Positions 1 to 64,000 of a DNA stretch of 64,000 nt are shown here, in pieces. The position numbers and the translations under genes were made by a program. The DNA comes from Klebsormidium nitens. Lineage: Eukaryota > Plantae > Klebsormidiophyceae. The notes under the pieces are model-generated. The model ran no database searches and was not told the origin of the DNA. It worked only from the letters and a program-made list of their open reading frames with translations. How positions within the stretch are numbered: the stretch's first letter is position 1; every line of letters begins with the position of its first letter. The stretch lies in NCBI GenBank assembly GCA_000708835.1, contig DF237342.1, forward strand, positions 1-64,000. Reading direction: 5' to 3'.

Positions 1-167
1 AAGAAGGCAAGAAAGCAACAATTTTTCTGAGAGGCGCTCTTGCTGAAGGTGAACCTAAGTTGGGCTGAAAAGCTGGGCATGGATTCCGCACATGTCTAGC
101 AGACGGGCAGCGTTGAAACCCGTCCAACCGTCACAAGGGGCTGCGGAATCCATGGAAGACGGTATCG

Positions 168-584
168 TTGAACATCACGGATGGAGGCCCACGGCTAGCG
201 CTTTTTGCACTGCTCCCTTCTGGTGGGGACGATGAGGTCAGAGTACTTCGTTGGGGAGACGTCCGCGATCTTGGCTGGGGCTTGAAGCTGAGCACCTTCC
301 GGCTCACACCTGACCATGGACTGGTTAATCCAGGTGGTAACTCAGAAAGCGTGTCATTTACCTTGATCGAAGAGCGCGAGTGGCACTTTCCACGGAGCCG
401 GCGGGGCGACCTGTTTTGGGACGATCATCTGCATCCTGTGGATAACGACGTGCTCATGACGAGCAAAGTGGAGGGCGTGTGGCACGGGACTCAACAAAAG
501 GTGCGCTTGGTACTGGGGCCTTCCGAGGGCTTCCATCAAGATCAGGGGATGATTATATGGTCCCGCATTTTGCAATCCACATGA
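168..584 (+). CDS. Possible C-terminal exon or fragment of an unknown protein
   Basis: 138-codon ORF with protein-like composition. No recognisable motif, and a stop lies upstream in frame, so it would need an upstream exon. Confidence 0.2.
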   Translation: MNITDGGPRLALFALLPSGGDDEVRVLRWGDVRDLGWGLKLSTFRLTPDHGLVNPGGNSESVSFTLIEEREWHFPRSRRGDLFWDDHLHPVDNDVLMTSKVEGVWHGTQQKVRLVLGPSEGFHQDQGMIIWSRILQST

Positions 585-2063
585 TGCAGAATAATTTGAA
601 AACGGAGTGACAACGCAAGTAGTTGAAGTGTCTGGAAATATGGCGCAAGAGCCAAACCTTCGAAGCCGCGAATGTTGCGGTTGCCGTCACGATGCTGTCC
701 AGATCTCATATATCGCCCTCCCAATCATTGACATGTTCCAAAGTGTCCCAGAAGGCACTGATTTGGATTTAGTAAGCATGGACGATCATAGGGTGCGAAG
801 CTCAACCGCCTTAGTGTATCAAAGCCACATCCTAGCTGGTTGTATTCTGCACGCCGCGCGCCACTGGCTGGCGACTGGCCCGAGCCAAGCAAGCCGGCCC
901 CCAGCCGGCCCGGCCATCGTGCAATCGTGCTCAGCTGCGGTCGCCATCACTGCAGCAACTGAACACCTATATTGAGAAGCGGCTCTGGGAAGACGTACGA
1001 TGGAGATTTACTGATGCAGTGTGCGCCCCCGTGGCCTCCACTTCGCGTGGCAGGCTGCACGGCCATGGTGAAACCACGTACTTTGTACGTTACACATCAT
1101 GATCGTCTCTTCCCAACGACTCTTTATGCACAGCGATGTAGTATATGTTATTTATGCGTTCATAACGAGGCGCGGACATGTCAGATCCAGACATGCATCG
1201 TACATATATGATTGGTCTAACATATCTCATCAATCGACAATTATTAGCCGTGCGCAACTAGCGGCCTCGGTACCGCGTACCTAGTTTGATTTCACAAAGC
1301 TACAGCACGGCATCGACCGGTGGGCCCAACATAAGTTTCTTAGCAAAAAATGTATGGATTTAGGCACTTGCTTAATGAAGTTGCTGCTCGGGCCCGCCTA
1401 CCGTACACGAAATGCACGAAGCTGGACCTGGCGGTGTTGCTCACAAGCTACCTATGGTGGGTCTCGACGGTATCGACCGCGCGACGGTCGGGTCTCAAAT
1501 TTGTATGACCGGTGTCACGCGTCGCGACACATTTTGTACGCAGTACTAACGATCGTACTCGGCCGTACTAGAGAATCGGGTCCGAATTCATGAATCGAGC
1601 TTTTCCTGACATGTCGATCAAACGGGCAATTACGTACTACCCGGAGGTACGGTACCGTCGCGCGAGACTCGAGTCTGCGCGGCCGACAAATTTAAATTAC
1701 ATGGTCTTGGTCGGAACTTCCGACTTGTACCGTGCACGAGTACCGCGGTACCCAGACTGAAAGAAGAGTGCAGAGATTTGATATAGGAGTGTAAGAGAAG
1801 GCGCTCTTCAAAATCCAACAATGGCGATAATGATGAATAATAACCCGTGTGACATTCTCGGCTGCCCAATCAGAGGGTGAACGACACAAGCGCTTTTCAA
1901 TCAAACTGCAAGTACTGTTTGAATGACGGCTCTTCGCAAGCTCGCTGACTACGGCCGTTTCGAAAAGCTTTGAGTACGCTAGAGCCTTTCTGACGGAAGG
2001 CTAGTTCTAGTGCTCGACTTCAATCAGACAAGACTTCTGAAACTGTTCGGAGCGCATCAGCCG

Positions 2064-5000
2064 TCACCGTTGCTGCTGGAGCCGGACGTGCTCAGTCCGA
2101 ACCTGCAGCAATAAAGGGATGATCTGACTTCAATAACTCGCAAGTGACGTCACCAAGCACAAGACAAACTTTTTAAAAGCAAGAACAGGGACGGAACAGC
2201 GCAAGTGACCGAGAAGAAAGAGACGATAGGGGAAGGACCATGCCGAAAGGTGGATCCAAAACTTTTAACAAGATTGGCAAATATGACAGAGCCAAGCAAG
2301 AGCGAAACATCGTCAGAAAAGAAAAACCATAAAACGAACATTCTTTGGACCCGCTCACCGCTTCTTGCAGTTCTTCGGGCAGCTCCCGGAACCCCTCGTC
2401 GTTCATCAGGTCCCTGTAGTGCGGCGCCAGCGTTGGCACCGCCGCCTCCGCAAAGGCCCACGCCGACATAGCAGCTGCCGCTTGCAAGACTGCCACCGCG
2501 TTCTCTGGTGTCAAGTGCCGCCTAACCTGCTCTAAGCACAGCTTTCCTAAGCGCTCTAACGTCCACCGTTCTGCGAGGTCGGCGGTTTCGACGAAAACGA
2601 CTAAAGACGAGTCGCTGTACCTTGACTTTGACACTGTTTCCAGGTCTGGCGCTGCAGGCGCTCCACGCTGCCCACCTGGTGTCAAGTTCTGCTTCGATCT
2701 CTTCCCCTCGTTCGAAGTTCGGCTATCTGCTACCCTTTCATCTGGCGACGGTTTGACGCCTACTTCAATCTGCCCTTTTAATGAAGGGCTCGCGCGCATT
2801 TGTGGCCTGACTAGTTGTCCTGTGTACAAATAAACTAGAGTCGCGAGCACGGCTGGCTGAGACGTGCTCGGAACCCGAACGACGCCCGAAACGCTGCACA
2901 GGACAAAAAGGAGGCTTGGATCAATCACGACTTAGCGGATATGATCCATGCTGTTGCAACATATTGCAGAAAATCGGATGGTCCCAAAGCAATGTTCGCA
3001 ATGTTCGTGCGAGCTCATAACACCTATTTCAGTACTCGTTTATAATGGAGGGGACGTGATTGAAATCAGCAGGCTCTTGCGAGCAAGAGGGAGAAGAAGG
3101 ACAGGCCAGCACATCAGGTTTCCTGTTCTCAAATTCCCTGACAAACCTTTGCAACAACAACGGAGTCGCTCTTTCAATAGTGCTTTCAAGAACGTGCGGC
3201 CTCACCTGTGACGTTGATGGCAGACAATCAACAACCTGAAAAGTAATTTGATCCCCGTAAACCGGCTTCTTTTTCAAGGTTAAAGGTAAACCCCTCACCT
3301 GTCACGCATCCCCGACCGGAAGAGCGCGCGAAAGTACTCGGAGCGCGCGGACAGAATCACCCGGTGAGCGCGAACGCTCACGGGACGCCCCGCAGCGGCT
3401 GTGGTTTCGCCTGAGGCACCTTCGCTGACGTCATCCGTAGGGGAGTCGATGAGGAGCGTGACGTCACTGCAAGCGCGTGAGCAGAGTGGACCAAAGTGAA
3501 GGAAGAGCAATCCAATGAACGTTATCAGTACACGAAAACGTCTCAGCTTCTCCGCGTTCCCCTTATGCTGAAGATTGAGCACACGGTCTTTGAGAACGAT
3601 TTTCAACCCCAACAAGGACGGTTCTCTCACCTTCTTTTCGCTCAAAGCAGACGCGATGTAGACTACAAATCCCGCATACATATCTCTACTACTCGATTGC
3701 CGTAAGCTTACGAACAGCACAAGAACGAGACTCCAACCAGATGATGTCAACGTGGCTCTAGTTGTCAGAGACCACAGCGCCTCCCTTAAGCAGCGATGCA
3801 TCAGTGCACTCCGCGCTTGGACCACTGATGAAGGAGAACGGACGATCCAGAAAGACGGAGCCTCCCTCCCACGATGCATACATACTTGACATGTTCAAAG
3901 GCTTTGAGCTTCCAGGTAGAATGATCGGTCTTCGCTAGTGGCGCCCAGTTGGAAAATTTGAGTTGGTTTGCGTGTAGGTTGAGATAGATCAGTTCCCCGG
4001 GCTCAAACAAACTGAAAATCTAGACCCAAAATTAACAGGCTCCGCACCCGAACCCACCCTAAACCCCCAAAGCAACCTCACACGTCCCACGGGCATGACA
4101 GAACTCAATATAGCCGTGCTTCAACATAAAATCGAGACTACTCCCGGTTGGAGGACCCTTGAACCCTAAAATCCAAAAATCCAAAAACCGACTCACCATT
4201 GCGCCAGCCCGACCGCAGTCCTCAGCGCCCCCCCCAAAGTATACCCCGGTGGCCGATCCCCCGGGAATGGCCGCCGGCGCTCCAGCAACCCCACCAAATC
4301 CTCCAGCTCGCACTTCTTCGCAAGCACCAGTAAGTCCCGTTTCAGCTCCCCCTTTACAGGGCCTTCCAGCGCCAGCCACCCGCTATATATGTACTCCAGT
4401 AGCAGCGCAAAGGCCTTGTACGAGACGCGGTTCGACAGCTGCACGACTCGCGTTGCAGGAGACGCTTCGGACTCGGCCGGAACTCCGTTCCGGTCTGCAG
4501 ATTGCTCCAAGGGGGCGGAGCTTTGACGAACGGACTCAGCGGCCGCTGGTTGCTCCTCCTTCGCTCTCTCAGCCGTTAATTCCGATGTCATCGCGAGCAG
4601 GACGGGACATCGAGCGGCCAGGATCGCTCGATGGGCGCCGGCGCTCTGCCCGTCCGAAAATTTGAACAAGACGTCCGGATCGTCCGCACTTTGCAGAACC
4701 GCGCCCACTTCCCCTCCCAGCCGGGACGGGCATCCATAGCCCCCCATTTCGGCGAGCGCCCGCGCCGCCCAGCACCTTGCGCCCCACGAGAACCTGTGGC
4801 CCCCGCAGACCCGCTCTAGTTGCTTCCGGAGACTCCCGCACAGAACCGCACACAACGGCTCGGTCAGAAGTGCCCCACTCGAGTAATGTGCCCACCAAAG
4901 TTGCCAGCATTCTGAAGCTCCAGCACTTGTTCCGCTTGATTCCGTCCGCATAACGGATCCGTCTCCCGCAGGGGGTGACTTCTGCGTGAAAATCGGCCCC

Positions 5001-8000
5001 CCCGGGGCGGCTTTCCGGACGGTTTCAGACGGGAACGGCTCGACGGACACACGCCAGCGTCCGTACATCCCGCAGAACGCCTGGAGCGCCGCGAGCAGCA
5101 GGCCGTCCTTTCCTTCCCACGCCTCCAAAATTTCGCTCGTTCTAGTTTCCAAACCCTCGCTCTCTCCAGATTCCAGGCTCTCAGGATCTGTACTTCCAAG
5201 ACTGAGGGCTCGCAGCTTTGGTAATTCGGGGGTTGGGGGTTCAGGGGTTGGTGTTTTGGGGTGTGCGCTTTTGCGGTCAAGAGTTTGGGCCGGGGTTTTG
5301 GTGTCAGCGACATCGTTGTTCGACTCCAGGTTACTTCTGGTATCCCGTGAACCAAGGGAGGCCTTGGATTCCGGGGCTGTTCGTGGGTTTGTGACCACGG
5401 ACGGGCAGAGGGTCTCGCGGGCAGCAGCAACTGGAACGGCGTCCAACTCTGGGCCGTCCAGCTCAGCGTCCGAAAGATGGTCGTCGTCGTCCGAAAGAGG
5501 TTCCAGGACGCTGTCGAGCTTTAGCGCCAGCAGGATGATGATGCGGATGCCCGTGGCCGCGCTGATCCTGCAGGTTTAGAAACGGCGTTTCAAGATTCAG
5601 CGGGTCGTCTCTGCTTGGGACAATGGTGCCAACTTGGACTAGTTTCCGGTTAGTACGCTGCTTGTGTGAGCTTTTCTCGCCTAATGTTGAAAGAAGATAC
5701 ACACATACTTTTGCCGGCCCATTCCCCTAGTTTCATATACTTGTATCTCTGTCTCGTATCATTTCGACCTCCTCTTCTAGAAACGAGCTGGATAATCATG
5801 ACAAACCCTTCCTCGTCGACCTTCAATGAATCACCCGGATAAACCAACTGCAACCGGGCGGTCGTGGAGAACACTGCTGCGGTGATTGCAACACATGCTT
5901 ATGCTTCGTAATACCTTCAAGAACGGCCACCTATTGACAGAAAAAAGCTGAAAAGTGCCCTGTGCATCACTTCTCAAAGTCAGCCAAACTACTGGCAAAA
6001 GCAGTCCGCAACCGACTCATCTTAAATGTGCCCACCTGAACGGGTCCAGCGCTGCCAGCGCCGCAGCCTTCAGCAGCCCCCCCTCTAGAATCGAGTCCGC
6101 TTCGGCCGTCCGCGCCCCCTGAAAGTAGCCCGCTGGGTCGCCCGGCAGGATACCAATTCTCATTTCCGTCATGCTGGCGTAGTCTTGCATTGCAACGGCA
6201 CGGGCGGCTTTTGAAAGGGAAGGGGTCGGAGAAGAGAGGAGGCTGAGCAGGGCACGGGAGATCTGCAAGGAAGATGAAGTAGAGATTATAAGAAGGGAAC
6301 GGAAGGAACGGGGAGCAACTCCGCATCTACGGAGAAGCACAAAAAGGCGAATCATTTTGACAAGGACCACGGGATAATAACGCAGTTGAGGATCAAAAGG
6401 TCTGCAGCAGAGAGAGGAACGGAGGCCCAGGATAAGCGGCCGAAAGAGTACCGGCTCTCCGTAAAGGATTTTGTGTAAACCAGCGGACCGGAACGCATTA
6501 TAGATGGACTAGCAATGTTTCAGCAGAGCGAGCATGCGGACTTGAGCTTAGGTTCTCCTGCTTATCCGCCGAAAATTAAACGAAATAGACGGCGCAGATA
6601 CAGGGATCCGTCAGGTCAAAGTCGAACCCGTACTCTTACAGACGGCTCTTGCTTCCCGGAAGCACCAATAACACCGACAAAACACAAAGCAGCGCCAGAA
6701 TTGTAAACCAGAGCCAACCAACACAACCGCACGCTTCAGCGTAAACCATCAGCGTAGATCAATGAAGTATGTCGGACCGTACCTCAACCCGTTCCTCCGC
6801 ACTGCCCGCGTCTCCAGGGGAGAAGAAGTAGACCTTGCTGTGAAAATGACTCCTGCAACCACGAACCGCCAGCTCAGTGCACGGTATGAAGTCAATTCGT
6901 GGTAAGGAAAGGGTTGGACGTCCATTGTTTTGTTAACGCGATGAAGAAGATGACGAGACAAGCACTGGGCCTCACCTTGGGGTTCATCCGCGACAGATTT
7001 GAAAACTTCGAAGTAGGATGAACCGTATTTCCGCATGAAAGGTTGGAGAACAAAGACTGCCAGCACAAACGCACGATGGCACGAAGCACTTCGATGCGGC
7101 CCCTTTTCACGAAGGACTCGTGAGCGGTAGCTCAAGACCGAGAAGGTATAGTCAGCAAACGTTTTGCTTGTCTTGAGCGCCAAGCAACCCTTTTCTTCTG
7201 GTGCGTGTGACATGCCTTTCGAGCCACCTCAACCAATTCCACCTGCCAACAATGCGCACATCCCCTATCGAAGCTTGCAGGTTCACAGCTATCCAACGAA
7301 CGCACGGCGGCAATCTCGATGCCCGCAAGTTCCTGCCCAGTGGCTCACCAAACGAGCTTCGGCAGATCCCCACCCGTCTTGCCCGCACTTTTCCCGGCCG
7401 CTTTTCCTTCTGCTCCTTTGCTAACCACGTCTCCTCCCTTGCTACCCCCCCCGGGACCCTTGCTAACCCCGTCCAAACCCTTGCTAAACCCCAAGAGCTC
7501 CACCACCCGCCAGCACGCCCTCCGCGACTGTGGCTCCATATCAGCCATCCTCCGAGGGGGATCCCCCAAAACCTCCCCGCTCCGATCAGACGGCGCCGGC
7601 CAGCCGAGAAGGTTCACGAGGCCTTGTGCGAGCCCCGATGACAGCAGAGCTGAGGCCCAGGCGCTCTCCCGGCGCTGTAACAGGGCCCCGAGCGTTGCCA
7701 GGGTTTCGAGCAACAGGGATTCGTCGGAGTGCGGGGCGGAGAGGATTCGGACGACGGCGCGGGAGAGCGGTCCGCAGTCGAGGAGCGTGTCCGAATTGGA
7801 GAGGGGCTGCAGACGATTTCAGAAGAATTATTCACGCGTTGCAGGAGTGGTTTTCAACAAGAGAGAACAAAACTTGATGCACTGGTTCGTGTTACAAGGA
7901 GTTAGCTGCCTGGGAACTTCTTATTCACGACTAACCCCACCGTTTGACAGCGAATTACTAAAGAGGGGGTGATTATCTTGGACGATCGAGATCCATGTTC

Positions 8001-10024
8001 TCGTTCAACAGACTCTGTCAACGATGTAAGTGGAAGAGACTCATGACAACTCACCGCCAAGGCTGCTAGCAGTCGCAGCGCAGCGCCGCGTGCTTCGTCT
8101 TCTTGACGCTCCAGTTGCTTCATGAGACTGGCGGACAAGAGGGGGCAAACCCTCAGCATTGCCGCCCCGAACTGGCCCTCGGACGCTGCAAAACATGGTT
8201 ACATACTATTGGAAGCAAGACGGAACAGGTCTGAGCACACTCGATAGATATAAAAAGAAAGTCACAACATCAGTACAAACAAGAAGCTGACTGACGGCTC
8301 AGCTGGCCGGTGGTTCGAACGAGCAAGAAGACTAAATCTAGCACAATCCATGAACACATCCAGATTGAATTAATTGAACAATGAAAGAGAAGGGTTCGAG
8401 CTTTCACGGCTTACCCAGGACAGCAGATGCGCTCATTGCCGCCGCGGCCACCCCCCCATCATGGCTCGCCATTGTTTCCCCCAAGACATCCACCCACTCC
8501 AAATCCTCAGCCGCTCGTCTGAGCAACTTCCCAGACTTCTTCACTGCGGCCAGCAGGAGCGCGAGGACGTCTAAAACTACCTGCCGCCCAGTAGTGCCAC
8601 CAGCCTTCCCCAGCGAAAGCTCTAGACTTCCCTGCGCGCTCAACTGCCGCTTCATCCGATCAAGCGCCTGCGCTCTGGTGAAACTGTCAAAGACGTTCTG
8701 AGCGGAGAACGACCGCAGGGGCTGGAACCCTTTCGCTTTGACCTTGGTCCGAGCACCCGGCTTGTCGAGGATCATGAGTAAGAGGGCGGCGGAAGCGTGC
8801 TGTGTCGTAACAACGTCCGTGGCATCGATCAGAGAGGCCAGTGGTACAGCTAGGGAGGGCACCATGGCGTCGCGCCAGGTGGCGAGCTGGGAGGCTGCCA
8901 CATGGCAAGCATGCGCGGCGCGCTGAGCGACTGCGGGGTTTGGGAGACCCAGGAGGAAGTGCAGAGCGGGTACTGCGGAAGATACTGCAACCTGTCGAAG
9001 GAAGATTAGAAGGTAAGTTCGTGGAAACTTTTGTCCACTTTCTTAAGATCCTGGGGAATACTGTCCAGTTACTCGGAGCCCCTTTTACATGGGGGCAGCA
9101 CGTGTAGTCAACCCGATTTCGGGCGGACCAGTCAAAGAAGACCTGAGTCTAGTTCGGAGGCGGTAAGGGGAGCCTGTTCAATTCACGGTGGTCTGAAGAA
9201 ATCAACTTTGAGATGCACATCCGAACCAGATGTCCAGGGTGACTGCGCTTATAGATGGCTGATGCATCATGTGTCTGATGAGCGAACAGTGTTCTCCAAT
9301 GTCTGAACACAACTTCAGGACAAGCAAGGGGTCTCGAAATGGTAAGAGTTTCTTCATACCACATCTGCTTCCCAAAGTTTCCCCAGATATGATATGCAAC
9401 TAGTTGGCTTAACGCAGCTCGTCTTCATCATGTTGAGCACCTCCACCAAGTCAGCTGCCTCACTGACTAACACCCGACAAACAATCTAGGCCAGCCTTGT
9501 GCAAACGCCAATGCTGTCAATGATAAGAATTTACTCCCCAAAAGCACAGCATCTGAAAGGAAATCTTCGACCACCGGGTGATAGACACAAGATGTCTCAG
9601 AATATCAAGGATGGGATGTTCACCTGAATTTTCTTGCTCCATCCTGCATCCCTCTCCACCTCCTTGTAATGCTCGACGAGCGCATCCGCCAGACCCAGGA
9701 TCGCTTTGCTCGCCTGCTGCTGCACAGAAGCATCAGCTACGGACCATGATGGCAATAAGCTATGTCCCTCCTCCAAGACCTTATTGCCACCACCAGCAAA
9801 ACCCAAGGGCAAGGCGGCCTGAAGGCGACTCAGAGCCTGGTCGAGCTTCTGCTCAGCTTCGAGCTCTCGCTGCGTCTTGGGCCGGGACTTGCTAGGCTTC
9901 CGCCCAAACTCTCGCAGAGGAACAACCGGCATGTTATCATTTCATTGTTGCTGCCCCTCAACCTTTGAAGTTTGAAGCTTCTTTCTAGGTCTTCGAAAGT
10001 GGGAAGAGCTACAGCTGTTTGCAT
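2064..10024 (-). CDS. ARM-like plus tandem BTB/POZ domain protein (At1g04390-like), multi-exon
   Basis: Frame-consistent exons 2064-2102 (VRTEHVRLQQQR*), 2359-2893, 3299-3466 (AHRVILSARSEYFRALFRSGMRD) and 4197-5567 (WAARALAEMGGYG...AHRAILAARCPVLL...LLEYIYSG...LLERRRP). Further exons at about 6036-6262, 7345-7720, 8400-8940 and 9600-9910. Motif order matches recalled Arabidopsis At1g04390. The 5' exons and ATG (10024) are approximate. Confidence 0.85.
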
Positions 10025-11141
10025 GAAACCTGCGACCGGAGCTCCGACCTAAAAGTAAGAGATCCACATGCAAGACGTCTTCTCAGCAAGCTAAACATTC
10101 CTAAGTTGCTCGCGCGTACTGTGATGAGCGCTCAAGTTCTCAATTTCCCTGTGCGCGCAGGCGTACTACTTTACTACTACTAGGGTTTCTGCCTCTATCA
10201 CGTTTTAGGTAGATTTAGGGTTCAGGGGCAGAAGTTCGCTTTCTGAACAACTAGAGAAGCAGTAAATCTGGTAATGGCCATCGTCAAAAGCCCGTACTCA
10301 GTAATACTGGTCAAACTTCAAATTATTGGGGGTTTGATTTGCTGACGTCAAAATGCGACACCCAGGCCCCAGGGGAACGTTCAAGGCATCCAACGGTCTA
10401 CACACGCTTTTCGGATCTCGTTACGAGATCTGCCCCTGGTGATCATGCACCGTCGATGTTGCGTATCCCGCCTGCCGCGGCAACAGCTGGCAGATCTGAG
10501 AAACGCACCTCGGAGGAAGCCGACAAAAGACGGCGTCATTCACGAATGTGTCGCCATATGCCTGGCCTCACCACCCGGCATGAGCATTCGTTTGAGGTGT
10601 CGAACGCCCAAAGTGCCCAGCGGAGATAACCCGGGTTGAAAGCTGCCGAAGACAGGGCTACCTAATTTCGCCCGGTTACGTTTGACCGGGGGGTTTGACT
10701 TGGGGAGAAGCCTGGAGAGTCGTGACCAGCTGGGTGACCCTGTCCAGACTTCCGTTGACCTGCGCGCAACTTCATATTCAACCTCTTGTCTCTTTCGCAT
10801 GTGCTCTGTGCTCTTTGCTGGGGCCAAGGTGGAGTCCAAGAAGGAAAGCTGTGGGGGGCGCTGGTTGGAGCCCTTGGAAGTTGGAAGAGACGACTCAGGA
10901 GAGGGTGTGTGGGCTGGGAGATCAGGAGAGACCTCGGGATTCGTTCTTGGCCGGAGTTCTCTTGTCGACATCAAATCAAGCTGAGAAGAAGATCAGGGTG
11001 TCCTGCACTTGTGTGGTTTCTGAGCTACTAACACTTCACGCCAGGAGCTCGTCAAGGCCATCTGCAAAACTGGCAAACCACAAGAGAGAAGGGTCGGGGT
11101 CATGGAGTCCTCCGCCTGTGCGGGGGCTCCGCCATCCCAAG

Positions 11142-13981
11142 ATGGACCCCGACCAGCCAAGAACGACGAGGAGCTCGCAGAATGGGGCTCTCAGTCTCGT
11201 GTCAAACATCGAGCAGCAGATGGACTACAGAGAGCTTGCGACGCGGCTAACTGTTAGTGAGAGGAGGAGGGTGCTTGAGGCTGCCGTCAAGCAGCTGTTC
11301 CATCCCAAGATTGAGGAGGACTGTGGTGTTTGCTGCATGGTGTTCTGTGTCCAGTTTGAGGACGGGACGCAGTTGGCAGGATGCTCCAGCAACTACCAGG
11401 AGGAGCTGCAGAAGACCAGAGACGATGTGTCCCGTGTAGCTCAAAAGGAAGGGCAAATGTGAGAATACAGTTGTCTTTCTGTTGATCAGAATGGGCCAGT
11501 CCCCCAATGAGACCGAGGGGCATTTGATCCTTTGACATTACATTCTTGCTTATAGACCATCTCTTATAGTGCAAGTCTATCTCGCACCCTTAATGTATCA
11601 AGAGCAGATTGTTCTGCAAGCAGCAGATTAAGGCTTACGGATGTTGTCATGGCTGACAAACCTTCCCAGTTTGATGTGCTGTGTAAGAGTAGCTGCTTGG
11701 AGAGTCGTGTGTAGATTCAAGAGTCTCGGTCTGTTGCCATCCGCTTGTCTGCGAAGTAAACAGTTGAAATTGCTCAACCTACTATCTTGATGCTTGGCTT
11801 TGCATACATCGTGCTCGTGTCCCTCAGAAAGCTGTTCTTCTGCAAGCGTGCCAGTGCACTCGCAACCATAGGGTTTCTCAAGAATCAGAAGATTCTGAGG
11901 AGCTCATAGGCTCAAGGATTGAAGCCTAGTGGCCTTTCATGTCCTTACTTCAGTGCATGCAAGTCGTTGACTCTGTCACTCCATCTTCAGGTCCATCGAG
12001 ATAACTGATCGGAAGGGGAACCCCAAGCCCTGTGCTGAGCTATTTGGAAGGAGCGATGCCACTGGAAAGAGCAAGAGCAAGTTCCGGGAGCTGCATCCCC
12101 TCGTTGCTCGCTTGATCGCCAAGGTGACCGACGGCAACGTCCCCAGGTCCAAATCAAAGGTGAGGGTTGGTCCATGTTAACTCATTCTCTTCGTCGCCGC
12201 GCGCTTCAGGTGAAGTCTAGTTTGTGAATGGGCTTAATATAGGGATGAGTTTCTAGTCAAAATGCTCCTGGTGGTTTACTAATTAGGTCACGTTGGGACT
12301 GGATTTCTGGTATGCATGCGAGCCTCATTAAGTGTGAAGTTTCGCTGGCCATCCTAACTGTGTCAAGCAATTGTCTGCTGTCTGAAGGAGGAACGTTGCT
12401 CAGATGAGTTGCTGCTAAGGGGGTAGAGACTTGGCTACTTTGGTGTTTGCTTCCATGCTTAGGCTCTGTGCCCTTCAAATGGGTCTCCAAGGGGGCTCCC
12501 CACTGTTCCACTTAAACCAGAGTCTTAGGGTGTGTGCTCAATATAAGCCGTTAATGTCAGAGTGTTGTGTTTGGGGTTACTCCCCGGTATTGGTTTGCTG
12601 TGACCTATGGATCACTTTTGTATAGGTTTTTCCCTCCGAGCAGACAAGGAAGGAGAAACTGTTCTTGAGGTTCTAGCTTCCTCATTGTTCCCCTTTGCAA
12701 AGATTCACGTTGCCTCGGCACTGTTAAACAAAGTCTTGCAAACCTGTTTCCACCTTTTGCCCTCCGCTTAAAACCCCAAAGATTGTCACCCTGCCTTATG
12801 CGCATGCATGCAGATATCTTGTTAACCGCTTGTAAGACATCTCATCTCATTGCAAGCTTTTAGCGACCCTCCTCAGATTGCATCTTGCGTATCTTTCTGC
12901 CTCGCTTTTTCCTAAAAAACCGGCATCACACTCTGTACCTTTTCCTGGGCTTTATTTCATTCCAACCCTCAGTACCTACTTCACAATCAAGTCTTTGAAA
13001 ACCTGGTCTTAACACTTCTGCAAACCCTCTTTGCAGGAGCCTGCTTGGTGGCCCAAGGAGCTCTCTGGCATGTACGCTTGCCGCACCAAGGAGCTCGGCA
13101 TCGACGGCTGCGTCGCCGTTCTCGACAACCTCTTTGCAAAGGTCCGGCACTCGCTCCCCGAGATCCGCGACCTGCGCTCGAGCCTCGACTGCGACTTCCT
13201 CGCCACGCTGACCCCATGCACGCGCGCGACGCTCGAGGCCTACTTTGACTGGCTGGAAGCGGACGCCGAGGAGCCCGCTGTCGTCAACCCTCCCCCAGGA
13301 AACAAGGCCCGCCGGTCCGGGCCAGGGGGGAAGCGCAAGAGGGAGCTGCAGCCCCCTGCGCCGCTCGAGCTGCCCGCCGTGCACCGCGCTTTCCAGCCCG
13401 GGGGGGTTGAGGTTTGCTCTCCGGCTGGGGGGGGACTTCACGCCAGGAAGTTTAGCGAGGGGCTGCCAACAGAGGATGACATGCAGGCGGTGCTCGAGGA
13501 GCTGACAAAGCTTGAGGGGGGCTGCGTGCAGCAGGAGAACCTGCCCCCCGTGCCTGGCGCGTTCGGAAGCACGGGCTCACTGGCCGCGGCCCTCGCACGG
13601 ACAAACTCTTTTCAGCGGGCGGCGATGCTGAGCAGCTTCGGGCGCTCAAACTCATTCACAGCGGCGGCGGCAGCCGCGGCACTGGCCCGCATCGACGCGA
13701 GTATGCCCCTGTCCCCCCTGGGGCAGAACAAGAGCAACGTGATGCCTTTTGAGGGAGACGGCCTTAGCCCCAGCAGCAGTGACGTCACTGCAGCTCTGAG
13801 CGGCGACACCGCGCCAGTGCAGCAGTGGGGGGTGAAGGAGGAGCCGATCGACTTTGCGGGGGGGTGCTTCTGGGCTGGCGACAACCTCATTGCCAGCGGG
13901 GGGTTTGACGGCCAGGACATGAACCAGGTTGAGGCGGCCAAGTACATGGAGGATGGGTGGATGCAGTCTGCCATGGAGTAG
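11142..13981 (+). CDS. Putative DNA-binding protein with NRF1/EWG-, EIN3- and DUF2841-like PxWWP domain and long low-complexity C-terminus
   Basis: Exons 11142-11458, 11991-12159 and 13037-13981 join in frame via GT-AG sites (AT|G, AAG|GAG). Product includes LHPLVARLIAKVTDGNVPRSKSK-EPAWWPKEL and a basic GGKRKR NLS-like motif. The start codon is uncertain. Confidence 0.7.
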
Positions 13982-15378
13982 ACGATGGATGTTCCACGAT
14001 TACAGGAGATGGAGCCATAGATCGGTTTGGGAAGTGTAGGTATTACAAGGCATCTGTTTGTAAGATAGGGATTAGCCACGCTGTTTTGGGAGGAGCCTTG
14101 TCTCGTGAGAAGGATAGGGCCCGCTCGCCCGCTGTTGGTCTTGCTAGTCGGCGACAACTGGGTCCCGAGTAGCAGTACCAACAGGGGTAGGGCCAGATAG
14201 AGACAAAGCAGAAGCTTAGTAGTTACTAGCCATATCAGAACCCTACGTTTTGCACCTTTGCTTTTCACAAATCAAAAAGACTGCCCCTGTTGGATTCGCT
14301 AGTTGTGGACATCTGGGTCCCAAGTAGCGCCTCCAACAGGTGCCTACCATAACAGACGCATAGCCTGCCTAGATTTTGAAGAGGAGCAGACAGTGAGATC
14401 GTTTTGTTATATTGCAAGACTTGTAAATGTAGTGAATAAGAGCACCGTGTTGGCTTCACTAAGGTTGGCAATTGGGTCTTCCATAGTTTAGCCAACATGG
14501 ACTGCTCTTGAAAGGACCAAGTTCCAAATTACAATCCGATTAAAGGAAGGTGTTCCACGTGTGCCGTCCAAGCTGTTCAGCATTTCTTTTTCCAACCAAC
14601 TACCCGTTGTGTGTCCACATTCTTTGACAGAAGGTTTGATATTTTCGACATGATCATTCTGATTGCTGTAACAGGCATCGCAAGGAGGTCAATGTTCCAG
14701 AACAGGCATGAAGCAGCATAAAGAATCAAATTGGATTCTGCATGCAACTGCAGGCCAGACCTCGAGCAACATGATCATGCACGTGTTGGAAGGCGAATAC
14801 ATATTGCCCTGTTTTTCACCGACTGGAGATGAGAGATCAGAGAGGTGCCTTGCGTAGCTGCATATCTGGCCATGCACATGACCTTACAGCATTGAATATA
14901 CGCTCAACTATGGGCTTTAGCTCCATGGCATGCGATTGAGCAGCCATGTGATGCCGAGCTGCAGCATGGACAGGCTGCATGAGACCGTAAGCGCATGCCA
15001 TATTTGCACATCATCATCCATACGCGCTGGAAAGGTATGCCAAAATCGAGCTAAGTTGATTAAATTCTGATGTGTCCGACCATGTCTCGTCGAGGTGAGC
15101 ATGATGGTCTCGAGTCTCAATAATTACGCCGTAGATGACATGTGGCCAATGGCTTCTCCTGAATGATCCAACCCTACTCGCCTTTCAATTCTGCCCCGTT
15201 GCCGTAGTAACTGCAACCTCAGAAGTCTGAGCGGTGTATACTTGGCGCATGGATTTGTAAGCAGACTTTGGCATTGCAATGCTGTAATCTTCAAGAGTAG
15301 TCTCGGCGATGAGCCTTCAAAGCCTTTGAAAAGGAAATGTTCAACACCAACCCCTTTGCAACAGTTGCTCCTTCATTA

Positions 15379-17493
15379 TTAAACCTGTGCTTTGGCTCCT
15401 TGTTGTAGGAGTGCTTTGACTTCGTCATTTGCTGCCCTGTCTATTGCCGTCCTCCCATCAGCATCTTTCACATCGATCTTGGCCCCCGCTGCCAATAGCT
15501 CTTCGATTTTGGGTTTATCTCCTTCTGATGAGGCTAAAAGGAGCAGAATGTCCACTGGGTGAATGCTGGCGCTCAAAAGCGCCTCCATCTTGTCGTAGGA
15601 TCCCTCCACTGCCAACATCCCCATATAGTTAAAGTACTGCAAAGAGCAAGAGTCCGGTGTCGGTCAAGTAAACCTGGCAGCGTTGCCCAACTGAGGAATG
15701 AGTTCATCGTCTTGCTCCGCAAACAAAAGTTTGACGTTGTCCTGCAAACACTGTTTCCTATGAGGAAGTGATGTTGCACCATCTGTAAGTTGCGGAGAGG
15801 ACCAGAAGCGAAAGATTTCTAGTCCAGTCAGATGGCCAGAAATCAACAATTAGACATCGTCACTGCTGTTTCCTCCAGTGTCCGCAGAAGGTACCGAGAT
15901 TTTAACGATTGACACACGGAATGTGGGCCTCACAGAAAGAGGAAAGTGGATCGAATTTTGAAAACCTCTGGCAAAGGACAAGTACAGCTCTCCTGCACAC
16001 ATTGCAGACTCTAACACAAACAGAAGGTTCCCTTTCCAAGTACTTTCTTTCTGCAGAATCCGCAAAGGTCAGCAACGTGACGTGAACATCCTCACTGTTG
16101 AGAAGTAATTTGACAAGCTATAGGAACTTTATCTGACACACACAACAGGGTCCTGTGGACCAGGTTTTGTTGGACCAGTTTTCAGAGCAGAGGGATCATT
16201 GCGCTTGCCAAGCTGCATCTGATTGAGGATCTAGTGCTGATTGAACTGACAACTTTCGAAGAAAAGGCAACCAGCAGGGAATCGCTTGCCAAGTTTGATA
16301 CGTTTCTAAGTGGCCTAGTGAGATTGTCACAGTGGTACAATCTGGGAGAGCAAGCGGTCTCTTTTAATTGAGCATCTCATCCTTGAATGTGGTGAAGCAG
16401 TTGACGGAGTAATTGAGCTTGAATTGAGAATCTGCCAATGTAACTTCATTTGTGATTTTAAACCAGAAGCTCAAGTTCCTGGGTTCCATTACAACTCCTC
16501 CATTGTTGCTGGGGCCAAGGAAGAATCAGAAAAGGGGCTGGGCAATTGGTGGAGCAAGGCCAGTCCTCAATCATGACTCTTCAGCCGTCAAGCCAAAAAG
16601 TAGGGTGAAATTTTGTTTATGGGCCTCTCTATAAAACTTTAAGCCCAGCACTTGACTGAAACGCTGTTGACTGACCAACTCAAATGACAAATTGACGTCT
16701 AAGGACTACACCACTGATATGCACTTTTTCCTGCCAAAGGTCCAGAACCAGAGCGCATTGACTCAGATTAATGATTGTTCTGAGTGAAAAGCCGACAACA
16801 ATATCAATATGAGCATCTCAATAACCCAATCATAAACACAGTCTTTCAAAGCTTGACTGGCGACATCATAGATGTGGAATAGTGTCCTCTCATCAGCACG
16901 TTGGAGCTCAAAAGCTGTCTTTACAGTTTCTACAGTCGCATTTGAGAGGCGGTTGTAACCAATGTTTTTCGTTTACCGGTGGTGCTAAAACTTCCTGCTC
17001 CTGCCCCCTTCCAACACCTTTTTCAAAGGTGCTTGATTTGTCTCTGCCAAAGCTGCATTTTCAGTGTAATGCGATCCACAACCCTCTGCAAACTAGTGGA
17101 AGCATACTCAGCATTACAAACTGGAACAACAAAGGTCGTAGCAATCTCAAGAATGCCACTAAGCAGATCTCTCACCTGCTCAACATCATCCTCGTCATAA
17201 TCATCCCTTCCCTGACTTCCATATATACCAGCACTGCTTGAGTCCATCCCATTCTTGCCAAACTTGAACCAGGCACTTATCCTTGAGCCAGACACCGTCC
17301 CCGCTTTGATGGCCACAACGTTGCGCCTGCTAATGCCGTGTGACTTTCCTAAGAAGGACGAGCGGAGAGCAGATGTCTTCCTTCGACAGCACGAAGTGGC
17401 CGCCGGGCTGTGTTGGGAGGAGGCCTCTGCGGTGACAGTTTGAGTAAGAGAGAGAGTGCCCGGGGCGCATCTCAGAATGGTGCTGGACGCCAT
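15379..17493 (-). CDS. LTD: LHCP translocation defect protein (ankyrin-type chloroplast LHCP chaperone, GDC1)
   Basis: Exon 17176-17493 (transit peptide, WFKFGKNG...GIYGSQGRDDYDEDDVEQ) plus exon 15379-15636 (YFNYMGMLAVEGSYDKMEALL...HPVDILL...EGDKPKIEELL...KDADGRTAIDRA). These are diagnostic LTD motifs, joined by a phase-0 GT-AG intron. Confidence 0.95.
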
Positions 17494-18054
17494 TGTGCAA
17501 TTTCTTCTGCTCCCAAGCTATCGCCTTCAGCCTTCAGGTGTTCGAGGTGCTTGCAGTTAATACTGTACCGTATGCCATACGGTACATGGCCAGCATGTAG
17601 CCATGTACATGCTACATTGCTCGTACAGCCAAGTGCAGCAAGGATTTGGAAGTTCAGGGACAATAGCCCACTCACTTGGCTTAAATTCGTTCTGGAAGAG
17701 CTGTGCAGCAGCCGCGTATATAGGTCGAACTTCTATGTAATTTTCGAGCAGACGGGCCCGTTTCTACACTGACTCACCGAGCATGCCAGTCAAATCAGCT
17801 AGCTTGAAAGTTGAAACTCGACTGACCTTTCGAAATCCTGATACCGGTAATACTAATTCAATATCTAAACTACGAGCATTTGACGACCGAAATGCGGACA
17901 AGATAAAATCCGAATTTTCATCGACCCTCCCAGATTCAAGCTGAGTTTGACTGTGAAGCTTCTCTCGATCTCCCGCAGGAGCCTGCAAATTCACCGAGCA
18001 ATTCAGGAGGAAAGCAAACTCTGGAGGACGCCATTGTCGCGCAGAAACTATTCC

Positions 18055-21000
18055 ATGATTGCAATGGCCACGTCCGCCTTGGCTGCCAAGGCTCCTTGTC
18101 TAGCAGGAATTCCGAATCCTGCCAGCATTGCAGCTCGTCCATCCTCCTCCTCTCGAGCACTTGTCGTACATAACTATTGGAGTCTGGATTGCAACACAAG
18201 GCGAAGGCATCAAAACGTTTGCACCAGGATAACTAGTGATTCAATTCTGCAGTTGAGAAGGGAGTTTGGTGCGCACTCTGGAATCCATGTACAACGAATG
18301 GTGCAAGTACGTGCTTCAGGTGATTCTCGCAGGGAAGCAAATGCGGACACGTCTTCTGTTTCAGAACGGGCCAGGATACCTGAACCTGAGGGGTCGTCAG
18401 ACACTCCTGCGAGCACATCAGGAAGGCCTTCAGGTGAGGAGATGAACCTTTGTATTTGCTTCTTGTTGTGGCAAATGCGTCCTTAACAAGTCTTACTCCA
18501 ATGCTTTGTATCATCATTGTCCAGTTTGACAGCGGACAAATGCCTCTCCAGATGCTGTGAAGCGGCCTTCTGATGGTGCGCCCCTTCAACAATCGCTGCT
18601 ACCAACTTCAATTCGGCTTTGGTTGCCTTGTGTCAAGCTTGAAGTCGGTCTCTATTCCAATAAGCGCAAGTTATAACACTGAGTCGGGGGGGGTTAGGAA
18701 GGGGTTTGACGGTGGGCACAGGTGTGGAACACGTGAATGTTTGGGTTTAGCTTGTTTGTGTTAGCTTCGACTTATCATACTTATGAGCAGAGAACTATGA
18801 GCTTGAGCAGCTCAACACCATCTGATAACCAGGTTTTGATCCACTGAACCCCGGCTGAAACTCCTGAGCTTCAGTTGTCACCAATAAGCTGGGTAGTCAA
18901 TCTTCCTTGTGGTGATGAAAGCATCTTCCAATGCTGTCATGCACCCATGAGGATGGACTTACACTCAAAGGACGCATCACCTTAGCTCGGACCTTGGTTG
19001 GGGGCACCCAGGGAGCACTGCTCTGAGCTCTTTGTGAAAGCCTTAAGTTGTCAAAGGACCAACTGACCTGTCGTGCAATCCTGCGTTTCTTTACTTCATC
19101 TTGTTGTCTTGCCAATGTTAAGATCGTCCACCTATGGCAGTTTTTGCTCCCTTTCTGCCGAGCCTTGGCTGCCTTCCACTAAATCCCTCAGAAGCATTCT
19201 CTTCGTTGATGTCTCTGAATCTTCAGTGCAAGTTGGCCGCAGATCCTGAAGGGAATGGTGCTCTCTACTGGCTCATTGGAGGCCTTGCCTCCATCGGCGC
19301 ATTGGAGACGGCTTATCTGACGTACGAGAAACTCACCGGGGGCCCAGTTGCATGCGGCCTGGGAGCAGGAGGAGTGGGAGGATGTTCAGACGTTCTGGAC
19401 AGTGAATATGGGACGCTATTTGGTGCGTTCGAAACTTGTCCAATTGTCCAATCATGATTCGCCTTCTGTTGTTTCATCAGCAAAGTTTCAAATTGTCTTT
19501 TAAGGAGAGCTGTGACGTATAAAGAAAAGCATCGGCGAGCCTCTGAGGGAAGAATGACGGAATACACTATTTCCGTGTGCACACTTAAGGGTTTTCTCCC
19601 AGTTGTATGTGTCGCCGTTGAGGATTTGTGCATGTCGTATGGACCAAGAGGTTTGAGGGCCAGATGCAAAATTTGTGATCTCAGGTTGTCTCCGTGACTT
19701 GGGTGGTTGCACCTTGTTTGATGGAAGGCTTGATTTGTTAACCAATTTCATACCTTGCTTTTCAGAGGTGTTTGCACAACTGCGGTTGTCAAGCCTACTT
19801 TGGCTGACACATCCTCTCTGTTCGACTGCATAACTCCTACTCCAGGGCTCAATTTTCCTGACAAGGATGAGAACACATCTCATCATGACTACTAGGATTG
19901 CAGCTCATAGACGAGCCATGTGACCCGCATTTTGACCTTACGCCCTCTCTGCAGGCGTCCCCTTGTCGCTCTTTGGCTTGGCAGCCTACTCCTTGGTCCT
20001 CATACTCTCTCAGCTCACTAGGAGCGACCAAGCCTCAAACCCCTCGGCCCCTAGCCTCAACAAATGGCTCCTTTTGGCGGCCACCTCAGCGATGACCGCA
20101 GCCAGCGGTTACTTTATGTACATTCTCAACTTCAAGCTGACGGGAGCAACGTGCACCTACTGCGTTGGATCAGCGGTCCTGAGCACTAGCCTTTTGCTTG
20201 CGACTCTTACGGTGAGTCTTACTTTGACTTCGCACTTCAGGTTCTCTTCCAATGAGTCTTTCCATTGGCTCCATATATGCGAATATTTTACAGTGACTCT
20301 TATCCATTGATTTAACACTTCAGGTTCTTGATGGTGAGAGTATTTTGGCTCCAGGTTCAGATATGATGGGACTTGCGTTGGCTTGATACTTCAGGCTCTA
20401 TGTCTGCTCTTCTGGTGGGTCGCATGGTTTCTCTTTTTGTCAGGTTTCCGAACTACTTTGATCTGGCTTTGACTAGTTTTGTCTGCTTACTTCACCTTGC
20501 CGACGAAATGAGGTGCACTTGTTCTCCAAGCTTCAGCCTCTTTACGATTCTGCTAGTATTTTCGATGCGGTTTATCGGGATTCTTTTTCGAACTTCCGAG
20601 TCTATCAAGGTGATCAAGAGCTCGCTGAGCGATGCAACTTTCGCCACATCGATTCTTGTCAGTCACAGCGCCGCCTGCTTTCGTGATCAACTTAGAAGGC
20701 TGGTTTTGCAAGAAAAGTTTCATAAGTCATAAGCTGCTCAACTTCGTGGGAGGTGCAGAGAGCTCACCACAAAGGTGAACGGAGAAGATGGATTTGCATC
20801 TATCCTTGACCCCTCTCCGCCCTTCATCTTGATGATCGACAAGCACCTCGTTGCAAGCTCGACTCAACGTGGACCGTCATTAAAAGACTCTCAGCCAAGT
20901 CGGTATTTGGAAATTTTGTTGAGGGTTTCATTTTCCATCTATCCACTTCCACCGCTATTGACGGTATGAAGAGAATTTCAAATGACTTTTCTTTCATGCC

Positions 21001-23986
21001 GCAAGGGTTTCAAGGGCCCTGATTGTCACTTTATCTCAGCCCCAAGGGCCATCCCTGGACGTCCGCATTTCCGTCCCTTCAACCTCACAAAGTCGTTCCT
21101 CCTACCTGTTGAAAGATCGAAGAGAAGGGAGAGAAAGATGCAAACCCGTATTCTTCTTTCATCCCGCAGGGTTTCAAGGGCCCCGACCTGCGGAAGGCCG
21201 TCGCTCCTCAGCTCGGGCTCAGCCTTGCGGTCGTCCTCGCGCTGTCGCTCGCCTTTGCTGATGTCAGGTCCGCATCTGCAGGGTGCGTTTCTCGGTGGAG
21301 GGTGTCAGCCGGGGGGGATAAAAGGATCCCCCCTGCGAGCATTGCTGATGCTTTTGCAATCCCTGCCTTGGGAAAGAGTGCTTGCCACGGCTCGGTTCTC
21401 TTTTGCATGGTCGAGGGCCTTTCTACGTGCCTGACGAGCGGGCGCTGATCTTTTGTCTGCTTCCTTTGCTAAGCGTGCTTGTGTATTCGGAAGGGCTGAA
21501 CGAACTAGGAAAGCAAAGGCGGCAGGTCGATTGCTGGCCGCCTGTAAAAAGTGATTCCGCTATGTATACGGAATTCCTGCTGCTTATCTGGACAGCAAAC
21601 TATGTCAATTGTTCGAGTTGGGAACCATTCCCCTCGACAACCAAGTGACTCAAAATTTGTCGTCAAACACTGGTCTTATCACTCCCTGTTTGGGTGAAAC
21701 GAATGCTCGGTTGGTTAAAACAAACTCGTGGTCTTGCTTTCTAGCAGATTGTGTCGTTGTCTGGAAGCAGTTACCCTCTGTTAGGCGTGACTTCAGTTTT
21801 ATCGTACGGATCTTTTGAATGCGTCAGCTGTTCGGACGACTACAATAGCTGGACTTTGCGAGCAGCGAGGACTTCGAGAGCCCGCCCCGAATCGCAGCCT
21901 GCCCTTAAATACGGACTACCTTAGAAACAGTGAAGGCTGGACCCAGTCTTAAGCTCAGTCGTCCGCATCCCACTTCGGTTCTGGTCTAGCCAAACACTAC
22001 GACCATTCCAGAGTACCAAAACTTCTTCCGTCGTCCGAATGGTAGTGTCAAGGCAGTGGAAGAACTGAGCACGATGTTCTACCGGCACTCCTGAACTGCT
22101 TTTTTGTCGGCGCAACTCTTCGGACCTCGCTCTCGTTGAGCCGAACACTACGACCATCTCCGGGTATCAAGGAGCGTCATCAGAAGAGCAGGCAATGGGA
22201 TATCCAGCACCTTGTTCCAGTCCTGCTACTTGAGGTCATTTTTTTGTTCTGCGCAGCTCTCCAGACGACATCGGTCTCGCTCCCGTCGAGCCCAAGATCA
22301 CGACCATTCTCGGGTGGCGCGAAACGGGTTCCGCCCTAAACCCTCAAACCCGCCGGTTCCGAGACCTTGTTCCTTTCCGCCAGACGACGTTGATCTCGCC
22401 CCCGTCGGACCCGAGGAGACGACCTAAATCCAATCTTCTTTTTAAGATAACAAGTCTCTCGTCCCCATTTATCAGGTTCTGGGTACTGGGCACAGTACTG
22501 ACTTATGATTCCTTACCTGTCCTGCGCAGCTCTCCAGACGACATCGACCTCGCTCCCGTCGAGCCCGAGATCACGACCGTGTCGTCGTCCGCGGGGACCG
22601 CTCTCGCGAAGCACCTCAAGTCGATCGGGGCCAAGATGTACGGCGCCTTTTGGTGCTCGCACTGCTTCGAGCAGAAGCAGGTGGGGCTTTGGGGGTCGAG
22701 CGCTGTCCTTTTTCCTCTCCTTAGTGCGTTCTCAGACAGCGGCATCTGCTTCTGAAATGCTTCCTATTATTCGTGTTGCTTCGAGCAGAAATGGATGGGA
22801 TGCGACCGTTCTTGTACTTGTTTGCGTTTGTACGTTAAGTCGCGGTTGGCTGGTCTGAAATCTCTTCGACGGGTCGGGTTCGTTAGCAACGTCGACCTAT
22901 GTGAGATGTTGTCAGTCATTCGACGCTCTATATGCAGCCCTTCGACGTATCGTTCAACGCCCTTAGCTTTTGTCTGTGGTCTCCCGAGATGTACAGCATC
23001 TTAAAGTTTGCAACTGTCAGCAGTTGCATTTGCCACTGAAGAGCTCTTTGTCGGCCGTTCGGGAGTCCGCCTCTCAGCTCTTTTAGGTTGCATGTTTCGC
23101 AATCGTTTAGCCTTCCTCTTGAGGTCCCGCCCTTAGCCAATAGGAAGTCTCTCGTGTCTGATTAGCCTCCCTACGAATCTAGATGCCTAAAACTTGGAGA
23201 AGCTTCGTTTTGACTACTCGCCTGGCCCCCTAGGGGTGGACCCTTTACAGTCAGTTGACGAAGTTTGCAGCCACTTTCGCCAATTCAATCCCCTATTTCA
23301 CCAGAAGCCAAAAGCGATCGAAAGTCTCTAGAATAGTGTTGCAGGTCCGCAGTGATACCTAATTCCTCAGAGGGACGTTCGATCGACCTGTCGATTACGA
23401 AATGCTATACAAAGCTGGATGAATGCCATGCTCTTTCCCGGACAGCTAATGCACGTAATAAAGCGCTGGGTGGAGGCATGGAAAGCGCCAACTTCCATGG
23501 TGTGAAGCGAGTGTTCACGGCTTGTCTGGTGTGCATTTATCTCGGTCGCAGGCATTCGGACAAGAGGCGATGCAGTACGTTGACTATGTTGAGTGCTACC
23601 CCGACGGTTATCGGAGGAACGTAACTTTAGCCAAGCCCTGCGTAGATGCCAAAATCGAAGGGTTTCCGACGTGGGTCATCGACGGAAAGGTGAGGGGCCT
23701 TTGTCTGCCTCGTCATCTACGGTTCAGCCGAGAAGGCCAAAGAAGATTACTAGAAAAGCCTAAGTCCGATGGCAGTTCCTTTTTGCACGGATTGCGCAGC
23801 TTGGATGCCAGCACTTTGTGTGGATGATCTTGCAGTTTGCTGATCTGGTAGTTCAGAAGTGGTAGTCACGGGTAGTCATGAGCTGACCGATTGCCTTGTG
23901 ATCTTGTGCAGCTGATATCTGGGGAGCAGGATTTGAAACAGCTGGCCATCGTATCCAAGTTTGATCCATCGACCATCACCCAATAG
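18055..23986 (+). CDS. LTO1: Thylakoid lumen thiol oxidoreductase: VKOR domain plus thioredoxin-like domain
   Basis: Seven frame-consistent exons: 18055-18433, 19243-19422, 19955-20211, 21170-21267, 22530-22680, 23552-23689, 23912-23986. Motifs ETAYLT, C..G.GGCSDVLDSEY, CTYC, YGAFWCSHCFEQK, YVEC, GFPTWVIDG. Confidence 0.95.
21960..22430 (+). repeat. Degenerate tandem copies of the LTO1 exon-5 acceptor and exon start
   Basis: ctgcgcag|ctctccagacgacatcg...gagccc.agatcacgacc at 22250-22310, with more decayed copies near 22380, 22125 and 21980. The functional exon starts at 22530. Confidence 0.85.
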
Positions 23987-25626
23987 ACTGGCTGAGCACG
24001 TTGAACGTTGTGTCCACCATTCGGGAGCTACCTATCCAGCGAGTTGCAAGTAACTCCGCTTATTTGGCCACATATGTCAACAGCTTATTGTTTGTTGTTC
24101 CTTCTTTTTTGCCGAAGAACACAGGCCAGAGGGCATAGATGGGGTCCGTACTTGTGCAAAATACAGTACGCTGTGCTGCAATATGCGACGCGATAGTCAG
24201 ACTTCCATGATTGGGCTCCTTGCTGTGCGCGTTGTGCATATGGTGGCACCCTCACGAAGCAGCTCTGGGTGTGGTTAATCAATTCATGGGCCTTTTAGTA
24301 TAGCTCACTATGCGGGCGCTGTTTAAGACTACTGCAAAAGTTCGCAGTATGACATAAGGATACACGTCTGATGTCGTAATTTATGATTGGATGGTATACC
24401 CGCAACAAGATATTCATGTGCATGCCCTTTGCTTTGAGGAGAATTGGTGGATTTTTTGGACTCTTGTCTGCATGATTGATTAGAGATTCTATAGGATCTG
24501 TGAATCAGAGAGGATCACATGGCACCCATGTCTCGATCATGCACAAAGTCACTTATGTATAGTATGTGAGTTGACAGTCTCGATATCATGCACTCCAATT
24601 TCAGTTTTCCGGCCAGCTTTCAGTCGCTAGTCTCTGGTTGCACAAAGCGAGAAGATGAGGCCCATGACCAGGCTCGTCAAATTCCATGTCCCATTGATCG
24701 TCTGTCCGACTCTTGCCTACCTAGCGCAGTATAATCTACATAAGGTACACACTACAGTGGCAGCACCAGCGCTCTGATGTTCCACACAACACGCAACTCT
24801 TCTGAGCAAATTGCGAAGAGCTTGACCCATGGACACGGTAAGACCTAATGCAAGGCAGTAGTTTGGTGTGGTAATCAACATTGCACTGCCTACTGCTGTA
24901 GACAGATGATCAGTATTTTCTGGTCACTGTCTATGTCTGGTCACTGATCTGCACCCAACTTGGTTGAACCGACCCAGAATCCCTGGACAATCAAAGGTCC
25001 TCCAGGCCTGCAAAGTTGTAGCACAAATGTCAGGAGACCTGCTCCACCTATTCAGATTATGCAACAAAAGTCCTAACAAGCAAGTCCTAAGAAGTCTCAC
25101 AAGAAAGCACTGTCTCCGTGACACCAAACTTGCGGATGGGCGAAGCAGCCAAACAAATACCTCACATTTAGATTCAATTGTGCCACTCCCTCAAAACGAG
25201 ACATACACTCTGAATCTCCTGCATATACCACCCAGAAGCTGACAAACTCTTGAACCAGCCGCATACATTCTATAGGGCATCCTGAATGCATCATCTGCCA
25301 ACTGCGAGTTCACCCGATCAGCAGACTTTCCAATGAGGCTTACCTTCAAACGGTCTGTTCGCACCCTCTCTTGCTCTCCAGTTTTGCAGGGCGGCCCCAA
25401 GTAGCACCTTTGATCCACTCATCGGTGCCCTCAAATGCATCAAGACTTTCCTGTGTGTGGAGCTGATTGATGTTTTCCCCTCATATAGCAAACCACTGCC
25501 TGTGGTATGTGCTTTCAAGAAGAAGCCAAACATTCTCACTGTTGTTCCAAAATCAATGAAAGTCTGGAAGAGTCCCTAAGAACAAGAGGAAACTGGAGCT
25601 CCCCAGGCATGGCCCCTGGCAGTATC

Positions 25627-25827
25627 CTACGCTCTTTCCTCTGCTTCTTGATGACCTCGCGCCAGCAAGCTTCGGTACACCTCTCTGGCCCTCTCTTCGC
25701 CCAAGACGATGCGGCTCGCATGCTCGTTCTCCAGGTTCACAAACCGGAAGCCGACTTTCAGGTAGCAAACCATGAAGGCTGCCAGGAAGAAGATGCCTAC
25801 AATCAGGAGCACCAACCATAACTCCAT
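25627..25827 (-). CDS. Possible small single-pass membrane protein (66 aa)
   Basis: ATG in gcggcATGG context, hydrophobic N-terminal helix (LWLVLLIVGIFFLAAFMVCYL) followed by a charged tail. Minus-strand splice-like signals upstream (donor cag|gtaagg near 27356, acceptors near 26900 and 26410) suggest a spliced 5' UTR. Confidence 0.3.
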   Translation of the reverse strand: MELWLVLLIVGIFFLAAFMVCYLKVGFRFVNLENEHASRIVLGEERAREVYRSLLARGHQEAEERA

Positions 25828-28012
25828 GCCGCAAAGGCAACCGCTTGCAAGGGCGACTTCTGCCGGTATTCACTTCTCATAAGCCCGTACCCATCAATGA
25901 CAAAGACATGGGGCTGATCACTTTGCTGGCTGGACGGAATCCTGTTCCAAGCTTCCAACTTCAAGGTTGATCCTGAGCCCTCGGCCACTTTGCTGCTCGA
26001 TTGGTGTGAATGGGACCGCTGGCCAGAATTATTTCGCCATCGGCCGTCAAGAGTTGTACTGCTCTGCATCGGACGGTTAAATAGGACGTACAATGCACAG
26101 CGCTTAGGCTTCCAAGATTCTGACACCATTGCTGTTCCCAACAATGCCACATGATGCCATCTTGGCTATTGGCATTGCCAGTATTGGCTTGAACTTGGAT
26201 GAAGCAGGCACGTGCGCTTCAGTACTAGGTATACGAGACTGCCATTAAATGCTTGATTGAAGTGTTGTCCTTTCCCTTCGTATTCATGCAAGCATGAAGA
26301 CTCACATCCTACTGCAGTGCATTTGTTTGGAAGCGGAACACTAGCTAATTCCGCTCGACAAGCGCACATGTGACCAGATTTGATTCGTTGAAATGATCAT
26401 GTTCACCCTGCAAATAATAACGGATGTGGCGCACGAGATTCAAAAACAACATGGTCTGAACATGGCGTCGAATAGAGCTTGGGTCTGGAGCAAAACCTGA
26501 CGTGCAAACTTGGACAGCAACATCCAAGCCAGGTTTTTGCAGCAAAATGAAGGGACACAAAATGCTTTCATGTAGACATAGAGCTGAAAATTCCCCCTGA
26601 TCATAAACCTATGCACAAGAAGGGTTATAAAGAGAAATTAAGCGGAATCAGAGTGTTTTATGAGCTGAGGTTGAACTATGACGTGGATATGATGTTGGGC
26701 TTGAACTTCTGAATCGATTGTAACACCGTCCACCGCAACAATCTCCGATCTATATGCTAGTAGGTGAAAGTTTCGAGATCTCGATGCACGACTTCTCGTT
26801 GGTCGTTCAAGTGATCTTCTCTTTCCTACTGCACGTGAGTTGACACATCTGGAAACATACTGAGTCGCTTGTTTCAACCTTTGTGTCAGGCTGCGACCTG
26901 CAGACAAGCAAGGCGACAAGAAGTCAGCTTTGCTTCAGAACAGAAGCGAGCAGCATAGATCGCTTTGGGGCACAGATCGACCGTGAATTTTGCGTGGCCG
27001 TTCCTAACGTGGAGCTGAGAACATTGACCTTTACTAATTACTAGACATACTAAATGATACATGATTGGCAAGAAATTTGGCCTTCCAAAGAAAAGAAGAC
27101 CGAAAGGGAAGAAATAGCGGCGCTCCTTTGCTAGGTACTATTCTCGTCGTTGCTTTGAAAGCACCACTGATGATGGAGACCGCTTTTCTCGCATTTTTTC
27201 GCGATTTCGGAGAGTAAACGTAGGGGCTTCGTGAGACTCAAGCACAGGCTATCTCTTTTGACCAAAATAAACTGTTTCGTCTATTCTCTCACAGCATCAC
27301 TTTCTGTCACACACCCTCCACCTCTATCAAAAGCAATAATGGCGCAGCACCTTACCTGACGACAGCAGCCGCTTAGCACCTCACGGCATGACGACGACAG
27401 CAGCTGGTGTTACCACGCTGTCTCTTCCGGCCAAACGGCTAGTGAGACGCAGTCAAACAATCAGCCGTCGTTCGAAGCGTCCAATCGGTCCGAAAGGACC
27501 AAAGAGAGCCGCCTAATGGGTACTGAGGCTCTACCGATTTTCGGACGCCTTCGGAGGCTGAGCAATGACCGGTGAATCGCAGCCAATTCAACTGCGGCTA
27601 TTCAGACGCTACGAAGCTCAACTGAAGCCGTGCAGCCGGGCGCTTGTTGCACAATCTAAACTGTGGCGCACTCAAAAGCCTTATACAAACTGCCGCTTTG
27701 GCTGCCGCAGAGAGCCTCCATTTCCAGGACATTGCGGACACGGGGGTTCCTTTTGGCGCACGTTTGAAAAACCCCCTTCGGACTTCGTCACCCTTCCAAA
27801 GCTCGAGCAATAGGAGCTCCAAGGGTTGGTGGACGCAACTTTGGAAGCGTAGCTGGTTTTGGACGCTACGGCCTTCCGGAGGATTGACGGCGCACGCCTT
27901 TCGGACGCTGCTGAAGGAGCGGACGCTCAGTGCTCTGACGCTTTCGGACGCCGCTGAAACAGCGGACAATCAGTGCGGCGGCGCTTTTGGACGCCGCTGA
28001 CTTTGCGGACGC

Positions 28013-31000
28013 CTAGCTCGGCTGTAGCCGTTGTTTGGCGATGAGGTAGATCTCGCGGGAGGCGGCCCGGGTCGCCTGCGGGCGCAGCCACGCCACGCGG
28101 TGGAAGAGCGGCTTGCATCGCTCGCCGAAGTCTGGCAGGTGCGGACGTACGGAGGTTAGACATTAGAGCGAAGCCCGGTATTCGGAGAATGAGAAGTCAA
28201 AAGTCAGTCGAATGAACGAGACTTGTCTCGAAAGGGCGCAGCCGACGCACGCGCTGGAAGAGCGGCTGCACCGCTCGCCAAAGTCTGAAATGTGCGGACG
28301 TACTGTTGTTAGTAACTAGAGCAAACGTCCGGGTTCGGCGGGAAAGAAAATACAGAAGATTAAACGAACCCGGCTCACGAGCCGGAAGAGCGGCTTGCAC
28401 AGCTCGCCAAAAGCTGGCAACTCTGGATGGAGGAATGTTAGTAACTAGAGCGAACGTTCGTGTTTGATGATTGAGGAAGTCAGAAAGCCAGGCGGACGAA
28501 CGAAAGGGGAACGTTACGGGCGCAGCTAGGCCACGTGCCAAAAAGAACTTTTTGCACCGCTCGCCGCTTTTCTGCATGGGCGGACGACCGGATACTAGAG
28601 GGAACAGACGTCGGAAGTCAGCGTGAGGACATTAGGACGACGTGAAAGCAACAGAAGCTTCTGCACATATCAGACAGAGATTAAAATTGAAAACGTCTTA
28701 AACTTTAGGACCCTTCTGCCCACAAAAGTGAGGACTGTCTCTACAAATTATCCAGCGGAGAAACGATCAGGAGCACTTGCAACGCCCGCGGATTTCTGGC
28801 AGGTACGGACGTACAGATCGTAGCAACGAGAACGGTCGTCCGGAGTCGGCCATCGAGGAAGTCAAAACGCCAAGTAAGAGAACCAAAGCAAGGGCAAGAA
28901 CGATTAGCTCTTTCTTCCGCCAGCCGAGCCGTTCGAACCGGTCGATGATGAAAATATGTGCAATCTGAAATTCAAATTCAAAAATCCGGGTCAGCCGACT
29001 CCAGTTAAGCTGACAAGATTGTAAGGGACGGGCTAGTACGCGCGGACAAACCCCTTATACCTCCACATCACCAGGAAAAACTGGTTTAAGTCCTGGCTTG
29101 CATCACGATTGAAGCCAAGCCACCAATCTGAGCTGGCCAAGCAGGAGCCTTTTCACGAGCTTCCAGGTATGCTCGACAGGTATTGCAAGGCTTTAACAAA
29201 GAACGGTAGTGAACAATCGGAAGGACTGAGACGAGACTTCCACCGGATATGTTTGTGAGAAGTTCCAAGACTTCCGAGGTACTGATTGGGCCCGACGAGA
29301 GGCCCTGTAAACGACGCACCTTTCGTCCCCTCGCCTTCCAGCAGCTTTACAACAAAGTGGCCCCCCGGCAGGAGGAGGCCTCCGTCCTCATACTTTCCTT
29401 TCGGACCTCCCTTTCCGTCTCCGTTTCCGTTTCCGGATGCACCGGCGCCCTCGTTCGGACGTCCGTGTTGGCAGCCGGCAGCACCCGCGCCCTCTTTCGG
29501 ACGTCCGGCTTCCTCGTCCGAACGGCCAAAATCTCGTTCCGGAGGCCCGGATTCGACGTCGAAAGCACTAAAGCCCACTTCCGGACGTCCGAATCCGTCG
29601 TCCGCTTCACCCAAGTCTAGGCTGAAGTTGGCCCGTCCAAGGGCCAGCTGGGCGGCGCGCTCCCCGAGCTCGAGCGAGCACCGAACGTCCGAGAAGCCGT
29701 TTCCGGACGTGGCTGGGCACATGTCCGACAAAACCGTCGTAAAGCCCTGTGGAGGTTGAAAGAGGTTTGTTTGCTGACGTCACGGGTATATCTTGACCGT
29801 CGAGATTAAAAAGGGTTCCAAGAGCCGTCCCAACCGGTGGCGGACATGGCAGAACCGTCCAAAGAAACCGACCTGTAGATTACAGTAGTTGCTTGTCTCT
29901 GATGTCAAAGAAAGACGTATCTTGAACTTCAATTTTTCTAATAAATGGAAGCGTCTGAACGCTCGGCCAAAGGTGCAGAAGGGCACGAGTCAGGAAGAGC
30001 CGGCATGAAGCCCTGCTGAAGCTGGAAGTAGGACACAAGTGCTCGTCCATTCTGGGTTAGTGAAATGGCCTCCCTAACCGGGAGGCAGTTTCGGGGGTAC
30101 TAAGTCTGGGTCGGGGAGTCAAATACGCGGTTGGTCGTGGAATTGAGGACTGGCTACGTCAAGAATGGACGTTGGTAGATGGATGGTTGGTGAAAGTCCC
30201 CAATCATGCGCCGGTTTATTGAGTCTGTTTTGGGTTTGTTAAACCCAATTACAATTGAGAGCCTCGGAGTAGACTGAGTAGTATGGCACAATGGCAATCG
30301 TCAACGGTGTAGATTGACCGGAAGATAAATCGACGGTTCTCGGTCCTCGAACTCAAAGGCAAGGGATGCCACGTTGGCAGGCTGTGAGGGTTTAGCCAAT
30401 GGGATCACAAGTAAAATAGCTTTACCGCGGACTTTTGACATGCCAATATAGGGAGGCAACAACTCCCATTGAAATGGACTACCTCAATTGCAAAACCCAG
30501 CCTCGTCTAAAAGCATCGTGCAACCCTGTCAAATGTGCCTGAAGCATCGATACACTCACCACTCTGCGGATCAAAGCGGTAGGGGTTTAACAGAAACACC
30601 GCCTTTCTTGCCTTGTCTTTCCTATCCAATGGCTGGAGATGCTCTTTCAAAGACTGCATCTGCGGCCTATTTCTCAAGCAACGAGTGAATGTCCAACAGT
30701 GGCGAAGAGAAAAAGAACCGCAGACAGGTCAAGGAAAGGCGAATAAGATACACCACACACGAACGAAGAAAGGGGCGAAAGCAGGCAAGGAAACGCGACG
30801 AGAACTTGACGAAGGCAGAACAACGCACATCGTAGAACAGATGGTGCAGAATCACAGCATACTGAGATGAGGCGGAGTACGGCCGATGTCGACTCACATT
30901 CTTCACTCGCGGACTGATGTCCCGCAGGTGCCAAGGTTGAATGTCGAACGCATCCCCGTGCAAGAACCGGACGCGCTTGTCGCAGTAGGGGCCTGGGATC

Positions 31001-32571
31001 CTCATTTGCTGCAATTGGCAAGTGCGTGAGTATATGAGTGACAAGGTGCAAAAGCATGTAGAGTTGGCCTAGAGGCAAAGGTCCTGGTCGTTCCTTAACC
31101 CCTTGACCCTGACCTTGTACCGACCAGAGTTTAGTAGACTTAGTGTTGCAAAGGAAATTTTGCAAAGAGACGGAAGCCAACAAACAAAGTATCTGATGAA
31201 GATGAGTGTTCTGATCGAAGTCTAGACCCGCACCTGTGACCACCTCTGGTTGGGGCGGAAAAACCATGTACAAAAACGACGAAATGCTAAGAAGATGGGC
31301 GAAGTGACGACAGTACGACGAGCAGATGATCCTCAGTCCTACTACTCTCGTCATATCCTACAATCTGTAAGAGGAGCGACAGCTCTTCTATTCTTTAGCA
31401 GTTTCTTCCAGGTGACTAGAAGTTTTCAGCCGCCGGACACCTTGGAAGGGTGTACTTTTGTGGCCGAGCTATTGAATCTCAGAAACATCTTGCCAGCATC
31501 GCAGTAAAGCATCAAAACAAGTCATGGAAACATCACCACCGTACCTGGATGTCGACCCCTACAACAAGGCCTCCATTGCGGATGTTGCCCAGCAACTTGC
31601 ACGCTACCTGCAATCGCAATCCAATCACCAATCTTTAAAAACTAACAAATCATCAAATCACATGGTTGAAACCCATTGAAACTTGCAAGGATAGAACAAG
31701 GTATGGGGCGAAAGGGACTGGGGCTTGCTTTGGCCTGTGCGCTGAGCTGACGAGTGCTATGAGCAGTACTGAGCTTCTTCACACCGAAGAGATCCTGCTG
31801 CTTTGGCAGTGCAACACCATCACTTTTTGGATCTTTAGGGGGGTAGGATTTTTACCTGCAGCCAGGCCCCTGGAGCGCACCCCAGATCGAGCACCTTGGC
31901 GCCCTTATGTTTGATGACATGGTGCTTGTCCTGAATCTCCAGCAGCTGTCGGAAGAGATTTAAAACATTCTGACTTTCCAAGAGAGATGACAATCTTCCG
32001 TATTGGTGATTTGGTCAATGACTCATTTCCCAGGGCAGTGCAAGGTGCGAGTAAATATATTGGCTTTGAAAGCACCATTGAGATATGCCACGCCACCAAG
32101 GCGGCATCTATCGTAAGCAGACAGACCCTGTGATTCTTGCTGGCATTAAGACTACAAGTCCTATTCTTTTTGATCGACAAAATATTGGCAGCACAACAGG
32201 TGAAGTTCTGAAAATTCGGTGCGAGGTGCCAGATTTTCTGCCACCAAAAAGCTGCTCTTTAAAAAATAGCTTGTGAAACTTGGGGACATGGCATCACCCA
32301 CCACCAGTTGCAAAGCAAGCACGGGGCCACTCCTGGATCAGACTGCAATACTCCCCTCCTGCCAACGGGCTGAACTCAAATGCAAATCCTGCTTTTGGAA
32401 GTACAATAATCCTCAGTCACGCACATCAAAGGGTGGTGTTGCGGCAAAAGAACAGGCCGATTCCAAATCATTCTTGCAAGAGCGACAAACCTTGAATGCT
32501 GAACGCGCCACGTACTTCAATCGCTTGGCTTGCTGGAAGTAATGATCCTGTGCTTTGAAGAGGTTTGACAT
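28013..32571 (-). CDS. RrmJ/FtsJ (RlmE/MRM2-like) rRNA 2'-O-methyltransferase, At5g13830-like, about 293 aa
   Basis: Exons 32491-32571 (YVARSAFK), 31856-31945 (VLDLGCAPGAWLQ), 31545-31607 (VVGVDIQ), 30907-31008, 29320-29746 (VLSDMCP...PGGHFVVKLLE) and 28013-28131 (WLRPQATRAASREIYL). All phases agree, and the K-D-K-E catalytic tetrad is present. Confidence 0.93.
28140..28830 (-). repeat. Degenerate tandem copies of the RrmJ last-exon branch point, acceptor and exon start
   Basis: On the + strand, ggaagagcggct.gca..gctcgcc.aag.ctg recurs at about 28255, 28385 and 28550, with a weaker copy near 28790. The functional exon starts at 28131. Confidence 0.85.
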
Positions 32572-32716
32572 GACCGCTTCGGAAGTTGGGAGTGAGAGGT
32601 GGACAGAAACGAAAGCGCCTCTAGGTTTCTTCTGAAGAAGGCAGAACACGGCAATGCCAATTACTTGAATTACTTGAATTAGAATTTGCAGGCGATGGGC
32701 ATTGCTACCATTTCTG

Positions 32717-32736
32717 NNNNNNNNNNNNNNNNNNNN
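32717..32736. other. Assembly gap (20 N)
   Basis: Run of 20 n. The 13-mer gctaccatttctg occurs on both sides (32704-32716 and 32758-32770). Confidence 0.99.
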
Positions 32737-32771
32737 AGCAAGACGGTACACGACACCGCTACCATTTCTGT

Positions 32772-32782
32772 ATTAGGGTTTG
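32772..32782. promoter_or_regulatory. Telo-box (AAACCCTA) about 200 bp upstream of the RrmJ start
   Basis: attagggttt is the reverse complement of AAACCCTAAT. Telo-boxes are known in plant ribosome-biogenesis and translation gene promoters. Confidence 0.35.
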
Positions 32783-33832
32783 CTGAAAGTTAGTAAACCC
32801 TGCATGTGATGAGCTTCATCAGACTGCTGATGTCACTGTTGGCCATGCAAAATGTGAGAGCAAAATTATAACCGTCGAATGGTTCTTCCGAGTTCATCGG
32901 AGGGCTGCGAATGAACGCTAACCGATCAGGTGGCATGTGCTGACATCACGCTTTCGGCGCCTCAGTGCTACACAGAACTCTCGTGAGCATTCTGGTCATG
33001 GAGCACCATACCACTGCTGGAACCCTTCGTCTTCTTAGAAGGAGCACAGAGCCAGCTCAATTGAGAACAGCAATTGCAGTCGCCAATTGCAAAGAAAGTA
33101 GGCAGCACATTTCTCTTCGAGACCTGTGCTGCAGGGCAATGCTGCGCATCTTTACATCTACTGATGAGCAAAGCGGTTCTGGAAACTTTGAGAACCACCA
33201 CAGAACAGTTACTTTGTGTATAGGAGACGGAAGGCTACTGAAGGTGAGTCTCGTAAAGGCTGATTGTTTAAGCATAATGTGCCCTCACTGGCACACAGTC
33301 TGCAATGCTGGCGGTTCATAAGTATCTTATGGTCCCACTGATTCTTGATAACTTTTCTTTTCGATGAGTTACGATGAGGGTCAACAGATAGAAAGTCGAG
33401 TGTTTCCAATTGGAGCTCCTTGTATCAATGTGCACAGATCTGAGCTCAGTTCAATGCTGCCCCTTGAAAAGTCTGAGCTCAATGCGTTGACCACATCAAC
33501 CATGACTGCAACAAGCATGCTTCAATGCAACTGCTGTCTGACCAGTCACTGAAAGCGACAAACTTACAAAACAATCGCTTTTAAACAGCAATGCGTTTGA
33601 AATGCCCTTTCAGCAGACTTCAGTGCTTTCCAATTCGAGGATCTTGAAAGGCCGTTTGAAAGGAGTGTTTCATCTTTCATCACATTGACATTCTTAGTGC
33701 AGGCAAGCATTGTACTTCCCCCATGACCTAAAGTCTTTTACATAGGGGGAAAAGGCACCTTCTGCAGGCCAAGAATTGCACACTCACTTGTCCATAAACA
33801 TCTAGCCAGTGAAAGCAACAAGCGGGCCAAGT

Positions 33833-36800
33833 ATGGGGAAGAAAGACACTGAGCAGAGGGAAGCCAAGGCCCCCAAAAAGGGGGAACCATCAGAAAGGCC
33901 CAGACACGAACAGCCAAACCCATGGCTAGGCCTAGCGCAGCTAAGCATCGCGCCGAGCTGGCGTGCCGTTCAGGGGGGGGACGAAGAATCGGGCCAGACC
34001 AGAAAAAGCATGAGCCGAGATGAGAGTTCACTCGCCGGCGGTGGTGCGAACGCGCCCTCAGGTGTAAACGGGCCCTCCGGCCACCATCACGAAGAGGCCG
34101 AGAAAGGGAGAGAAGGTACGAGGCAGTCGCTCTGGTTCCCCGTGCTGAGAAAAGAGGCGCCCTCGATCGCCCATCGGGGATTTTCTTTCGTTCGGAGTTT
34201 GATCGCACCGGAAGGCGTGCGGTTGCAGAACAGGGGGGTGCAGGCCGGGGAGTCGTTCATCCCCCAGGAGAAGCAGGACCGCGAAGGGGGCGTGGGTGTG
34301 ACTGAAAAGGAGGGAGGGGGGGCGGGCGTTGGAGCAGAAGGGGGCCATTCACACCTGCCAGATGGCAAGGAGGGCCCGGGTGCGAACAGGCTCAAAGCCG
34401 GGCTTCTGCAGGAGGAAGCGGGGATGCCCACAGCCGCTCCCGCGCGTCCCGTAGAAAGACACTCTAGCGCGCATCCAAACTTGTCGGACAATAGAGGGGA
34501 CAGCGAGTCAGCTTCGCACGGCGCCGAGTCTGCTACTCCAGGGGGGTCGAATGCGGGGCCCTCGGGGACCCCCCTGAGGACGGAATCGTCATCGGGATCG
34601 TCGGCAGGGGGAGGGGGTTTCGTACGAAGGCTCGAAATTCAGATAGGGGAGAACGGCGAAGTGAAAGCGGAGGAAGTGTGGCAAGATGCGATGAGTGCGA
34701 TGGCCGTGGGAGAAGGGGACATGGGACGGCTCGGGAGCGAGGTTCGGCGGCAGTTGAGCAAGATTCCGTCGGACATCATGCCGAAACCGGAGGGCAAGGT
34801 CTGCGTCCTGGCAATAGGTGAGCAAAGGGATTGGTCTACCTTTGTTTAGCTCCATCATCCTGATTCATCTCGAACATGTTTGGTTAATATAAGAGAAGCT
34901 TGCGATGTTGATTGCGTGGAACTAGGCTCCGTTGGTTCTGGTTAGGCTGACTGAGTTCAGTCAAGTCTTGTCCTTCAATAATATTCGATCAGGCAGTTTG
35001 GTATAGACCGGATTGATGAAACTGGCTTTCGCTTATCTAAGCTCGTGACCATCCAATCAATAAGATTTGTTGCATCTACATAGAGGTAAGAAGCGTTAGT
35101 CTTTTGACAATAAGTGGTCATATATTCCCAAGACAGGGACCCGATAATGGGTAGACTCTCTGGACCCTCTTTCTTTGAACAGACAATCTACCTTAAGAAA
35201 GGCACCACTTCTCGCTTCATCTCATAATCCTGGCCTCTTCGTTTGACTATACTCGAAGATTCGGAACGTATCTTGCGAGTGTCAGTCATGGTCGTAATCC
35301 AGAAGACATGCAGTGGCGGCTTTCAGAGCTTCCTAAACGATCGAAGGTCGCTCCGCCCAAATGCTCAATCGCCAACCAAGGGGCAGTCGTCTGAAAGTCC
35401 GTCGCCTCTCTCTATTGCACAGAGCGCTTGTGATCACCTTCGAAGCAGAGCGGGAAAATTCGAGCCTTCCTGATTCAGAGCTCCTCGAGCCTTTCTTACT
35501 CCTAGATGGCGGAGGGGTGCGAGGACTCATACCTGCGCTGACGCTGGCTCGGCTGGAGGGCATGCTGCAGCAGAAGAGCGGCAACCCCGACGCGCGGATC
35601 GCCGACTACTTCGACATGATCGCTGGTCAGTTTGTTTCAAACCCCTAGCTTTACGAATTGCCGTTTGCTGCTCTTACCGGCTTTTCAAAGGGCAGGATGA
35701 TCGCTGGATTATCGCTGGATTCGCCTTCTGAGTTCTGGCCTTCGGTTGCCTTCGACTAAGTCTGGGAAAGCTTGCTATGTCGAGCTGCTGGTACCTTCTC
35801 GTACAGCTCTAGAGGATTACTGTCTCTTCTGTCAAGCCCTGCTTCTGCATCAGAAGCGCTGTATTGACCCTGGCATACTCGTACGGGATGCACGGCAGGC
35901 TGCGCGAGCAATTCAGAGTCGATGATCTTGGAGTCGAAAGTACGAGAGACCTTCCCGCTCCTAAAAAGGGCAGCATTGCTTGTACCGTTCACCTGTAAAG
36001 AAGCCTTCCAGATCCAACAAATATTCGAGCCTCTCAACAAAGCAGATCAAACATTCCCCAGGCTCTTCGTAATCTTACTACAATTAGTAAATAAGCTCAA
36101 GACGTTTGATAAGGTAACCTGGGACGGGGGAATAGCTTGGGATTTTCCTGGTGGGTAGGATGGCGGAGCAGGTGGTTCTCCGGGTCAGGGTTTTCAGTCT
36201 TTGTGGGAGCTTAGTATGATCTTCACTCGCCTTCATCTTCTTAAGAATCATAGGCACGTCCTTGGGCGACTTGCTGGCGTTCACGCTGCTGACGCCCAAC
36301 AACATTCGAAGGCAGCGCTTCAATACTCTGCTCTATGCTTCGAAAGTTCCAGCGTCTCGGACCGCACTCAAAGTCTTTACCCCTAAAGCCTAGAAGATAT
36401 GACACCCCACAGGCACGTCGGCGGGCGGCTTGCTGGCGGTGATGCTGCTGACGCCGGACGAGGACGGGCGGCCGCTCTTCAGCAGACCATTTTCGGAATC
36501 CATGCCCCGCAAACTATGAGTGTCAAGTCCTCACAGGCCAAACTCACCCAAGAATATTAACACCCTCACATATTCCGCAGGAACCTCTGTGGGCGGGCTA
36601 CTGGCAGTGATGCTGCTGACGCCCAACGAGGACGGGCGGCCGCTCTTCAGCGCGGCGGAGGCCGCGACGTTCATCAAGAACAACTCGCCCATGATCTTCT
36701 ACAAGCACTGGGCGGCCGGGCTGCGCCAGATCTTCAAGCCCAAGTACAGCACCAAGTGAGCACCTCTCAAACGTCAGAACCCGCGGAAGGAAAACGTGGA

Positions 36801-39800
36801 CCAAATTCGGACGTTTTGGACCCTCCCAAACTTCCGCCGGTTCTGTCAAGCCTTTTGTGGTCGATCCACCGCCGGTGTTTGTCTGTTAAGGTATACTAAA
36901 GTTAGGGGACTCCTTCGAGCTGGGGCCATATCGCCTTTTGGGGTCCGAAAACGAGGGCTCGCGAAGTTGTATGCTTTACGGAAGCAGTGCATACTTCCGT
37001 GAGATTTGGCACTCGTTGCAAACAGGTTTCGCGTGTTGGAGCATTCCAAACGTGCGCGCCATTGGCGTCCTCGGCAACCCGGTTTCTCGAGCACTACGAT
37101 CACAATATGTCTCGAGAGAAGCTGTGCACTGCAAACGGACTACAGAGGCTCGTGAATATGGATCCATCTCACAGTAACACCAAATCACGAGACCTCTTGG
37201 CTATGTCAAACAGTCTACCACTTCATCACAGGCCTCTAGAGCGCATTCTGGACTTTCTGAACCGCGACACCGGCTCACAATATGGTTGCTTCCCACAGCC
37301 TAATCTGCCCATCCCAGAAGACACCCCCGTCTCAAGACCTGTTGGCTACAGTGACCATTTTTCCTGTTCATCACAGGCCCCTAGAGCGCATACTGGACTA
37401 TTACTTGACGGAGCCGTGGGAGACGCCGCTGACGCTGAAGAACCTGCTCAAGCCGTGCCTCATCACCTCGTACGACCTCAGCCGGGCGTCCCCGCGCTTC
37501 TTTGTTCGGAAACTGGTGAGCCTCGCCAATTCCGTCCGGAATTATCATGTGTAAGTGGTAATTGAACGATTAAGACACGTAGTCATTGCTCACCGTTGCT
37601 TACTGTTGCTTGTTAGAATGAGTCAGTATGGTGTGCCCGGAACGAATAAGCGGCGACCCTCTTTTTTCAAAAGGTGAAGCGTATCTTGCTGGCCGTTATC
37701 CGACGTCGGTATTCAAGGAGGATTGCTCTTTTCCACTTTGCAAAGCAGCGCAACGGCTCAATGTGTTTCTCCACTCATTTAACCTGGCACTCGCAAGACC
37801 CTCAACCTCCAAACCCTGATGTGTTCCGAAGGGCCAGCGCTTGGACTTCCACAATATTGTACCGCACACCGTGTGCCGCTCCAACCCTGCCAAAGCACTA
37901 TAAACGAGCAGTATCTGGTTCAGCGCAACTTCGACTCCCATAAAACTCAGGAACTTTGATACTCCGAAAATCTGGCAAGACCTTGAATCCTGAACATCTC
38001 TTCCAGGCCCAGTAGTCCGACCCGCACGACTTTCTAAAGGTCGGGGACTGTCGGTCCTGAGATTTTGAAGCTCGATTTTTGCCCCTGCGTACTTGAAAAG
38101 AGCAACGGAATCTCGACCACCGTCTAATACGGGGACGTTGGGACTCTGAAATGTTGAAACAACGCAAGTCGGAAAAACACAACATTCATCCAACTCTCCC
38201 AGGCCCAGCTGTCGGACTCCCACGACTTTCGGCTGCGCGACGTGTGCCGCGCCACCGCGGCCGCGCCGTCCTACTTCAAGCCCGCGTGCATCTGGTCGGT
38301 CGACGAGAGCACCCGGGCGGTGTGCGCCGACGGGGGCATCATCGCGAATAACCCGGTTAGTCACTTAAGCCCGCCATTATTTATCAGTTTCGCTACATCT
38401 GACCCGATCCGTAAGAATATCTGTTCTATCTTCAAGCCCGCGTGCATCTGGTCGGTCGACGAGAGCACCCGGGCAGTGTGCGCTAATGGGGGTATCATCG
38501 CAAATAACCCGGTTAGTCAATCAACTCCGCCATTAAGTATCGGCTTCGTTACATCCGACCCGATCCGCGAAGATATCCGTTCTATCTTCAAGCCCGCGTG
38601 CATCGAGTGCGTCGACAAGAGCACCCGGGCAGTGTGTGCTGACGGGGCCGTCATCGGGTTATTCTGGTGAATAACCCGGTTAGTCGCCAAATACTCATTT
38701 TGAACTCAATGTGGAGTTCAATTATCTTAAACCGATCCGTGAGGAGAAGCGTCCCACTCCAAGCCGGCATGCATCTGGTCTGTCGACGAGAGCACCCCGA
38801 CGGGGCATAATCGTGAAACACTCGACTGTTGAGTAGTTCCGTAAAGTTTAGCCCGGTCCGTGAGGATAACCGTCCTACTTCAAGCCCCCGGGTAGTCACC
38901 TGTCAAAGTGTGACCGGGCCAGTACCTGGTCGTATGCACGCCCGGCCAGTAGTTGCTCGACTCTTAGAAAAGTTATCTGCAAACAACCCGATCAACGGTG
39001 AAGCTTATCGAGTCTTCTTCGGGTGGTAGCTAGGTTTGTTCTTTGACTTGATGCGATTACCGGTCAAGTTCGCCGTCGCCGTAATCGCCATTTCTCGTAG
39101 GGCTCTTCTTGCGTCAACCCAGGGCCGGCGAAGTAGTCTCCAAACCCAATCCCATTTCAAAACAACTTAATGCACCTGAGGATGAGCACCTTCTTGAAAG
39201 TCTGAGCCTGACTTGTTTTGACTCTCTTCAGTGCGTCACTAGACGTTAGCCGTAACTGGCCTTCGCTTGCAAACTCGTTGTGGAGACTCGGTTAGTCCTG
39301 GTAGTTACACTCAGCAAGGTCGACTATCGGCAAGCATCTCCCATCATGTTCCGGGCTTGATTCTGGCGCAGTCAAAATCACGCACGGCTGACCTCTCATC
39401 TGTGCCGTGCGCAGACTTTGGCCGCGGTCAACCATCTCATCGTCAACCGGGAAGAGTTTCCGACGTCCAGCCTGACGCGGCCGCGGCTGGTGCTCAGTCT
39501 GGGAGCAGGTGGGTTACTTTAACCAAAATTTTGACCAGAAGCTACCGGTTGTCACCCTGAAGGGCTGAAGGGTTGAACTATATTTTCTAGTCAGCTGCAG
39601 TCGTCCACCGGCCGGCTTTCGTTTTCTGGCAGACTTAGATTCCAAGCAAGGGACACCGGTCGGCAGTCAGCCGGTGCGATTGGTGTTCTTGCTTGTCTTG
39701 AACAGAAGAAAACCTGTCTGGATCTTGTCATATGCCATTTTCTGGACTCGAGCGGAACGAGCTCGAAAGCTGGCACCAGATTGAGAACTCATATTGATGG

Positions 39801-42800
39801 CTCGATGGTCCTTTAACCTCTTTGGCAGACCCACATCTATCTTTTCGTTTGTCTGATGCTCTTCTCTCAGCGCGCCGGCAGACGATGAGCGCCCAACCTG
39901 CCGATCCTCATTCTGGGCGGCAGAAGCGAAAGTCCAATTTGAAATTGGACGTTGCGAAGGCCGTCGTTATATTGACCGTGAAGTTGAATTGTTCTGAGAA
40001 TGTGACCGTTAGGTTCTTGACGTCGTCGGCGTTTACGAATGACGTCCACCGAACCTCGCCGTCCTTCCGGAGGCCTTCTTTTTCACCATATCGTCTTTCC
40101 CGGCGAGGGCGTGGAGACGCACGACTACAAGCGCGCGCGGTAAAAGGGCGTCGGAAATCGTGCTCGTCGGCTTTCTTACGTCGTCCGCGTGCGTGAGGCC
40201 TTGTTTCTGATATTGTTGCATCTTCAGGCGAGGGCGTGGACACGTATGACTACAAGCGCGCGCGCCAGTGGGCACCAGAGTTTGGCAGACGTGAGCCCTT
40301 CCTATGCGTCACGAGCCCTGAAAATGCGTTTAGTCAGGAACCAGAAAATGACGGTTCGAGGCCTTGTTTCTGACCTTGTTGCACTCCCAGGCGAGGGCGT
40401 GGACACGTACGACTACAAGCGCGCGCGGCAGTGGGGCCTGCTGGGGTGGGCGGTCCCCGTGATGGAGATGATGCTGTGGGGGAACGGCAACACCGTCGAC
40501 TTCATCATGACGCTCTTCTCCGAGGCGCTCTCAACAGCCAAGTCCTACCTCCGCATCGAGGCACGTGTTTCACCGCAAACTTTGACATTTGCAGCTTTCA
40601 AGTCCTTTCTTCTTTTCCTCCTTGGCTCCCCGCGCGAGCCGCTCCCTTCAGCAAGTGGTTTGAGTCCTTATGCTTTTTGCTTGTTCGCTCCTTCTCCGAG
40701 GCGCTCTCCCCCGCCACTTCGTACCTCCGGCCGGATCAAGTCACATCCTCCGCCAAAACGCTGAAAGATTTGAGTTTCCACAATATGTCGCAAATCGGGT
40801 GATCCTTTCTTTCCGAGGCGCTCTCTACCGCCAAGTCCTACCTCCGGATCGAGGTATGTGCCCCTCCGCTGTGATTTGAAGAGTTCCACGGAAAATTCCG
40901 GCGTTTCCTGAACTTTCACAGACCGAGAATTATGTTCTCTCCTCCGTTGTGCTACTCTGAACAGCTCAGCATCGCTTAGTCCTACCTCCGCATCGAGGCT
41001 CGTGTGTTTCAACTAACATTCGTAGTCGAGGAGACCCACCTTTCGATTGAGGCACGGAATCTGTCACCGTCTCCAGGGTTTCAAGTCATCCCATCGAATG
41101 CGTAGGTAAACTGTGATTTCCAGGCTGCTCTTTCTCTTTCTTCCGCTCAGCCGCATAATAGAATCAACAAGCAGTAAAAAGGAAACCAAGTGCTTATTTA
41201 CCTCAGCACTTGGCCGCTTCCAATAAAGCGTCTGACCGAAATGTTTATCCAGATTAATGGATGACACGCATTAAGAGGGTGCGTATTCACTCTCACCGGG
41301 CGCCGCTCGTTCAGTCCTCCAGGTGAAGAACCTATCCGGGACCACGAAACAGCTGGACAACGCCACCGTCGCCAACGTCACGAGGGGGTGACACTGGATT
41401 GGCTTCAATATTCAACCCCATCAAGGGCGAATGCACACTGGAACCACCGGTCGCCACTCTCTGTCTTTTTAGCTGAAAGAACTTGACTAGGACCACGAAG
41501 CAGCTGACAACGTCAGCCCCGCCAACGTCACAACGGTACGCTGAACCCGCTGCCAAAGATACGAGCATTATGAGCGCATTCACACTGTATTCACCGGTCG
41601 CCACTCTCTGTCTTTCCCCAGGTGAAGAACCTGACCGGGACCACGAAGCAGCTGGACAACGCCACTCCCGCCAACATCGCCGCACTGGAGAAGCTGACCG
41701 AGGAAGCGCTCGCGAGCAAGGCCGTCACGCTCGACCGGTGAGCCCCCGCCCTTTCGCCTCGCGTGCTTTTGTTTCTGTGCTTCTACGCGCCGCGTATTTT
41801 TAAGCCGTATAAACTTTTTAAATCAGCATTGATAGTTTCCTTGATGCGAGTCGGAAAAGGAAAAGTCCTGGGAAGCTCGACAGTACGCCCGAAATCCTTT
41901 CCACGCACTTCTCTCCTCTTCGCCCCTCAAGATTGCCTTGAAAGGGCTGAAAACAGCAATCTGCAAATTGACCCCAAAACAATTCCTGGCAGCCTGCTGA
42001 AAGGACACATTGGTTCGAAAATCGTTACTTTCCATCGAGTACGTCCATGACGTACCAACTTCGAAGGTTGGTACGTCATTGCAATTCGTACGTCCATGCG
42101 CTATGCCCCTCGGTACTGTTCTTGTGCTCAATGCGGTCCCGTGATTCGGTTCATCCCCGTTCACGGTGCGCCGCGTCTCTCTCTTTCGCGTTCGTTTCCT
42201 TGCCGTGTTTCCGTATCTGCCCGCTCCTGGCCCAGGGTCCAGATGCTTACTCTGAAGCGAATCATACTGTAAAGCCTTAAAGGAGGGGCGCACGAGGTTC
42301 CCTAAATGAATCGCCGTTTGACGAAGGCCCTGCAGCCTGTAATCGCCAGTCCTTCAGCAAATATTGCGTGTGAAGTCGTCCTCTTTTGTGCTGGCCCGGT
42401 TGCCACTCCGTATGTTACAAATGCCGACCGATATGTTCCTGTGAAAGGTCCGCAAGCCAGAAGTCTGGTTTGTGAATCTTGGCTCACCCTTACCCGAGGC
42501 ACATTTCGGTAGATAAACATGTTGTGCCCAGAGGAAGTGGAAGCGTGTTCAGCATTTATGTTTTGGGCAGTTGAGTTATGACATTTCGCCGCTTCTCGTG
42601 AGCGCCGTTTTGGAATTGATCCTGAAACCTTTCCCGATTGCTCTCCGATGCCGCAGAGCCCCCCTGAATCCCCCCGGCCACGGGCCTGAACCCAAGACAA
42701 ATTCTGAATTACTGCAAGGGTGACAATCGCCCGGGCGGGCGCCGGGCGCGCTTAGATCAAATCCGCTGTCTCCGTTCACTGCCTCTGCAACGTCCTCGGC

Positions 42801-43453
42801 TTCTCCGTCTGTCACGGCTTCGACCAAGAGCTCAGACAGACAGCTGACGAACTACGTTTGGTCGAACCCGGATGACAGACCCTCCTTCCTTTCTGCAGTT
42901 TCAGTCACCTCGTAGATTCTATGCCTACAAGTCAAAAACTACAGCTTTCAACTCCAGCTTCTTCTCTGCACTGACGCAACCCACGATTCATGTAGTTTGC
43001 AACCCAAAAATCAGGTGGTTTTAACCCAAGGCTACCCAGATTTGCTCAGGATGCCAATCAGCCTTACGCAGGGTGCGTGTCAGCTCAGGAATGTCACGAA
43101 CGCCCTTTTTCTGAGCTGTAGAGCGTCACACTGTTCGCACACCCGAACACCTAACCCGACGCCTAACCCGACACCTAACCCCCCGTCTAACCCGCCCCAG
43201 GTACGGCTTCGTCCAAGAGCTCGACGAAACCTACGGGGAGCGCCTCGAGGAGTTTGCCGACGAGCTCATCGCGGAGGCCGATTCGCGCACGCGCCGCGCT
43301 GAGCCGACGGTGCGCATCTCCGCACCCGCGCCCGCGCGTCTCCGAGAGGACCTCCGGGGGAAGAAGGTCGACCGGGGGGGGGACTTTCTCTCGTGGAGGA
43401 AGCAGGAGCTGCCGGTCGGGGCACGACCCGCCAACCCGGGGGACAAAGTCTAG
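33833..43453 (+). CDS. Patatin-like phospholipase (pPLA) with long disordered N-terminal extension
   Basis: Nine frame-consistent exons: 33833-34817, 35506-35625, 36581-36755, 37377-37515, 38203-38355, 39415-39508, 40391-40560, 41622-41737, 43201-43453. Motifs [23 protein letters not shown] (GxSxG), [35 protein letters not shown]. Confidence 0.95.
36400..42850 (+). repeat. Multiple arrays of decayed exon-boundary copies in patatin introns
   Basis: Acceptor copies start at 36413, 37232, 38007, 40103, 40228, 41323, 41473 and about 42811. Donor copies end at 38511, 38678, about 40735, 40853 and 40997. Confidence 0.9.
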
Positions 43454-44982
43454 TATTTCTCAACCTAGTGAACAGCAAGCCTAGTGATCAGTAAGCATTT
43501 TGGGGTTCACTAAAAAGCCTAACCCAAAGATCACCCGCTTTGCATCAGTACCCAACCTAACCCCCTAACCAACCCTACCCGTCTGCATTACTGTTCACTG
43601 GCTGTTAGTGTTCACTGCATCGATCGGGATCAAAGTCTAGAATACGTGTGTAGTTTGATTGGGCTCGATAATGAAGCGCGCCACTCTTCTTGAAGTGTGG
43701 CCGGAATTCATCGTTGGAATATATAGTTTGGTGCATATGAAGAGGAGGGGCTAAGTAGCAAATGCGCCTCGACCAAATTTTTCTGCTGCTTCGACAAAGA
43801 TGAGTGGCGCTTTGCCGCGGAAAGCAGGTTAAATATTCCATGATTAGACATGCGCATTCGATGGCAGCGTCGGACGACCAGTCCGTTTGAGAGCGTCGAA
43901 GAGAAAGCCAATAGGGTGGAACATGGTTCTACGGGCCGAGAAGGGGCTTCTTGTATTGTGGGATTTGTTTGCAAGGACTAATTGATTCATACGGCCATGT
44001 CATGAATCAGGTCACTTGCATGTGCTCGGCACACTTCTGCTGACTTCAGCCTGCATCTTGCAAGTGGCTAATAGTTAACTTGTGATTGATACGAACTAAA
44101 ACTGATGAGCAACATGCATGCTTGCGCCTAGTGGCCGGTCCGGGCAGGAAGCGCAACTGAGCTCGTTAACCAGCTTTTATAGCTTGCTTAACCATACTAA
44201 GGTCGCAGATCCTGAATCTGGAATATATTGAACCTACCCGCCGCATCATACGCTTTTAATTTATCACATGACAATGCTCTTTGATCCAGGCTCGCAGCTG
44301 CAATGATTTGGCAAAATTGGAACCGGTGCATGAGACTTAGCTGCATATGTGTCTTGCACCAAGGATACATTACCATTTTGTACGTTAGCATCTGCACATG
44401 TATACATATATACATACATATATGATGCATATACATGAATGAATGATGGTCGCTTTTCAGATACGCCGTTCGCAATGGCGCCCAATCCGCATAATTAGCA
44501 AAGCCCGTTTTCTCGGGGGCAATTGTTCCACCTGCCGACTTCAACTTCTGACTTGTTTGAAGGTTTGCCAGAGACTATAAGACATTGCACAGCTTGCTGA
44601 GTTCAAACGGTTTGCTCCGTGTCATGGACTGGGTTTGCCATGGCTTGCTTGGGGGCGCACGCACACTGAGGTGACCCCATAGGTAGGACACAAAGGGACC
44701 TACGCCAGATCCGCATCCCGGAAGTTCAGATCAGAGTATACTAGAGACTCTGCAAACTTCGACCCAGCCCCGACGTTGCAGATGCCTTGTGAGGATCGTC
44801 TTTTTGAATATTACTGAAACCCACATACAGCAGGTTGCCCTTCCTCAATGCCTTACGTACTCGGGCCCTGATGCATATGGCAGCAAGAAATGCTCAATTT
44901 TCTCTCAGCTTTGAACAAAGATACATTTGACCAGACAGCCTATCATAGAAGAAGTTACAACAGATCAATCCAGAATTGGGGT

Positions 44983-46122
44983 TCAAGTTGACCCTACTTT
45001 CGATCGATTCTTCTTAAGCTGATACAGTCTGTTACCTGATAGAGTTTGGCATGACTTGCGAGAACGTTGTAAACCATCTGCCTCAGTCAAGTGTCTGCTA
45101 AACGCAGAAGTTTCTTTGACGACCTTGCAGATGCTACAACGTTTTGCATCTCTTGCAATATACACTTGTGATGCTTTGATCTTTGTTTCGCTTGCTTTCT
45201 TGAGCTCTTTAAAGCAAAGCTTGCAAAATCCATCGAGACCGGATGCTTTGCGGCAATTGCGATAGAATGCTTCTACAGGCAGGAGAGTGCTACAGCGGTT
45301 GCACAAATGTAGGTCATCGGAAGGTTCATGTAGCCGTGATCTATGGTAGTTTGAACTGCAAGCTCTGCACCGCGTCCGTATGCCACCCTCACTTCTCTTA
45401 TCAAGGCTGAATTGTCGGATCTTTTTCAAAACACCGCATTTTGTACATGTCTTGGCCCTCTTCTGAGCCTCTTCCAAGGACAGTAGCATGTGGTCAGGAA
45501 GTGCTTTCCCGCTGCGCTTTGCATGGAAAGTGGCTAGGCACGCTCTGCACCAATCACTTAGTCCATCAGGACCGCTATTCAACCTCCTAAAGTCCACTAG
45601 CGGTTTTGAGTCCTCACAATGTCTGCATCTTTTGGCCAAGACTCCAGAGAACTGCCGCTCTGATTCAGATGCCAGAAAATGCAAGTTGCCTCCTCCTGAC
45701 CATCCCTCTTCTTTCTTATCATAAGGCTCTGAGGAAAGTGCCTCCTTAGAGAACGAGCTTCCATCTTTTGCTGATGTTTGGCTAATAACTTGCGACTCAG
45801 CCAGATGATCTGCATCCCCAAGCTTGGCCCTTTCGCTCTCGGATCGAACATATACGGAGCCTAGTCCTAATTTCTTGACCTCTGGACTGTTCAAGGAAGA
45901 GTGGATTGGGTGCTGGAAGATGTGCTTTGCAGCCACAATTTTGGAGGGATCGTTGCAGCCCGAAGATTTGGAGCCCCAGTTCCAGGCAGCCACAGAATAG
46001 CGAGCTACTCTAGCGCCAAGGGCAGAAGATCTTGGCCCGCAGTCTGCAGGCAGAGAAAGAGGAGAAAATAAAGCCCTGGCGACCGTGCCAGACAGGCGAG
46101 GAAACCACGAGAGCGGCGCCAT
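44983..46122 (-). CDS. Intronless protein with four tandem C-x2-C...K-x4-F...G-x4-C-x2-C zinc-finger-like repeats and a transit-peptide-like N-terminus
   Basis: 379-codon ORF. Repeats CRHCEDSKPLVDF..DGLSDWCRAC, CTKCGVLKKIRQF..GGIRTRCRAC, CNRCSTLLPVEAF..SGLDGFCKLC and CSICKVVKETSAF..DGLQRSRKSC. The N-terminus is Ser/Arg/Ala-rich with few acidic residues. Confidence 0.75.
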   Translation of the reverse strand: MAPLSWFPRLSGTVARALFSPLSLPADCGPRSSALGARVARYSVAAWNWGSKSSGCNDPSKIVAAKHIFQHPIHSSLNSPEVKKLGLGSVYVRSESERAKLGDADHLAESQVISQTSAKDGSSFSKEALSSEPYDKKEEGWSGGGNLHFLASESERQFSGVLAKRCRHCEDSKPLVDFRRLNSGPDGLSDWCRACLATFHAKRSGKALPDHMLLSLEEAQKRAKTCTKCGVLKKIRQFSLDKRSEGGIRTRCRACSSNYHRSRLHEPSDDLHLCNRCSTLLPVEAFYRNCRKASGLDGFCKLCFKELKKASETKIKASQVYIARDAKRCSICKVVKETSAFSRHLTEADGLQRSRKSCQTLSGNRLYQLKKNRSKVGST

Positions 46123-47154
46123 AGCAACTGAATAATGATTCTCCTCCGAGCTTGCTGCATCCCTTCAACTTCAACTTCCAAGTTCATACCTGAGCAGCCT
46201 CAGGCTGAGCTCAGCCGTTCCTGGAAAGAGACGCAGAGGAGACCAGAGCTGCAGTCTGCAGAGCAGACTCAAGCAGACTCAGGCCCGGCCAATGAGCTCA
46301 GCGCATCCGAAAAACACGGTCCGACCTGGCAGACTCTGATTAGCTGCATACACACGCTTAGGTCAGCACCGAGAATTTCTGGCGCGAAGCATGCCCATGA
46401 CATGACGTCACGGGTGTGTATGTAGCCTATGCTGCACGTAGGCTACATAGTATGCAGCTCAGTGTCCTTCAAACAGGCAATGGAAGAAGCCCTTGATCAG
46501 CAACGTTCCTCAGCATCGCGGTCTGAGGGTGCTCTGAGTTGCTTCCCTGTTCAGGCAGATCCTCTTGTGCAAAGTGCTTGGTTGAAATGGTGGAGAGCGT
46601 CCGAATGTAACTTTGTGGCGGATTGCAGCAAGCGGAAGAAGGTAAGATGCCACAGTCGATTCAAGTCTCTCTGGCGACTATCTTGACGGAAGAAGTGAGC
46701 AACAACTGGGAGCTGGAGACAGTAGCTCTGCATAGAGGAGCTAAACAATTGGAGTGGCAGCAGGCACCTTCATTGAGTAGAAGCAATTGTGAATCTTTGT
46801 TTCAGGGGTTGCATTGGATGTTCCATCATTGTCAACCTGGTTCCTCTGCCTGCTATTCTGATATGAGTATCAATGAGGAGCCTCATTTTGGAGATCTAGG
46901 TGTAGCTGATCTGAGCAGAATCTCCAGCAAAGAGCGGCACTCATCAATTCCAATGCCACTGCGCTTGGGTCAAGCCAATGCTCTTGACAAACCCAACAAT
47001 CTTAACCAGCTTGGCACTGTCCCGTGGATATCAGTTTTATGTGCAGTGAGGCCTCTGGTACCTTGAACCTGTGCTTCGAGCTCTGATAAAGGTGAATGTT
47101 GATAGGACTTGCTTGTTGGTCATGGCTTAAGCATTCTTCCTTCCAACTCCCAGG

Positions 47155-50100
47155 ATGGTCGCCCTCTTCCACCCCTTAATCGTCAAGCAAGAACCGTTGG
47201 ACGAGGCTCCCCAGACCTCCCATGACCCCTCCTTCGCAAGACCCCCCTTCCTCGAGGTTAAGCTTGAAGTTTTCAAAGAGTCCAGCCAGTCCCGCCCGAC
47301 TCCCACTTCCAGTCAATCGAGTACCCCTGCAAGCCCACAGAGATCAGCACTCATTGACCCGTCAAAGGGGCCCGAGGGCCTCCATGAAGCTAAAGAAGGC
47401 GAGTTTCGAGGCGTACGGGAAACCAAAGATGTTGCCTCAGACAAGGCATCAGCGGTCGAAGCGGAGAACTCAGTTCGTGACTTGGATCCTTGGGGAAGGC
47501 AAATGCATAGTCAATCAGCGACCGCTGGAAGTGTTGATGCACTTGGGGGAGAAGCAACGGACGGCGCTTTGCACGCTGCTGCGCAGGATGAGTGTTCACC
47601 GCTAGCGCCTTGTGAGTATCCCCCGCCGGCGCAAGCCGCCGCCGCAGACGAAGCGGAGCGGCTGCGAGAGGACCTTCGGAAGATGAGCGTAATGATGGCT
47701 CGGTTGCAGGACAAGGTGCTCGCCACGTGCGGTCAGACTACGGAGGAGTTTGCTGAAGTGCAAAGGCTCCTGGACAAGAATCAGTCCCTGCTGCATCAAC
47801 CGCTCGCCCTGGAGCAAGGCTTCGGTTCTAGAATCGAACCGTCAGAGGGTGCCCTTGTGGAGTGGAAATCGGGTGTTATCGACAGAGAAGGATCGGAAGG
47901 GGAAAGAGGGGGAGGATCAGGTGCTTCTGAGACCGAGCAAAATGGGACGGCAAATGAGAAAGGGGCCCCCGGGGAAGCAGACGCGCCAGACATGTTTGGG
48001 AGCAGTGTCACTGGAGTGCGAAGTACTGATTCCGAAAATCGTCAGGGGGCTTTGGGTCGAAGCAGTCCCTCAGAAGCCGGACCCCGTCGTGCAACCATGT
48101 CTGCGGATGTGGATTCGGCAGGGGGGCCATGCACCCCCGGAAAAGACGGGCCAGTCGTTGCGCCCCAGCGAGGAAATGAGAGCATCTGTGATATTGAGGA
48201 GCGAGTCTTGGCAGCTCTTGGGGACGAGCCGCGCGTGCGGTCGTCCAAAGGGTCCGTGTCCGAAGATGATTTGACAGCTGGCGGTGTCACGGGTGGCGAG
48301 AGCGGTACTCCATCTGCGAAGACCGGGGCCACTGAGGGTCTGCATTCTGCCCCCCGGTTTGGAGAGTCACCCCTGGGGGATCCCTTCAGCCCCACGACCC
48401 CTGCAAAGACGGCTACCAAGACGGGGGGTGAGATGGCAGAGTCACTGACCCCCCCGGGAGGAGAAACAAGCCCGGGCGCCTCGGAGGTGCTTTCTACGGC
48501 GGGCGCTGATGAGCACGAGCACTCTGGTGTGAACGGGCACCTCAGTGAGACCGTCCGCCTTGGTTTGGATTGCCCCCCAGCGCTGGATCCTTTCGACGGA
48601 GATGTGGGCAGCGGGTTAGAGGATAACGACGACGGGTTTGACAGTGAACCCGAGGAAACCCCGCTCATCGAGGAGGAGCGGATTGCAATCGTGCCAATGG
48701 TGATGCCACTGCTGTTTGCAGAGAGCGAGGAGGAAGAAGAAGGCGGGTTAAGAGAACCAGACGGGGTTGCGGTTGAACCTGTGGGGGGGAACCTGGCCGT
48801 TCCGGAGGAGGACGTCTGCGAGCCCGAAGTGGTTAAGAAGAAGGCTAAGAAGCCGGCGAAGGGGCCTGGAAGGAAGCATGTAGCTGGAGGATCCAAGGGT
48901 CGGAAGAGTAAGGGGGGAAAAGTGGGAAAGGGAGGAGGGGTTGCTGACAAAGGGAGCAATACGACACGCGGAGAAGGTAAGACTGGTGGGGGAATGATCA
49001 CCATTGATGGTGACGATGGGGACGGCATGGAAGATCGTCCGTGCGCAAGGTCAACAGTAGAGGCGTCCTGGGTTGTCTTCCGTGCTTTGAGCGGGACGAT
49101 TAGGCTCAGAGAAAGCAGCGATAAACAATGGTCAAGGAAGTCGTGGCGAGGTTGTGCGTCGTTGTGGGCCTAATGGCCGAGCCTTGCATGAACCATCTTA
49201 CTACCTCAGCACAAAGCGAGCCATGCCCTCATATTTTCTCTCCAGAAGGCCTGGACATGAGGTAACGTCCGGGGGACAACCGGCCACCTATCCGCTCCAT
49301 AATGCGCAGATGGTACGACGCACTGATGCGCTTCCGTTGGGCTTATGCGTTCGCGACGCCCTTCGGTCGCTGGAATATTTCGCGAATCGTCGAGTTTGAT
49401 TTTGGCTCACTATTTGCAGCGACACCGGACGAACAGAGGGCCTGGAAGTCGTACGATCGCGTGTTCAAGAGGAGCTTTATGCGAGTGATGCTGCCATCGC
49501 ATGTGGGCGGTGGCTACTGGCTGGTGAGCTGAGCTTCCGCTTCGTCTCGCAGTTTTGATATCCCTTTCTATCCTTCATTCTTCCCTCGTTTCTGTTGGTC
49601 GTTCGGATAACAAGCTCTAACTCCAGTGTTCGACCCAAATCAAGCAGGCCACCCGCGAGTCTGGTGCTCTTCTCCTTTTCGTTTTCCCTCTTTCCAATGC
49701 ACCCGAATCGTTCCTCACGTCAGTCGCAAGAATTTGTTGCTTCTCGTGTCCCAACTATGGTCGTCTAAGCTCTCTGGCCGCACGGCAGGCTATACAAAAC
49801 GATGTGATTGTACGAGTTGCACGCTCCAGAGATTCTGTTCGTTTTCAATCAAAGAGGAAACTTCTTTCTGGTTAGACTCGGGCGACACCCGAAGTTGTTT
49901 GCAAAAGTGTAATCGCAAACTGTGGTGACAAGCCCGCGAACAGAAATGTTCCTTGGCCCCGAATCTGTTGCAACGACTCCATTCTTACTCCTGCCCTAAG
50001 CACGATCCTTGCAACCGACTCACCCCCCTCTCCCCCGCAGGGCGTGCCGATACCCACCGCAAATCGCTTCATGAAGCGGGGACAGTGCGCGGTCACTTTC

Positions 50101-53100
50101 GAGTCGGGGGGGAGTAAGCACTCGGTCGTCTGGCTCTGGAGGGCACCGGACAGGCCCCCCCGGAACGGCGAAAAGAGTCAAAAAACCAAGAGCGACAGTC
50201 GAGGGTTCAGCGGAGGTTGGAAGGGGTTCGCGCGGGACCACGGACTGGTGACAGGCGATGCGGTGGTTTTCGAAAAAGTGGGCAACCGTCGGTTCCGGCT
50301 GCATCTGTTCCGGCGGAGCGCTTTGGGCGGAAGTGTGGAGAAGGCCGCAAAGGCTGCGAATGAATTGGCGGAACGGCTTGACGGGGAGGGGGGCGGGAAA
50401 GGTTTGGAATTGTCGGGGGGGCAAAAAAAGCGGGCAGCTGGTGGGGACGAAACGGAGGTGGGGGATGGTCGGTCAGTTGCGAAGCAGGCGAAGCCGGCGA
50501 ACGTGTCTGGCGACGGAACGACCGGCGGAACGACCGGAACAGGCGTCCCCGGTGGTGTGGCGAACAAGCAGAGGCGGGGTCTGGACGAAGGGATGGACGG
50601 GGTTTTGACTGAGAAGCGGAGGAAAGTAGGGGTAGACGAGCGAGGGGGAAAGCGGGCGGAAAAGAACGGAATCTCTTTGATCGGATCAAGTGCACCCGGA
50701 GTTGAGCTGCAGACCGCTGCTGAGCGAAGAGTCCGGGCAAGCGGGTCGTCGGTCGGGACGGCGGACGCGGTGAAAGGTGCGGTGATTGATGAACTTACGG
50801 ACAAGAAGAAACGGCCGAAGGTGGAGGATTCTACAAAACCGGAGAAGGGGCCGTTGGCTGAAAGGCCTTCGACAGGGGAGCGTATGGACATGGAATGGAA
50901 CAAGGAGAAGAGGGGTCTGGTTGGGCAGCCCCCAGCCCAGGGGGATCCCCCGGTGGGGACGCGGCAGGCGAAGGTGACGGAAATCTTTCCGGTCGTCAAA
51001 AGGGCGAAAGTGGGCGTGTCAAAGGACTCCGCTAAAAGAGAGGAGGGCCGCTCCGGAACCAAAGTCAACGGGGCGGAGGCGCAATCCTCGCCAGCTGGCA
51101 ATGCGGATGTGACAGCTGTTACGACAGCTGGAAGGAAGCCCGAGAGAACAGGTGGGTCGGGTGGGGCAAAACGGATCAAGCACACGCCAAAACGGGGCGT
51201 TTCGCAGGTTCTGGGGGGGAAGAAGCGGGCTCGAGATGAAGGCAAGGAACCCCCCAAGAAGCTGCAGAAAGGCGCCCGGGGCGGGGTCGTTCCAGAGGAG
51301 CGGAACGGCGGAACGACGGAAGAGCCGGAAGCGGAATACGAGGGGGGCCGGCTGGTGCACTACGTGGACGGGGGCCACCGGTACGTGGAGGCCTCCGAAG
51401 CGGACAAAGGGGCGGCGAAAGTAGCGATGGAGCGGTGCGCGAGCGCGTTCCCGACGTTCCGGGTGGCGCTGTCCAAGTCGCAGACGGACAAAGGATTCAG
51501 GCTGGTGAGTGGGCAGGATCGAGGCTTCGTTCAACGATTTCTGCAGGTTGTTTACTGATAGACCTGGGGCTCATGTAGGAAGTTGAGCAGGCCTGGAAAT
51601 CATAGAGTCGGCTGCAGATGAAAGATTTCATCTAGGAGCACATGAAGGCTGGCTTGTTCGCCAGGTTTCCATACTCGTTTAAGATTCTGGATGCTACTCA
51701 GGTTTCAGCACCCTTCTCGACTTCCTTGTGAGTTTCTTTCGGGGTGCAAACCTTTGCAAGCTCTTGAGGTTGACTCGGTGGCTTGGAACCGCTTGAGGTG
51801 CACCTCAGAGCGCTGAGAATCTTCCTTGATTCAAGGCCATCGAGCCCCCTCCAAATCTGCGGCTTTGGCTGCCGGCTGGGGCTGCCTCCGAATCCCACAA
51901 TCTATCGAACTGAAGGTGCCTTTGAAGTGCGAACTAGGAGAACTACGCCTTCTTCAGAGGGCGTCATGACCCAGCTTTCCCACCAAAGACGCCTTCGACC
52001 CCTTGCTCGACCATACTTTGGGTCCACGACTCAATTGCGTCCACGACTTACGATCTCTAAACCACGAATTGAGAATGTTCACCAGAACCTGCTTAACCTG
52101 CAGGGCGGGATGACCGACTTCTTCCGCCAGAACGGCGGCGAGCCCTTCCGCATCACCGCGCTCGCCGACGCACACCGCTGCATCTGACACGACTGAAACT
52201 TTCAATCCAAAGATAGGAAATGGAAAAGCTAAGAGTTTTCCGCTCTGCAGGGAGGGATGACCGACTTCTTCCGCCAGAACGGCCTCGAGCCCTTCCGCAT
52301 GACCGCGCTCGCCGACGATGGCGGCCGCCTCTGGCACGCCAAGATCAACAGCCAGGCCGCCGCGCTCAGCGGCGGCTGGCGCGGCTTCGCGCTGGACCAC
52401 CGGCTGGAGGTCGGGGACGCGCTCGTCTTCGCTCTAGTTCTTCCGTACGTGTTCGCCGTGCGCATTTTCAAGGCGTCCCGGGGCGGAAAGGAAGACGACT
52501 GCGTGGCCGCGGGGGGCGCGAGCGAGGGGCAGCCGGTGCGCGGGGAGGAGCGGATACTGTCGGGCGACCAGGTGAGGGGCAATTGGGCTTCTTGCTGACG
52601 TAGTGTGACGGAAGCTGACGTCAGGGCGCTGGTTTACCAGGCCCGGGCGGTGTGCAGGGAGAAGCGCCGGCAGTTGGGCGACCAGGCTAGGGGATGACGT
52701 CACGGGCACTGTCCTGTTGAAGTCTGTACTGTGCTTCTGGCGCGTTGTCGGGTTTTGTTGATGTCTGCTCGAGCGCGAGCAAAGTCAAGCTTGTAAGTTT
52801 CCGGGCTGATTTTGGAGGTTGCTACGATCTGCTCAAATTCGACGAAAGGATTTGTTTATTCTTGCCGCTGAGTTCGTCTTTCTTCTATTGGACTTCCAAC
52901 GGGCTCCTCTTTCTCAATGCGAGAAAGAGGCACAACCAGTTTGCATATTGACGCGATTTCACACTCCCCCTGCAGAAGAAGCGACTGGCAACTATCCGCG
53001 GGCTCCCCGGGGGCCTCCCGTCGCGAAACCAAAAACCTCCCCGTTCAGCGCCCACCTTACCTTCCCCCCAAAACGGAAACAAGCGCCCGACCTCCAAGCC

Positions 53101-53875
53101 GGCTCAGGGGAGTTCGCTCGCGCGAGCGGACGTTGCTCCGAAGGACAAAGGGGGGGCTTTAGAAAAGGCCTTTAGTGGCGGGACCAAGACAACGAAAAGT
53201 GCTCTGTCTGGTGGATCGAACGGCGCTCCCCCAAGTGCTGCCCGCAAGCCAGCTGTCAACCGCACGTGGCCGGTGATCCCTCGCACGGCGACAGCTGTCA
53301 AGCGCGCGGTGGGCCTTGGGCCGTCCGGACCTCAGACGTCCGAACACGCAGGGCCGTCCCGCAAATCGGACGAGCCCTGTAAAGTAGAGGCGTCCGGAAA
53401 AGTGGTAGTGTTTGGCAGTGCCGAAGCGTCCGGAATGGCAGAGACGTCCGGAAAAGCGGAAGTGTCCGGCGGCTCCGGACCATCCGACAAAAGAGAGAGG
53501 TCCGAGAAAGCAGGAGTGTCCGGCATTCTGGGGCCGTCAAGAAAAGCAGAGACGTTGGAACGCACAAGAGCGTCTGGCAATTCGGTACTGTCTGGAGAAG
53601 CAGAGACGTCCGGAAAAGCAGGTGTTATCGGAAACGGAGGGGCGACGGAACCCTTCGGGTTGTCCGCAGAGCTAGGGGCGTCCGCATTCCCCAAAGCAGG
53701 GACGTCCGACAGAGGGGGTTCCGCGAAACCAGAGGCAAATGCGAGTGCGCTTGTATCGACAGTGGTACAGATAAAGCACAGCAAGGTGGCGGTGGCGTTC
53801 CGAGTTGACAGGAAGAAAAAGGGAGGGTTGAAAAGCAACGCAGAGCTCATGGCGGAGCGGTTGAATATGCTCTGA
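47155..53875 (+). CDS. Large (about 1600 aa) B3-domain transcription factor with two REM/VRN1-like B3 domains
   Basis: Exons 47155-49049, 49310-49523, 50041-51504, 52251-52571 and 52976-53875 join in frame. B3-1: FMRVMLPSHVGGGYWLGVP...FSGGWKGFARDHGLVTGDAVVF. B3-2: FRVALSKSQTDKGFRLGGM...LSGGWRGFALDHRLEVGDALVF. An acceptor just before the ATG means an upstream exon is possible. Confidence 0.88.
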
Positions 53876-55469
53876 GGACTCGCGCTCGCCCATGAATAGT
53901 GTGGATGACAATTAGGTGAAGCTGAAGTTCGCACGCGTATGGCATCATGGCGGACCAGCAAAGCAATCAATGCGTTGTCTAATGTGTCTCTTGGACATGC
54001 AGGGTGTATGCCACGCGTGACGCTTTCAGCAGCACATCTGACCTTTTACTCAAGGTGGCGTGTGCCAGACCCGGCACCATTTTAATTGTCTGCTCGATCT
54101 AGCAGCGCAAGCTTTGCATGATCGACGTACTCGTACAAGCAACCCTTCAGTCTATGCAACGTCGATCGAAGTTTGAGCTTCCGACTGAGTAGGAGTCACT
54201 GGATGACTGGTCTTTATTTAATGCACTGCACCGTACTCGGATCCGCCATTTATGCACAATGTGATTGTGATCCCATCGTGATATTTGTGATCCGATCGAG
54301 CGCGCTTACTTCTACTGCATCTTTGTTGGAATGATTCAATCGTGAAGTCTGCTCATGCCGCAGCTGCATGTTATGGTGAGTCCGATAGCCTAACGTAGCG
54401 GCCAAACAGCAGAAATCGAGCACGCATGCACCATGTCGATCCACCATATGTGCATGTGGATTAGCGTACTTGCAGTGGATACCTACTCGGTCGACTCTAG
54501 CTTTGCAATCATCAATGAATCATTCAGCTAGGGTGTATAGAGAGCCAAGACTTGAAGAACTTCATGTCGGGGGCTTAGGAGCGTACGTAGTCGATTGTAC
54601 TGTGCCAGAAGCCATTTGCGACTCCGTGGTCACGCTTCAACCCTTGGGCCTTGAAGTCAAGCCGAGATCCTTGACCATTATTTGGTAGGCTGCTCATAGT
54701 CTAAGCTGCATCAATCGGTGATAGGTGCATGTGCATGCAATGATGTGACCAATCAGTTCCGGTGACGGCGGTGACAATCGACGATCGCGCTGAAGGTCGC
54801 CGACAATCGCATACTGGTGAAGTGTGACACGAGACAGACTGCACTAGGACCCGGTAAAGACAACTTTCACCAGGTTCTCGGACTCCGCTTGCCCCGCTCA
54901 CCAGATATGTAATCACCTCCAAAGGTCAACGCTTAGCTTGGGGTTTCAAACCGCGTTTTGAGCCCGTCTGGGTTCTTCATTTGTGAGCGGGTTAATCGGT
55001 GCCACGCTGGCGTTATGGATTCCCAGTCAGCTCTTATTACTGAAGGAAACACTGAGGACAGGGAAGTACTACCACGCTGAATTGACCACTTCGCGCACTC
55101 GCCCGATGACGCGAACCAGTATTCCAGAAATGCGATATGAAATGCAACGATAATTGCAGCTTTGATGGCGCTCGAGTGTTCGAAGCTTTCACCTGCAGGC
55201 TGGGTGCTTTGATGCAGAATGCGGACGTATTGCGCATTCTTGCTGGAGGTATCTTGGGAATGATTGTGTGGCAGAATTGGCGAGTACTTCAATCTCCCGA
55301 GGGTCGCACCCTCTTTTCTGCATCCAACGACCTAACATGCCATCATGAGCTGTCACAAAGTCTTGAGGGATTGCAGCAGATAGAGAGTTTCTCTCCTGGA
55401 GTAGCTGGGACGATTCCTCCAATTAGATAAAACAAGCCCAACCGGAAGCATAATGTTTCCCTGTTGCAG

Positions 55470-58400
55470 CGGCATGCGCTGCGACACGGCCGGCGACCGC
55501 GCGTCCCCCGAGCAGGCGGAGCGCTCCCTCTTCCTGGGCGCGCTGGTCGCCCACATGGACACCCTGCGCGCGCGCATGGGGGGCGACTGGGCCGCCTTCG
55601 CCGACGAGCTGCACCACCGCATACTCCCCGCGGTTCACGGAACGGGTGACGTCATCATCGACGTCACCTCCCTGCAGAAGATGGCGGACGGCGTCAGGGA
55701 GCAGTGCATGGCGTGGCCCGGCCCGGTGCGCGCATGGTTTGACGCGCTCGCGCCAAAATTGCGCGCGGCCGCGGCCGGCATCGCGCTCCCGAGGGGGTGG
55801 CGGGAGAAGCAGGACTTGCTCAACCACTTTCAGCAGATAGAGAGGAGGCTAGGGAGGGGAGAGGACTTGCAACGAGAGCTCAAGATTGCAAAAGCTTCGG
55901 GTAAGGAGCAAACGAACGAGTGCAGCCGATTTGACGCTGAGAGAGGCTTATTTGGTTTGCGGCCAGGATTTACTTTGCCTTGGAGGCAAAAGAGCGCACT
56001 TCTTGCGGTTCTTGTTGTCTAGAATACTTGTAGGCATCTTACTTTCAAACACCATCTGTTCACGCTCGGAGAAAGCCTTCTCTCATTGCAAGGTTGTCAA
56101 AGAAACGAGTCGGTCGCTTCTTTCCTCTTTCGAGTCTTCCAATCTGCTTTCTTCCGTTCAACTGGTTCGTTTACAGTTGTCCCGTTCTACATTCCCGGTC
56201 AAACAGATTGAGATTGTTTACGTCTTGCTTTCTAAATCCCGTTCGCTTTCTGCTCTAAGTGTCCCGTTTTGTTTCTTCTCAGGGGGCTGCTTCCCTGGCC
56301 AGGTTAACGACACTCATCTTTGGTCAGTTTAATGACCTCCAACTCTGCACGCAGTCATTTGGGCCTTTTCTTATCACCTTCACTGCTTCCCTTCATTTTT
56401 CTGTGTTTCTCTTGTCTTCAATCCCGTTGAATCTTCCCGTCGCATCCCGCGTCTTTCGTTCCGGCCCTTCTATTTTCACAGTTCCGTTCACCCTGTTCCG
56501 TTCCCATGCTTCCGTTCCATTTCTCCTTAGGGGAGTCCTCCCCCGGCTTCATGGAGGTCGCCCTCTTCTTCTGCACGCTCCGCGCGCCATCCGGCCGCCG
56601 CACGCCCGCCGATTTCTTTGGCACCGCGCGCGCGCTCGCGCCCTCCGAGGGCATCGTCCGGGTGTCCCTCCCCGACTTCGACGGTGTCGCATCGAAGTGC
56701 CGAGAGCTGCCCTTCGGCTGGACATATAGTCGAAAGCGGGCGACCGGGAACACTAGCAAGAGCCTGGAGATCAGCGCGTGCATCGTGCTCGACATCGAGC
56801 ATTTCATGCGCCACGTGGCGGCCGGCGCCGCGCCGGGCGGCCGCGAGGCGACGGTGTTCGTGCACGGGTTTAATAGCTCCTTCGCGTGGGCCGCGCTGAA
56901 GATGGCGCTCTACGCGTACAAGATGCGCGAGCACGCGATCGTCCTCTTCAGCTGGCCGTCTTTCGAGGTAAATTCGTTGGTTATTTCGAAGGCGTGCGTT
57001 TGTATCCGTTCGCATTTCTTTTGTGAGCGCGTTTTTGTGGATGCTGATCATGGTCAGAGGTCGAAGACTTGACTGGCTTCTATGCGTACTTTGAAGAGTA
57101 ATTTTTCCGTGGGCATTGTTGTTGTAGGCATTTACTGCCGTTTTATCTGATGTGCATATCGAGTCGTTTGGAATAAGGGGATCCATCTGGTGAAAGTTAA
57201 GAGCTGAAGTCCCTCCGTTTTCTGCTGGACTTCTCCTGCGATTGTTCAGAAACCTGGGGCGTGCTTTTGGTCTGCGGATGCGGACGGCCCGACGTCAACA
57301 TCTTATGCTATTCAACACAATCCTGCTTTCAACCCAGTTGCTCGCTTTCGGTTCCCTACTAAATCTGATGGCTGCGGCGCCACCAGACTTAAAGAGGCAC
57401 GATCCAACTTTGTGTAGCCTCATACCCAAAACCCTAAAACCCTAAATCCCGGAAACTCCCGCTCCCGCAGTCCGTCGAAGAGTACGGCGGCGACGAGGCG
57501 CACGCGATGTGGGCGGTCCCCCATTTCGTTGCCTTCATGAAGCGCCTGCTGACGTCATACCGCCTGGAGAGGGTGCACGTGCTCGCGCACAGCATGGGCT
57601 CGCGCGTCGCGCTGTACGGCCTCGCGCGCCTTATCGGGTGGCAGGCGCCGAGGGGCGCGGCGCGCGCGCGGTTGGGGCAGCTGGTGCTGGCCGCCCCGGA
57701 CTTCGACACCGGGGAGTTCTTCGACCTGCAGGCGGAGCTGAGCCAAGTGGTGAGAGAACTTGTGCAGAATTTACGCGCGCTTTATGAACTTCTTTCTGAT
57801 AACCCGTGCTTTGACACCGAAGATTTCTTCGACCTGCAGGCGGAGCTGAGCGAAGCGGTGAGGAAACTTCTGCAGGATTTACGCGCGCTTTTTGAACCAT
57901 TCTTTAGTAACCGGTCCTTTGACACCGGGGAGTTCTTCGCCGAGCTGAGCCAAGTGGTGAGGAACTGCTGCAAATATCACGCTTGGCAAATCGATTTTGT
58001 GATTCGTACCACGAAGGTCTGTGCGGATGGTAAAATCTAATTTCGAGAGGTAATCGATGGCCCAAACAGTGGCTGGCGCTTTTGATGAGCGCCATTGCAG
58101 CTTCTTTGGATCTGGCGAAACCTCCCCATCTTTCGAAAGGGATTGAGGGGTCCTTGTGACATCCGTCAGAATCATAATTTTTTGTGACCGAAGCGCTGAC
58201 AGAGCCTTATCTGAGCAAGTAAGGTTCCTGTAGTCTTACCTTCTGAACGGTCCAATAGTACGTGACCCATTGCTATGCCCACTTGCCATTCTGAGAAAGC
58301 TAAGAAAGCGCGATTTTTAAAGTTTATTGATCTACGCAGACTGGGAAAAGATCCCATGTGTCTCGACCGCGGGAACCGTATTGCGCAGCGTTCAGGACCC

Positions 58401-58853
58401 TTCATGCTTACCAGTTCTGACGTGATTGCTACGTCCCACATTTTTCGACAGGTTGAGCGCGTCACCGTTTACTGCTCCGCCAACGACCAGGCCCTCCACG
58501 TGTCCGCGAGCGTGCACGGGGGCCTCCCACGCCTGGGCCACTTCAGCGCGCGCGCGCTGCTCTCCGCGAGCCGCCACGTGCCCCTCGCTGACAACTTTGA
58601 CGTCATCGACGCCACGGGTTTCGACAAGAGCGTGATCGGCCATACGTACGTCTTCACGCACACCGGCGTGGTGGAGAACGTGTGCGCGGTTTTGCGCGGC
58701 GCGGCCGCGGCGTCGCGGCGCGCGACGCTGCGCCTGGAGCGCTTCGAGGACGCGTTCCGTTGCTGGCGCTTCACCGGGTTGGCGGAACGGCCGGAGAAGG
58801 CGGAACAGGAGAACGTGGAGTCGGAACTATGTGAAGAGCATAAGACGTCGTAG
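55470..58853 (+). CDS. DUF900-family alpha/beta hydrolase (esterase/lipase-like), copy 1
   Basis: Exons 55470-55900, 56531-56967, 57471-57749 and 58452-58853 are in frame. Motifs VFVHGFN, FSWPS, AHSMG (nucleophile), LVLAAPD, VYCSANDQAL, IDAT, GHTY. The 5' start is unresolved, and an exon near 55210-55300 is possible. Confidence 0.88.
57750..57965 (+). repeat. Two decayed copies of the DUF900 copy-1 exon end and donor
   Basis: ttgacacc...ttcttc....gagctgagc.aag.g|gtgag is repeated, ending at 57857 and 57956. The true donor is at 57749/57750. Confidence 0.9.
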
Positions 58854-59232
58854 GAAGCCGCGAGAAAATTACTACTACTTTGTAATACCCTAAGAGACGG
58901 CGAAGTACAGATGTTTGTGTAGAAAGTTTGCGGTCTGATGGATTTGTCAGCAATATCGGTTCTGGAAGCAAGCCTGATGTTCGAAAACGGAAAACATCTC
59001 CAGTGATTACCGGCTTGATTCCCGCGTGTCCTTGCAAACAGTACATAAGTCCAAAGGACTAGAGTGACGCGTGCCAAGTTGCAAGTTGTATATGAACAGA
59101 CCAACGCAACAGTAGCTGTTCGAAAGACTCCATCAACGTCCTTTGCATACGAACCCTTTTGCTTTCTCTTCCTTCTCCCGTCTCTCAAATTTGATAAATT
59201 ATCGCAAGCCTGCATTTTAAACCAGCAGAAGC

Positions 59233-59282
59233 TTCAGGGTTCAGAAGCTTCAGGGTTCAGGGTCAGGGTCAGGGTCAGGGTT
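59233..59282 (+). repeat. Telomere-variant (T)TCAGGG tandem repeat with G-quadruplex potential
   Basis: cagggttcagggtcagggtcagggtcagggtt contains at least four GGG runs with 3-4 nt loops. Confidence 0.7.
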
Positions 59283-59703
59283 ACAGGCAACATGTCTCCG
59301 GATGTCTTCATAGTTTATAGTCTCATCATCTGAGTAGAGTAGTAAGATGGAAGTATACATTCATGTACGGACATGACATCGGAAAAGACGAGGTCATGAA
59401 AGAGCTTTGATTGGTTTTGAAGCCCGTCTTGGTGTTTCCCGCAAACGCGGGGGTTTGATGCACATGGACGGCTGCAAAACATTCAAATTCTCTCGAATCA
59501 ATTCTAGCTAGGGTTCAGATTGAGTAAAGATTTCCGAGAGCGGTCCGGGTGGCTTAGAAGTCCATGCAGTCTTCCAATAGCCTTTGGAATCGACAGTGCT
59601 ATATGTTCGGGTATGTCGCAACGAACGTAAGCATTGCGTTCTTAAATGCCTCTCGGTGCAAACGTCGTGAAACGATCAAACAAAAGACTGCTTGGATTCG
59701 GAA

Positions 59704-60480
59704 TTAAAGCTTACAATTTAGCATAGCGTTGTAGAAGAAGCTTGCGGACCCGCCCCTATCTTTCTGACATTTCAAGATTCGATCGAAGCGATAAGGTGTA
59801 ATCTTGCCCGTCAAATTCATCATCGACGGTCCGCGCAGCCCTCAGGCAAATTGAGGCAATTTGCAGTGTCAATCGACCCAGACCGTACGGAACTTGGAAA
59901 TCGAACCGCCGCGCACGTCGGTACTTATATTTTGACACGCGGCGCGCGGTGAAGTCAGCCAGCGCGACCGCAACCGGCGCAACGTACGGAACTAAAGTAC
60001 GGAATATTATCTGACAGTTAACCTCTACAGTACATGCAACTTATTTTGGCCGTTGCGCGTACCGGGTATTGAAAGTCACGCGAACGTGTAGAGGATCCGG
60101 ATCATTTGAAACCTAGCTTGCAACTCGGTCTGCGACTGCAGCTAATGCACTTCGGCCGGTCAAAAGAGCACGGTAGACTTTGAACCGGTACCCCGACCTG
60201 CCCCACTACTAGTCTCACGTACTGATCGGTAGTAGTGCCGGTAGAACTATACATCCTCAGTGCGCAGCTTGGGCAACCGCCGCCCTCCCGAGGCTCCAAC
60301 ACCATGTTTCGGGCCTAGACACTTGGCAGCTTCTGACTGGCCTTATCGCTTCGAGCGAATCTTGGCCAAAGTCCCGAGCACTTTTCCATCAAGCAACCGG
60401 GCATAGTTACGGGCGGACCTGTCACCTTCTTCTACAACGCTATGTACATTGTAGATGTATGGATCATGAAAAGCTTTTAA
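59704..60480. repeat. Decayed inverted-repeat arms (59704-59797 and 60338-60480) around a spacer of about 540 bp
   Basis: catagcgttgtagaagaag and caagattcg.tcgaagcgataagg on + occur as reverse complements at about 60426-60444 and 60340-60363. Confidence 0.8.
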
Positions 60481-61097
60481 CCGAGGAGATCGGGCTGGTT
60501 ACTGTGCATGACAAAGAGCGCATGGAGCGGTATTAGCCGCTGATGATCAATGACAAACTTAATGAGTGAGCACTGAGTACTTATCAGCACAGTGGGCGAT
60601 CATTATATAGAGGCGCATTGAGGGCGCATGGTTCATCATTCAGATTAAGCGGACAAGCAGATCCGCATTCTCCTTCCAGAAGCGTCCCTCATATCCAATT
60701 AAGGCTGTGAATCGTCCTCTTGAATATTGGCCCGGTGAGCTTTTACCGTGCACGGACTCAGAGATGCGTTGACTCGATTTATGTTGTATAACAAATCTTT
60801 ATCAAACCAAACTATACGCCACTAAAAAGTATACTACAATAGTTCGACTGCATTGATCCTTTCTTTAAGTTCCGTTGTCAACGGTCGGCCAGTGTTTTAC
60901 TCGTCTATATATTCAATCTCACACTTCATATACGTGACATTCTCCATAAACATGTATAGCACCAGGAGCTGTAATTTCTACAGGAGTGTTCGCAACACTA
61001 AAAATGATCGTTCCAAGCTTTTGACTTCGATATTCTCTCAACTTGACCGCAGAAGAATATGTCTCAGTTTCTAGTACAAGCATACATCATCGGTTTT

Positions 61098-63495
61098 CTA
61101 TGTCGCATTCTCCTCACACAACTCCGACTCCACGTTCTCCTGTTCCGCCTTTGCCGGCCGTTCCGCCCCCCCGACGAAGCGCCAGTAACGGAACGCGTCC
61201 TCGAAGCGCTCCGGGCGGAGCGCCGCGCGCCGCGACGCTGCGGCCGCGCCGCGCAAAACCGCGCACACGTCCTCCACCACGCCGGTGTGCGTGAAGACGT
61301 ACGTGTGGCCGATCACGCTCTTGTCGAAACCCGTGGCGTCGATGACGTCAACGTTGTCAGCGAGGGGCACGTGGCGGCTCGCGGAGTGCAGCCCGCGCGT
61401 GCTGAAGTTGCCGAGCCGGGGGAGGCCCCCGTGCACGCGCGCGGACAGGTGGAGGGCCTGGTCGTTGGCGGAGCAGTACACGGTGATGCGCTCGACCTGA
61501 TAAGATGAAGAAACGTGTCAACGATGGAGCGGAATGTAAGAAAGGACGTTATGACCCCCCGCGGTCTATGCACCGCTTGAGTCGCGTTAGTCTGCGTCCG
61601 GATGATCAGCACCCAACTTATCAGACAGAGACGGGTTATCTAGGAAGCCTGTGTTACAGCACAACAAGTAAAGCCGGACGTAAAGCGGGACACGAGCGTC
61701 GGACGATTGAAGGTACAGGTTGATGACCGTGCTTCTGCTTTAACAATAGGAATCTCGACCTAGAAGGTCGAGGGATGTTGCAATGAGATTAACGTAGTAG
61801 TGGATCGCTCAAAGGCGGATCGTTGATTTCCCCTTTTCCAATTAGTCCACTTCTTTTAGCGCTCCGGTCAAGTCCATTGATTCATACTCTCACGGATGCC
61901 TCAAAGATACCGATCCATGAAGCACTGGGAGTTCAACCCAGACAAGAGATGGAGAAGCTCCTGGACTGATCGAAAGCGCATGGCGTCAACGAAAACCGTG
62001 TACCTATTACCCTCTCGACCCTAATTTTATTATTTGCACAAACGCTCGAGGTACGTTACATCAAAGGGCAAAATCAGACGGCAGATTCTCTGCAGCACAT
62101 TCTCTCACCACTTGGCTCAGCTCCGCCTGCAGGTCGAAGAATTCCCCGGTGTCGAAGTCCGGCGCGGCCAGCACCAGCTGCCCCAGCCGCGCGGCGCCTT
62201 TCGGCGCCTTCCACCCGATCAGGCGCGCGAGGCCGTACAGCGCAACACGCGAGCCCATGCTGCGCGCGAGCACGTGCACCTTCTCCAGCCGGTATGACGT
62301 CAGCAGGCGCTTCATAAAGGCAACGAAGTGGGAAACCGCCCACATCGCGTGCGCCTCGTCGCCGCCGTACTGATCCACCGACTGCGGGAGCAGGGTTATC
62401 ATAATTGAGGGTTTTAGGGTTATGGAAATGAAGGACGCTAGAGCTGGGTCGTAGGATTTTCAATATCAGTGATGCGGTGCCTAGCTGATTGCAACCTTTA
62501 CCAAGACTCCAAAAGCAAGCGAATGATGTATGTATGTATCGACTAGAGAGCTTGGACGCCCGGATTGTGATGATGGGGCGAGGGTTTGGAGGGTTTCAAA
62601 AGTTCTGGGGTGATCCTCGACGATATACTGGAATCCTCGCCTTTGTCGGCGTTCTCGAACAACCCGTCGAAAACATCATTTTGGGGCGAGGTCAAGGGTT
62701 CGAGCTATTGTTTCTAAACATGCCGTAGCTCGGGGGCGCCTCAATTGCCATGTTCTTCTAAAAGGCGAGACTAAATTGAGTGCGGGTTGTGCATGCGTTC
62801 TAGATGTCAACGGTCGGTCTAGTTACTCCGTCCATTCTCCACATAGTTTGGTCCCTGCCTCTTAGAAGCAGACCAGTAGAAAACAGAGGACTTCAGCCTT
62901 TGTGATGTTCTGCAAATGCTCGAAACTACATCAGGCAAAAGGTGAGCGCTTAAGTCATTTACCTCGTAGAGCAATCAGCATCCGCTCAAGCGAGCCCCCA
63001 AACGAGCTTTTCCGAAGCATACAAAGGCACCTCTTCAAACAATGCAGCGACTCTTCACCTGAAAAGACGGCCAGCTGAAGAGGACGATCGGATTCTCGCG
63101 GAGCTTGTACGCATAGAGCGCCATCTTCAGCGCGGAGTTCGCAAAGGTGCTGTTGAACCCGTGCACGAACACCGTCGTCTCGCGGCTGCCCGGCTCGCGG
63201 CCAGCAACCACGTGGTGCACGAAATGCTCGATGTCGAGCACGATGCACGAGCTGATCTCCAGGCTCTTGCTCGTGTTCCCGGTCGCCCGTTTTCGATGGT
63301 GTGTCCAGCCGAAGGGTAGCTCTGGGCCGTTCGATGCGACGCCGTCGAAGTCGGGGAGGGACACGCGGACGAGGCCCTCCGAGGGCGCGGGCGCGCGCGC
63401 GGTGCCGAAGAAGTCGGCGGGCGTGCGGCGGCCGGAGGGCGCGCGGAGCGTGCAGAAGAAGAGGGCGACCTCCATGAAGCCGGGGGAAGAGTCGC
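61098..63495 (-). CDS. DUF900-family alpha/beta hydrolase, copy 2 (inverted paralogue; 5' part probably beyond the window end)
   Basis: Exons 63059-63495, 62109-62381 and 61098-61496 are highly similar to copy 1, with identical intron positions and an open frame. The nucleophile motif reads ARSMG. Confidence 0.85.
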
Positions 63496-64000
63496 CTGAG
63501 GAGAAACGGAACGGAATGATGAGGAGGGCCAGATCTCGCCTGAGGACTTTGGTTTACGTATCTCAGAACGACTGCTTGATCCTCATCCATATTGGTGTTA
63601 TGACTTCTCTTGTAAGATACTAGATGCAGGATGTTGAGATGGATCAGTGAAAATGAAAATGGAAACATGGGAAACGAAAGGCAGACCCAAATAAAGACGA
63701 GCGTGGGCCAGAACCAAATCATGATTATGTGACGACTATAGTGGCACAATTCGCAATATTCTGGGCCTCAAGCATGCCAAAGACTCATCTTATCAATCAT
63801 TTCTGGCGAACCAAGAATTCCTGACACTGAATCCTGTGAAAGTGATACTTTTCGTTTCTGCTTTTTCAACGATTGATCTTGAACGTCAAACGTTGAGAGA
63901 CCAGACTGAGGCTGGATTAAGACAAACATTCCAGATGGAAGAGCATGCGAAGTTCTTAGAGCAACAAGCGGGACATCTCGAAGCACCGCGCGGCCTGTTA

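Follow-up and report, generated by a model that had tools for sequence, protein, structure and literature searches.

The gene KFL_003930020 of Klebsormidium nitens, a streptophyte (charophyte) green alga, probably encodes a much-diverged, separate branch of the EIN3 fold with a two-part layout resembling that of NRF1, acting as a nuclear, homodimeric, sequence-specific DNA-binding regulator. Homology at the level of the fold is likely, and DNA binding is favored with less assurance. With a diverged EIN3 relative in this gene, a “plant-only” DNA-binding fold extends into a hidden branch among algae. The gene model, its expression, purifying selection and the similarity of fold and profile are established. 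The window analyzed comprises positions 1 to 64,000 of contig DF237342.1 (64,000 nucleotides, forward strand).

A transcribed three-exon gene and its second copy

Three open segments of contig DF237342.1 at 11142-13981 (+) constitute one three-exon gene, with the following parts:

11102..11257, + strand: upstream ATG ORF taken from the ORF list, 51 aa, in another frame, overlapping the main start codon at 11142
11142..11458, + strand: exon 1; start codon, residues 1-105 and first two bases of codon 106 (from translation, equality with protein P0003, and the joint 11458>11991 in four runs)
11459..11990, + strand: intron 1; 532 nt, GT..AG (donor GTGAGA, acceptor CTTCAG)
11991..12159, + strand: exon 2; low-confidence basic linker (residues 107-135), then the beginning of the C-half
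12160..13036, + strand: intron 2; 877 nt, GT..AG (donor GTGAGG, acceptor TTGCAG), directly before the PAWWP codons
13037..13981, + strand: exon 3; residues 163-476 plus stop codon

The exons translate into 105, 56 and 314 residues and, joined by an ATG codon split across intron 1, equal P0003 exactly in an exon-by-exon check; this is GenBank GAQ87999.1 (KFL_003930020, 476 aa), annotated in K. nitens as “hypothetical protein.” All peptide segments quoted in the initial annotation are present in the three exons (RRRVLEAAVKQLF...EDCGVCCMVFCVQ in exon 1, LHPLVARLIAKVTDGNVPRSKSK in exon 2, EPAWWPKEL and YACRTKELGIDGCVAVLDNLF in exon 3), and its view that the domain is split over three exons is confirmed by the exon translations and the equality with GAQ87999.1. 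The locus and both junctions that it had proposed, 11458/11991 and 12159/13037, are likewise confirmed, and the gene is expressed, because the exact joints 11458>11991 and 12159>13037 (GT..AG) occur in transcript contigs of four runs, which come from four studies. A Trinity transcript protein of K. subtile (P0001, 468 aa), found by a word search with exon 3 and 96% identical over that exon, shows the same exon joins. RNA depth reaches hundreds to thousands over the exons versus <40 over the introns, and a single 1389-nt RNA contig covers all three exons. As RNA contigs cover the region from 11000 onward, the ORF at 11102..11257 is a possible regulatory uORF in the 5′ UTR. Downstream, a 2131-nt RNA contig (run X7) begins at 14085 and another contig departs from the genomic sequence after 14114; the contigs around 14085-14300 suggest a neighboring or overlapping transcript, or paralog-derived contigs, at the 3′ end of the gene.

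Klebsormidium nitens has a second copy of the gene, KFL_001560100 (P0004), on scaffold DF237105.1 (L123:8001-10952). The duplicated block of ∼3.1 kb is limited to the gene (11037-12175 and 12999-14173, ∼87% nucleotide identity), and the neighboring genes differ. The annotated product of KFL_001560100 ends early (...FAGRMLLGW), truncated by a 1-nt indel close to where exon 3 ends. RNA contigs of run X9 show variant letters at 11301-11388 that may derive from transcripts of this copy. Values of dN/dS between the two copies are 0.22, 0.25 and 0.15 for exons 1, 2 and 3, respectively, indicating purifying selection.

Duplication of a gene-sized block without its neighbors, together with truncation of the other copy by a 1-nt indel, would also fit a decaying gene duplicate or an ORF derived from a mobile element and lacking a cellular function. 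However, the copy at 11142-13981 is intact and strongly transcribed in several studies, its dN/dS values are low, its 96% conservation in K. subtile includes the tail, and Pfam detects no transposon domains. We consider decay or mobile origin very improbable and, for an intact, expressed gene subject to purifying selection, rejected a pseudogene or transposon ORF. KFL_003930020 is a real, transcribed and selectively constrained three-exon gene.

Relatives and predicted protein architecture

An exhaustive phmmer search of 1.84 billion representatives matched only four clusters: the protein's own, that of a second Klebsormidium paralog type (P0011, 542 aa), and those of two ORFs of environmental origin, P0009 (JGI metagenome, L001) and P0010 (Logan assembly, L002). 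Searches of a protein word index with exon 3, the domain and the family profile yielded nothing beyond Klebsormidium-type proteins and fragments belonging to this family, and relatives appear to be confined to Klebsormidium and a few environmental algae. In both environmental loci the domain is also divided over three exons at positions matching KFL_003930020, with the exon 2/3 border immediately before [E/T]PAWWP; intron read-through ORFs (P0007, P0009 and P0010) each end directly before [ET]PAWWP. The exons of these two relatives entered the alignments as separate, unjoined rows. Invariant positions in the family alignment are P164, A165, W166, P168, Y175, A176, R178, D192, F195 and R199.

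Several relatives extend beyond a single unit. The exon-3 ORFs of P0009 and P0010 terminate in a clear second helix-and-hairpin module (ALRQLAEADNAKGCMWTLVGG...SSPNL...), a further C-half (LLNVLDVVFLKVRGEFFHIRELK...) lies 3 kb downstream in L001, and in P0012 one ORF runs from the C-half directly into the start of a P0011-like unit (L001:6001-7332 and L001:10482-10757; L002:3560-4822; P0012). This arrangement suggests that the relatives may be proteins with two or more repeated two-part units.

Features of the KFL_003930020 protein, in genomic coordinates, are as follows:

11247..11456, + strand: N-half module, residues 36-105; helix, beta-hairpin, helix; MADS-like and similar to the NRF1 dimerization domain
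12079..13273, + strand: C-half helical domain, residues 136-241, interrupted by intron 2; predicted EIN3-core-like DNA-binding fold
12091..12126, + strand: candidate recognition helix, residues 140-151, LHPLVARLIAKV; aligns with EIN3 LGSLLSALMQHC; a helix in the predicted model
13040..13054, + strand: PAWWP motif, residues 164-168, of which P164, A165, W166 and P168 are invariant in the family; aligns with EIN3 PPWWP
13304..13345, + strand: basic NLS-like stretch, residues 252-265, KARRSGPGGKRKRE, read from sequence
13451..13978, + strand: acidic C-terminal region, residues 301-476; net charge −15, pI 4.05; conserved between Klebsormidium species
13823..13960, + strand: C-terminal segment, ∼residues 425-470; aligns weakly to the N-half module (alignment A4)

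The motif ELHP[IL]VA of the candidate recognition helix is kept in relatives. Residues 136-200, comprising this helix, PAWWP and the following helix, have a charge of +5 and a pI of 9.6, and residues 244-300 a net charge of +7 and a pI of 11.4; the linker carries a net charge of +2, with pLDDT <50 for residues 104-136. Net charges of −3 for the N-half and −2 for the entire C-half make both less basic than their EIN3 counterparts. A role in nuclear localization is plausible for residues 252-265, and residues 301-476 are a candidate activation or regulatory region. The C-terminus at 13823-13960 (VQQWGVKEEPIDFAGGCFWAGDNL...MNQVEAAKYM) may be a degenerate second module of the dimerization type. 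Two RxNSF motifs in the acidic tail (ARTNSFQ and GRSNSFT, 13600-13670) flank a short segment before an alanine run and are kept in other Klebsormidium species (P0002, P0005 and P0007); they would resemble basophilic-kinase sites, judging from their letters only.

Profile similarity to EIN3 and structural similarity to EIN3 and NRF1

Standard searches assign the protein to no known family. At E<=10, Pfam returned no family for the exons, the full protein, its part 1-235 or any relative. The PF04873 HMM (gathering score 27 bits) had no match at this threshold to the exons, P0003, P0001, P0004, P0009-P0011 or fragments, nor had the PF10491 Nrf1_DNA-bind HMM to the algal family; the family was likewise unmatched by the PF11001 HMM (gathering score 31.3 bits) and the MADS-box SRF-TF HMM (PF00319). 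Membership in PF10491, PF04873 and PF11001, the three families named in the initial annotation, was therefore not found by HMM, and its proposal is supported by the similarity of fold and profile described below. A MADS-box protein was rejected, there being no PF00319 match and a likeness of the N-half at the fold level only. Sequence searches of the PDB with the single sequence and the family profile gave nothing relevant; a joint profile recovered EIN3 only once EIN3 rows were included in it and never reached NRF1 chains. A second ESM Atlas query, with the paralog P0011, returned nothing useful.

For a direct comparison of profiles, a degenerate pattern encoding KCLQDKMTA, which we take to be an EIN3 motif, was searched in JGI metagenome contigs and produced 120 plant EIN3/EIL loci (L003-L122), three of which were verified as PF04873 at 387-441 bits. 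Nineteen representatives with <85% identity were aligned. Comparison of the 15-row algal family with these 19 EIN3 sequences by hhalign gave a score of 27.9 (P 0.0034, probability 9%) over 199 colinear columns, pairing the hairpin CCMVFCVQFEDGTQLAGCSSNY with its EIN3 counterpart, LHPLVARLIAKV with LGSLLSALMQHC, PAWWP with PPWWP, and VAVLDNLFAKV...IRDLR with EIN3 VGVLTGVIKHM...IRNRV. The reversed template scored 21.4, column shuffles 14.4 ± 2.5 (0/150 reaching the real score) and ten-column block shuffles 16.9 ± 2.8 (1/150). Each half also aligned alone, the N-half on the EIN3 helix and hairpin columns (P 3.4e-4, probability 38%; reached by 0/70 shuffles) and the C-half on the EIN3 core domain (P 0.003; 2/70). 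MAFFT independently produced the same colinear alignment, with 16-20% identity to EIN3. The parallel to the order of the EIN3 core that the initial annotation had noticed recurs as one colinear alignment over ∼200 columns in both programs, and the alignments suggest a remote homology of the algal family to EIN3 that is weak but consistent.

Structural comparison started from an AlphaFold2 model built from an algal-only alignment (A2), without EIN3 sequences. This model is weak (pLDDT 46) and comprises a helix, hairpin and long helix at 38-103, a disordered linker, and five helices at 142-240. Foldseek found no match to it at E<=1e-3, the best local matches being MADS domains on the N-half. VIA-align, which compared the model with each of 48,161 PDB representatives, ranked the following chains highest (score; deviation; positions aligned; residues of the model; residues of the chain):

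Rank 1, 4zds_B, EIN3 core DNA-binding domain: 6.4; 3.5; 89; 140-241; 182-301
Rank 2, 8k4l_B, NRF1 (dimerization domain): 5.2; 3.5; 73; 30-104; 95-171
Rank 3, 1k6o_B, SRF: 4.8; 4.2; 77; 21-102; 142-221

For the model that the ESM Atlas itself has of the protein, an EIN3 cluster was closest (161 residues, TM 0.49 by query). The protein's language-model neighbors with a family name were PF11001 (0.86, 180 of 256 shared features) and PF10491 Nrf1 (0.80), which serve as leads only because all lie below the tool's 0.9 line.

A second AlphaFold2 model was built from the algal family plus the 19 EIN3 rows (alignment A3) and has a pLDDT of 62.7 overall and 67-91 over residues 140-245. The corresponding VIA results are:

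4zds_B, EIN3 core: 10.6; 2.4; 101 of 129; 136-241; 182-301 (EIN3 rows formed part of the input, so this value is not independent)
8k4l_B, NRF1 dimer: 5.9; 11.3; 135; 37-237; 102-282
8k3d_A, NRF1 DBD: 5.6; 3.2; 70; 136-238; 201-283
1k6o_B, SRF: 5.1; 2.8; 73; 27-102; 146-221

The NRF1 matches are independent of the modeling input because no NRF1 sequence was in any alignment. With this model Foldseek placed 8k4l_A, 4zds_B, 4zds_A and 8k4l_B as the top four of 350,542 chains with an E of only 0.2, and an Atlas shape search again placed an EIN3 cluster first and MADS second. The expectation that structural searches would find EIN3 and NRF1 is upheld in their top ranks, though not by a significant Foldseek E-value.

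Two alternatives bear directly on these similarities. The protein could be a lineage-specific orphan whose likeness to EIN3 and NRF1 is a chance product of a short PxWWP and a common arrangement of helices. This we consider improbable, given that the two families named beforehand came first and second among 48,161 chains, each matching its own half and in the correct order, that hhalign matches both halves colinearly and beats shuffles, and that independent approaches concur, namely MAFFT, the ESMFold search by shape, language-model features, and AlphaFold models compared by VIA and by Foldseek. Conversely, EIN3 is the best structural and profile match, as it would be if the gene were the Klebsormidium ortholog of canonical EIN3/EIL and acted in ethylene signaling. 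We give this almost no credence: PF04873 failed versus 387-441 bits for true EIN3, identity is 16-20%, the gene has three exons versus single-ORF plant EIN3 genes, and separate EIN3/EIL proteins of K. nitens are reported in a review (PMC9136324). A canonical EIN3 ortholog was rejected on the failed HMM, the three exons and the separate EIN3 proteins reported in K. nitens, and the description of the protein as “not a canonical EIN3” is borne out by the PF04873 result, the low identity and the exon structure. The reading of a divergent member near EIN3, NRF1 and PF11001 draws support from the hhalign and MAFFT alignments, VIA and the Atlas neighbors.

Proposed function and comparison with known systems

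We infer dimerization, DNA binding, nuclear location or import, and activation for KFL_003930020 as follows. The first 245 residues would form an EIN3-type two-part module, of which the N-half (∼36-105), resembling both the MADS-like dimerization domain of NRF1 and the N-terminal portion of the EIN3 domain, would pair two chains. After the N-half a disordered basic linker would lead to the C-half (∼136-241), predicted to have the EIN3-core fold and the invariant PAWWP loop; helix 140-151 and this loop may make contacts in the groove of the DNA, by analogy with NRF1 and EIN3. The NLS-like stretch would then be followed by the long, acidic, conserved tail, which might recruit partners.

It is also conceivable, if unlikely, that the protein has an EIN3/NRF1-type fold in which DNA binding was lost or never present, and that it serves as a protein-binding partner, for example by pairing with other family members via the dimerization module and titrating them. 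The domain as a whole is near neutral and is without the YKKPHDLKK of EIN3 and a basic helix ahead of the hairpin, the several paralogs and tandem units could heterodimerize, and the fungal PF11001 relatives have no known function. However, the predicted recognition helix and WWP segment are still basic (+5, pI 9.6), an NLS-like stretch followed by an acidic tail is the usual activator layout, and the invariant PAWWP, YA.R and F..VR positions fall within the region matching the DNA-binding cores of EIN3 and NRF1. We retain a DNA-binding regulator as the preferred reading.

A broader proposal, which we put forward tentatively and regard as possible rather than probable, is that the Klebsormidium family is a surviving intermediate and that plant EIN3/EIL, animal NRF1/EWG and the fungal YDR124W-like proteins (PF11001) all derive from one ancient eukaryotic two-part factor, in which a MADS-like dimerization module preceded a WWP-bearing helical DNA-binding domain. 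If true, neither would EIN3 have been invented by plants nor would NRF1 be a fold on its own. Our literature search turned up no paper linking EIN3 to nuclear respiratory factor 1 or EWG, and none of the papers found mentions the KFL gene identifiers. The gene is a well-expressed algal gene missed by standard domain searches whose halves independently point to EIN3 and NRF1; it adds a candidate to the regulators of a key streptophyte model alga and opens the deep origin of the EIN3 fold to testing. KFL_003930020, its paralog KFL_001560100 and their relatives are candidates for transcription-factor catalogs.

The closest system is EIN3/EIL of streptophytes (PF04873, PF27048 EIN3_N; 4ZDS, 1WIJ), a class treated by Plant-TFClass as absent from mammals. 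In the alignments the two families appear to share one order: a helix with a beta-hairpin that ends in G-x-S, then a linker, a helix (algal LHPLVA vs. EIN3 LGSLLS), P-x-WWP, another helix, an I-R-x-L helix and lastly a helix with C...T-A...L-x-x-E-E. In EIN3 the N-terminal part is also needed for dimerization (PMC4564277). The algal family keeps PAWWP but lacks the EIN3 insertion after WWP, with its second WW and basic YKKPHDLKK segment, as well as the basic region ahead of the first helix. It also differs in its three exons versus the intronless plant EIN3 ORF, in a C-terminal tail unrelated to that of EIN3, and in the tandem repeated units of its relatives.

The two-part layout of NRF1/EWG/P3A2 of animals (PF10491; 8K4L, 8K3D), a MADS-like dimerization domain, linker and helical DNA-binding domain, appears to resemble that of the algal protein in a comparison that is structural only; its halves are matched in order by VIA, with models of low scores. 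The letters WWP are absent from the text of the NRF1 paper. Similarity to MADS-box proteins (PF00319) spans only ∼60-75 residues of the algal N-half, and MADS-like similarity of the same kind has been reported for the NRF1 dimerization domain.

Among clusters with a family name, the fungal YDR124W/AFUB_079030-like helical bundle (PF11001, formerly DUF2841) lies nearest by language-model features (0.86), and its comparison with the algal family is indirect, by way of these features. All 19 EIN3 sequences give weak matches to PF11001 in the core DNA-binding region, with a best E of 4.1e-5 that stays under the gathering score, and none of the 19 matches PF10491. PF11001 therefore belongs to the same wider group. 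Curators are probably aware of its link with EIN3, which ordinary HMMs reveal; the algal family stands further from PF11001 than EIN3 does.
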